Source of the DNA: the human T2T-CHM13v2.0 reference genome, Homo sapiens
Assembly: GCF_009914755.1 (NCBI RefSeq)
Contig: NC_060925.1
Reading direction: 5' to 3' (one strand)
Length of the DNA stretch: 64,000 nt
In this document: positions 1 to 64,000 of the stretch, in pieces
Position numbering within the stretch: the stretch's first letter is position 1
How the letters are laid out: each line of letters begins with the position of its first letter
The notes under the pieces: model-generated
Database searches by the model: none
What the model was told of the DNA's origin: nothing
What the model saw: only the letters and a program-made list of their open reading frames with translations
Made by a program: the position numbers and the translations under genes

Positions 1-1434
1 CCAAAGCCCCATTCTCAACATCCATCCTCTAAGGTCAAAGGTAACGGGGAAGCTGCTGCTCAAAACACAGCCGAGACACCATCCAGTTTGGACCTGGGAG
101 GATTCCCACTGCAACTGTTGACTATAAGACTGAGTTTGATGTGAGGAGGAACTTCATGGCTAAGATTTGGAGACACTGGGTCCGAGTAAGATTGAAAGGC
201 CTTGGAATGGTGGGTAGGGGCCTTCCAGATCCCGCCCCTGCCTTGCTCTGCAGCCCCCTCTTCCAACACATCCCCACACCCCAGGGCTGAGCCTGCTCCC
301 TGAGCCTTGCTCCCTCCCAGGCCTCTTCCTTTGCTTCATGCACCTGCTGCTTTGTTTGGGCTGCACTTCCTCCCTCTTGGCCTTTGTCATTGGGTGCCCA
401 GGTTTTTCTCTGTCCCCGCCTCCTCCGATGGTCCTGCACAATGCTTCCTTGGTGTCCCTTATGCCTTCCAGACCTCCCTGGCCAGGCCAGTGCCCTTCCA
501 GGTCACCTCTTCTGGCATCCCACATTGCCCCCACAGAGCACTTCCAGCTGTCCTTTTGTACCCATTTCTGGGATTTGATGGTCTCTCCTATCAGACTGTC
601 AGCTCCATGAGGACAAGGACTGTGTCTGTTTCTCCTTATTGTATATCCCCAGCGTTCAGTGTACTGCCTGGCAAATAGTTCATGTTCAAAATATTTTTTG
701 AATGAGTTGTCTGAGTTATCTACTTGCTTGTGGGCTTCCTTACTAGACTATCAGGAAACAGCATCTGGCAGGTAGTAGTTGATGTGTTCAAATTGGGATT
801 TTTAGTAAAGATACAGCTTACAAAGGCAGCGTCGGACTGCAGGAGTTATTATAACCCTCAGGCCTGAGCAGACCAGGAGAGGGAAGGGCTGCCTAGAAGG
901 AGCTGCGGCCTGGAGAGAGCAGAGGAACGAATACCCCAACCTCATCAGCCACTCATTCTTTGACTTCTCTATGTGCCTCCCATTGACTGAGCCCACAGGG
1001 CAGCTAGAGGTCAAGGGGGTTCAAGGATGCAGTTCCCACTGGCTGCCTCTTGGGGCGTTTCAGGGGCAAGGTCGTCTATCCAGTACTGTGTGTTAAATAG
1101 GTATACAAAGGAAGGAATCGCCTTCCCAAAAGATGTGATAGTGTTGCAGTTCTCGGGAAACTGTCAAAGGAGAAGATAGAACGGGATGTTTCTGGTCTTG
1201 TTGGGAAATGACCCTGCCTGGAGTCCATGGGATTCCTCTTCCTTTCAGCCTTTTTTCTTTGGCTAATACCCAGCCCTGTATTAAGGATTTGGAATTTGCA
1301 GGCGATACCATTGCATTGTCAGGTAGAGATTCTTTGAGCAAAGACTTTAGAGAGGAGACACTGTGGGTGTGCCCAGTGCACAGTGTTGGGGGTCAGCATG
1401 TTTGAGTGAACATCCTGGCTCCCGGAGAGGCAGC

Positions 1435-1620
1435 AAGGCATAGTGTGGTAAGGGACATGGGACCTGGAGTTAGCCTATCCAAGTTCAAATCCTGGATCTG
1501 GATCTACCACTTCACAGCTGTGTGGCTTGACTTTCCCATCTGTGAAATGGGGATAAGGGTAGATGAGGATAAGACGAGCTAGTCCACGCAAAGCACTTAG
1601 ACCCATGCCTGGCTCATGGT
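1435..1620 (+). mobile_element. MIR SINE (degenerate)
   Basis: Core-like ggagttag..ccaagttcaaatcctggatct..ccacttcacagctgtg..catctgtgaaatggggataa..aaagcacttag. Confidence 0.7.
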
Positions 1621-1702
1621 TCGGGGACCACACTTCCTGGTGAGCTCAGGATGGCCCCAAAGTATGCCTGTCATCCCAGAAGAATTATTACTAATGTCCC
1701 CT

Positions 1703-1910
1703 TTATTCTCAAAAGGGTTCTGGTTTGGAGATGACTCACGTGGTCTTACACACTGTAGGGTGTTGTTATGTCTTGCTGAATATTTGGACAAGCCACTTCA
1801 CTGCTTAGAATCTTAGCTCTAAAATGGAGATAATAATAATAATAATAATAATATCTGCTCTTCTGGGTTGATTTGGGATGATAGGATGAAACAGAATGGC
1901 CAGCACAGGG
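1703..1910 (+). repeat. Local duplication, segment A copy 1 (includes (AAT)n)
   Basis: Near-identical to 2390-2609 (tctcaaaagggttctggtttggagatgactca ... cagaatggccagcacaggg). Confidence 0.95.
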
Positions 1911-2389
1911 TTGCTGTCCATGATGATCATGCTCTTTGTGTTTCTCTAAGTCCAGGCAAGCCATACAGACATAGATGGATTCCCACCCCCTTACCACCCA
2001 CTTTCTGCTTTTATAAAAATCTCTCAAGTAAAAGTGCCTTAAGACACATGATGCCAAGGTATGACCCACAGTGCTGTTGCCTTGGTGGTTATCTGGCCTG
2101 CCCTAGCTGTGCTATTTATTATCAGTTGGGTAGTTTTAGTAACAGTTTCCCAGGGAAATCTTGAACCAGGTCAGGCCTGTTTGCAGTAAAGAAAGGGTGG
2201 TGTCTTAACCCAGATCCCTGCAGGCCTATGGGAGCTGTTGATTGTTTGAGGACTATTTGTTGCATAATCTCCTTTCTTTTAGCAGCTTCTTATTTGAGCA
2301 GGAAAAGGGGTTTCAGGACTCCCTAGAGCTTCTACTTTATTTGTTATTAATATTATTTACTGGGCTGCCTTTTTGTCTTCTAAATTGAA

Positions 2390-2609
2390 TTACTCTCAAA
2401 AGGGTTCTGGTTTGGAGATGACTCATGTGGTCTTACACACTGTAGGATGTTGTCATGTCATGCTGAATATTTGGACAAGCCACTTCACTGCTTGGAGTCT
2501 TAGGTATAAAATGGAGATAATAATAATAATAATAATAATAATAATATCAATATCTGCTCTTTTGGATTGATTTGGGATGATAGGATGAAACAGAATGGCC
2601 AGCACAGGG
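2390..2609 (+). repeat. Local duplication, segment A copy 2
   Basis: Direct copy of 1703-1910 with scattered substitutions and an altered AAT tract. Confidence 0.95.
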
Positions 2610-2612
2610 CTG

Positions 2613-2737
2613 GACAATTGGCCTGGGAGGCTCAGAGCTTCGCAATTCTTCTAGGCACTATCTTATCTCTCCTCTCACCCCTTACATGGAGGTGAATTTT
2701 GGCTTTATTGACTCAGGGAGGAGTTGTGGTTACTTCT
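2613..2737 (+). repeat. Local duplication, segment B copy 1
   Basis: gacaattggcctgggagg...ttgactcagggaggagtt..tacttct matches 3288-3415. Confidence 0.95.
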
Positions 2738-3139
2738 TGGGCCCTGTGCTGGTTCCTTTTAAAGAGGAGAGAGAACAAACAGCAGCAAGCTGGGGCAGGG
2801 TCTTCTGGGAACTGTTATAAACCCCCTGATCGCTTTCAGAACACCTTATAAAGTCAACCTGTGTGTACAGAGACGCATGACATTGAAAGGTCCCCCTGGC
2901 CAGATCACCAGGAAAGCTCCTCATGTTGCAAGGCCACTGGCCAGCCGGAGCTCAAATACCAGTAGTATCAGCTGGACCACAATTGTGCTGTGTGACCTTG
3001 GGATGTCCCTATCCCTCTCTGGATCTCCACTTAGTCGCCTTTAAAATGAGGAAACTGAACCAGAGTTCTCTATGATTTTCCTCCTAGTTATATGATTCTT
3101 TATTTCCTAAGATATAGGGAGATACATTTTTAGCTCATC

Positions 3140-3245
3140 ATAAAAGATATTCGAACAGCCAAAGCTGCCTGATGATCAACAGAATGGGCTGCCCTGGAGT
3201 ATTGAGAAACCTGTGGTTAGAGGTATTCAAGTAGAAGCAACAGAA
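3140..3245 (+). mobile_element. CR1/L3 (or MIR3) 3' fragment
   Basis: agaatgggctgccctgg...gaggtattcaagtagaagc resembles the L3 3' end. Confidence 0.5.
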
Positions 3246-3287
3246 CAGGCTGTGGTGGGAACTACAGAACGGCCCCCGAATTCAATA

Positions 3288-3415
3288 GACAATTGGCCTG
3301 GGAGGATCAGAGCTTCCGCAGTTCTTCCAGGCACTATCTTATCTCTCCTCTCACCCCTTACATGTTGGAGGTGAATTTTGGCTTTATTGACTCAGGGAGG
3401 AGTTAGGCTACTTCT
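3288..3415 (+). repeat. Local duplication, segment B copy 2
   Basis: Direct match to 2613-2737. Confidence 0.95.
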
Positions 3416-4192
3416 CAGGGCCTGGAATGGTCTAAAGTAACACCTCTCAGAATCTGGAGATACTTTTTGGCCCGTGGAGTACTTCATGCTGTAGAAGTCA
3501 ATCTTGGTTCTGCACTAAGCCTGACTACGGGAGAGAGGCTTTTGCAAAGATCATTATGAAGGACCTCAGGATGAACTGAGTGAGTTCCATGTCCAAGTTT
3601 TATCTTCACCTCAAAATTGAATGGTTGTTTGTCTGATTAAAGAATTCCTGATCCAAAATAACGTGTTCTCAGAAATTTCTCCCACCAGCCCTTTTCTTCT
3701 AGCATTTAGTGTTGCTAATGATAGTTCTGATCTCAATTTGATTCTCATTTCTATGTTGGTAACCCTTTCTTTCTTTCTTTTTTTTCTTCTCTGGAAGCTT
3801 TTAGAGTTTTCTTTTTAATTTGTTCTGAAAGTTCACTACTGTATTTCTAAATATGGGTCTATTTTCACGAGCGTGGTGGACTCTTTTAATCTGAAGATTC
3901 ATGTCTTTAGCTTGTTTTTTACATTCTAATCATTTTCTTCTAAAGCTCTTGTTAGAGTTGCACCATCCAATATGGTGGCCACCAGATTGGTACCAATCAT
4001 AATCTCAAAAGACAAAATTCCAAATGTCATTTTCCTGAATATTGAAATCCTGGAAGATCAAAATTTCTAAAGTTGAAATCCCTTAATTCTAAAATCACTA
4101 ATATTTAATTGAATCCCCAAACCATGGCAGGTTTGCCATTAGGTGTGGTCAAGTCTTCAAAAAGTGAATCTCAATGTATTATCAGTAAACTT

Positions 4193-4932
4193 TGTTTTTT
4201 TCCATTCGGCCCCATGCATTTGTTGGAAAATTCAAATGAATGAGTGGCTGAGCAATACACGAACAACAAAAACTGCAGTTTAAAAACGCACCACCCAGGA
4301 GGCGGAGGTCGCAGTGAGCCGAGATTGCGCCACTGCACTCCAGCCTGGGCAACAGAATGAGACTCTGTCTCAAAAACAGCAACAACAAAAATAAAACCAA
4401 CCAACCAACCAAACAAACAAACAAAAAAACCAACAACACAAAACCGCATCATGTGTCTGCATTGGCATTGCTTCCAGCTGATGACATTCTGGGAGCTTTT
4501 TTGTTGAATTAAAACCACACTTGCTTTCCTGAAGAAGTCAGCAAAATCACTGACTGGTTCAAAAATAATTTTGTGCATGACAGGATAAGATGTGATGGGG
4601 TTGCTGTTTTGATCACCAGGATTGTTTCTGCCAAATCTGTGGTCTGTGTATGAGTGCATGCAGAATGGATTTTTATATACTCAAAACAACATAGAAGCAT
4701 GGCAAAGAAGATGGGAAAATTTCATAGGGAATGCTTGTGTTCATGCATGTCAACTCATAGAAGAATTTCAAAAAAGCAGTGCCGTGCCATGTAGAAAATG
4801 AATGTGAACATATTCTCTGAGGACAGCCATGCCCTAAAAGAAAAGCAAGCATTCATCACCATGCAAGACTTCAGAAGTCGGCCAGCTCTTATGCACTACC
4901 TCCATGCAATTGCCCATAATTTATCCCTGTAA
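4193..4932 (+). pseudogene. Frameshifted MULE (Mutator) transposase C-terminal remnant
   Basis: Manual translation across frameshifts: CFFH..CICWKIQ; ALALLPADDILGAF; PEEVSKITDWFKNNFVH; LFLPNLWSVYECMQNGFLYTQNNIEAWQRRWENFIGNA (4622-4735); YLHAIAHNLSL* (stop 4930-4932). These fit the MULE CxFH and WS..RTNN.EGWH motifs. Confidence 0.8.
4293..4440 (+). mobile_element. 5'-truncated Alu (end of right arm plus A/C-rich tail) inserted in Ricksha
   Basis: cccaggaggcggaggtcgcagtgagccgagattgcgccactgcactccagcc; degenerate TSD aaaaacgcacca (4282-4293) / aaaaccgcatca (4440-4451). Confidence 0.92.
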
Positions 4933-7636
4933 TACATTCTTCCATATGTTGAGATTTCTTTTTAGTTTTCTTGAGGGGGTTGGACTTTTTTCTTTTTTTA
5001 CTTTCTTTCCCACTATTTTAAATTGTCAGCATTAGTTTTTACGAATTGCTATGCTGTGTTTTTCATCTTCACCCTCTTTCCAATGCTAGAAGTATAAATT
5101 GTGTAAAGACTTTTAGAGAGCTCCAATTCGTCTTAGGCTTTTTTTGTTGCAAATTTGACTCCTCGAAAGTAACATTTTCACTTTGACTGTGTATAAGGCA
5201 CTGTGTGTGTATGTAAAAATGTTGAAAGGTCCTCAGAAAATGAAGCTATGTCATTTTTGCATACCTGCACTTGTGAAAGGTAAAATTTCTTGACATATCA
5301 GCTCTTTGGGTGACTGTATATGGGTGGTGAATTGTGGTGGTTTTTGATTGATCTCATCAAAAGATTTAGGTTGTCTGTCGTGGTATTTCAGATGACCACA
5401 GTTATATAAGCTATTTCTTTATTAATATGGTCCGTCTGCTCATAACCGTTATACCCGTATGACTGTCATTAGTATACCTGAGTGTTAATGATTATAAAAA
5501 TACATGTTTTTATTGCCTATTTTACTGTGTAAAGTGGCCTCAAGTTTTTATATGAATAAATCTCCTTTTAAAATATAAATAAATGTCCTTTAAATAATTT
5601 TAAAATTATTATTTTTTTAAAGTATATTTTTGGGATTTTGGTCTTTTGGGATTGTGATTTTTGGGATTTTAGACTTTAGGGATTTTGGTCTTTCAGGAAT
5701 TCAACATTGGGGATGATGGCATTTGGGGTGGTGTCTTTTGGGATTATGGCCCAAACTCTTCACAAAGATGTTCTCCACCTCAGGAATCTGGGAAGGAGAG
5801 GACAACTGGACAAACCACAGGTGTGTGAGCCTTAAAGCCAGCTTGCTTTTCTTAAAAATTTTCTACCCTTTTGGGGCTCATTAAAAATTCTCTACTATTA
5901 GATCTTAATATAACTAACATTTTCTCTTAAAAGACAGTACATTCCTACTATGTGAACATGACCTTCCTAACTCCAACCTTTAGGGATAAATGAAAGAAGA
6001 GGCACTGAGGAAAGTCCTTGGGACTTCTTAGTACCCCTCCTCTGGGGTGGGCCATCTTCTCCAGAGGGTTACAGCCTGCGGCCCATGATTGTAGAGTCAC
6101 GCCAGTCATTCTAAGAAACGTCCTTCTATTGGACTCATCACTGGTGTCTGCTCATCATGAGCGCCCATCATCCCAGCACCTCGTAGGACCTGTAGTGAGG
6201 ATTCTGTAAAGGCTGCTGGATGAATGAGTGATGGGTGCATTAATTAATCCCAATTAGAACCGGAAACTCAGTTCCCATTTTTTATTAACTGAGATAATGT
6301 TGTTTTGTATTAATTTTCTCTAAATCATTATTACATTCCCTTGCTGGCATTCCCTCTTTGTCATTGTCACTAATGTGTACAGTCTTCAAGTTGAGTCTTC
6401 CTTACTTGGAATGTCAACCTGCAATAATTTTTAGGGATGTCTGTAGATGTTACTACATCATTTCTTTTCTTTTTTTTCTTTTTTTTTTTTTGATCATTTA
6501 TAAAAATGTCAGCTTGGCCAGTTCCAGCCCCAAGTCTCTCGGTGGGCTTACTGTTTACATTTTTGCATCCAGAGACATGTCCCTTTGTCTCTATCTTTAA
6601 TTCCTGCCTGTTCCTGACCAATGACAAAACTGTCCTCCAATTCCCTGCCAGCTCATGTTTCAAAAGGAACTTTTAGGAGAAATATTTCTTAGGAAGTATT
6701 CTGACATGCATACGATTATTCTTTTCTTTCTGGGCATCCCTCCAGGAATCTCGTGACTAAGTTTGTGTACTCCAAGCATGGCCCACCTAATGGTATGGTA
6801 ATTGCTTTGGCTCTCGCAGGAAGTCTGCACTCATAATGTGATTGTGCATATGCTTGGAGCATGATATGCACCCACTATTTTGTTGTTGGGAAAAAATTAT
6901 TACTTTCAGATTAAAAAACAAAAACCGTGGACTTGAAGGATGTATAGAGAAGATGTGGGAAGAGATTGAGGGAGCTGCTCACCTGTGTTTTGTTTTTTAG
7001 ATAGATGAGTAAATAAAGACCCAAGGAAGGGAGGAAAGTTTCCAAGGACATGAGAGTTGTTGGTTACTAAGTGAAGCTATGGCATCCCAGGTCAGGAGTC
7101 TAATTGTATGAATTGTATTAATTTTGTCTGTATGTTGGTGGGTAGCTGAGGGCATGATGAGGCTGGGGAGACCATTGTGAGTCTTCTTTATGAGATGATC
7201 TTGCATTTACTCTGAGCCTTGTAGGGAAGCTCCAGCAGTTGGGGTAGAAGAAGAAATCCTGCCTTGTGTTGGAGCCTTGTGACCTGCCAGGATCCCGGAG
7301 AAGGTTATGAATCAGGGAGTAAGAGACTCGGATCATTGCTACTTGGCCAATGACTAGCCTGACCTAGGAGTCAGGTGGCCTCCCCAGACTTCTGTCCCCT
7401 CACTCGTAATGTGTGGAAATGCAAAATAAAATGATATATGCAGACTCTAAGGCCAGTGCCCCTGGATATGGGCAGTGAGAGAGACAATCCAGATCCCTGC
7501 TCTTCTGGGACAGGGAGACAGGAAACAGCTAAGCAAGCTAAACTAAGATAATTTGACAGTAATGAGTGCCCTTCAGACAGTAAAAGGTTAATCAGACATG
7601 GAGTGACTTGGGGATGGGTTTGGGTTGGGTACCCCT

Positions 7637-8061
7637 GTGTTTTAGTCCATTTAGTGTTGCTATAAGGGAATATGTGAGGCTGGGTAATTTGCATAGAAAA
7701 AAATTATTTGACTCCCAAATTCTGATGGTTAGAAAGTTCAGGATTGGGCATCTGCATCTGGTGAGGGCCTCAGGCTGCTTCTACTCATGGCAGAAGGCAA
7801 AGGGAAGCCAGGTGTGCAGAGATCGCCGGGTGAGAGAGAAAGCAAGGTGGGGATGGGTGAGATGTGAGGCACTTTTTAAGAATAAACTCTCACTGGAACC
7901 AGTGAGTGAGACAGTGAGAACTCACGCTCTGGGGGATGGCGTTAATCTATTCATGAAAGATCCACTCCATGACCCAAACACCTCTCATTAGGCCCCATCT
8001 CAAATTTGGAGACCAAATTTCAGTATGAGACTTGGAAGGGACAAACATCCAAACCACAGCA
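7637..8061 (-). mobile_element. MaLR solo LTR (MST family)
   Basis: ttagtccatttagtgttgctataagggaata...ctggtgagggcctcagg...aaacatccaaaccacagca. Confidence 0.85.
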
Positions 8062-8224
8062 CTTTGTTTCTAATAGGACAGGGGTGGCTACTACCAGTAG
8101 AAGTATGATGATGACATCCAGGGAACAGGAAATGGAACAGGGACGTTCAGTGCTGGACATTCAAGGATGGGAATGTGATAGTAATTCAGGTTATTGAATA
8201 GGCATGTGCATGAATATTCACCTC

Positions 8225-8400
8225 ATTCGTTCATTCATATATTTATTAAGCATTTACCATGTGCTGGGCATTGCTCAGGCATTAGGTACACAACAGGGAA
8301 CACCAAAACCATGATGTGTGTGCACCCAGAGCTTATAGTGGAATGGGGAAGACAGAAGTTATTGTAATTATGCACACGTAGATATTCAATTGCTAATTTT
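8225..8400 (-). mobile_element. L2 3' fragment
   Basis: cattcgttcattcatatatttattaagcatttaccatgtgctgggcattg. Confidence 0.65.
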
Positions 8401-8456
8401 TAAAAAATTTAGCCTTATACTTTTCCTTAATTCCACTTCACTAAAAATTAAAAATT

Positions 8457-8758
<302 letters not shown>

Positions 8759-9299
8759 TTAAAAATTAACATATTGGGAGAGAAACTAATTTGAAGGGCA
8801 GATCAGGGAAGGCTTCTCTGGGGTCATATTTAAGCAGAGACTAGGGGGTTAGGTAGGAATCATCCAGCCTGGGAGAACTGGTGGTGACGAGGCCCTGTGG
8901 GCAGATAGATACATCTATGGGAGGCAGACCTGGAAGAGCCAAAGGGCATGGTAGATTTCAGAACAGAGAGGAGACCAATGTGGCTGGAGCCAAGGCGGGA
9001 GTGGAAGTGAATTGGAGGCAGAGATGAGAAATGCAGGAGCTAGGCTGCTCAGGTCCTTGGTAAGAATTATAGGCTCTACTAGATTGGTGAGGTCTGACCG
9101 CAGCTAAGAAAAGCCAGGTGTGAACATCCATCCCACCCATCCTGGTTAGCATCTGCCCTGTTGATCATGCCTGTGGTCTAGGCCCACCCACAGTCTTGCT
9201 TTCCATTTTCACTCCCACCATCATGAATCTCAACCCCTGATTCCACCATGTCCAGGTGATTGCAGGTGTCTCCCAAGTGATCCCTCTAGAAGCCCCTGG

Positions 9300-9529
9300 G
9301 AGGTGATCAGGAATTAGTGCCCTTACAGAAGAGACCCCAGAGAGCTAGCTAGCGCTTTCTACCAGGTGAGGATGTAGCCGAGAAACACTTCTGTGAGTCA
9401 GAAGATGGTCCTCACCAAAACCAAATCTGCCACCACCTTGATCTTAGACTTCCCAGCCTCCAGAGCTGTTGTTTATAAGCCACCCAGTGTACAGAATCTC
9501 TATTGCAGTAGCTCACAGGAACTCAGACA
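9300..9529 (+). mobile_element. MaLR LTR (MLT1A-like), 3' part
   Basis: gaattagtgcccttacagaagagaccccagagagc..ccttgatcttagacttcccagcctccagagctg..tttataagccacccagt..actcagaca. Confidence 0.8.
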
Positions 9530-9860
9530 AGGACCATACCCGACCTCACCTTGAGATGCTCTGGGATGGACTGTAAGTTGGCAGGGAGGAATTAGCAGCC
9601 AGGATCCACATCTAATTCTCTTTATCCTCAGTCCCCAGCACACTTAGAAATGCTTCAATAGAGTAAGGTCACATTGAATGTGAATGTCAGAATTGATTGG
9701 CAGTCCATCCCTCTGATCCTATTGGAACATGGCCCTGCCCTCTCGCACCCTCAGGGCCTTTGCACTTGTTCCCTTTGCATGGGATCATTTCCCCATCCTT
9801 CTCACCACATGAGCGCCTATGCATCCTTCAGTTCTCATTATAGATCACAGATGCTTCTTT
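9501..9860 (+). repeat. Local duplication, segment C copy 1
   Basis: Matches 11855-12214; both copies give near-identical ORF peptides NVNVRIDWQSIPLIL. Confidence 0.95.
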
Positions 9861-10339
9861 CAGGAAACCTCACCTGACCAGGTGAGATGTCCACATCATA
9901 CCCTCAATTTATTTACCTCCACCCTGGGAAATTACCAAATTAAGGCAGCCTTTCTCATTAGATTGTGAGCTCCTTGTGCACAGGGCCTGGGTCTGATTCA
10001 CTCTCTTTAGATTTGCTGCCCAACACCCTCCGTGGCTTATAAATAGCACCTAATAAATGGCCATTCATTGTCGAAGGACTATAATGCAGTGGGCACTGCA
10101 TTTGGAGCTGGGGAAGGAGGCAATGATGAATAGAAACAGATACAGACTATTCCTTCTATTTTCATGTGTATTTGAAGTTTTTCATAATAAAAAGTCCAAA
10201 AAACATGTAAACCCCACCCCCGCCTTCACAAAGGGTACAGTCTAATGGGGAAAAAGCCATTAATAAAATAATCACAGAATTTATCATTAAAAATCATGTT
10301 TAGCCATATGGAGGAAAAGCAATAATAAATAATTCACTT

Positions 10340-10540
10340 CTACAATTCTTGAGTATATGCCAAGCATTGTTTTAAAAGTTCTGTGTGCATTACTCATTTA
10401 GTCCTCACAAAATCCCTACAAGGACGGCACTATCATTATCCCATTTTGTAGAAGGGGAAACTGAGGCAGAGAGCTTCGCCCAACATCACACAGGCAGGCA
10501 GAACTGGGATTCTAACCCGGACAGCCCAACTTTAGAGCCG
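10340..10540 (-). mobile_element. MIR
   Basis: ctcatttagtcctcacaaaatccctac..attatcccattttgtagaaggggaaactgaggcagaga. Confidence 0.8.
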
Positions 10541-10734
10541 ATCGTTTGATTGTATCTATGGCTTTTATAAGGACATACCTTAAGTCATGTACGTTCTAGT
10601 AATGCCAGCACTAGTCCCAGAGTTGTCCTTGGAAGGTGCCGTTTTCCCACTTGCCGGGCCACAGAGATGAAGGTGAAATCAGAACCACAAACTCACACCT
10701 AACCAGGGCCATCTTGGAACGCTACGTGCAGCCA

Positions 10735-10753
10735 CAGTGACCTCTGGTGGTCA
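10735..10753 (-). promoter_or_regulatory. Candidate CTCF site
   Basis: Minus strand reads TGACCACCAGAGGTCACTG, close to the CTCF core TGGCCACCAG(G/A)GGGC(G/A)CT; lies in non-repetitive sequence. Confidence 0.55.
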
Positions 10754-11400
10754 AAGCATGAATGGCATGAATGCATCACATTGACGCCGGGAGACCAAAC
10801 CTCAGGATGATTTCCCAAATCGGCTTGTATTTGCTAAGGCCTCATTCGGGTCCTACTTGGGCTAGTGTCTCCCAGGACACGAGGAAGGATAAGTTTCCAA
10901 AGGCGGACTGTCAGGGCTTGGTCAGTGGCTGGGGGCTACTGGGAGTCTGTGCTCCTGTGTTCTGTCCAGGCCTTCGGAAAACCCTGGCCTCAGCTCCATC
11001 CAGCTCCCCTCTCCTGGGGCTTCAGGACCTGGGGCTTCAGGACAGGGGGCTGTGTGGCTCTGTCATCCAGGTTCAGTTGGTAACATCTTTTGCAGGCACT
11101 GTGTCCCTGGCTGAGAAGGGGACAGTTACTCATTCATTCATTTGATCAAATATTTATTGAGCATCTACTGTATGCCAGGCACATTCTAGGTGCTGAGAAG
11201 AAAGCAAAGAATAAAAGAGACAACGTTCCTGCATTCCTTCTCCCCTACATTAGGGGCTGAGCCCCTTTTTCCCACCTCCCTTTTCCCTCTCCTGCCCCCA
11301 CCCTCTTCTTCCAACTTATAATGTAGTGTAATGATTTCATTCCTGGGGTTCGCGTGTGTGTGGAGTCTCTGTGTGTTGAACAAAAGGAACTTGACTTCTA

Positions 11401-11450
11401 CTGCACTCAAAGAATAAACCATAAACTGCACTCAAAGAATAAACCATAAA
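11401..11450 (+). repeat. Perfect 25-bp tandem duplication
   Basis: ctgcactcaaagaataaaccataaa x2. Confidence 0.97.
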
Positions 11451-11854
11451 CCAGAACAGACAGACAGACACACGTATACACACACACATGCACATGTACA
11501 AATTCCTGACCTCATGATGTTTGCATTCTAGTGAGGAGAGACAGACCATAAACAGGTGATCATAAATGTCACAGAGAAAAGTAAAGCCACAGCAAGAGGG
11601 TCAGGAGTGGAGTGGTGGATGGGAGTCATTTTGTTTGGGCTGGGCTGGGATGCCTTGATGATATTTAATGAAGGCCCAAGGTGCCTTGTAGGGGTGCAAT
11701 TGGTTTGTTCCCTTTCTCTCTGTCTCTTTCTCCACTGCAATTATCCAGAAGTTAATACATACAGTGGTACAAGTAGATGTTTTCATGTTTGAGAGTCAAA
11801 GATTCTAGAGGCAGTCACTCAGGGTGACATTGAAGTAACAATTTTCTACTACTT

Positions 11855-12214
11855 TGTTATAGTAGCCCACAGGGACTCAGACAAGGACCATACCTGACCT
11901 CACCTTGAGATTCTCTGGGATGGACTGAAAGTTGGGAGGGAGGAATTAGCAGCCAGGATCCACGTCTAATTCTCTTTATCCTCTGTCCCCAGCACACTTG
12001 GAAATGCTTCAATACAGTAAGGTCATATTGAATGTGAATGTCAGAATTGATTGGCAGTCCATCCCTCTGATCCTATTTGAACGTGGCCCTGCCCTCTTGC
12101 ACCCTCAGGGCCTTTGCACCTGTTCCCTTTGCCTGGGATCATTTCCTCTATCCTTCTCACCGCGTGAGCTCCTATGCATCCTTCTCACCTCAGCATAGAT
12201 CCTAGGTGCTTCTT
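11855..12214 (+). repeat. Local duplication, segment C copy 2
   Basis: Direct copy of 9501-9860 beginning in the MLT1A LTR 3' tip. Confidence 0.95.
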
Positions 12215-12600
12215 GCTGGCTGGAGCGTTGGCCATGCAGGAACGAACATTTGTCCTCTTTTTCCTGTTGTGCTTCACACTTGGAGAAGTGGATGCAGGGA
12301 GGTGAGCTGTGTGGATATCTGGGAAGAACATTCTGAGCTGTGGGAACAGCCTGTGCCGGGGCTCTGGGCTGGGTACTTGAGGGACAGTGAGGAGGCAGAT
12401 GTGGCTACAGGTGCAGTAGGGGGGTCGGGGCGGAGCAGGAGGTGAGGCCAGAGAGTTGGGGGAGGTGACTCTCACAAGGGGCCTTAACAATACCTTGTCC
12501 CTATCTCTGGTGGGGCTGATTTTGGCCTTGAGGATGAAGGCAACACCTTCTCAGAATGCTGAGCAACTTTGTCCACACAGTGGAGGGGTGGAGGAGGTGA

Positions 12601-13062
<462 letters not shown>

Positions 13063-13925
13063 TAGAGAAGTAGAGAAGAGAGTTTTAGGTGGTCAGGACA
13101 GCTTGCTCGAAGCCATGGTGAATGGAGGATTTGGGGGTGTTCTGGTGACGGAGAAGTCTTGGAGAAGCTAAAGAGACAAATTGGGGCCAGTTTGTAGGGA
13201 CTTGTGTATCATTATAGGAAGCTGGAACTTTATCTTGGTGTCAACAAGATAATAAAGGGATATGATAGGAAGGGATATTATACTACCTGTGTTTAAAAAA
13301 TCTCTCTAATGTCTGTGGTGATGGGGAGTGGGGAAAGAGGGGCTGGAGAGTCAAGGAGATGGGAGATTTTGTGGACCATCTAAAATAGGCTGAGGGCTAC
13401 TTTCAAGAGAGAAACTACCTGATTTAGAAACATCAGAAGGTGGAAGTGAGCAAGGGAGGCAGGTTAAGGGAAAGTATGAATTTTTTATTTTCTATTTTTC
13501 CTTTATTTTCTAGAACATTCAGCTCCATTTGGGGACGGTAGTGGGCACTGCAGAAGTGCTTGTTGGATCCAAATCCTCTAGCTACGTTGCTGGCTGTGTC
13601 CTTATTTAGTTCCTCACATGGATAGTGATTCCAAATGGACCACATCCTCTTCAGACCTAAGAAGACAGCATCTTCTATACACTGGGCATTTTGTGTTAGA
13701 AGATATTGCTTTAATTATTGTTCCTCTGGCTCCTTTATGAATGAGTCTATCATCCAGGCAATTATAGAATTTTCTAAGTAAGTAACAGCCACTTCTTATC
13801 TCCCTTAAAATTCTATTCATGCATCAAAGCCTAGCTCAGCCATCATCTCCTCCATGAAAAAACAAAAAAACAAAAAACCTTCATCTCCTTCTGTGTTCTT
13901 TAAAGGGTTAAATGTTTCTGCTGTG

Positions 13926-13928
<3 letters not shown>

Positions 13929-13957
<29 letters not shown>
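13929..13957. repeat. (GT)n microsatellite
   Basis: About 14 TG units. Confidence 0.95.
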
Positions 13958-13959
<2 letters not shown>

Positions 13960-13969
13960 GGGTAGTGGA

Positions 13970-14210
13970 TGACAGGGCAGTATACTGGATGTCATAATAG
14001 GCTTTGGAGTTAGATATCATACCTGTGTTTTAATCCTACTTCTGCCAATTGCCAGCTGTGCTATCTGGTTACTTAACCTCTCTGAGTCTTAGCTGTGTCA
14101 TCAGTAAAACGGGATAAGAGTATCTACCTCCTAATGCTGTTGTGAGAGTTAAATAGGCTGATTGATCACAGAGCTTGGCACAATGTCTCCCATTTGCAAG
14201 TGCTCAAATA
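13970..14210 (+). mobile_element. MIR
   Basis: ggctttggagttaga..gttacttaacctctctgagtcttag..catcagtaaaacggggataa..tgttgtgagagttaaat. Confidence 0.8.
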
Positions 14211-14511
14211 GTGGTGGTAGGGGTTGTTAACACTCTTCATCCATTTTTTAAAATTGTCTTGAAAATTATTTACTGAGTATCTACTATATGCCATATACAA
14301 TCCTAGGCATATTCTATGTGCATCAGTGAATAAAACATATGTCTTCCCTGGAGGAGATACTATAGTTCTATATAGTCTAGATGGGGGAGATAGAAATAAA
14401 CAATGGTGTTTAACAACGAGTAAGTGTATTTTATAGTGTATTAGAAGGTAATAAGTGCTGTGGACAAAAAAGAAGAAAGCAGTAGAAGTTGGTTGACAGT
14501 ACTCAGGCAGG

Positions 14512-14995
14512 TAAATCAGTCAGCTACTGCTGCGTAACAAATAGTCACACAACCTGATGGCTTAAAACAACAACTGCTTATGTAGCCCCTAGTTCTGTAG
14601 TTCTGTGAGTCCGCAATAGGCTGGGTTCAGCTGGGCAGTTCTGGTCGTGGCTCACCTGGACTGTGCTCATTCATGTGTCTGTGGTTACCGGTTGGTCTAG
14701 GATGGCCTCAGGACAACTCTGTTCTTTAAACGTAGTCTCTCATGCTCCAGCAGGCCACCCCAGGCTTGCTTTCGTGGTAGAAGCAGGGTTCTGAGAGAGG
14801 CAAGTATCCCAGCCTTCTTGAGGCCTCTACTGGGTGGCATGACATCCCTTTTGCCGCATTCTGTCAGCCAAAGCAAGTCAAAGCCAGCCAGCTCTTGAAG
14901 GAAGGAGGTAAAAAGTTTACATCACAAAAGGTGTGGCTATGGGATGGAAAGTGAGGGGTGATAATTGTGGTCACTCTTGCAGTCAATCTACCACA
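14512..14995 (-). mobile_element. MaLR LTR (MLT1 F/H-like)
   Basis: gtcagctactgctgcgtaacaaa..ggcttaaaacaac..gctgggttcagctgggcagttc..caaagcaagtca..gtcaatctaccaca. Confidence 0.8.
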
Positions 14996-14999
14996 GTGA

Positions 15000-15420
15000 G
15001 AAGGGTGCAGGTCGCAGCATTAAACAGGCTGGCAGGGAAAGCTCTCCCTGAGAAACTGACAGTTGGACAAAGACTCGAAGCAGATGAGGGAGCTGGTGAG
15101 GCAAGTGGTGTAGATAAGAGGGTGCCAGGTGGAGGGCATGGCTAGAGCAAAGGCCCTGGGGCAGGGACGCACCTGGGGCATTCCAGACACAGCAGGAGAG
15201 TGAGGCTGGAGGGCAGAGTGAGAGCAGCAGGGGAGGACAGAGAGGCCACCTGATGAGTGCAGGTCAAGGCAGGGACTCTGCCTTCCACCCTGAGTGACAT
15301 GGAGGGGTGGGCGCTAGAGAGGTTTGGGCAGGAGGTCAGGATCTAACTTGCAGTTTTAAAAGATGATTTCAAGTTCTGTGTTGAGACTAGATAGTAGGGG
15401 GCAAGGGTCCAAGCAGGGGG
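15000..15420 (-). mobile_element. L2 fragment
   Basis: agagcaaaggccctggggcaggga..ggctggag..ccctgagtgacatggag..taacttgcagttttaaaagatga. Confidence 0.55.
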
Positions 15421-16779
15421 ACCTGATGGGAGGCTCCTGGGGAGGAGATGGTGACTCACGCCCTGGGAAATTCACAGCACCTGCCCCTAGACGCTGTGGG
15501 ACGTCACATTCTAGGGCTGTTTTGAGGCTTGAATAAGATGCTGATGCCAAGTGTATAGCTCGGTGCTCAGGATATGACAGATGTTCAACAATGGAAAGTG
15601 GGTGGTGGTGTTTTGTTAAGGTGGGTGCTTTTAATAATTATTACATCAGAAGGAATCACTTCCTGATATTTTGGACCTGTTATTTGGTAAGTGTGGCACT
15701 TACCACCTTGCAACTTGAGTATTTATTCGCATTGCTATTTCCCAGCAAGACTGGGAGCTTCCTGAAGTCAGGGAATACATCTGCAGCCCGATAGTCCCAA
15801 CTCTCAGCATCATGCCCAATGCACAGGTGAATGGAATGAATTCACTCCGCAGCGACTTCTGCTGTGAAGTCAAGGAGGGCTGGAGCTGCGTCTTAATTAT
15901 CTCTATTTCCACGGGGCAAAGTCTAGTGTCTTCTCATAACCGGTGGGTCTATCTGATTGAATTACATTGTTTCCATGTCATCACCTGAATGTAAAATGTT
16001 TTCCTCTGAATTAGGAAGCTCTCATGAGCCCTCCAGAGTTCATGATTCCAGCTGGTTTCCTGCCAAGCTGAACGTCCTCCTGCAAGAAGGGCTGGGTCCT
16101 CCCTGATTTACATGGTTATTGGAGATGGAGCCCAGGAGGGGGAGGCAGAGGACAGCAAAAAGCAGGGAGAGGGAGCAGCACAGTCCAGGCGGCTCTCCAA
16201 GTCCTTCTTTCTCATCAGACCCGTAACACCGAGGTGGGCCTGAGCTCTCCTAAGCCTTTGCTGCTCCTTCCCTTCCTCAAGCCCTACCTATTTCTCTCCC
16301 CTTCCTCTGCTTTCTCTCCCTGCCTCCTCTTCCTTCCCTCCCTCCTACTCCTTCCCTCCCTCCTACTCCCTCAACACACCTGAGTGAGAGGCTGCTCAGG
16401 GACCAGGTAGGAAAATGGCAACAGCAATAGCGATAGGAGGCAACGAAGACCACCTTTCAGGGACAATGGGAGGGCAAGTGGGGGCGCCTTTTGGACCCCA
16501 GAGCTCTTTGCTTGAACTTCTTCTCAGCCCTGGCTCTGACCTGTCTTTACAGTGGCGGCAGCAGGTCCTCACAGTGCTTTCTGGGGGTGGGGTCCTGCAG
16601 TCTTGATGTGTGAAGCAGATCTCACTATCCTTGGAAGGACTCCATGGGATGGACAGGGTCACTGACAAGGAAGCCCTGGCTTAGAGTGGTGACCTGACAT
16701 CTCTGGGGCCACACGGCTGGTGAGTGGTGACGCCAGGATCTGAACTCAGGAGGACCCAGGGTAGTCTCTTGGTGTCTAC

Positions 16780-17098
16780 CACAGTAGCCCCCTGGCCACA
16801 GGAGGCTGGCTTTTGGGTGCTCCAAGTGTGGCTATCTGAGTTGAGATGTGCCGTAAGTGTAAAATAGACACAGGATTTCGAAGCATTAGAATGAAACACA
16901 GTATAATATATGGCATTAGGAATTTTTTATAATTTTTTATATTGGTTACTTGTTGACCTGGTTGTTTTTTGATATATTACATAAAATAAAGGTTGCTGAA
17001 ATTCATTTGACCTTTTTCTTTTTACTTTTTTAAATGCACTATCAGAAAATTAAAAATTACATATATGGTTTACCATACAGTACTATTGGACAGCACTG
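16780..17098. mobile_element. hAT-Charlie MITE (MER33/MER3-like)
   Basis: gagatgtgccgtaagtgtaaaatagacacaggatttcgaag...aaaattacatatatgg..ctattggacagcactg terminus. Confidence 0.75.
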
Positions 17099-19327
17099 GT
17101 CTACAATGTATGTCTTAAATCACTGCGTTCTACTGTGTCTGTATAACTGGTCCCACCCCACCCCTCAGCCCAGCTAGACTTTAAACTTCTTAAAGGCAGG
17201 AGTCAGGGCTTACTCACTGTTTTATTTTCTGTAGCACCTTAGATGGGATGCAGCACAGATTAAAGTTATTTTTTTCAAAGCTTTTTATTTTGCAGTCATT
17301 AAACTCTCAGGAAGTTGTAAAAATAGCACAGAAGGTACCTGGTAGTTGGCTTCCCTCAGGGCTGACATCTTACCTAACTGTGGTTGGCTGTCTAGGTTTT
17401 GGACAAACGTGTGTGGACTGACTTAAGAGTGCATTAATTAAGAAGGTGCCCACTCTCACCTACCCTGCAAGGAATGCAAGTCTTCCAGAGCTGGAAACTG
17501 AAGGACTGATTGAGAAGGATTACCTCAGGGAGCCTTTGGAATCTCCCCACCCTTCCCCAAGTGCACCCAATAATACATTGAGGCGACCCTTTGGGAATCA
17601 GTGGTGGCCAGCATCCAGCAGTGTAGGCATGGAGACAGTGTGGCCTGGGGGGAAATACAGAGGCCTGGGGGTCAGACTGTCCCAGTCAAGTCCTGCGTTC
17701 ACCACTGAGGACTGGTGACCACTGCACTTCACTCCCCCAGACTCATTCTCCCCATCTGAATGGAGCCAATGATAGTGCGTTGCCTCTGGGCTGGTTGTTG
17801 GGATTGGCTGTGACAGAGTAGGAGAAGTGCCTTCATACGTTCCATGGGTGGAGACTGGGGCAGGGGAGTGAAATGTGGCTCACCCAGCCCGCCAAGCCTT
17901 AAGATCCTAGTTCAGATCCCAGTTCTCATTTTCATAAGACCAGAGCGGGGCTTCACTGGGCGGGGCTGGATCTGCTCTCAGCTGTCAAGAACAGATGCAG
18001 TGGGACTCTGCACCTGCAAGGGCTGGCATGGCATCTCTCCCAGGTGGCCTCCAACACAGATGGGCAGCAACCCTGGCATTGGAGCTCCTGCCTCTTTGCA
18101 GCTGCAGTGGGGACAGAAACCATGGAAACCACAGATTGGGCAGTGCCTCTCCCTTGGTCTCTAGGGGCCTCCTCCTGTTCCCCAGTGCCATCACCCCAGG
18201 GCGGTCATTTCTCACTGATTTCTTGAGGGAGGAAATGGCTAGTTTGAGAGCTGAGTTTTTAAATGGTTCCCAGGTGGCTCCTGGTACTGGGAAGCCCGGG
18301 GTCCTGCAGGTGTGCAGCTCAGGCAGCCAGAAGGTGCAATCCTTTAGGGCACTCTGGGACTTCAGATTCACTTCTTAGGACATCTGCAAGGCCACCACTG
18401 AGGGAAATGAGACCAACTGAAAGGGTGATTTAAATCAGGGTGCTTTCTAGCAAATAACCTCTCACTTTCCTGATGTGGGGGACAGACCTCCTGGGTTTGT
18501 GAAAAGGTCCAGACGGAACAGTGCCTTGGAACTTCCACTGTGGATCCCCGACAGGCAAAATGGGCTTGAAGCCATTGGCAGCTACTGTACCCACCTTTAA
18601 CTCCAGCTGCTAAAAATCTGACTTTGACTCAATCTGCTGTTGCCCTCTTACTCCTTCCCTGCAAAACTCCTCACGTGACGGGTCTACACTTCCTATCTAC
18701 TTCCGCATTGTCCATTCTGTCTTGAATCACTTCCGGTTGGATTTTGTCCCTACTGTGGAGGCTAACAAGGACCTTTGTTTTACGAAATTCCATGGTTGAT
18801 CCTTTCACGTGACCTTTCAGCAGCATCAGACCTCTTTGAAATCCTTTCTTTTCCTAGCTTGTAAGACACTGGATTGCTCTGTTTTGTTTTCTTTTTTCCT
18901 AACCATGCTCACCATTTCTCAGTATCCTTTGCTGGCCTCTCCTCTTCCATTTGAACATCTACTCTACATTCTGTCTCTCCAGTTGATCCCATCCAGTCTC
19001 ATGTCTTTAAATGCCATGCACTTGCCGATGACTCCCAAATCTACAAGTACAGCTGTGACCTGCTTGCTAAGATTCCATATTCAGTTGCCTACTTGACATT
19101 TCTACTTGGGCTTCTAATAAGTATCTCAACTTATCAAGTCTAAAATGAGACACTTTATTTGTACCTGTATGGATTATTCTTCACGAATTTTCCCTGTACA
19201 TTCATTAATTCAGCAGATATTAATTCAGTATATGCCATGTGCCGAGGAGTCTTCTAAATACTTGAGATATGGCAGTAAACAAAAAACAAGTTTCTGCCCT
19301 CAGGAAGTTTATATTCTAGCTGGGGGA

Positions 19328-19700
19328 TGTTATGGGTTAAAGTGTGTCCCTGAAAAATTCATATGTTAAAGTAGTAGTCCCCATATGTTAAAGTAGTAGT
19401 CAGAGTGCAAATTTATTTGGAAATAGAGTCATTGCAGATGTCATTAGTTAAGTTAAAATGAGATCATACTAGAATAGTGTGGGCTCTTAATCCAATAAGT
19501 CCTTACAACTGGGGGAGATTTGGACACAGACATGCACATGCTGACAGGGAGAAAACCAAATGAAGATGGAGGCAGACTTTAGGATGATGCCTCTACAAGC
19601 CAAGGAATGTCAACCATTACCAGCAAACCACTGGAAGCTAAGTGAGAGGCATGAAACAGATTCTCTATCACAGTCCTCAGAAGGCAGTGACCCTCCTACA
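19328..19700 (+). mobile_element. MaLR LTR (MLT1B/C-like) with an internal 22-bp tandem duplication (19360-19401)
   Basis: tgttatgggttaaagtgtgtcc..tttggaaatagagtcattgcagatg..ctacaagccaaggaatg; catatgttaaagtagtagtc x2. Confidence 0.85.
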
Positions 19701-20454
19701 CCACTCTTTTCCCTAGTCACTCTGCTTCAGCCACACCAGCTCGCTTGTTGGGTGATGAAGCCTACTCCTACCTTGCATTTCTTGCACTGGCTGTTCCTTC
19801 TGCTTGGAGTGCCCTTTCCCCAACTCTTTGTGGCACTCAGTCCTTCACATCATTCATGGCTCAGATGCTACCTGGCTGAGGTTCCATGTGACACCAGTCT
19901 TCACTTGGATAGGAAATGACTAGGATGTGTGCCCAGCACACACCACAGATAATTATTTTCAGGTAGGCTCCATGTGTGATTTGAGAATTTTGGACTGCAT
20001 TGTCTTTTGAATTCAACTATAGAGACCTATAACAGCTAAACATTATTGATTCTTAAACTGATTCTGTGAGGTAGGCACCGCCCATTTTATAGAAGAAGAA
20101 GCCAAAGCTGAGAGTAGTTAAGTAGTTTGCTAAAGGCACAGGCCTGGTGAATGCAAAAAGCAAATGCAAAACTTGGTTTATTTGATGCCCAAATTCATGC
20201 TATTTCTATTCTACTAAATGCACTAACATTCCTGCACCTTCGTCACTCATATCTTAGATTCCAGGAATATCTAATCTAGAAAAAAGAGGCTGAAAGGTCA
20301 AATAAGTATATTCTTGGTTTTTAAGCAAAAGGAATATGCCAAATACCATCTGTTCTCAGCCTCTCTTATGATGGCAGAAAGTGATATCTGTCAGTGAATG
20401 ATTAAGGCATTAAATATTAGCAAAAAGTGCTGACAAGGACTGATAATAGCTCAC

Positions 20455-20655
20455 ATTTATTGAGGGTGCACCATGTGCTAAGAACGGTGCTGAGCCCATC
20501 TGTACTTTAATTTTATGACAACTCTGGAAAGATATGCTCTTATTATTCTCATTTTACAGGTGAGGAGACTTAGGATCAGAAGCGTGTATATGATCACATA
20601 TCTGTGATCATGCAGCCTGGCCATGGAAGAGTTGGAGTTTGAACCCTGAGGGTCT
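20455..20655 (-). mobile_element. MIR
   Basis: atttattgagggtgcaccatgtgc..tattattctcattttacaggtgaggagact..ggagtttgaaccc. Confidence 0.75.
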
Positions 20656-21118
20656 GACTTGCAAACGTTCACTCATTAATAATGAAAAAGGTGGGCTTGG
20701 AACCGTGGAAGCCTCTGATACTATCTATCTGTGATGGATCAGGTGTGATTCTGCTCAAAGGCAGGGGGATAGAGGATTTGATCTCTTAAGATTGTTCTCT
20801 TTTAAGAGAATTCTATTTTTCTTGACCAAAATGTCAAAACATCTCTTTTCCAGAGCCAATGCCTATTCTTAACAATGACTTTCTTTGGGAGACTATAGGC
20901 TTTCTCTGGTTCATACTTCTATTCTGATTTACTGGCATGGGCTCCAAACCTTCTTCTGCTAATCTTTATCTAAAATATGCCATCTCAGCTCTTTCATGGA
21001 GTTGTGGATTTTGTCTAAGCCAATCAAAATACTCAATAATGAAGAAAAGACCTTCAGGCATAAAGATTTTCTTATTCTGATGGTTTTAATGAGAACTGAA
21101 AATGAGAGTGACATATGT

Positions 21119-21604
21119 TGTGTATCAATTATTTACTGCCCCAAACCACCCAAAACTCTGTGTCTGTCACTCAGCTTGCTTTGGGTAGGTGATTTAGGCT
21201 GTGCTCAGCAGGGAGGTTCTTCTGCTCTGTGCTAGACATGTCTGGGAGTTGGCTGGCTGGTGTCTACCTTAGGGTGGCCTTGGCTGGAAGGACCACTCAG
21301 CTCTCCTCCACATAGCTCTCACATTTCTCCACCAGCCTAATTTGGATGTGTTCTTATGGCCTTGCAGGGATATAACAGTGAGCAAACCTAATTGTAAAAG
21401 AGAGCAAGTGGAACTGTTTACATAATCTTGATGTCTCTGCTTGCTTCACCTTTACTAACATTATTTACGCCATAGCAAGTCACAGGACTGAGTGAAGAAT
21501 CAGAATCAGACTGTGTATGTATAGGGTGGACTAGAGTTACAGCTCAACGGGCATTGAATTGGAGGTTCAATAATTGGGGTCACTAATACTATCAATCTAC
21601 CACA
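21119..21604 (-). mobile_element. MaLR LTR (old MLT1)
   Basis: tgtatcaattatttactg..aaaccacccaaaactc..agcaagtcacag..atcaatctaccaca. Confidence 0.65.
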
Positions 21605-21805
21605 TTTCATGGTTTCATATGCATGCATTTTCAATGTAGGCCCGAATGTGCATCTTTCCAGCCATCTTCACGTGCCTTGGTTACCAGAACAAAACACAGT
21701 GTGCTTCTCCAGTTTAAGGGATGCATATCCACTGAGTATCTTGTGAGGTTTTTTTTTTGTTGTTGTTGTTGTTGTTGTATCTGGGAAGAATTTCACAAAG
21801 CATGG

Positions 21806-22220
21806 TGATATGGCTTGAAGCTGTGTCTCCACCAAAATCTCATGTCAAATTGTAATGCCCAGTGCTGGAAGTGGGGCCTGATGGAAAGTGATTGAATCAT
21901 GGGTGTGCATCCTTCACAAATGCTTTAGCACCATCCCCCTTGGTACTGTCCTCATGATAGTGAATTGTTGTAAGATCTGGTTGTTTAAAAGTGTGTAGCA
22001 CCTCCCCTCCTCCCTCTTGCTCCTGCTTCCTCCATGTGAGATGCCTTCCTCCCCCTTTGCCTTCCACCATAATTGTAAGTTCCCTGAGGCCTCCCCAGAG
22101 GCTGATGCTGCCATGCTTCCCGTACAGCCTGCAGAACCATGAGCCAGTTAAACCTCTTTTGTTTATTGATTACCCAGTCTCAGGCATTTCTTTATATTAA
22201 TGTTTGAATGGACTAATACA
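21806..22220 (+). mobile_element. MSTA-like solo LTR
   Basis: tgatatgg...cagcctgcagaaccatgagccagttaaacctc...ggactaataca; 5-bp TSD catgg/catga. Confidence 0.9.
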
Positions 22221-22409
22221 CATGACTTCCAAACACATGGCAAGATAGAGAATTGTTTTGTGTTAAATCAGAGTGGAAAAGGCATGTGCAAAGGAGAAAT
22301 AGAATATTTCAGAAAATAATACAATTTAAGAAGAAAAAAGCAGTCAGCAACCATGAAGAAGACTCCAATAAAATACTAATGAACATCCATGTGTAAAATG
22401 CCACCCTAC

Positions 22410-22520
22410 TTTTTTTCTTTTTTCTTTTCTTTTTTTTTTTTTTTGAGACACAGTCTTGCTTTTTCACCCAGGCCGGAGTGCAGTGGCGCTATCTTGGCTC
22501 ATTGCAAGCTCTGCCTCCCG
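22410..22520 (-). mobile_element. 5'-truncated AluY (possibly the Ye lineage)
   Basis: About 76 bp of Alu 3' end plus tail; perfect TSD aatgccaccctacttttt (22397-22414 / 22521-22538) followed by aa, giving a TTTT/AA site. Confidence 0.92.
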
Positions 22521-23174
22521 AATGCCACCCTACTTTTTAAAAATAAACAGAGATGTGAAGATGCTCCCAGCATCTTGTGGGATGGAAAGGAGTTCCACTG
22601 TCTGTCAGTTGCTATGAGCCCAACAGCCAGTGTTCTGTGCTGCCAGAGCACAGGCAGCTACATATCTATCCAGAGCTCTATGATCCATGATTGGGTCTGT
22701 ATTATTTCTATAACACCAGGATTAACAAGCTGCTGGTGAGCCCGGAAGGAAGACCCCCAGCCTTTTACTCTGATAGTTTTGGAGATAGGCGAGGACCAAC
22801 CCATCTCTCAGCCTCGATGCTGGATACATTGTAGGGGTTATCAGATGGACATCCCTGGAGGCAGACTGGCTGTATTTAAAGAGAACTGGACTGGAATCAA
22901 AACATCTGGATCTTGCTGTCAGCTCTTGCTTGAACTTACTGTGTGTCTTTGGGAAAGTAATTTCCTTTCAGTTAACATCTGTAAAATTAAGGTTTTGACT
23001 AAGGACTCCCACCAGTTATTCTGTGTCTCAAAGACCAAATCCCTGTGTTGAGTCAAGGTTTAGAATCTGGATATAAGGACCCTTATATAATGCAATGATT
23101 TAACATATTTATTGTCTATCACATGCCAGGAATTGTTTTAGGTACAATAAAAATATTCTTGCTCTCAAGGGGCT

Positions 23175-23285
23175 TCTTTCTTTTTCTCATTTTCCCTCCA
23201 CCTTTTCCTCCTTGTCTTCCTTCTCCTTATTCTTCTCTTCATCCTTTTCCTCCTCCCCTTCATCTTCTTCCTCTTCATCTTTATT
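23175..23285. repeat. Polypyrimidine (CT/CTT-rich) low-complexity tract
   Basis: Almost entirely C/T. Confidence 0.8.
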
Positions 23286-23414
23286 ATCAACATCTATAAA
23301 ACAGTGATCTGGCATTCACATTATTCCAGACGATGTACTAAGTTCTCCCTTGACATGTATCATCTCATGTAAACTTCATAACAACCTCATGGAGGTAGAG
23401 GCTATCACCACCAC

Positions 23415-23893
23415 TGTGCTGGGTATTTCCCCCTTTCCCCTCTAGATCCACTGTCTGCCCTTCTCCACCCTGCTTTATTCCCTAGGAGGCTGACCCCTGT
23501 GGACCTCATTAGCTGTCTTCCTTACTTTCAGGTGTCTAGTTGGGCTTAACCAGTGGAAACCACTGGCAGAAGAGTAGAGGATCAGAAGAGAGTGAGGTCA
23601 GAACACGTATTTACCTGGCTTGCTTCTCACCAGGTTGCCATGATCTCTGGCTCTGATCAGGCAGTCCCCTTCATACAAATGCCTTCTCTGGATTCAGGTA
23701 ACAACTCCCTCAACTTGCCTTTCAGGCCTACGGTGTTACCAGCTTTCCAGTGTTTGTAGCCCAAGGGTACTGCATCATCCTATGTTGGTTTTCTTAAATC
23801 CTGACCACACCTTCGTGCCTAATCCCTTTATGCATTTTCCTCCAATAACCCAGTTTGACAGTGTCGTGCATCTTCTGCTGAGACTTTGTTAAC
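23415..23893 (+). mobile_element. ERVL LTR (LTR33-like)
   Basis: cctctagatccactgtctgcccttctccaccctgct..ggaggctgacccctgtggacc..aacccagtttga. Confidence 0.7.
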
Positions 23894-24029
23894 ATCCCCA
23901 TTTTACAGATGAGGAAACTGAGCTTTAACACCAGCCCTATCACAAATGGGCTGTGTGATCTCCATCCTGGGTCTCAGCTCAAATACCATCTCTCTGAGAA
24001 GACTTCCCTTGTGCCTCATTAAGTAGACC

Positions 24030-25070
24030 CCTGCATCGGGTGTCCCCACGACCACCCACAGGTCTGTTGGTTCACCAGGAGGATTCCTAAGACTATGCAT
24101 ATCGTCATACTCACAGCTAGGACTAGGATGATCCAAGGCAAAATCAGCCAAAGAAAGAGATGCATGGGGCAAAGTCTGGTGGAAACCAGGCACAAGCTTC
24201 CAGGAGCTTCGCTCAGGGGAGTCACATGGGATGTGTGTCAATCCTCCAACACTGGATTGTGACAATGTGTGTGAAATGTTATCAAACCAGGAATTTGTAA
24301 GAGATTCACTGCCAGTGTTTTTAATGGGGGCTGGTTATGTAGATCTTCTCTGCCTAGCATGTACCAAAACTCCAGACCCAGAAGAACAAGCAGCTGCCTA
24401 GAATAAACCACATTGTACAAACAATCTAGGCATAATGGGCCACTCTTATCATTTAGGGAAAGTTTATATCAGTGTAGGGAACTGTTTAAGATGTAAGTTG
24501 GCAGATACCAGCTGTAGTGAGTTGAAAAATGGTGCCTTTAAAGATCTGCCCACATCGAATTCTCAGAAGCTGTGAATGTGGCCTTATTTGGACAAGGGTC
24601 TTTGCAGATGTAATTAATTAAGGATCTTGGGATGAAGACATCATCCTGGATTATCTGGGTGGGACCTAAATCCAGTGACAAGTGTCCTCATAAGAGACAA
24701 GTATCCCTTATAAGGAACAATTTGGCAGACAGAAGAGGAGAAGACAATGTGACCATGGAGGCTGAGATGGGAATGCTGCTGCCACAAGTCAAGGAATGCC
24801 TGGGGTTGCCAAAAGCTGAAAGAGGCAAGGGACAGTTTCTCCCCTAGAGCTCCCTGAGGAAGCAAAGGAAGCAAGGTCCTGCTGGATTTGGGATTTCCAG
24901 CCTCCAGAACGGTGTGGGAGTCAATTTCTGTTATTTTAAGCCACCTATTTTGTGGCAGTTTGTAATGGCAGCCCCAGAAAACCACTACACCAGCCAAGGG
25001 CCAACCTTGTAAACCTTAGATACCCTGGAGGTCTCACACAGACCTTCAAGACTGCTTTGTTAACTCTTTT
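24030..25070 (-). mobile_element. MER21-like LTR interrupted by MLT1C/D
   Basis: gggtgtccccacgaccacc..catactcacagcta..ggaaaccaggcacaagcttccag..; resumes after 24994 with ccaagggccaaccttg. Confidence 0.8.
24513..24989 (+). mobile_element. MLT1C/D solo LTR nested in MER21
   Basis: tgtagtgagttgaa..gggtctttgcagatgtaatt..ccagcctccagaacggtg..aaccactaca; perfect 5-bp TSD ccagc (24508-24512 / 24990-24994). Confidence 0.9.
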
Positions 25071-27997
25071 TTATATCCGCCCTTTCCCTACAGTGTAATT
25101 TGCTATCAGATGATCTATTTATTTTTATAGCACTTTTCTTATCCTAATTATGTTGTTTTCTAGTTGTTCATTTAACATGTATTTATTGATCACTTTCCAT
25201 GTTCTAGGCACTGTGCTGGATTTTGGGTGTAGAGTGATAAGAACAGATGGGGACTCTGCTCTTAGAGATTTTACGTTGAGAGCCTACAGTAGGAAGACAG
25301 ATCATAGAGTGTGTCAGGGTGGTGGCTGAGTCAGCTGCCCACCCCTGCCTCCACATGTATTTGGATCGAATTTGGCACTTTCTGTCATTACTCAGAAGGC
25401 AGGAGTGGGGCCTGGGGAGGCCTTTGATTGTGAGGCACTTCAAGGCCACTGTTCAGAACACTTGGTTACTTCATCACAGCCCATACCAAGCATATAAAAA
25501 AGGTCTCTTTATTCTAAGAATATCTTTGAGTGAGAAAGGAGCTTCAGATATCAGTGGGCTGAGAGGTGATGCTTCAGAGGCTCGACTCTTTCCTCTGCAC
25601 TTAGAACCATGTGTAGCGGAAAAGAGCTGCATGTGCCTAATTTGCAACTTGAAACACAATTGGACTTTCTCTATGTATTTGTTTATCATATGTCTGTTAA
25701 ATTATAGCTACCCAAACATGCTCTTGAGTCCCCAGTGCTGAGTAAAAACTTAGAACAGAATAGATACTCATCAAATATTGATCAAATGAGTGGATGAATG
25801 AGCCATACATTTCCTTAAACAAAACTTAACACACCGGCAGGTAGATAGTATTGACTCAATTGTCTCCCCTACCAGATCATGAACTAGTCGGGAACACGAG
25901 TCACGTCATGATGTTTTTTGTGGTCCTGGCACATTGATGGGGTCAGTCAAGGCTTGCTGAATGAATGAATGAATGAATTAATCAAAAGGAATAAATATGA
26001 GTACACGCATAGTAAACCCAGCTTCTGAAAGGTGTTTTGATGAAAAAGTAAAGCAACATTTCTCAGAGTGCTTTGGAAGTCTCTCCTAGATTTAGGCCAC
26101 TTTTCCTCTGTGTTTTTGGTGTCTAGGACAATTAATTTTGTTCAGTCCATTGCACCCTGCCTTGAATTCAGATGCCTGGGTGATTTTTCTAAAACTTTGG
26201 CTGTTTATCTTGTGAGGCTGGTTCTTCCATTAATATACCCCATCTGTTCTGCTCTCCAAATAATGTCTTCGTGAGAATTCTTAAAGTTGGCCTCTAGAAT
26301 CCTTAGTTTTCAGATGATTTTTCCATTTACAATAATGACCATTCTGTCTAATTTTTATTCTTAATATTTTCTGATGGACTTTCCAAATGCATCCATGCTT
26401 TTGATTTTCAAAGAGAGCAAATGGGAAATCGACTAATAAAAATCTGTAATGTAACGGTTTTAATAAGTCAATCTGTCCTTTGCTGTCATAGAACCAAGCT
26501 TCCATTTCACTGTTCAAGAACTCATCAGATGAAATGACCTCCTTGTCAAGAAAAATTACTCCATATGGTAATGTAATCACAAAGGAGAAACATTATTTCC
26601 CTATATATTATTCCCCGCAGAAATTGCAGTAAGAAAGCCATCATATTAAAAATATCTAGGATGCTGAGGTTCCTGTTTGCCAGCCTGATGGAGTTCATTT
26701 TCTTTATAGGAGAGGCAAACTCAGTTCTCATTGGCAGCATTTTATTTTAAAGGTTCATTAGGCAATTGTACATTACACTGGAACACCTGTGGAAGTGCAG
26801 ATTATATCTACATGAATGTAAATGCATTTGTTATGACTCACGCTATTACAGTCAATAACAGATGTCTTTTTAAGAACAGGCACTTAAAAAGAAGTGTGTA
26901 TCGATGCATCCACCTATCTTCCTTAAGATGCTAGTGGCAGCACTGTGTGTTTTTTTAATTTAGAAAGTTAGTATAAGGAGAGATTAAAGCATCTCTCCTC
27001 TATTAAGCATCACCTTCCCTAAAAAGTGCAGTGCTAGTCAGAAAAATGTATATGTTTAAATAGCATCTTACTTAATGAATCCTTTTCATGAACCACATTT
27101 ACTGCACAAGGAAATATTTTTCTTCATCTTAGTAGGGCCATAGAGACAATTCATCCAAGGTTGAGTTGAGCTGGGAACCCTCCTGTCTTATGAATTATTC
27201 AGCAATTTCCCTCTGTTGAATACAGGTTGGTTCCCCATTGTTGGTGAGGATCAGAGAGGAGGTAGAGAGATCCTTACCTGTGCAGGAAGAGAGCTTAGTC
27301 TACAGGGAATTCATTCTTTGTTCTTGTTTTTTCAACTGAGTTCTTTTGTTCTAGATATTATCCGTCTGATGCCACTGGTGAGGTATCACAGGTACATTGG
27401 AAAGAACATGAAATTTGAAATAAAACTCAGTTCTGTGACTTCAGTGGTTTTTCTTGTGACATAATTTAAATCCCCTATGACTCAGTTTCTCATATGTAAA
27501 ATGAGGATAATTTTACTTATTGCATAGGATTGTTTTGAGCTTTCAGTGGAGTAATGTAGGACTTCTGGTTCTGCTGAAATAGCTTAGATAGACTAAGCCT
27601 TCCTTCTGTCTGAGATCAATTGTAAAATCAGATAAGATATGTCAAAGAGTGGGGGAAATAAAGCTCCCTGAAGACAAAGAGAAACCAAATGAACAAGAAC
27701 TTGAGAGGCCAAATTTTGGAGAGAAGAAAATCTTATTCATGTCAACTCCACTTTTTCTTCTGGTTTCTCTTTGCAGGGTATTGCTGATTCACAGGAAGGA
27801 AAAATAGAAGTTGAGTAAAAACAGGCGGCCTGGAACTTATAACAATGTTGCTAACATGGGGAGACAGAGGTTAGAATTTGTTGATGCCTAGACAGTTGAG
27901 AGTTGAAGGGCCAATGTTCTAGAAAGGAGGAAACTACAGAAAAATGACCTCAGGATTCTATGTACAATTTCACCTTGATGCAATTGTCGGATTCTCT

Positions 27998-28385
<388 letters not shown>

Positions 28386-28978
28386 CTAAAGAGCTAAGCA
28401 AAGATTTTGGCAGTTAGCTAGAGCCTATGTAGTTTTCATCTTCACCATGTCTGGCATTTAAGAAATTACCACACATCCTAGGAAATAGGACCTGAAAATC
28501 ACAAGAAGAAAGATCTATAGTGATCCCAATATTGAAATTTTCAGACACAGACTTTAAAATAACTATGGTTCACTTATTCAAGAAAATAAAAGAAGATAAA
28601 TAATTACATTAAAAAAGCAGAATATATAGGTAGATGGATATAGAGATAAATATATATATATATATATAAACTATATGAAAATGCTATACCTTAAAAATAA
28701 AGGTAAGTTAATTCAACAGAGAGGTTTAAAAGTAGATTAGACACAGTAAATATGACTATTAGTAAACTGGAAGATAGGTGAGTAGAAAATATCCAGATGA
28801 AAGTGTAGAGAGAAAAAGATAAATTTTAGAAAAATCAGAATTTTTTTTTTAAAAGTGAAGTGGGAAAATGTTGAAAAGAGCTTAAGAGACAGGTAAGATG
28901 TGTTGAAGAAGTCAAACATATGTGTAGATAGAATCCCAGAAGAGAGTATGTAATTAATGGAGCAGAAGCAAAATTTGA

Positions 28979-29283
<305 letters not shown>

Positions 29284-29802
29284 TTACTGACTGAAAAAAT
29301 TTTTATGCTCATTGAAAGCATCAAGCCCCAAATTCAAGAAACTACAAACCTCAGGGGGAAACCCGTCCCCCAAAGCTAAAAGAAAACTTAAAAAGCAAAA
29401 CAAAACCTCCATCACATACAAAAAGGAAACCTCAAGACATCAAAAATTAAAAAGGTGTTTTAGCTTGAAAGAAGCAACAATAAAACCAATAGCTAATTTC
29501 TCAACAAAATGATGAAAACCAGGTGACAATAGAATGACATCTTTAAGTCAGTGAAAGAAAATAAATGTCAACACATAATCCTTCATCCTGCAAAAAATAC
29601 TTCAAAATATTAAGATAAAGATATTTTCAGAAAACAAAAACTGGACTGCACTAAAAGGAATATTTAGGTCAAAAGGAAAGGACTTCTAGATGGAAGCATG
29701 GTTATCCAGGAAGGATTAGAAAGAATATATGCAATGGTAAATGTAATTTAAATCTGTCAACTGAAACAATAATAGTAATACCGTGTAGAACTTAAAATAT
29801 GC

Positions 29803-30185
<383 letters not shown>

Positions 30186-30879
30186 TTAGACGGTTCTGAC
30201 ATTGTCCAAGAAGTGTCAATGTCCTAATTTAGGTAGATTTTTAATAAACCAAGCAAGCATGTTGTAATCTCTAGGTTAACTGCTAAGACAATAATGCAAT
30301 AATATACACATGAGAATCTAATGGAAGGAGAAAAGTGAAATAATAAAAAATACTTTAGTAATTCAAAAGAAGGCAAGAAAGCATAATAAAAATTGAACAA
30401 TAAACAGAAAACAGTGAAGAAGTAGTTTTCATTTCAATACATTAAGAATTACACTAAGTATAAATATACTAGTCAAATTAACAGCAAATATTTCCAGACT
30501 AGATTTTTAAAACATATAACTATATGCTGCTGACAAGAAATACACCTTAAATATAAACATATTTAAAAAGCTAAAAGTAAAATGGTAGAAAAAGATATAC
30601 CACGAAAATACTAACCAACAGAAAATGGTATAGTAATATCAAGGTAGACTTTAAGATAAAAAGTATTACTGAATATGAAGAGAAAATTTCATAAGAGTAA
30701 AAGGGTCTTTTCAGTAGGAACATATAGCAAATATAAATTTGCATGTGCTTACTAATATAGCCCCAAATATATAAAGCAAAAGCAGGCATAACTAAAAGGA
30801 GAAGTAGATACATGAACAATCAGGGCTAGAGATTTTAAGATACTTCTCTCTGTAATCGATACACCAAGCAGACAAAATT

Positions 30880-31240
30880 CTGGCTTGGGATCTCTGATGT
30901 GGTTGTAGTCAGACAGCAGTTGGAGCTTGGCTCACCTTGAAGCCTTCTTCACTTCCATGTCTGCGGCCTGGGCTGAGATGACTCAAATGATTGGCGGTTG
31001 GAGTAGCTGGGCTCACTGGCATCTTTCTGTCTATGTTGTCTTTCTGGATGGTCTGTCTAGCATGGCAGACTCTGGGCAGTCAGACTTTATGTATAGCAGT
31101 GAAAGGCTCCTAGAACGAGTGTTCCAGAACCTGGGGGAAGCTGTATAACATTTTATGAGTCAGCTCATGCATTTTTGACAAAGGTGACATTATCCCTTAA
31201 GGGGCAAAAGTTGGTTCTTGGAGAGGTATAAAAAATTACT

Positions 31241-31292
<52 letters not shown>

Positions 31293-31722
31293 GTATATAT
31301 AAACACAGATTATATATAGTACAAGTAATACATATGTGGAATTAAACTATCATGGAAGTGGTTAAATGATAAGAAAAAGGCCTAAGAAGACTGTATGGAG
31401 GTGATCACAATTTTTAAAAAGTTAAAATTATTAATTTAAAATATTAAATTATAATGCTTAATGATTAGAATTATTAAATTATAATTTAGTAATATAAATT
31501 ATATTTAAACATGATTTAAATATACATTTAATATTTATATTTTAAATATTAACATATTGATATTTTAATATTACAGTGAGCTGGCCTTAGAAGTTCCATG
31601 ATGTCATTTTAGCTATTGGTCAAAGCAGTCATAACCCTGCCCAGATTCAATGAGGGGAATACTAGACCTGCCTCTCAATGGGATGCGTGTCAAAGATTCT
31701 GCCGCCATATTTAAATCCACCA
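30880..31722 (-). mobile_element. Old MLT1 LTR split by a hAT-Charlie element
   Basis: cttccatgtctgcggcctgggctgagatgactc..ttttatgag | gccttagaagtt..ctattggtcaaagcagtca..ccagattcaa. Confidence 0.6.
31170..31575 (+). mobile_element. hAT-Charlie MITE (Charlie4/MER80-like) with (TA)n at 31244-31300 and an AT-rich expansion
   Basis: ggtgacattatcccttaaggggcaaaagttggttcttgg..aaaaattactct..aaacacagat. Confidence 0.55.
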
Positions 31723-32423
31723 GAGTGAACATTCTATAGATTCCTGCAATTACAGAGCTCTGTCAAGGTACAAAGTTTTACTAAGCAGACCATGCAAAAA
31801 CCATGAGAAAAGGAAATCTGGTAAGAGGCAGAGTGAACTTGAACCTGTGACAAAGCAAGAGGTCTTGTTTATGGGCTCATGTGAGAACTTTCACCTCCAG
31901 CGTATGAATGAAAGAGAGGTCAGGGAAGCTAAGAGTTCTCTTCTGGCTCTCGTTCAGCAGGGGGCCCCTGTGGAAGCATGTGATGACTGTGGATGCTTTT
32001 ACAGACCCTAGAAGATGCTGTGATATGTTGTGGTTGTGACTGTGTAGTGATGATTGCTGACCTGAATGCCCTAGTCTTAAACATTAGAGGGTGGGACTTT
32101 CTCATTGCACAAACCAGAAGACTGACCTGGTCGGGGAAAGCCACTTGGCCGAAGTCACACACAGAGATGGGGGGCTGTCCTCTTGGTTTGCTAAGTTCCC
32201 ACTTCAATGTTGATTCCCACCCCTCAGAGAATAATTAGAGGAATATTAGTAACTGATTTATTTCCATTGTTATTGGGCAAAGGTCCAGGGCCTAGAGGGA
32301 CTCCAGTCCGGCCAGGGCCTGAATCCAGGCAGGGAAGGGCATCCTGGGCTCTGCTCAGGCGGATCATGGACGTGTTTTCCCTTCTCAGCAAGAGTAGGCT
32401 GCCTCACAGTGCCCACCTCAAGG

Positions 32424-33909
32424 TGTGTCCGGAATTGGTGGGTTCTTGGTCTCACTGACTTCAAGAATGAAGCCGTGAACCCTCACGGTGAGTGTTACAG
32501 TTCTTAAGGGAGCGCGTCTGGAGTTTGTTCCTTCTGATGTTCGGATGTGTTCGGAGTTTCTTCCTTCTGGTGGGTTCGTGGTCTAGCTGGCTCAGGAGTG
32601 AAGCTGCCGACTTTCGCGGTGAGTGTTACAGCTCATAAAAGCAGTGTGGACCCAAAGAGTGAGCAGTAGGAAGATTTATTGCAAAGAGCGAAAGAACAAA
32701 GCTTCCACAGCATGGAAAGCGACCCGAGGTGGTTGCCACTGCTGGCTCGGGCAGCCTGCTTTTATTCTCTTATCTGGCCCCACCCACATCCTGCTGATTG
32801 GTAGAGCCGAGTGGTCTGTTTTGACAGGGCGCTGATTGGTGCGTTTACAATCCCTGAGCTAGACACAAAGGTTCTCCACCTCCCCATCAGATTAGTTAGA
32901 TACAGAGTATCAACACAAAGGTTCTCCAAGGCCCCACCAGAGCAGCTAGATACAGAGTGTCCACTGGTGCACTCACAAACCCTGAGCTAGACACAGGGTG
33001 CTGATTGGTGCTGATTATAAACCTTGAGCTAGATACAGAGTGCCCATTGGTGTATTTACAATCCCTGAGCTAGACATAAAAGTTCTCCAAGGCCCCACCA
33101 GAGCAGCTAGATACAGTCTCCATTGGTGTGCTCACAAACCCTGAGCTAGACACAGGGTGCTGATTGGTGGGTTTACAAACCTTGAGCTAGATACAGAGTG
33201 CCCATTGGTGTATTTACAATCCCTGAGCTAGACATAAAGGTTCTCCAAGGCCCCACCAGACTCAGGAGCCCAGCTGGCTTCACCCAGTGGATCTCGCACG
33301 GGGGCTGCAGGTGGAGCTGCCTGGCAGTCCCGCGCCCTGCGCCTGCACTCCTCAGCCCTTGGGTGGTCGATGGGACTGGGTGCCGTGGAGCAAGGGGTGG
33401 CGCTCGTGGAGGAGGCTCGGGGGCACAGGAGCCCACGGAGGGGTTGGGAGGCTCAGGCATGGCGGGCTGCAGGTCCCGAGCCCTGCCCCACGGGAAGGCA
33501 GCTAAGGCCCAGCGAGAAATCCAGCGCAGTGCCGGTGGGCTGGCACTGCTGGGGGACCCAGTACACTCTCCGCAGCCATTGGCCCGGGTGCTAAGTCCCT
33601 CATTGCCTGGAGCCAACAGGGCCGGCCGGCTGCTCTGAGTGCAGGGCCCGCCAAGCCCACGACCACCTGGAACTCTAGCTGGCCCGCAAGCACGGCACAC
33701 AGCCCTGGTTCCTGCTCGGGCCTCTCCCTCCACACCTCCCTGCAAGCTGAGGGAGTGGGCTCTGGCCTTGGCCAGCCCAGAAAGGGGCTCCCACAGCGAA
33801 GCGATGGGCTGAAGGGCTCCTCAAGTGCCGCCAAAGTGGGAGCCTACGCAGAGGAGGTGCCGAGAGCGAGCGAGGGCTGTGAGGACCGCCAGCACGCTGT
33901 CACCTCCCA
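32424..33909 (-). mobile_element. LTR12C (ERV9) solo LTR, 1486 bp
   Basis: Minus strand starts TGGGAGGTGACAGCGTGCTGG and ends CCACCAATTCCGGACACA; 4-bp TSD aagg (32420-32423 / 33910-33913). Confidence 0.96.
32760..33260 (-). promoter_or_regulatory. LTR12C U3 enhancer repeats (CCAAT/NF-Y, GATA-like) and TATA-like AATAAAA; promoter faces toward lower coordinates
   Basis: Repeated ctgattggtg / cattggtg and gagctaga(t/c)ac units; ttttatt at 32760-32766. Confidence 0.75.
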
Positions 33910-34067
33910 AAGGGAACCTCTTTTCCTTCTTTTGATATCTGAGGATGCTCATTGATTATCTCTCCATGCACTTACAAAACTAATGCCTTTTCATTTTTGT
34001 TTCGAAAGTTATACATGTTTATTTTTGAACCTCCTCTTTTCAAAACCTAAACTGGTGTGTGGGTTGA

Positions 34068-34491
<424 letters not shown>

Positions 34492-34944
34492 TATTTGGAT
34501 TATTAATCAGAAAGTCTTGGAAGCTTCTAGGAAACGGGCAATGGGCTGTTCTTTACTGGAATTGCCAACAGAAATGACAGTATTTCTCTCATATGTTGTG
34601 CATTGAAGTGTAAATTCAAACAACTCCCTAGAAAGCAACTTGAGCACAAATAAATTCATATTTTGACCTAATAATTCTAATTTTTTTGGAATCTCTTCTA
34701 AGAAAACAATGAGAGAGATGGATGAAGATGATAACCTTGTAAGGGTGGTCATCTCAGTGTTATTTATGGGAGGCAAAAAGTGGAAGCAGTCTAACATTTC
34801 AACAGTAGGGAGTTTGTGAAATAATTGTGATTTTATGTATGTTACTATATATAAGCATATATGGACATACTAGGTAGAGACTGAGTTTGTCTTATTTATA
34901 TGTTCAGTGATGAGCACAGAGCATGGCATATAAGTGTGCAATAT

Positions 34945-36350
34945 ATATTTTTTTGGTAAGAGGTTCACTGAGATTCACTTACCATATACATAATTCATGT
35001 GCCATACAATTCACCCACTTAAAGTATACAATTCAATAGTTTTTATTCTATAAGCAGATATGTGCAACTGTCACCACAATCAATTTTAGGATTTTTTTTT
35101 CAAATAGAATGAAGTTTATTGTGAATAAATATAATTTCTCTCATTTTGGGTATGGAAAAATAAACACTAAAAATAAAATTAACTATAGGATAGGAGAGAT
35201 GGAGTTTAGCAGCAGCATGTATAAAATTGGCTTGCTGTATTGGCCAGGATTCTCCAGAAAAACAGAACCAATAGGATATATCTCTGTCGATCTCAATGTC
35301 TTAATGTCTCTCTATCAATTTATATATCTATCTAGGGAAATTTTTTTTTTCAGCAGAATTTTTATTCCTTTTTATAAAGCTGAATTTTTTTTAAATTATT
35401 ATTATACTTTAAGTTTTAGGGTACATGTGCACAATGTGCAGGTTAGTTACATATGTATACATGTGCCATGCTGGTGCGCTGCCAACCCAAATGTCCAACA
35501 ATGATAGACTGGATTAAGAAAATGTGGCACATATACACCATGGAATACTATGCAGCCATAAAAAATGATGAGTTCATGTCCTTTGTAGGGACATGGATGA
35601 AATTGGAAATCATCATTCTCAGTAAACTATCGCAAGAACAAAAAACCAAACACCGCATATTCTCACTCATAGGTGGGAATTGAACAATGAGAACACATGG
35701 ACACAGGAAGGGGAACATCACACTCTGGGGACTGTTGTGGGGTGGGGGGAGGGGGGAGGGATAGCATTGGGAGATATACCTAATGCTAGATGACGAATTT
35801 TAGGATATTTTTATCATCCCTCCAAAAAAAAAACCCTGTACCTGTTAACAGTCACTGCCCATTTTCCTTCAACTGTCAAACCCTAGGCAGCCACAAATCT
35901 ACCTTTCATTTCTATTGATTTGTGTATTCTGGACATTTTCTATAAATGGAATTATACAGTGTGTGGTCCTTTGTGACTAGCATCTTTCACTTAGCATAAT
36001 GCTTTCAAGGTTTACCTGTATTGTAGCATGAATAAGTACTTTATTCCTTTTAATTTCCAGATAATATTCCATTATACAGTATACCATATGTTGTTTATCC
36101 ATCCATCAGTTGATACATATTTGAGTTGTTTCTACTTTTGGCTATTACGAATAGTGCTATAACAAGTTTTTGTGTGGGCATAAGTTTTCATTTCTCTTGA
36201 AATACATATTTAGCAGTGAAGTTCCTGGGTCATATGGTAACTCTGTTTAAAACTTTCAGAAACTATCAAACTGTTTTCCAAAGTGACTTTACCATTTTAC
36301 ATTTCCAACAGCAGTGTATGAGAGTTCCAATTTTTCCATATCCTTGCCAA
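34945..36350 (-). mobile_element. L1MB-like 3' end, split by the L1PA2 insertion
   Basis: ccatacaattcacccacttaaagtatacaattc..tgtgcaactgtcaccacaat | ..tctggacatttt..ataaatggaattatacag..tttcacttagcataatg. Confidence 0.85.
35093..35796 (-). mobile_element. Twin-primed (5'-inverted) L1PA2-like insertion with 3' transduced flanks
   Basis: Minus-strand L1 3' end at 35385-35482 joined to plus-strand L1 at 35483-35796; non-L1 DNA at 35101-35384 with T tracts; TSD aattttaggat at 35082-35092 and 35796-35806. Confidence 0.9.
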
Positions 36351-36784
36351 AACATAAATATTTGCTGAATAAATGAAAGGATGTCAAAATTTGATCACGA
36401 CATAAGATGATAAAACTGTAAATATGATTGTATTTTTTCTTTTACAAATTTGCATTAGGAACAAATCTTGTAGGAAATTTAATATGTTGTTTATTTTTGG
36501 TTTGATGAGATTGGGGTAATTAAAATGTTTGTTATAATTTTCACATTCCTTAACTTGCTGCAGTGAACAAGTGTTGCTTATATAATAAGAAAAAATATTT
36601 ACAAAATGTTGTTCTGTAAAAGTTTACATCAGAGAGAAGGAAAAATTATCTCCAAATTAATTTTTATAGGTCCTAGTTAGAGTTAGAGACCTTTCTTGCA
36701 TTGAGACTTGGAAATGGATAAAATACATTAATTTGACTTTGCCTATTTTTGGCTAAATGTAAAGATTAAATGACTTGGTTGGGG

Positions 36785-37250
36785 GTATACATCAGTAAGA
36801 GTTCTTGGTTGCAAACAATAGAAACCAACTCCAGTTAACTTAAAAGGAAAAGGAATGTATTGGAAGGATATTGATTGGTTTGCAGAAGGCTAGAGATCCA
36901 GGCTTTCAAAAATGAGCAGAAGCCAAGGAAGGATGGGTAGAGCCAGTATCTCTATAGAGGAAGGAGAAACCAGCCACCGGGGCCCTCGTGTCTAGACAGC
37001 AGTGCCAGGACATTGGGGTTGTCCTCATTTAGACTCATGCTGCTCTGTCCTGGACCTGAAGATCTGCTACAGCCTTGTGAGTTCATGTCCTTCTGGTTCC
37101 TTCCTCAACCTTGAGAGCATTCAGTTGCCTGAGTGTAGGTTACATACCTATCCACAACTGCTAGAAGCCAGGAGATAAATTCTTCCCCCTAATGCTGTGG
37201 AAGAAAGAAAGTGTCTTCCATTGTAAGGTATGCCCCTGCCTTTTACCTGT
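36785..37250 (-). mobile_element. Old MLT1 (K/L-like) LTR
   Basis: gttcttggttgcaaacaatagaaaccaactccagttaacttaaaaggaaaaggaatgtattggaagg. Confidence 0.65.
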
Positions 37251-37320
37251 TGTGGGATTTATCTGACAGAAGGGTTCCTGGGTGCTCAGCAGGCAGAATT
37301 TTATGACAGGAGAGACTTTT

Positions 37321-37620
37321 TTGTTGTTGTTTTTTGGTTAATTTTTTTTTTAACTTTAAGTTCTGGGATACATGCACAGAACGTGCAGGTTTGTTACATA
37401 GGTATACATGTGCCATGGTGGTTTGCTGCACCTATCAACCTGTCATCTAGGTTTTAAGCCCCGCATGCATCAGGTATTTGTCCTAATGCTCTCCCTCCTC
37501 TTGCCCCCCTACCCCTCAACAGAACCCAGTGTGTGATGTTCCCCTCCCTGTGTCCATGTATTCTTATTGTTCAACTCCTACTTATGAGTGACAACATGTG
37601 GTGTTTGGTTTTCTGTTCTG
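37321..37620 (-). mobile_element. 5'-truncated L1PA8/10-like 3' end
   Basis: tttaagttctgggatacatg..gctgcacctatcaacctgtcatctaggttttaagcccc; TSD caggag(a/g)gactttt at 37307-37320 and 37621-37634. Confidence 0.92.
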
Positions 37621-37669
37621 CAGGAGGGACTTTTGTACCTTGTAATCTAGATTGCAATGTCATAGTCAT

Positions 37670-38370
37670 AAGCTTAGTCAATTTCATGCTGCTATAACAT
37701 AATACCACAGAATGGGTAATTTATAGTGAACAAATTTTTTTCTACAGTTCTGGGGGCTGGGAAGTCCAAGATCAAGGTGTTGGCATCTGGGGAGGGCCTG
37801 CTTATTGTGTCATCATATGGCACAAGACATCACATTGTGGAAGGGCAAAGAGAGGGAGAGAAAGAGAGAGAGAGAGGAACTCATCCTTTAATAATGAACC
37901 CACTACTGTGATAACAGCTCTTAAAAATCCCATTTCTTAATAGTGTTACAATGTCAATTAAATTTCAACATGAATTTTGGAAGCATCTTAGTCTATTTTG
38001 TGTTGCTATAACAATACCTGAGCCTGGGTAATTTACAAAGAACAGAGATTAATTTTTTTACAGTACTGGAGGCCAGTCAGTTCAAAATTGAGGGGTTGGC
38101 ATCTGTTGAGAACCTTTGTGCTGTGTCATCCCATGGTAGAAGGCAGAAGGGCAAGAAAGGATGAGAAGGAAAAACAGAAAACTCACAATTTCAAGCACTT
38201 TTATAATTGACATTGATCCATACAGGAAGGTGGAAACCTGCTGATCTAAACACCTTCTATTGTACTCCACCTTCAAACACTGTTGCACTGGGGATTAGGT
38301 GTCCAAAACATGCTTTTGGGGGGACACAGGCAAACCATAACAGAAGGAGACAAATATTGAAGTCATAGCA
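37670..38370 (-). mobile_element. MaLR LTR (MSTD/MLT1A-like) with a second MST LTR nested at about 37984-38342
   Basis: Two cttagtc..gctataaca starts; outer element resumes gaaggagacaaatattgaagtcatagca. Confidence 0.8.
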
Positions 38371-38489
38371 CAAGCATTTGGAGAATAAAATAAATTATTA
38401 TTTCTTGAATAGGTGAGAAAGACCAGACTACCAAATCATTCATATTTAAGCAGTAAATAGTAGAAATAAAAATGCCTATTTCTGCTATA

Positions 38490-38905
38490 TAGTCGGGGTA
38501 AATAATGTTAGCTGCTGTAACACACAACTGGAAAGTCTTGGTGGTTTAACACTGTAAAATTTTATATCTTGTCCAAGTTATTGTCCAAATAGGTATTCAA
38601 CAGGCAATTTTCCAAGAGACCTAGTAGGGTTCTTTTACTTATGATTTCATCCATCTCAAGGCAATTTTTCTAGGACCTCCCTTGTCTGGCAGTTAACAAG
38701 AAAAGACAGCGCATGGGGTGTCATCTAGGAGATTTCAGGGCTCAAGTCCAAAAGTGGTGAACATTATTTCTCCCTACATTCTACCAGCTAGAACTCAACC
38801 ATAGGGTCTCATTTAATCACAAGAGAGACTGGGAAATACAGTCCAGCTATGTGAGTAGGAAGACATGGGAATGGGCTTGGTGAGCATGTAACAAGTCTCT
38901 AACAA
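38490..38905 (-). mobile_element. Old MLT1 (J-like) LTR
   Basis: aatgttagctgctgtaacac..ggtggtttaacac..gctagaactc..gactgggaaatacagtc. Confidence 0.6.
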
Positions 38906-39094
38906 AATCCTTTGTTAATAAAGAAAAACAAAAGTAGCTATTGTCAAAATTCACTACAGCAATTCTTAATATGTTTTGGGGTCACTAATCCCTTTGAGAA
39001 TGTGTTAAACTCTTTACCCTAAAAAATACACTTGTGAAAACATTTTGCAGACAATCTCAGGAATTCAGGCTACTCCTGATCTGAGGATCCCTTG

Positions 39095-39458
39095 GCATCT
39101 TACTTCATTTTGTGCTGCTATACAGAAAACCTGGGACTGGGTAATTTACAAAAAACAGAAATCTATTGGCTTACAGTTACAGAGGCTAAGAAGTCCAAGA
39201 TCAAGGGTCTGGCATTTGATGAGGGCCTTCTTGTTGTATTATCACATAGTGAAAGGTAAGAGGGCAAGAGAGAGAAAAGGGGACTGAACTCACCCTTTTG
39301 TAACAAACTCGCTTCTGTGATAACAACATTAATCCATTCATGAAGGTTGGAGCCCTCATGGTCTTCAGCTCTCATTAGGCCTCACCTCCCAATACTATTG
39401 CATGGGGATATTATGTTTCCAATGTAGGCTTTTGGGGGGACACATTTAAATCATAAAA
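39095..39458 (-). mobile_element. MST-family LTR
   Basis: catcttacttcattttgtgctgctat..aagtccaagatcaaggg..cattaatccattcatga..gggggacacatttaaatcat. Confidence 0.8.
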
Positions 39459-40304
39459 CTTTGGGTATATGGCAAGCAGAGATCAAGTTGGCACCTACTA
39501 TATAAAAAGCACATTTCTGGGTACTGTGGGGTTACACGGATGAACTAGACAAAGCCCTAAACCTGGAGGGCTTTACAACCTTCAGGCGGGAATCAGAGAA
39601 ACAAGCATCACATGAGACCAAAGTATAATAAATGCTGTGCTACAGATACAAAGTGGTGACCAAGTAGAGACCTCAGGCATCTGCCTACATAGACATAGGC
39701 CAATGCAGAAGTTAATTTTTCAGGGTTGGGTTATAAAGTCAAAATGGAGCAAAGCATTCATTCATTCATTTATATATGCATTTGTTCAGTTTTTACTCTA
39801 TGTAGTATTCTAGGTGGTGGGGATAAATCAGTGAATGGGAAAGGCAAGATTCTGTACTAGCGGGAGCTTACATTCTATTTGGGAAGGCAGAGAGGGAGAT
39901 ACTAGTAAAGAAATAAAATGGCCATCCAGTGACCACAGGCCCTTGGTACACCTCATCAAGCTCATCTTTGATCCCGTGGAGAAGGATTGAAAAGAATTGC
40001 TGCCTGCTCAGAGGCCAGTACAGTTGACTCAGACTTTGTGGTCATCTTGTCTTCCATCCTTGAAGAAGACCTGGCAACACTGAGCTAGATGCCATGGCCC
40101 TAGGTAGGGCATATCAAGCCAGATCAAAAAGCTGGCATCATCTGAGACTTTTCCCTTGCAGGAAAAACTACCCAAGTGAGAAAGTACAGAGAATGTGTTA
40201 CAGATATGGCATTGCCAATAGGGAGACTGAAACAGAAAAGAACTTTTCTGAACTCTTGACAATCAAAAACAAACTTTACTTTAGAAAGATCCCTGGAAGT
40301 TTGG

Positions 40305-41110
40305 TATAAAACCAAGCACACATCTAGTTTTTGAACCAGAAATTCACTTCCTAGGTATCTACCCAAGAGAAATGAAAACACACATCTATAAACAGACTTG
40401 TACAAGAATGTTCATAGCAGCCTTATTCACAATAGCCACAAACTAGAAAGAGCCCAGGAGTCCATCAAGAAAAGAATGAATAAACAAGGTGTGATATATT
40501 TATACGAAGGAAGACCATTCAGTAATAAAAGAAGTGTATTCCTGATGCAGGCACCAATATGGATGAATATCATAAACATTATGATGAGTGAAAAAAGCCA
40601 GATGTAAAGGAGAATATACTGTATAACTTTCCATTTATGAAATTCTGGACTAGTAAAGCTAATCTGTAGGTAGAAAAAAAATCAACACACTAGCTGACCA
40701 TGGTGAGTAGGGGAAAAGATTGGCTGAGAGGGGACACGCGGGAGCTTTCTCATTGACAGTAGTCTCTATATTTTGATAGAGGTTTGGGTTACATAGGTGC
40801 ACACATTTGTTAAAACTCATAGGATGATACACTTAAGAGTTTTTGTATTTCATTTTATGCACATTTTACCTCAAAAGAAAAAAATCTGAACTTAATCATA
40901 AGTACACTGTGGCGTTTGGAGTGAAATGTACTGATGTTTGCAGCTTTGAAACGCATGACTAAATGAAATGAATGGACAAACGAATATACCTGCGATAAAG
41001 CAAGTGCAATAAATGTTAATTGTAGAATGAAGGAGGTGGGTCTATGAATAAGTGATTACTGTAAATCCTTTCAACTTTTTGTTTGAGTATTTTCATAATA
41101 AGATATTAAG
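40305..41110 (+). mobile_element. L1ME 3' end
   Basis: aattcacttcctaggtatctacccaagagaaatgaaaaca..aatgttcatagcagccttattc..ttttcataataa. Confidence 0.85.
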
Positions 41111-41280
41111 AAAATAAGCATTGCTGCCTAATAAACTATCCAAAAGTTTGGTGACTTATAACAACTATTATTTTTCCGAGCTCTGTGGTTTGGCACATGT
41201 AGATATGGGTTTTGATAGCAATAAAGAAGCAAAGACAGGAAAGAATAGCTAGCAGGTATATTTAACGCATCCCGTGAAAT

Positions 41281-41885
41281 CAGTGGTATGCTGGTAAATG
41301 TTTAACAGCCAGCTCTTGGTGGGAGGAGTGAAGGGCAGCGAGGCTTCTGTTGTGTAGCATTTGCTGGCTTCCATGGTGTAAATACCTGCACTGTGACTGA
41401 TTTCAAGCTACCAACATGCCCTTACTGAACAGCGAGTTGGAAAATGTAGTGTTTCAAATATCACATACCAGGGCCTGTTGGGGTGTGGAGGGCTAGGGGA
41501 GGGATAGCATTAAGAGAAATACCTAATGTGGTTGATGGATGCAGCAAACCACCATGGCATGTATATACCTATGTAACAAACCTGCACGTTCTGCACATGT
41601 ATCCCGGAACTTAAAGTATGATAATAAAAAAAGGGGAAAAAAAGAAAATGTAGTGTTTCTACCATACAGATAAAATAAATGTAAATACCTCAAGGACAAA
41701 GATAATAGTAAAATTCAGTAAAATAATTAGGGAGTGATGCATTTTGAGTATTTATTGCCTCTGTTTTTAATATCCTAATTCATTTCATTGGAAGTTTATG
41801 TAATTTAATTTATAAAAACCATTATGTTTAACTACTGGCTCACAAAATTCTGGAACAAGTAATAATTGTAAGCTGGCTTACACTG
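41281..41885 (-). mobile_element. MER63 (hAT-Blackjack) interrupted by an L1PA fragment
   Basis: cagtggtatgctggtaaatgtttaac terminus; tgatttcaagctaccaac; actggctcacaaaattc. Confidence 0.75.
41456..41643 (+). mobile_element. 5'-truncated L1PA7/8-like 3' end
   Basis: gggagggatagcatt..gcagcaaaccaccatggc..aacttaaagtat plus A tail; perfect 16-bp TSD gaaaatgtagtgtttc (41440-41455 / 41644-41659). Confidence 0.93.
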
Positions 41886-43179
41886 GTCTGGTGGGATAAT
41901 TTCAATGACCATTAGGTAGAGCATTTTCACTCTTCTGCACCCCTGCCCTCCTTTCCTTCAACAAATATCGTGGTTGACATGATGCTTCCCAACTTGCTTC
42001 TCTCTCCAGGCTCATTTTCCGAGTGCACTCTAAGCCCCAGCCACCTTGAACTATAGATACAGACGCAGTGTACCTCATTCCCAACCCTCCGTGCCTTACA
42101 CAGTCTGTCTCCGTCTTTATCGTCTTCCTGGATGCCTTTTTCTCCATCATAGTCCTCACTCTCTACTACCCCACCACCACTACCTACCACTACCAACCAG
42201 ATAACTTGCAGTTCCCCCAGCTAACTTCTATTCATCCTTACCTCTGCATTTAGCACCTACAACAACTCCCAAATGGTCCCAGACTGGATAAGTGTTCATC
42301 TTATTTGTTTTAAGAAAAATCCCACTTTCTACACTTCATGAAAAATATTTTTGTCTCCCTGCTAGACTGTAGGCACCCCAAATACATGGGCTGTGTCTGT
42401 TAGAGCTGCTTCCAGGACAGCACGTCACTTTATGTAGTAGAAGATCCATAAATGTTGCTGAATTTATGAAACTTTATTTTTTTTTCTTGCTCACCAAAAT
42501 TATTGTGTGAATGGCTTCCCAAGTCATCTCTTCCATTCCTATTTACACAGACTGAAGTTGGGAACCTCCAGATTCTTCTCTCTTTACTCTCCTCTTTTGC
42601 TGTCACTTCTTAGTCTCTGAAAAGAAATTCTCTCCCCTTAAGTAGTGAGTCATGGAGGAGGGGAGAGAGAATTTCCTGCAAATGGTGGCTCGAAGGAGTA
42701 CCTTCTACTGGAAGGTTAAAGCTGACTACTGTTAGCCAAACCAGCTTGACTTAAGATAATGGCCCTGAGATTAAAGGCTTGCAGGTTCCAGAATTCTGCC
42801 TCTTTATTAGAGGCAAATTGTACATGAAAGTAAAAGGAAAGCCTCCAGGAGGCACTCTCAGCTCTCTGGGAAGGTAAAGAGCAGGGGAACGGGGGATTGA
42901 CGAGCATCTTCTTTACTGATGCTGCCTTCTCATTGGGGGTGGACAATGTGGTCATCCGAGGGCTGCTTCTGAACATATTAGAGGAGAAAAACCAGCTCAT
43001 CTCCCCTGTGCTTTTTTATAAGTTCAGAATTGGCCAAATGTGGTTCCCCAGTTGGCTTTCAAAGGTAAAACAAGAACAATTTTTATTTATTTTTCTTTTT
43101 AAGTTTGGATCTGGAAATTCCACTGTTTTCTCTCTCATCATCTCCCAAGACTGAAAACACAGCATGATAGAGTCTATGA

Positions 43180-43500
43180 CTGGTGGACCAAATATTTCAT
43201 TTCCCTTCTTGCTGTGCCCCTTTGCTCCAGTGATGTCAGGCTTGACCATGTGATTTCCTTTAGCTAAGGCCATGTGAATAGAAGTAGTGTGTGTCGTATC
43301 AAAGTCAATGCACAGTTTGCCATCTCCTCTTTTCCCTCTCCCATGGGCAGGAAATAATCCCAGAAAGAGGTTGCTTCATCAGCCTGGGTCTCACAGTGAA
43401 GGTAGCACTGCAGGGGGTTGGAGGGAGTTGCAACTGACCTGGGTTACACATGTGGCATAAATGAGAAAGAAAAATATTAATGACTGTAAGTCCTAGGCTG
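43180..43500 (+). mobile_element. Old MLT1 (I/J-like) LTR
   Basis: ggcttgaccatgtgatttcctttagc..gcttcatcagcctgggtc..atgagaaagaaaaat. Confidence 0.6.
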
Positions 43501-44689
43501 ATTGATACATATACAGTCAGTTAAAGGAGTTTACCAGGTTTTAGTAAGAATGGAAGGGAAAGAGCATAACTTAAAAAAAAGGCTTTAGTTGACATTAAAT
43601 TGTTTGATATTTATTTTTAAAAGAAGTGAATTGTTCTATAATAAATAAACAATTTCAACTGTATAGAATTTTATCTGGCATTGTCTTTCCTATTTCAACA
43701 GGTAGATTGAATGGTAGTTGGTTTAGTCATTTGTTGAATTGATATGTATCAAGTACTGATTAGCATCTAAAAACTACATTAGGTCTTGAGATATAGTGGC
43801 AGTCAAAACAGAGAAGATCCCAGCCTTCGTGGAGCTTTCCCTCTTGTTGGGCTAGGTGAATTCAAAACAAAATGAAATATCAAATAGTAAACATGATAAT
43901 TTCAGGAAGTTACTAGGTTACAAGAACAATTAGATGGGGTAAAGTGATGGAGAGTGACTGTGAGGGTCAGGGGTGGGCATGGGGCCACCTCAGAGTAGTT
44001 TGACTTCTCAAGCTTTACAATACTGAGAAATTGAACTGATATGTACAAATGACTTTTTAAAAATGGAGTCATAGTTTTATGTCAATCCCTTTAATAAGCA
44101 CATTGGGTGAATTTAAAATTGGGAGCCATTTTGTTTTACAAATGAGTCTTTTTGTGGTGCAAACATTTAACTTCAAATCCATCTGGAATGAAGTCTGAAT
44201 TTTTATCCAAAAAGGACCTCGTTCCACTGTTGAAGAGAACTCTTCTTGGAGAACATCTTAAGGAATTTGGTTTCTAAAGTAGCCAGGGAACTCCATGACA
44301 GGGCAGTTAACTTTAATTTGGTTCCAGAATATTATAAACCCATGTGTGCTGTGAAGCTCTGACCCAGGGCATGGCATTTTTTGTCCCTTCTGGACAAAGC
44401 CCACCATCTGCTTCCAAAGAGCTTACGATGAGCTCAGAGAGCCAAGGATTGTAGGCACAAAAGCATACCAACTGGCTTTTATGTTTTCAAACTCAGCAGA
44501 GCCAATGGGACCAGAAAAGTAGAGAATTGTTCACATTCATCAAAAGTTGACTCATGTCTTTTGCACCAATTCTGTTCTCCAGTTAAAATCATAAAGAGTC
44601 AAAGGCAAAAGAAATGAAGCTCATCATTTTACAGTTGTGGGAACTGAGACCAAGTTAGATTAAAATGAGTTGCTGAAGTTTGTGTGTTT

Positions 44690-45240
44690 GACAAATATTT
44701 ATTGAGCCCCAACATGCTTGGAGCTGGGCACTGTGCTGGAGCCTGGAATTTCAATGGGGAACAAAACAGTCTTTGTTCCTAGGAAGTTTATAGTCTGGTG
44801 AGTTGAGTGGAAATTGGAGTATAAATGTAACCAGACGGTTCTATGAGAATTTATCCCTAAACAGCCTGACCTATTTGGTGGGGCAGTGTCCAGGGAAGGT
44901 TTCCTTGAGGAAGTTACCCTCAAGCAGGTGTCTGAAGGATAAGTAAGGTTTAACAAGGAAAAGGGCCTGTGAAGAGGATGCTGTAAGATCCTTCCAAGGC
45001 TGGAGATGGAAAGCATGCACAAAGGAATTCTGGTGGATGGGAATGCAGCATGCTAAACAAACAAACAAACAAACAAACCTTGAAAGTAATTGAGGTTGGA
45101 GAGTAGAAAGCAAGGAGCACCAAGTTTCTGGGTGGGGGGATTGGGGCTCTAGAGAGACTCATGGGCATAATGAAAACTTCTAAGGAGGAAGTGACATGAT
45201 TAAATTTCCTCTTTGAAAAGAACATGCTGACTCAGAGTAG
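44690..45240 (-). mobile_element. L2 fragment containing (AAAC)n
   Basis: caaatatttattgagc..gggcactgtgctgg..cagggaaggtttccttgaggaag..gtgacatgattaaattt. Confidence 0.65.
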
Positions 45241-45249
45241 GAGAATATT

Positions 45250-45851
45250 CCGTTAATCCAACAAAGATCTACAAAAAGCTTACAGCAAATGTCATACTTA
45301 ATGGTGAAATATTAAAAGACTTTGCCTTTGGGACCTGGAATAAAACAAGGATTTCTCTTATCATTACTTCTTGGAAGTCTTAGACAGTGCAATAAGGCAA
45401 AAAAAAAAAAAAAATCCTAATGATTGGGAAAAAAGATGGGTTACTATTTGCAGATGACCATGATTGTGTATGGAGAAAATCTAAAATAATCTATACACAA
45501 ATTATTATCTCTCATGCATAAACTTGGCAAGGTTAATGGATACAGAGCAAGATGCAAAAATAAACTGTTTTATATGCTAGCAGCAATAAACAGAAAGTGA
45601 AATTTTAATAAAGATATGTTTACAATAGCATAAAAACCTGACTACTTGGGAACAGATCTAACAAGAGTTTTTTTCTGAAAACTGAAACAATATTGGAAGA
45701 AATTGAAGAAGAAAATAAACAGAAACATCTTGTTTGTAGATCAGAAAACCTAATATTGTGAAAAATTTCATTTTTTCCTAAATTGATTTACAGATTTGAC
45801 ACGATCCCAATCAAACCCCATACCTTTTTAGGTGTAGAAATTTCACAGTTG
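45250..45851 (+). mobile_element. Old L1ME ORF2 fragment (left half of the host element)
   Basis: cttacagcaaatgtcatacttaatggtgaa; ctatttgcagatgac (LFADD); ends cccaatcaaa..gtagaaatttcacagttg. Confidence 0.85.
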
Positions 45852-46008
45852 GGAGACTGGCCTAGCCTCTCAGCCTACATCTTTCTCCCGTGTTGGATGC
45901 TTCTTGCTCTTGAACATCAGACTTCAGGTTCTTCAGTTTTGGGACTCAGACTGACACTCCTTGCTCCTCAGCCTGCAGACAGCCTATTGTGGGACCTTGT
46001 GATCATGT
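45852..46008 (+). mobile_element. MLT2A (HERVL LTR) fragment: transcribed part only, ending at the internal splice donor position
   Basis: gagactggcctagcctc..cctacatctttctcccgtg..ggatgcttc..cttgaacatcagact..gcctattgtgggaccttgtgatcatgt; U3 and the 3' LTR end are absent. Confidence 0.88.
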
Positions 46009-47438
46009 CTCAAGCATTTTTCCAGATTTTTTTTCTGCTAAGCTCACCATTGTTTTGGCTTTGAAGCTCAACGTGATAGAGGCGGTGCCAAGATGGCAGA
46101 CCAGAAACAGCAGCGATCAGAGGCTCCCATGGAAAAGAACCATAATAAGTGAAAAGAACCATAATAAGCATGTGAATCCTTTACCACTAACCAAGGTATC
46201 CAGGTTCCGTCATCACAACGGACTAGGAGGCTGGCCTGATCCACGGAGAGGAAGGAAGAGCGTGGCAGCCCACCTGAGAGCCACACGGGGCAGGGGAACC
46301 CTCAACCCCCAGCCAAGGGAGGCAGTGAGTGAGCGTGCTACCCAGCTGGGGAAACTGTGCTTTTTCCACAGAACTGTACAACTCACAGATCGGAAGATCC
46401 CACTCACAAACGTGTGCCACTGGGGCCTAGAGTCCCAACCCCCGAGCCGCGCAGATTCTCAACAGCCTCTCAGCTGGAATCCCCTTAAGCCTATGGAGCT
46501 CCCGGGGAGGGAGGGGCAACCAGCACCATAACTGAGGCTGCCTGCTGTCTAAGCCATTTGAGCTCCTCGAGGGAGGAGCAGCAGCCAGCACTAGGACCCA
46601 CAACAGCCTAACACACTAAGCTCCCTGGGTGGGGGAAGGGCAGCATTCATCTCTATAGCTCCAGGCTGTGCTTTTTCCCTGCTGAAGTCAGGGGAGGGAG
46701 GGAGGCTGGATGGCTTGGTCCCAAGATGTGTCTCCCACAGCCCAACACACCGGCTGTGGCAGACTGCAGCCAGAGTGCCTCTTCAGGCCTGACTCTGACT
46801 CATCTTTCCTCACTGGGTGGGGCTTCCTTGTAGGAACTCCAATAACTCCAGCCAAAGGCTCAGGGATAGAACTCAGGTCTCCCTGGGCCTAAGCCCCTAG
46901 AGGGAGGGGTGGCCACAGTCTCTGCAGACCAGCAGACTTAGCCTTTCCTCCTGATAGTTCTGAGGAATCTGGGCAGCCCGGATGAGTGGGTTTCCCCCCA
47001 AGCGAAGCACACCCCCCTCCACAAAGGGACAGTCAAAGTACTTTGTTAAACAGGTCCTGTTCCCTCTGCCACCCAACTGGACGAGACCCTCCAACAGGGG
47101 TTGTAAGATACCCTGTACAGGAACAATCCTGCTGGCATCAGGTTGGTGCCCCTCGAGGTCAGAGATCCCAGAAAAAGGAGCAGGCACCTGCCTTTGCTGT
47201 TCTCCAGCCTCCTCAAGTAATATCTCTGGGCTTGGGAGCAAACCAGATGAATAGTGCCTGAAGTGAACCCCTAGCAAATTGCAGCAGCCCTACAGAAGAG
47301 GGACTTGACCATTGAAAGAAAAACAAACAAACAGCAAAAACAACACCATCATCAACAACAACAACAACAACAACCCCCACAAAAACCCCATCCAAGTGTC
47401 AGCAGCCTCAAAGATCAAAACTAGACAAACTCACGAAG

Positions 47439-48462
47439 ATGAGAAAGAATCAATGAAAAAATGCTGAAAACCCAAAAGGACAGAGTGCCTCCTTTCCTCC
47501 AAATGATTGCAACATCTCTCCAGCAAGGGTGCAGAATGGGACAGAGCATGAGATGGATGACAGAAACGGACTTCAGAAGATGGGTAATAAAAAACTATGC
47601 TGAGCTACGGGGGCATATTCTAACCTGATGCAAAGAAGCCAAGAACCTGATAAAAGGTTAGAGGAGCTGCTAACTAGAATAACCAGTTTTGAAAGGAGCA
47701 TAAATGACCTAATGGAGCTGAAAAACACAGCATGAGAACTTTGTGAAGGATACACAAGTATCAACAGCTGAATCGACCAAGCAGAAGAAAGGATATCAGA
47801 GTTTGATGACCACATTATTGAAATAAGGCATGCAGACAAGACTAGAGAAAAAAGAATGAAAAGGAATTAACAAAGCCTCCAAGAAATATGGGACTTCATA
47901 AAAAGACCAAACCTGTGATTGATTGGAGTACTTGAAGGAGACGGAGAGAATAGAAACAAGCTAGAAAACATATTTCAGGATATTATCCAGGAGCACTTCC
48001 CCAACCCAGCAAGACAGGCCAACATGCAAATTCAGAAAATACAGAGAACACCACTAAGATACACCACAAGAAGATCAGCCCCAAGACACATAATCATCAG
48101 ATTCTCCAAGGTCGAAATGAAGGAAAAAATGAAAAATGTTAAGGGCAGCCAGAGAGAAAGGCCAGGTCACCGACAAAGGGAAGCTCATTAGACTAACAGC
48201 AGACCTTTCAGGAGAAACTCTGCAAGTCAGAAGAGATTGGGGGCCAATATTCAACATTCGTAAAAGAATTTTCAACTCAGAATTTCATATCCAGCCAAAC
48301 TAAGCTTCATAAGCAAAGGAGAAATAAAATCCTTTCCAGAGAAAAAGATGCTGAGGGATTTCGTTACCACCAGGCCTGCCATTGCAAGAGCTCCTGAAGG
48401 AAGCTCTAAACATGGAAAGGAAAAACTGGTACCAACCACTGCAAAAACACACCAAAATATAA
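47439..48462 (+). pseudogene. L1 ORF1p remnant (stops and frameshifts)
   Basis: Starts MRKNQ*KNAENPKGQSA; track ORF 47919-48191 has IGVLEGDGENRNKLENIFQDIIQEHFPN..RHIIIRFSKVEMKEK. Confidence 0.9.
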
Positions 48463-49243
48463 AGACCAACGACACTATGAAAAAACTGCATCAACTAATG
48501 TGCAAAATAACCAGCTAGCATTATGATGACAGGATCAAATTCACACATAACAATACTAACCTTTAATGTAAATGGGCTAAATGCCCCATTTGAAAGACAC
48601 AGACTGGCAAATTGGATAAAGAGTCAAGATCCATTGGTGTGCTGTATTCAGGAGACTCAACTCATGTGCAAAGACACACATAGGCTCAGAATAAAGGGAT
48701 GGAGGAATATTTACCAAGCAAATGGAAAGCAAAAAACAGCAGGGGTTGCAATCCTAGTCTCTGACAAAACAGACTTTAAACCAAGAAAGATAAAAAAAAA
48801 AAAGAAGGGTAATGGTAAAGGGAACAATGCAACAAGAAGAGCTAACTATTCTAAATATATATGCACCCAATACAGAAGCACCCAGATTCATAAAACAAGT
48901 TCTTAGGAACCCAAAAAAGACTTAGGCTCCCACACAATAATACTGGGAAACTTTAACACCCCACTGTCAATATTAGACAGAATAATGAGACAGAAAATTA
49001 ACAAGGATATTCGGGACTTGAATTCTGCTCTGGATCAAGCAGACCTTGTAGATGTCTGCAGAACTCTCCACCACAAATCAACCGAATATACATTCTTCTC
49101 AGTGCCACATACTTATTCTAAAATTGACCACATAATTGAAAGTAAAACACTCCTCAGCAAATGCAAAAGAACTGAAATCATAACAAATAGTGTCTTAGAC
49201 CACAGTGCAATCAAATTAGAATTTAGGACTAAGAAACTCACTT

Positions 49244-49563
49244 GGCCAGGCACAGTGGCTCATGCCTGTAATCCCAGAACTTTGGGAGGCCGAGGCAGGT
49301 GGATCTTCAGGTCAGGAGTTTGAGACCAGCCTGGCCAACATAGTGAAACTCCATCTCTGCTAAAAATAGAAAAAATTAGCTGGGTGTGGTGGTGTGCACC
49401 TGTAATCTCAGCACTCAGGAGGCTGAGACAGTAGAATCGCATGAATCCAGGAGGTGGAGGTTGCAGTGAGCCAAGATCACGCCATTGCGCTCCAGCCTGG
49501 GTGACGGTGCAAGACTCCATCTAAAAAACAAAAAACAAAAAACAAAAAAACAAACAAAAAAAA
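49244..49563 (+). mobile_element. AluS inserted in L1 ORF2
   Basis: Full Alu with (A)nC tail; TSD core aactcact at 49235-49242 and 49568-49575. Confidence 0.94.
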
Positions 49564-50946
49564 CCACAACTCACTCAAAACCACACAATTTCATGGAAAT
49601 TGAACAACTTGCTCCTGAATGACTCCTGGGTAAATAATGAAATTAAGGCAGAAATCAAGAAGTTATTTGAAATCAGTGAGAACAAAGAGACAACCTACCA
49701 GAATCTCTGGGACACAGCTAAAGCAGTGTTAAGAGGGAAATTTATAGCACTATATGCCCACATCAGAAAGCTAGAAAGATCTCAAATCAACCCTAACATC
49801 ACAATTTAAAGAGCTAGAGTGAAAGGAAAACTAATCCAAAAGCTAGCAGAAGACAAGAAATAACTAAAATCAGAGCAGAATTGAAGGAGATAGAGACATG
49901 AAGAACCCTCCAAAGTATCAATGAATCCAGGAGCTGGTTTTTTGAAAAAATTAACAAAATAAACCACTAGCTAGACTAATAAAGAAGAAAGAGAAGAATC
50001 AAATAGACACAATAAAAAATGATTAAAGGGGATATCACCACTGACCCCACAGAAATACAAACTAGCATCAGAGAATACTATAAAAACTTCTATGTAAATA
50101 AACTAGAAAATCTAAAAGAAATAGATAAATTCCTGGACACATACACCTTCCCAAGACTAAACCAGGAAGAGGTTGAATCCTTGAATAGACCAATAACAAG
50201 TTCTAAAATTGAGGCAATAATTAATAGCCTACAAACAACAAAAAAAGTCCAGGACCAGACGGATTCACAGCTGAATTCTACCAGAGGTACAAAGAGGAGC
50301 TTGTGCCATTCCTTCTGAAACTATTCCAAAGAATTGAAAAGCAGAGACTCCTCCTGAACTGATTTTATGACACCAGCATCATCCTGATACCAAAACCGGG
50401 AAGAGGCAACAAAAAAAGAAAACTTCAGGCCAATATCCCTGATGAACATCGATGCAAAAATCCTCAATAAAATACTGGCAAACCAAATCTAGCAGCACAT
50501 CAAAAACTTATCCACTATGATCAAGTTGGCTCTATCCCTGGGATGGAAGGCTGGTTCAACATACACAAATCAATAAATGTAATCCATCACATAAACGGAA
50601 GCGAAGACAAAAACTACATGATTATTTCAATAGAGGCAGGCAGAAAAGGCCTTTGACAATATTCAACATCCCTTCATGTTAAAAACTCTCAATAAACTAG
50701 GCATTGATGGAACATATCTCAAAATAATAAGAGCTATTTATGACAAACCCACAATGAATACCATACTGAATGGGCAAAAGCTGGAAGCATCCCCACTGAA
50801 AACCAACACAAGACCAAAGATGCCCTCTCTCACCACTCCTATTCAACATAGTATTGGAAGTTCTGGCTGGGCAATCAAGCAAGAGAAAGAAATAAAGGTA
50901 TTCAGATAGGAAGAGAGGAAGTCAAATTGTCTCTGTTTGCAGATGA

Positions 50947-51250
<304 letters not shown>

Positions 51251-52436
51251 GACATGATTTTATATTTAGAAAACCCCATCATCTCAGCCCCAAAACTCCT
51301 CAAACTGATAAGCAACTTCAGCAAAGTCTCAGCATACAAAATTAATGTGCAAAAATCACAAGCATTCCTTTACACCAATAGACAAGCAGAAAGTCAACTC
51401 ATGAATGAACTCCCATTGACAGTCATTACAAAGACAATAAAATACCTAGGAATGCAGCTAACAAGGGATATGAAGGACTTCTTCAAGGAGAACTACAAAC
51501 CACTGTTCAAGCAAATAAGAAAGGACACAAACAAATAAAAAAACATTTCATCCTCATGGATAGGAAGAATAAATATCATGAAAATGGCCATACTGCCCAA
51601 AGGAATTTTTAAATTCAATGTTATTCCTATCAAACTACCATTGACATTCTTCACAAAATTAGAAAAAACTACTTTAAATTTCATATGGAATCAAAGAAGA
51701 CCCCATATAGCCAAGACAATCCTAGGCAAAAAGAACAAAGCTTGAGGCATCACGCTACCTGACTTCAAACTATACTGCAAGGCTACAGTAACCAAAACAG
51801 CATGGCACTTGTACCAAAACAGACATATAGACCAATGGAACAGGACAGAGACCTCAGAAATAACACCATACATCTACAACCATCTGATCTTCGACAAACC
51901 TGATAAAAAGCAATGGGGAAAGGATCTCCTATTCAATAAATGGTGCTCAGAAAACTGGCTAGCCATATGCAGAAAACTGAAACTGGACCCCTTCCTTATA
52001 CCTTATACAAAAATTAACTCAAGATGGATTAAAGACTTAAATGTAAAACCCCAAACCATAAAATCCCTAAAAGAAAACCTAGACAGTACCATTCAGGACA
52101 CAGACATGGGCAATGACCTCATAATCAAAATGCCAAAAGCAATTGCAACAAAAGCCAAAATTGGCAAATGGGATCTAATTAAACTAAAGAACTTCTGCAC
52201 AACAAAAGAAACTATTATCAGAGTGAACAGGCAACCTACAGAATGGGAAAAATTTTTTGCAATCTACCCATCTGACAAAGGTCTAATATCCAGAATATAC
52301 AAGGAACTTAAAGAAATTTACAAGAAAAATCAAACAACCCAGTCAAAAAGTGGGCAAAGGACATGAACAGACCGTTCTCAAAAGAAGACATTTATGTGGC
52401 CAACAAACATATGAAAAAAAGCTCAACATCACTGAT

Positions 52437-52784
52437 TGATATGGTTTGGCTGTGTCCCCACACAAATCTCAACTTGAGTTGTATCTCACAGAATTCCCAT
52501 GTGTTGTGAAAGGGACCCAGAGGGAGGTAATTGAATCATGGGGACTGGTCTTTCCCATGCTCTTCTAGTGATAGTGAATAAGTCTCACAAGATCTGATGG
52601 GTTTATCAGGGGCTTTTGCTTCTTCCTCATTTTCTCTTGCTGCCACCACGTAAGAAGTGCCTTTTGCCTTCTGCCATGATTCTGAGGCCTCCCCAGCCAT
52701 ATGGAACTGCAAGTCCAGTTAAACCTCTTTTTGTTCCCGGTTTTGGGTGCGTCTTTATCAGCCGTGTGAAAATGAACTAATACA
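52437..52784 (+). mobile_element. THE1A solo LTR inserted in L1 ORF2
   Basis: tgatatggtttggctgtgtcccca..gggtttatcagggg..gtaagaagtgcc..actaataca; TSD ctgat/ctcat. Confidence 0.92.
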
Positions 52785-53515
52785 CTCATCATTTGAGAAA
52801 TGCAAATCAAAACTACAATGAGATACCATCTCATGCCAGTCAGAATGGTGATTATTAAAAAGTCAAGAAATGATAGATGCTGGTGAGGCTGTGGAGAAAT
52901 AGGAACGCTTTTACGCTGTTGGTGGGAATGTAAATTAGTTCAACCATTGTGGAAGACAGTATGGCAGTTCCCCCAAGGGTCTAGAACCAGAAATATCATA
53001 TGACCCAGCAAACCCATTACTGAGTATATACCCAAAGGAATATAAATTATTCTACTATAAAGACACACGCACACGTATGTCTATTGCAGCACTATTACAA
53101 TAGCAAATTCGTGGAACCAACCCATGTGCCCATCAATGATAGACTGAATAAAGAAAATGTGGTACATATATGCCATGGAATACTATGCAGCCATAAAAAG
53201 GAATGAGATTATGTCCTTTGCAGGGACATGGATGAAGCTGGAAGCCATCATCCTTGCAAACTAACACAGGAACAGAAAACCAAACACCGCATGTTCTTAC
53301 TCATAAGTGGGAGTTGAACAATGAGAACACATGGACACAGGGTGGGGAACATCACACACCAGGGCCTGTTAGGGGGTCGGGGGCAAGAGGAGGGAACTTA
53401 GAGGGTGGGTCAATAGGTGCAGCAAACCACCATGGCACATGTATACCTATGTAACAAACCTACACGTTCTGCATATGTATCCTGGAACTTAAAGTAAAAT
53501 TAAAAAAAAAAAAAA

Positions 53516-55320
53516 AGAAAATTACAAGTTGAACCTAAAATGTATGTGGAAATGCAAGATGCTAGGACTTGTCAAGGCAATCTAGCCAGCACTTACACTT
53601 TTATATAGAAAGAAGTGAAAATAGATGAAGGACTTAGACTACTAGATACCAATTCCTATTTAAAAACATAGTAATAAGAGTATAATACTGACACACGGAT
53701 GGACAAAGACAGACCATAAAAAGAGAAAGTCCAGAAATATACCCACAAATATACAGTCATTTGATTTGTAAGACCACACACTGCAGTGTGGTGGTGAAAT
53801 TATTTTTATTTCAATAAATGCTGCCAAGTTAACTGGCTATTTATATGAAAAAAGATGACAGGTGCATGGTAGACCTAATTGTGAAAGCAAAAGCAAGCAA
53901 AAACAAAACAGAAACAAAACCAGAAACCAAAAACCCTCCTAGAAGAAAATGTAGGAGAGCAGATTTATGATTTTGAGGCAGTCAACATTGTTTTAAATGA
54001 GATCCAGAAAGCTCTAACCATAACGAAAAAAGGAACTGGTAAATAGGACTACATTAAAATTGAGAGCTTCTGTTCTTCAACAGATACTATTAAGGGAGTT
54101 AAAAGGCAGTTCATGGAATGGAAAAAGACATTTGCAATATATTTGACAAAAGACTCATTTACATAATATATAAAGGCCCTTACAAATCAATAATAAGAAA
54201 GCAGGCAATTTAATAGAAAAAATGGGCAAAGGGTTTTAGCATTCACCTCCCAAAAGAGGATATCTAAACTGCCCAAAAAAAAAAGCAAATGTCCAACGTC
54301 ATTAGAAATCAGGGAACCGTGAATTAAAACCACCGTGATATACAACTATGCCCACACCCAATGGCTAAAAATTGAAAATGACAGATGATATCTAATGTTG
54401 AGAAAAATGTGGCACAACCAAAACAATCATATATTGCTGATAGTGGTGTAAATTGGTGCAACTATTTTGGAAAAGTGTTTGGCAGTATCTACAAATGTTG
54501 AGAATACATTCCTATAGACATAACCATCTGAAATGCATATGTATGTTCACCAAAATACATGTGCATAAATACCAGTACATTTACATAGTACAAAAATGTA
54601 CAATGTCAATACCAGCACTATTCATGTTAGTCCTAAAGTGAAAACAACTCAAATATCTATAAACAGAAAAATGAATAAATATAAATCATGATATAGTCAT
54701 GTAATGGCACACTGCAGCAATGGGGTGCTTAGTGACTAGAAGAAGCACGATGAGAATTTCCTAGGGAGTACTGGTGATGTTCTGTTTCTTGATCCAGGTG
54801 CTGGTTTTGTAGGTGCATTCACTCAGTGAAAGCTCATTGAGCTGTTCCTTTATGATTTGTGCACTTTGTACATAGTGTTTGCTATGGTTTGAATGTCTCC
54901 TCCAAAACTCATGTTGGAGCTTACTTAATCTCCAGTGTGGCAGTATTGAGAGATGGGGCCTTTAGGAGGTGATTAAATAATGAGGTCTCTGTTCTCAGGA
55001 ATGGATTAATGGGTTAATGAATTAATGGGTTATCACGGGGGTGGGGAACTGGTGGCTTTATAAGAAAAGGAAAAGAGAACTGAGCCAGCATGTTAGTACA
55101 CTCAGCCCCTCGCCACCCGATGCCCTGTGCCACCATGGGATGCCACAGAGAGTCCCCATCAGCAAGAAGTCTCTTATCAGATGCACTCCCTCCGCTTTAG
55201 ACTTTCCAGCCTCCATAACTGCAAGAAATAAATTTCTTTTCTTTATAAATTACCCAGTGTCAGGTATTCTGTTATCAGCAACAGAAAATGGTCTAAGACA
55301 GTGTTATACTTGAATAAAAA
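53516..55320 (+). mobile_element. Old L1ME (right half of the host element, through the 3' end)
   Basis: Resumes collinearly with ctaaaatgtatgtggaaatgcaa; ends gtgttatacttgaataaaaa; split by an MSTB LTR. Confidence 0.85.
54880..55300 (+). mobile_element. MSTB1/2-like solo LTR
   Basis: tgctatggtttgaatgtc..ggattaatgggttaat..agcaacagaaaatggtctaagaca; perfect TSD gtgtt. Confidence 0.92.
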
Positions 55321-56194
55321 TATTACTTTAAAAAGGAAAATAAAAATAATTACTGCAGAGTAGAGCCAGACAGTGGAGTGAGCATTCTGGATGTGGAGAG
55401 AGAGTTAGGTGGTTCTTGCAAGAGTTCTGGTGCAAGACCAAGCTGATGGCCGCAGAGAAATAGCAAATTAGGTTCAAGACAGACTGAGGAAGGAAAACCA
55501 AGAGGACTTGAGAATGGGTTGCCTAAGGCAGGATACAGAAGAGGGAGATGTCCACGTTGATTTCAGGTTTCTACCTTGTATAACCAGGTAGAAAGTGTCT
55601 CCCTCTCCAGAGAAGGACAGTGCTGGAGGTTATTGGGCAGGGAGGATGTGAAGAACATACACTTGGAGTTGAGGTTCTAGAGATATACAAGTAGACTCAT
55701 GGTGTAGACAGTTGGGTATGTCCGAAGTTCAGAGGAAAGGCGAGGGTTGAAGACATAATCTGTTAATAAACTGACCTCTAAAAAATGGAATTTGAACTGA
55801 CTCTTTTAGATAAAGATACCAATTATCATATGCCAGGCACTACTGGGCTGAATGCTTTCCCTGGAGGATCTTTACCTATAGAATTAAAGAAGGTAAGCAG
55901 ATTGCAGATGCTTTGAGCTTTAGGAAGGGGCAGGAATGAAGACAATGGGGCTCTTCAGATTCAGATCTTCTGACTTAAAGTTCCAGGTGTTGTTGCTGAT
56001 TCACACTGCTCCTATCAATGGACTCACTGGCCTGTAGTGTTACAGATCCTGGATGAGCAAACAAGGGCACTGTAGCATTCCCACTAGGAGAAAGCTTTAA
56101 ACAAAGACTATATGTATCCATCTGTCAGCCTGAGAAGGAGCTCAGAGGCTTAAACTCCATGATTGCCTCATATAGGGTTTAGTAGATGCATTCT

Positions 56195-57580
56195 CAGGAT
56201 TCAAATATATATATTTTGGATATTAATCTCTTATCAGATATACATTACACAAATATTTTCTCCCAATCTGTAGGCTGCCTTTTTATTTTGTCTATTACTT
56301 CTTTTGTTGTAAAAAAGCTGTTTAATTTGTGGTCCCACTTCTTATATTTTTGCTTTGTTGCCTGTGCTTTGATGTACTGGTTAGTCTGTTTTGCATTGCT
56401 ATAAAGGAATATCTGAGGCTGCATAGCTTATAAAGAAAATATATTTATTTGGCTCAGGGATCTGCCAGCTGCCTTACAAGTATGGCACCAGTGTCTGCTT
56501 CTGGTGAGTCCTCAGGAAGCTTTTACTCATGGCAGATGACAAGGAAGGGGGAGCTGGCATGTCACATAGTGAGAGAGGGAGCAAGAGCGATGCCAAGCTC
56601 TTTCAAATAACCAGCTCCCAGGGGAAATTTTCTACGAATTTTACAGTTTCAGTCCTTGTGTTTAAGTCTTGAATTCATTTTTAGCATATTTTTGTGTAAG
56701 ATTAGGGTCCAGTTTTATTCTTTTGCATGTGAATATTTAATTTTCTTAACATCATTTATTGAAGAGACTATCCTTTCTCCAGTGTGTCTTCTTGGTGCCC
56801 TGGTTGAAAATTAGTTGACTGTACATGCTTGAGTTTACTTCTGAGCTCTATATTCTGTTTTATGTGTCTATTTTTATGCCAGTACCATCCTGTTTTGATT
56901 ACTTGAAATATAATTTGAAATCAGGAAGTGTGATGCCTCTAACTTTGTTTTTCTTTCTCAAGATTGCTTTGGCTATTTGGGTATTTTTTTTCTGTGGTTC
57001 CATGTGAATTTTAGAATTTCTTTTTCTGTTTCTGTGAAAAATGCCACTGGAATTTTGATAGAGAATGCAGTGGGTCTCTATGTTGCTTTGAGTGTTAAGG
57101 ACATTTTAACAAAATTCATTCTTTCAATTTGTGAACTCAGACTATCTTTCCATTTATCTGTGTCTTCTTCAATTTCTTTCCTCAATGTTTTGTTGTTTTC
57201 AGTGTACAGATCTTTCACCTCCTTGATTACATTTATTTCTAAGTGTTTTATTCTCTTTGATGCTATCATGAATGGTATTGTTTTCTTGATTTGTTTTTTT
57301 AGATAAGTCTTGATTGGTGTAAATAAATGCAGCTGATTTTTGTGGGTTGATTTTGTATCCTGCAACTTTACTGAAATTGTTAATTAGTTCTAAAGTTCTT
57401 TCGTATATATGTAGTCTTTAAGGTTTTCCATATATAGGATTATGTCCTCTGCAAACAGGGATAATTTGACTTCTTCCTTTTTGATTTGGATGCCTTTTAT
57501 TTCTTTTTCTTGTCTGATTGCTCTTGCTAGTACTTTCAAGTACTATGTTGAATCAAAGTGGTGAGGGTGAGCATTCTTGA
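56195..57580 (-). mobile_element. L1MA-like ORF2 fragment, interrupted by a partial MST LTR at about 56372-56620
   Basis: ttttggatattaatctcttatcagata; ttgaaatcaggaagtgtgatgcctc; track ORF 57078-57365 has [28 protein letters not shown]. Confidence 0.88.
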
Positions 57581-58944
57581 TTAACTGTCTATGGCCAGCT
57601 TCCTCCTGTGCATTTAAAACACAATGCCATTCCCAAGCAGATATGCACACCCAGCTGGACAGGGTGGCACATTTGGCAAAAGGTCAGGCAGATCAGTAAC
57701 CACAGGTTGGCATTGTAAAGAGCAAAACACTATCCATGTCTGGCACTAAAATACAAAAAGTCAGTGCTTCCACAATCTGATGGTGTATCTATAGTCACGT
57801 TTTTGCAGATATATAAGCCACAATTTTATCACACTAGTTTCCAAATCACTAGCAGCATCAAGGTCATGTTGAAGTTCAAATACTGGCTCACTTGGGTGTG
57901 AGTGCAAATCATCTGCTTTTGTAGTCATGGACAAATAAAACACGTGTTCTACTTGCTGTTACAAATCAGCAGGTTTAACAGACGCTGTCCGATAATGATT
58001 TTTAACTCTAAGTCGGCGGGAGCTAAAGGAAAGGAGTGTTGGAACAGGATTCAAGCGTCCTAGGTTTGAATCCTGATTCTACCCACAATGATCCCTGTGC
58101 TGTTGGTTCAGTTACGTCCTTTTGGCCCTCAGTTGCCTCATCTGTAAATAAGAGGTTTTACTGTTTTGTCTCTAGGAGTCTTCCATCTGATACATTTCTT
58201 TGCTAAATTTAAGTGGCATATTGGACTTCTAGTTCTGCTAGAAGTAATTGGCATTGTGGCCTGCTCACTTCTTGTAAAAAGGTCAAGGCATGCTGCTCCC
58301 AACCCCTGTGTTTAATGTTCATTTTCTGACCTGAAATTTGAGTTGATCATGCAAAACCCTCCTGTGCCTAAATGCATCTGGGGATAAAAATAACTTCCCA
58401 TGAATTCTCCCCTGGGTGAGCAATTTCACATGCAATAGTACCCTTAGCTTCCACATGACTTCTCGCCACCGTCCCTATTGTTCTAGTAGAAGGTATGCAT
58501 TCATAGAATGCTAAAATGTTTTATGAAAAGGAGACTAGGGTGGCAAATCAAACCTACCTGATGAAAAAAATCTGCTGAAGTCATTATATTGAAAGGGGAC
58601 TTCCCTGGATTTCAAGACATGGATTATCTGTTCATTTGTTAATTAATTTGTTCAAAGATCAACTAATCATTTAGTAAGAAACTAATGTGTGTCAAACCCA
58701 GAGTCGAGTACTGGGGATACAGCTCTGAAAAGGGTCTTAATCTTAGTGAGCATAAAGTTCAGTGGGATGGGCAAGTAAAGAGATAATTACACACACATAA
58801 AATCAGATGACTGGTGACATTACTGCTTTAAAGCTATGCTTTCATTTTTTTGGAGGATGAGGATGAAAATGTTGATGAGGATGGTGGTACCGATATAGCC
58901 AGGTGCTATTCTAAGTGCTACACATATATTCACTCATTTAATTT

Positions 58945-59690
58945 TCTCTTTTCCCAGTTTTTAAATTGTGTTAAAATGCATATAACACAAGTTACCATCT
59001 TAACCATTTTTAAGTGTATAGTTCAGTGGTGTTAAATACATTTATAACATTGTGCAACCATCACCACCATCCAGCTCCATAGCTCTTTTCATCTTGTAAA
59101 ATGGAAACTCTGTAGCCATTAAACAGTAACTCCCCATTCCCCACTCTCCCAGCCCCTGGCGACTACCGTTCTATTTTCTGTCTCTATGATTTTGGCTACT
59201 CTGAGATTTTTGCATACAAGTGGAATCACACAGTATTTTATTTTTGTGACTGGCTTATTTCACTTAGCATAATGAGCTCAATGTTCATCCATGTTGTACC
59301 ATGTGTCAGAATTTGCTTCCTTTCTAAGGCTGAATAATATTCCATTGTGTGTATAGATCACCTTTTACTCATCTGTTGATAAACATTTGGGTTTCTTCCA
59401 CATTTTAGCTATTATAAATAATACTGCTATGAGCATACCCATATGTACACGTAAGTCTTTGAGACTGTGTTTTTAATTTTGCTAGGTATATACCTGGAGG
59501 TAGAATTGCTAGGTCATATGGTAATTCTATTTTTAATTTTTTTGAAAGACCACCATCCAGTTTTCCATAGTGGCCGTACCATTTCATATTCCTTCCCACT
59601 GGAACAGTGCATAAAGATTCCAGTGTCTCCACATCTTCATCAACACTTGTTTTCTGTTTTTCTTTGATAATAGCCATCCTAATGAGTGTG
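58945..59690 (-). mobile_element. L1MB-like 3' end
   Basis: ccatcttaaccatttttaagtgtatagttcagtgg..tcacttagcataatg..ataatagccatcctaatgagtgtg. Confidence 0.9.
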
Positions 59691-59694
59691 ATAG

Positions 59695-59850
59695 CTCACT
59701 TAATTTTCCCAACAACCCTTTGAGATAGATACTATTTTTAATTCCCATTTTATAGATGAAGAATTTTAGGGCACAGAGAGGTCAAGTTACTTGTTCAAGC
59801 TCACATAGTCAGTGGTCAGGTCAGGAGCCTAACGTGGGCAGTCTGTTCCT
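59695..59850 (-). mobile_element. MIR (split by the L1MB)
   Basis: aacaaccctttgagatag..cccattttatagatgaagaa..gcacagagaggtcaagttacttg. Confidence 0.75.
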
Positions 59851-61799
59851 GACCACTCCCCCATATCTGATCCGCTGTTCATTCAGTTGGCATTTACTAT
59901 GCATTTACTGTGGGACAGAGAATACAACATAAGCATTATGTCTTCTGCCCTGGGCTAGTTCACATTCCACAATGTGCAAGTATACCAGGATATGTGCAGA
60001 ATGTTGCAGTCATAACTGAAGGAGAACCCACTCTGTACACACAGGTGGGAGGGTGTGTACATATTCACATTTGTGCCTCCATGTGTACACACTGGGAAAC
60101 CGGGTGGTTTCCTTAATGGCCAGAAACACACTCTCTCCCACTCCCCTGTTTACTTTTGGCAGAAGATGTTGCCCAAGACTATTGTAGACAATCTATAGGC
60201 ATTCAATTAACACATCAACAATTTTGTTGTTGCCATATCAGTATCATCTGTGCTATTATCTAAATAATACTAATTAAAAAAATTAGCTATAACTTTTTTT
60301 TTTACTCATATTTATCCTACCATGGGTCTGAGATGTTAGTTATCTTTGCTCCTGGTGCACATTAAAGTAAATGCATAACACTTCAAATAAAACCATCCAT
60401 GCTTCATAGAAAATCCTCCTAGGCCTACTGTAGAGGAGCTGCCTGCTGTACTTTGGTCTTACTATATAAAACCTCTGTTGTGTTACAAATGATACATCAT
60501 CTTCTGGACTTTTAATTTTTCTAGGAAGAAGGGCTGGGGCCAACTCAGAATATGAGTGTTGAAACTGTAACGTATCATTTTAATTTCTGATCAGCATTCT
60601 ATATTGAAGAAAGGATGCCAGCGATGAAGCAGTCCGGTATGGGAGGTGGGAGGGGTTCAGCAGAAGTATTTCTTGGTTGCTCAACTCACCGTCCAAGTCT
60701 TGCAATCCTTTGCAGCCAAAAGCAGCCTCTCCACCATCTGCCCCATAGCTCAGCTTGAAACTGGTCTTTGAGGCTTTGTCCTGCCCTTTTATGAGCAGGG
60801 CTGAGACTCCTATGTCATTGTCAGAGAGTTTTGTTAAGCATCCTCAGGATGTTTTGAAAGGTATGCTTTGATGCCAGGTGGCCAGACATGTACTCAGGGT
60901 GGACAACAATAAAAACAGAGGTGTCAAAGCCCAAAAGGATCTGAGTGACATAAGAGAAAGCCTGACAGCTTCATGGGGGAAAACCCTGTTCCTCAGGTTG
61001 GGTTAAGTGTCATGTGGCCAGAGGAAAACATCTGCATTTAAATGGCCATTCTTAAGAGTGTAACTCTTTGCCAATGGCAGAAACTACCCTGTGATTCTCA
61101 CAGCCTTTAGCCTTGCTTCCCCTTTTTTTTTGGACCTTATCTCCCTTCCCCATCTTCTGCCTCCCCTATTTCCTCTCCTTACCTCTTTTTTCTCTCCCCT
61201 CCTCCATTGCCATCACTATTGCCATAGTTCAGCATCTGCCCACATCTCACCCCATCTTGGGAGCCCCCAGACCAAGAGGCAAGATCTACATTTCTTCCTT
61301 GGGTAGATATGAGATGTGCCCTTGGTGTCCCAGGATGGAATCGACAACACCTGAGAAAGTTAGACTTAGAAGAAAGTCCGAGTTGCTACCTCTGGTTTAG
61401 AAGACCTCACGTGATCTGGTGGCTGCCTGATCAGATTCGTTTCGCACTCTTTCTTGCTCACCATGATCCAGCTCCAGGTCTTCTTTCTGTTCTTCCACTG
61501 TGCCCAGCTCATGCCCACTACAGGGCCTTTGCAGCTGTTGCTTTCACGTAGGATGTTTTCTTCCCCAGTCTTCACCTGGCTGCTTCGTTTGCATCACCTG
61601 ACGACAAAAACCACCATGCACTGCCTGGCTTTTCTCTTGAGGTCACCTCCTGGAAATCATTGGTCCCATCGTGGAATACCCCCAGAGACAGTGAGCTCAT
61701 TCTTCCTATGGAAGAGCTTTGTGCCTCTGGGCAGCCTCTTGGTTGGAATGCTCTGAAATTGCAGACTCTGTCGAGGGAGGGATTGTGTAGGGGTTATGA

Positions 61800-62030
61800 G
61801 CTAGGAATGTAGAGCCAGACTGCCTGGGTTTGAATCCCTGTTCTTCCATGAGCTCTGTGACCTTGGGCAAGTGAGTGAACCTCTCAGAGCCTCAGTATTT
61901 CATTTCTGATGTAATCAGCGATAAGGAACTTACTTCATAGAATTGTTGCAAGGATTAAATGAAATAATACATGTATTAATACATGAATTAATACATGTAT
62001 CAGCATTTCCCAGCACAGAGTAAGTGGAAT
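61800..62030 (+). mobile_element. MIR
   Basis: agagccagactgcctgggtttgaatccc..gctctgtgaccttgggcaagt..ttgttgcaaggattaaatga. Confidence 0.85.
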
Positions 62031-62081
62031 ACAGGCTGGCAGATGTTCTCACGATTACCTTGAATCACATCTGTCTCCTGC

Positions 62082-62687
62082 AGCAGTAGTTCTCTTTGGG
62101 CATGGTTCTACCTTTTAGGGGGTGTTTGGAAATGATTGGGGATATGCTTGCTTCTCAGAATGATTGAAGGAGGCTACTGGCATTTTGTGGGTGGGGAGAA
62201 ATGCTAGATGTCTTGCAATTCACAGAGAAGAATTTCTCCACACCCTACTCTTGCCAGATGTTCATGTAAGTGAGAGACCTGACTGTAGGACTTTTTTGTA
62301 TGGTTGAATCTACACTGAGTTTTTAAGGAATGTAACTACATGTAAATCAAAGATACATCATGTCTTGTTTTATTTGGATTTTTTCCAGGAGCTGTGCCCC
62401 ATTTTGAAAATGTTCATTAAAGTTACATATGCCTCATGGTATTTGAGTTAACAGAACAACCACCTGAACCAGTGTGCAACTTATAGCCATTGCAGTCATG
62501 GTGATTCTTCATATTTGTACAAATGCACTTATTTAATTCTTATTCCAAAATGCTAAATAGAAAAATCAGTGTCAACAATATCCAATTGCTTATCTCTTGA
62601 CTCCAGATGAAAATGGGCTGAAAAAATAAGTAAAAACATTGGCTGGGGTCACTAGTCTTCTAGTCCAACCCTGCTTGAGAACCTACT
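62082..62687 (+). mobile_element. hAT-Charlie element (MER20B-like)
   Basis: cagtagttctc..tgtttggaaatg..gctactggcattt...ttgagaacctact termini. Confidence 0.55.
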
Positions 62688-62704
62688 TTTAAAAATACAT
62701 ATTA

Positions 62705-63018
62705 GGCTGGGCAAGGTGGCTCACACCTGTAGTCCCAGCAGTTTGGGAGGGTGACGCGGGTGGATCAGGAGTTCAAGACCTGCCTGGCCAACATGGCGAA
62801 ACTTCATCTCTACTACAAATATAGAAATTAGCTCGGCGTGTTGGCACACACCTGTAATCCCAGCTACTTGGGAGGCTGAGGCACGAGAATCACTTGAATC
62901 CAGGAGGCGGAGGTTGCAGTGAGCAACCACTCCAACCAATTAAATGGTGGAGATTGCACCACTTTATTCCAGTTTGGATGGCAAAGAGAGAACCTGTCTC
63001 AAAACAAACAAGCAACAA
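62705..63018 (+). mobile_element. AluS with an internal deletion and a ~25-nt insertion
   Basis: Alu body lacking cctgaggt; extra aaccactccaaccaattaaatggtg at about 62925-62949. Confidence 0.9.
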
Positions 63019-63214
63019 ACATATTTACCGTATGCTCCTTTCATTTTCTCCTTTACAATTTATTTCATTGTATTTCTCCTTTACAATTAAGTTAGGATAG
63101 TAAAAGGGGAATTTCAACATATGTTGTAAAAAGAAGGCTTCGAGCCTGATAGAGACCAGCATCCCTGCCCTGAGACACCTCTTAGCGGGTCCTAGACCTG
63201 CTTCCTAATTTTTC

Positions 63215-63420
63215 TTCCCTGTGACAGCTCTTCAGATGTTTAAAGATGGTGACAACATTCATCTGTGCACCCCTGAGTCCACTTTTCCGGAACCTGCATC
63301 CTCACTTCCTTCAATGTTTTCTCTAATGATGTGGTTTTCAGACTCCTCATTAGCCTGGTTACCCCTCTATGAATTTTCTCTGGTTTCTCTAAATGCCTCT
63401 TTCCAAAGAAACCAACTAAA
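63215..63420 (-). mobile_element. CR1/L3 fragment
   Basis: gacagctcttcagatgtttaaagatgg..cttccttcaa..gtggttttcagactcctc..cctggtt. Confidence 0.6.
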
Positions 63421-64000
63421 GAGTACCCTGTAAACTATTTTTATCAAATATGCAGGATTTTTTCAAACAGGCAGGAACAAAGTTGTTCCTCGATCTAGGT
63501 TTTGTGCACAATAGTCAATGTTTGGATCCCCATTGGGCAGAACAGTGAAGCCTTGCGATGAAAACCTTTTAATGAAAGGAGAACGAGAAACAGGGTTTTT
63601 TTTAACCCCAAAATGACAACCCCCCAGAGGTTTTCTGTTGTGTTGTTTTGCTTTTTCCCTTGGTAGCAGCAAGGACTTGGCTGCTGTGTACCCACCACTG
63701 TCAGAGGATGGTCATGATAGCCTCAAACTCCATAATCATGGGATTCGTGCTGTATCTCAGAGAAAGGCACCAGAAAGGAAGGGTTCGATGGAAAATAACC
63801 TAGGAATATGGGACTTTAGTACCAGGCCTCTGCTATTAGCTTATTTTCCTGACACCGTAATCAAACTGAAATTGTGCCAACCTTTCCATTGTCATGGTTT
63901 AAATTGAAGCATTCCTCCTTCAGCAAGCTTGTGTCCGGGGATGGCTGCTAGATGTGCGTTTCTCATTCTGTATAGAGTCCTCTCTAGAGAGACAAGATTC

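What the first reader, a model, noticed from the sequence alone, without database searches (positions are those of the whole stretch)
45836..53531. Fossil of a spliced MLT2A-LTR / full-length L1 chimeric transcript that retrotransposed as one unit (LTR-driven 5' transduction)
Seen: an old L1ME breaks at 45851 and resumes collinearly at 53516. Its sequence is duplicated at the break (agaaatttcacagttg 45836-45851 / agaaaattacaagttg 53516-53531, 12/16 identical), consistent with a decayed TSD. Inside this pair lie, in order, an MLT2A piece (45852-46008), about 72 bp of unique spacer, and a full-length L1PA8A-like element with poly(A). Known (from recalled consensus): the MLT2A piece starts at GAGACTGG, about 30 bp downstream of the LTR TATA box and so near the expected TSS. 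It stops at GATC(G/A)T|GT, the LTR's internal splice donor. MLT2A1/2 are HERVL LTRs that act as cleavage-stage (ZGA/DUX4-responsive) promoters and splice into downstream sequence. Inference: a donor L1 elsewhere was transcribed from an upstream MLT2A promoter and spliced to an acceptor just 5' of the L1, and this mRNA was mobilised in cis. That would be fossil evidence of an embryonic ERVL promoter driving L1 retrotransposition, and a possibly undescribed chimeric L1 lineage.
Basis: partly seen in the sequence, partly recalled or inferred. Interest (0 to 1): 0.85.

Follow-up and report, generated by a model that had tools for sequence, protein, structure and literature searches.

The report
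L1 fossil with spliced LTR-exon leader
A dead full-length L1 in a KAZN intron was inserted together with a two-exon leader that starts in a retroviral (ERV-L type) LTR and continues with an exon copied from chromosome 2; it is an old, uncatalogued example of a recently described way in which L1 picks up foreign 5' sequence.

Summary
An old L1 is interrupted at 45851/53516, and a 16-bp target duplication (12/16) brackets one block: LTR piece, short "spacer", full-length L1 and poly(A).

The LTR piece starts 24-31 nt after the family's TATA box. It ends exactly where 25 of 29 genomic copies continue with GTRAGT.

The new result is that the "spacer" is a complete exon. Its only other copy in the genome is on chr2 (C2:153883818-153883890). 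There it has a pyrimidine tract and AG before it and GT after it. Its last base pairs abut nucleotides 1-3 of the L1.

So the leader is a spliced two-exon RNA, and leader plus L1 went in as one event. All three parts are about 6-9% diverged.

How the exon was joined to the L1 stays open. It could be cis- or trans-splicing, or a template jump by the reverse transcriptase. I found no source L1 within 100 kb downstream of the chr2 exon. The exon has no third copy, so there is no sign of a lineage.

The mechanism class is already in print (Law & Burns 2026; the 8q21.11 L1, Nature 2025). This locus is not among the 17 cases they list. Verdict: a new member of a known kind, of moderate interest.

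The parts
45640..45835 (+). Left part of the interrupted old L1 (ORF2 remains)
   Evidence: tblastx to the young L1's ORF2 (window 45643-45726 to L1 5365-5448); local alignment up to the break
45836..45851 (+). Left target-site duplication, preceded by GT (cleavage context GT/AGAA)
   Evidence: 12/16 identical to 53516-53531; both copies map to the same stretch of the old L1
45852..46006 (+). Leader exon 1: R-region piece of an ERV-L type LTR, from the TATA-predicted start site to the LTR's splice donor. It carries no U3, no TATA box and no poly(A) signal.
   Evidence: 90-93% to genomic copies; TATAA 24-31 nt upstream in 24/29 copies; GTRAGT follows in 25/29 copies; 10 of 157 sites differ from the majority of the 29 copies
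46007..46081 (+). Leader exon 2: copy of a 73-nt exon-like unit at G000:C2:153883818-153883890 (+)
   Evidence: only one other genomic copy; on chr2 it has a pyrimidine tract and AG before it and GT after it; 9 transitions, 0 transversions, one 2-nt indel
46079..53501 (+). Full-length L1 with decayed reading frames. The first three bases, GAG, overlap the end of exon 2.
   Evidence: 9 of 11 related L1s begin at the base aligned to 46079. ORF1 RRM 47919-48140, ORF1 C-terminal domain 48264-48385, endonuclease about 48556-48780, RT pieces about 50640-50790 and 51250-51460; 8.1-8.7% from the majority of 9 relatives over 2.3 kb.
49243..49554 (+). Alu inserted later into the L1
   Evidence: matches the Alu of L032, plus/plus
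50952..51265 (-). Second Alu inserted later into the L1; it splits the RT region
53502..53515 (+). Poly(A) tail of the L1
53516..53531 (+). Right target-site duplication
53532..54100 (+). Right part of the interrupted old L1
   Evidence: collinear with the young L1's ORF2 from about 5575 onward

Best explanation
About 40 million years ago one L1-mediated insertion (target-primed reverse transcription) placed a composite template into an old L1 in what is now a KAZN intron.

The template had three parts:
1. An exon that starts at the TATA-directed start site of an ERV-L type LTR and ends at the LTR's GTRAGT donor.
2. A 73-75 nt exon from chr2, joined to the first by ordinary cis-splicing.
3. 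A full-length L1 with poly(A).

Most likely the exon 2-to-L1 join was also made at the RNA level. The exon's donor would have been spliced, in cis or in trans, to an AG at the very start of an L1 transcript. The L1 proteins translated from that chimeric RNA then copied it in cis.

Today the element is an inert fossil. The L1 reading frames are broken, two Alus sit inside it, the leader brought no promoter, and no descendant carries the leader.

Shown:
- single target duplication;
- LTR start and donor positions;
- exon identity with AG/GT bounds at the source;
- L1 complete to its first bases;
- similar divergence of the three parts.

Inferred:
- use of the LTR as promoter;
- the splice into the L1;
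- the age.
For: **One insertion event**
- A single 16-bp duplication lies around the whole block, with a poly(A) tail and collinear host L1.
- No duplication lies around the L1 alone.

**Exon 1 (LTR piece)**
- The LTR piece begins 24-31 nt after TATAA in 24/29 copies.
- It stops where GTRAGT follows in 25/29 copies.

**Exon 2 (chr2 exon)**
- It has exactly one other genomic copy.
- That copy is flanked by a pyrimidine tract plus AG and by GT, exactly at the ends of the similarity.

**Candidate promoter on chr2**
- An LTR of the same family and strand lies 19.1 kb upstream of the chr2 exon.
- I expect about 0.02-0.03 such copies by chance in the 30 kb I examined. This estimate uses about 3500-7000 copies, where the upper figure is recalled.

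**L1 part**
- The L1 is complete to the family's first bases.
- It retains ORF1, EN and RT remains.

**Same age for all parts**
- The LTR piece differs at 10/157 sites from the majority of the copies.
- The exon shows 9/73 differences between the two copies, about 6% per lineage.
- The L1 is 8.1-8.7% from the majority of its relatives.

**Published precedent**
- 17 exon-L1 chimeras have been published: 6 end at donors, and some have the L1 starting in its first 10 bp (PMC13174262, section 13 and Table S5).
- 22 spliced 5' transductions come from one source L1 (PMC12350158, section 19).
Against: - No + strand L1 5' UTR of this type lies within 100 kb downstream of the chr2 exon in this genome.
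- The family's usual 5' end (GGGG...) has no AG at positions 2-3. Only 1 of 9 relatives starts GAGG. A splice acceptor at the L1 start therefore needs a variant source and a branch site in its upstream flank.
- The chr2 LTR at -19.1 kb now lacks about 38 nt, including the donor. It is only 83% identical to the window's piece and shares none of its private changes.
- The start site rests on TATA spacing only.
- Presence or absence in other primates could not be examined.
Confidence: 0.55

Rival explanations
1. Template jump during reverse transcription. An ordinary full-length L1 RNA from any locus was copied to its 5' end. The reverse transcriptase then jumped onto the 3' end of a separate RNA consisting of LTR exon plus chr2 exon. 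A free 5'-exon splicing intermediate would be one such RNA. The enzyme copied that RNA to its cap. The leader and the L1 were therefore never one RNA.
For: - Both joined ends are natural RNA ends: L1 nucleotides 1-3 and the exact exon 3' end.
- A 3-nt overlap (GAG) sits at the joint.
- No source L1 lies within 100 kb downstream of the exon.
- In the published set, 15 of 17 source genes have no intronic L1. Many L1 parts start at the native 5' end, some with untemplated bases at the joint (PMC13174262, sections 13 and 20, Table S5).
- Template switching by the L1 enzyme is established for U6-L1 chimeras (PMC4859970 passages).
Against: - An RNA ending exactly at a splice donor is a short-lived, spliceosome-bound species.
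- Known U6-type chimeras involve 5'-truncated L1s and T-rich joints. Neither is seen here.
Confidence: 0.3
2. Plain copy of a chimeric parent. LTR piece, exon and L1 already lay contiguous as DNA at a source locus, an earlier chimeric L1. That locus was then transcribed and retrotransposed as usual, so this copy belongs to a small lineage.
For: - Two siblings with the same leader exist in the published set (RAP1GDS1, Table S5), so such lineages occur.
- The L1's own internal promoter was carried along intact in principle.
Against: - The exon has only two copies in the whole genome, this one and the intron-flanked chr2 one. No parent or sibling survives.
- A parent's transcript made from the L1's internal promoter would start at the L1, not at the leader's first base.
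- The leader starts exactly at the LTR's predicted start site, and the LTR piece has no TATA box of its own to reuse.
Confidence: 0.07
3. Independent events. An LTR fragment and some unique DNA were already at this site, and the L1 later inserted next to them. Alternatively, DNA repair patched the pieces together.
For: Nested repeats are the rule in such introns. The duplication is decayed (12/16).
Against: - The host L1 resumes collinearly after the poly(A), with the same 16 nt on both sides of the whole block.
- No duplication surrounds the L1 alone.
- All three internal boundaries fall on a start site, a donor, an acceptor and a donor.
- There is no LTR remainder on either side.
Confidence: 0.03

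Closest known systems
mRNA/lncRNA-L1 5' chimeric insertions (Law & Burns, Cell Genomics 2026, PMC13174262; e.g. MAP3K13-L1PA5, FHIT-L1PA4)
   Same: - First exons, already spliced to each other, lie in sense orientation and are fused to a near full-length L1.
- One TSD and a poly(A) tail surround the whole.
- The leader ends exactly at a splice donor.
- The L1 part starts within its first 10 bases with no evident L1 acceptor.
- No source L1 is found in the source locus (sections 13 and 20, Table S5).
   Different: - This locus is not among their 17: none lies near KAZN, and 'KAZN', 'MLT2A1' and 'MLT2A2' give 0 hits in the 4 readable supplement files. Three PDF supplements could not be read.
- The first exon here is LTR-derived and LTR-initiated.
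- The source transcript is not tied to an annotated gene here.
- This insertion is older and more decayed than the two examples described in the text (L1PA4, L1PA5).
Spliced 5' transductions from the 8q21.11 source L1 (Nature 2025, PMC12350158, section 19)
   Same: An upstream promoter and a lncRNA exon are spliced onto a full-length L1, which then retrotransposes with the exon as a 5' leader.
   Different: There the source L1 exists, lies downstream in cis, and the acceptors lie inside the L1 body. 22 offspring are known. Here there is no source, no offspring, and the join is at L1 nucleotides 1-3.
SVA_F1 (MAST2 exon 1-SVA) and SVA exon trapping
   Same: An upstream exon is spliced onto a non-LTR retrotransposon RNA and mobilised with it (PMC4859970 passages; PMC12350158).
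   Different: The SVA acceptor lies inside the Alu-like region. The captured CpG-island exon founded a subfamily. SVA is non-autonomous.
U6-L1 and other template-switch chimeric retrogenes
   Same: Two RNAs are joined head to tail inside one TSD by the L1 machinery (PMC4859970 passages).
   Different: Those have a full small RNA joined to a 5'-truncated L1 at variable, T-rich points. Here the L1 is full length and the partner ends at an exon boundary.
MLT2A1-headed chimeric RNAs of the human 8-cell embryo
   Same: A conserved 5' LTR head is fused to variable downstream sequence, often L1 or Alu (review PMC13690279 passages; commentary PMC13579372, whole text). MLT2A1 acts as a promoter of novel embryo isoforms (PMC10616205 passages).
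   Different: Those are RNAs seen today. This is a genomic copy of such an RNA. Whether the window's LTR piece is MLT2A1 by Dfam criteria was not testable. The primary study was not read.

Membership tests
L1-mediated (TPRT) insertion | Target-site duplication flanking the whole insert | tested here: met
   16 bp, 12/16 identical; chance 47/200000; host L1 collinear
L1-mediated (TPRT) insertion | 3' poly(A) tail | tested here: met
   A run 53502-53515
L1-mediated (TPRT) insertion | Endonuclease-type cleavage site (TT/AAAA-like) at the start of the duplication | tested here: inconclusive
   GT/AGAA. It is purine-rich after the nick, like GT/AWAA of the MAP3K13 case, but it is a weak match to the consensus.
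Exon-L1 5' chimeric insertion (Law & Burns class) | Leader maps to the start of a spliced transcript, sense to the L1 | tested here: inconclusive
   The leader is an LTR start-site exon plus an AG/GT-bounded chr2 exon, both sense. No transcript annotation or RNA data were available to confirm the transcript.
Exon-L1 5' chimeric insertion (Law & Burns class) | Leader ends at a splice donor | tested here: met
   Similarity to chr2 ends at ...GATAGAG|GT
Exon-L1 5' chimeric insertion (Law & Burns class) | Near full-length L1 | tested here: met
   Starts at the family's first bases; ORF1, EN and RT remains
Exon-L1 5' chimeric insertion (Law & Burns class) | Leader and L1 arrive at the same time in a multi-species alignment | not testable with these tools
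   No other primate genome is held. As a proxy, the three parts are similarly diverged at about 6-9%.
Classical unspliced 5' transduction | Leader collinear with the DNA directly upstream of the source L1 | tested here: not met
   The leader is two spliced pieces. On chr2 the exon is followed by intron-like sequence, not by an L1.
U6-type template-switch chimera | 5'-truncated L1 joined at a T-rich point to the 3' end of a small RNA | tested here: not met
   The L1 is full length and the joint reads GAG. A template jump as such is not excluded.
   Terminal TG...CA was seen in the chr2 copy.
   Integrase plus dUTPase frame in L014 and dUTPase frame in L021, both just upstream of the LTR; 2 of 29 loci. 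The 40 longest of 205 frames were scanned.
   No repeat library is held, and no primer or probe sequence was found in print.
L1PA8A | Match to the L1PA8A consensus | not tested
   No repeat library is held. The 5' UTR type differs from the L1PA-type UTR of a neighbouring element. About 1400 genomic matches to a 25-nt motif of this UTR's start were found, but that motif also matched the different-UTR L1.

The most novel reading that the evidence does not exclude
The exon-to-L1 joint was not made by splicing. The L1 reverse transcriptase, on reaching the capped 5' end of an ordinary L1 RNA, jumped end-to-end onto the free 3'-OH of a 5'-exon splicing intermediate: LTR exon plus chr2 exon, cleaved at its donor and waiting on a long intron.

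If so, this locus and the published cases with 'L1 starts in the first 10 bp, no acceptor' would be genomic footprints of contact between the L1 enzyme and active spliceosomes in the nucleus. The LTR head would also place the event in cells where ERV-L LTRs fire, that is the cleavage-stage embryo.
Probability: 0.15. Interest if true: 0.65.

Novelty: new member of a known kind. Interest (0 to 1): 0.4.

Why it matters
- It adds a clean, old and uncatalogued case to a small published set: 17 in hg38, plus one active source locus. In these cases L1 acquired foreign 5' exons, a route proposed for how L1 repeatedly replaced its 5' UTR (PMC13174262, section 22).
- It is the only case I met in which the leader begins at a retroviral LTR start site. 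If the LTR is MLT2A-like, the template formed where ERV-L LTRs are active. That fits heritable L1 insertion in the early embryo. The tissue inference is indirect.
- The joint is exon donor boundary to L1 nucleotides 1-3 with a 3-nt overlap. That bears on the open question of splicing versus template jump.
- It has no evident present function. The leader carried no promoter and left no descendants.

Tried and rejected
**Source L1 on chr2**
- I fetched and scanned C2:153854001-153985000 (blastn).
- Downstream of the exon there are only antisense or truncated L1 pieces and no 5' UTR match.

**Pattern scan for L1 5' ends**
- It gave 1439 matches, of which only 100 were listed.
- One is a + strand L1 187 kb upstream of the exon. 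It has a different 5' UTR type and lies on the wrong side. Rejected as the source.

**Donor LTR**
- The same-family LTR at -19.1 kb shares none of the window piece's 10 private changes and now lacks the donor.
- The second LTR, at -22.5 kb, has an extra segment of about 125 nt that the window lacks. Rejected as donor.
- Sequence cannot pick the donor, because the window's piece is about as far from the family majority as its post-insertion decay alone would give.

**Siblings**
- The exon query found only itself and chr2.

**Family names**
- No repeat library is held.
- A search for printed MLT2A1 primers gave none in the two papers opened.

**Prior print of an MLT2A-led L1 insertion**
- Searches found none in the held library.

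**Closed or unavailable sources**
- Buzdin 2003 (PMC169886) is not held.

**Other**
- Direct blastn of the left flank against the young L1 found nothing. tblastx and a local alignment did find the match.

Full report
**What is in the sequence**

An old L1 (ORF2 remains, + strand) is interrupted between 45851 and 53516. Its two sides align to neighbouring parts of the ORF2 of the younger L1 that sits between them. The overlap corresponds to the 16 nt that appear on both sides.

The two copies are AGAAATTTCACAGTTG (45836-45851) and AGAAAATTACAAGTTG (53516-53531), 12 of 16 identical. Among 200000 random pairs of 16-mers from the same flanks, 47 reach that level.

The right copy follows an A run (53502-53515). 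The left copy follows GT, giving a GT/AGAA nick context.

The 25 nt before the L1 proper and the 25 nt after the poly(A) share no more than a 5-nt run. There is therefore one duplication around the whole block and none around the L1 alone.

**The LTR piece**

Window 45852-46008 finds thousands of relatives in the window's own genome: 3587 first-look candidates, of which 40 were scored, at 90-93% identity. I fetched 29 of them with flanks.

- In 24 of 29 a TATAA lies 24-31 nt (mostly 27-29) upstream of the base aligned to 45852.
- In 25 of 29 the base aligned to 46006 is followed by GTGAGT or GTAAGT, and then by an AATAAA signal.

The piece is thus the stretch from the expected start site to a consensus 5' splice site. 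It contains neither the TATA box nor the poly(A) signal. The first G (45852) could be the LTR's own base or a cap-derived extra G; this cannot be told.

Two of the 29 loci carry, just upstream of the LTR and in its orientation, open frames with a dUTPase domain; in L014 an integrase domain precedes it (the 40 longest of 205 frames were scanned). From recalled knowledge this is the ERV-L arrangement.

The label MLT2A itself could not be tested. No repeat library is held, and no printed probe was found.

**The spacer is an exon**

Window 46005-46082 has exactly one other match in 3.1 Gb, on contig C2. Read in place, the chr2 unit is 73 nt long (C2:153883818-153883890, + strand). A long pyrimidine tract and AG precede it, and GTGATC follows it.

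The similarity to the window begins at the first base after the AG and ends at the last base before the GT. The two copies differ by 9 substitutions, all transitions, and a 2-nt change in a T run.

So the leader has two canonical exon-exon features:
- LTR donor to chr2 acceptor at 46006/46007.
- The chr2 donor boundary at 46081.

This is strong evidence for a spliced RNA.

**The join to the L1**

Nine of 11 related full-length L1s begin, after unrelated flanks, at the base aligned to 46079, with GGGG or a close variant. One begins GAGG. The window reads GAGGCGG.

The exon's last three bases therefore coincide with L1 positions 1-3. The L1 is complete to its natural end, and there are no extra bases at the joint.

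The L1 keeps recognisable ORF1, endonuclease and RT remains. It holds two later Alu insertions.

**One age**

- The LTR piece differs from the majority of the 29 copies at 10 of 157 sites.
- The exon copies differ at 9 of 73 sites, about 6% per lineage.
- The first 2.3 kb of the L1 is 8.1-8.7% from the majority of nine relatives.

These values fit a single event some tens of millions of years ago. The rate used for that date is recalled, and no outgroup could be examined.

**The source locus**

Upstream of the chr2 exon, on the same strand, lie two LTRs.
- A same-family LTR lies at -19.1 kb. Its TATA box is intact, but about 38 nt including the donor and the poly(A) signal are missing. It is 83% identical to the window's piece and shares none of its private changes.
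- A related LTR lies at -22.5 kb. It has an extra segment of about 125 nt that the window lacks, so it is not the donor.

A same-strand copy within the 30 kb examined is expected by chance only about 0.02-0.03 times, so the first LTR is a fair candidate promoter. Sequence cannot confirm it.

Downstream, 100 kb holds no + strand L1 5' UTR of this type.

A + strand L1 start 187 kb upstream turned up in a pattern scan (100 of 1439 matches listed). It has a different 5' UTR.

**Mechanism**

That the block went in as one unit by the L1 machinery I hold at about 0.9. That LTR exon and chr2 exon were joined by ordinary splicing I hold at about the same level.

The exon-L1 join has two serious readings.

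1. RNA-level splicing (0.55). It could be in cis, from an L1 then present downstream and since lost, or in trans. It explains the exact donor boundary, but it needs an AG at L1 positions 2-3 and a branch site in the source's flank.
2. An end-to-end template jump of the reverse transcriptase from the L1 RNA's 5' end onto an RNA ending at the exon boundary (0.30). It explains why both joined ends are natural ends, the 3-nt overlap and the missing source. It needs an unusual partner RNA.

A chimeric parent copy (0.07) and independent insertions (0.03) fit poorly.

**What is known**

Hancks & Kazazian 2016 call L1 5' transductions almost non-existent and describe exon trapping for SVA (PMC4859970, passages).

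Since then two papers have changed that picture.
- Nature 2025 reports one source L1 whose 22 germline offspring carry a lncRNA exon spliced onto the L1 (PMC12350158, section 19).
- Law & Burns 2026 list 17 hg38 insertions with first exons fused to mostly near full-length L1s. Six end exactly at donors. Some have the L1 part starting in its first 10 bp with no acceptor. Fifteen lack an L1 in the source gene. The authors favour cis- or trans-splicing (PMC13174262, sections 13, 20, 22, 23 and all of Table S5).

The present locus matches that class feature for feature. It is not in their table, and KAZN, MLT2A1 and MLT2A2 give no hit in the four readable supplement files. Three PDF supplements could not be read.

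MLT2A1-headed chimeric RNAs with L1 or Alu tails are reported in human 8-cell embryos. I read only a review's passages and a commentary, not the primary study.

Searches for an MLT2A-led L1 insertion in print found none.

**Verdict**

- The finding is a new member of a known kind, without descendants and without present function.
- Its value is as a clean LTR-initiated example and as one more exon-boundary-to-L1-nt-1 joint for the unresolved question of how such joints form.

Noticed in passing
window 46007-46081 versus L032:1495-1567: All 9 substitutions between the two exon copies are transitions, with 0 transversions. Directions are mixed, so no editing signature can be read without an outgroup.
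   Followed up: partly
L057:7258-7980 and L045:362-772 (C2:153861258-153861980 and C2:153864362-153864772): Two related ERV-L type LTRs lie on the same strand 3.1 kb apart, upstream of the chr2 exon. One has lost its TATA box but keeps GTGAGT. The other keeps the TATA box but lacks about 38 nt, including the donor and the poly(A) signal, next to a TA microsatellite.
   Followed up: partly
window 49243-49554 (+) and 50952-51265 (-): Two Alu elements inserted into the L1 after its arrival. The second splits the RT region.
   Followed up: partly
window 45914-46531 (+): A stop-free frame of 205 codons runs from the LTR exon through the chr2 exon into the L1 5' UTR. It is probably chance.
   Followed up: no
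L047 (C2:153886366-153891547 and 153892537-153895131, - strand): Two antisense L1 bodies, 81-87% identical to the window's L1, lie 2.5-11 kb downstream of the chr2 exon. Their orientation excludes them as a cis source.
   Followed up: partly
L019:656-1114, L005:2154-2612, L022:2616-3002: Next to three of the fetched LTR copies lie frames matching ribosomal protein L32 (probably a processed pseudogene), a GPS motif and a fibulin C-terminal domain (probably gene exons).
   Followed up: no
L058 (C2:153696858, + strand): A + strand L1 5' end 187 kb upstream of the chr2 exon shares only the first 30 nt or so with the window's L1 5' UTR. The 25-nt start motif is thus common to L1 families with otherwise unrelated UTRs.
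   Followed up: yes
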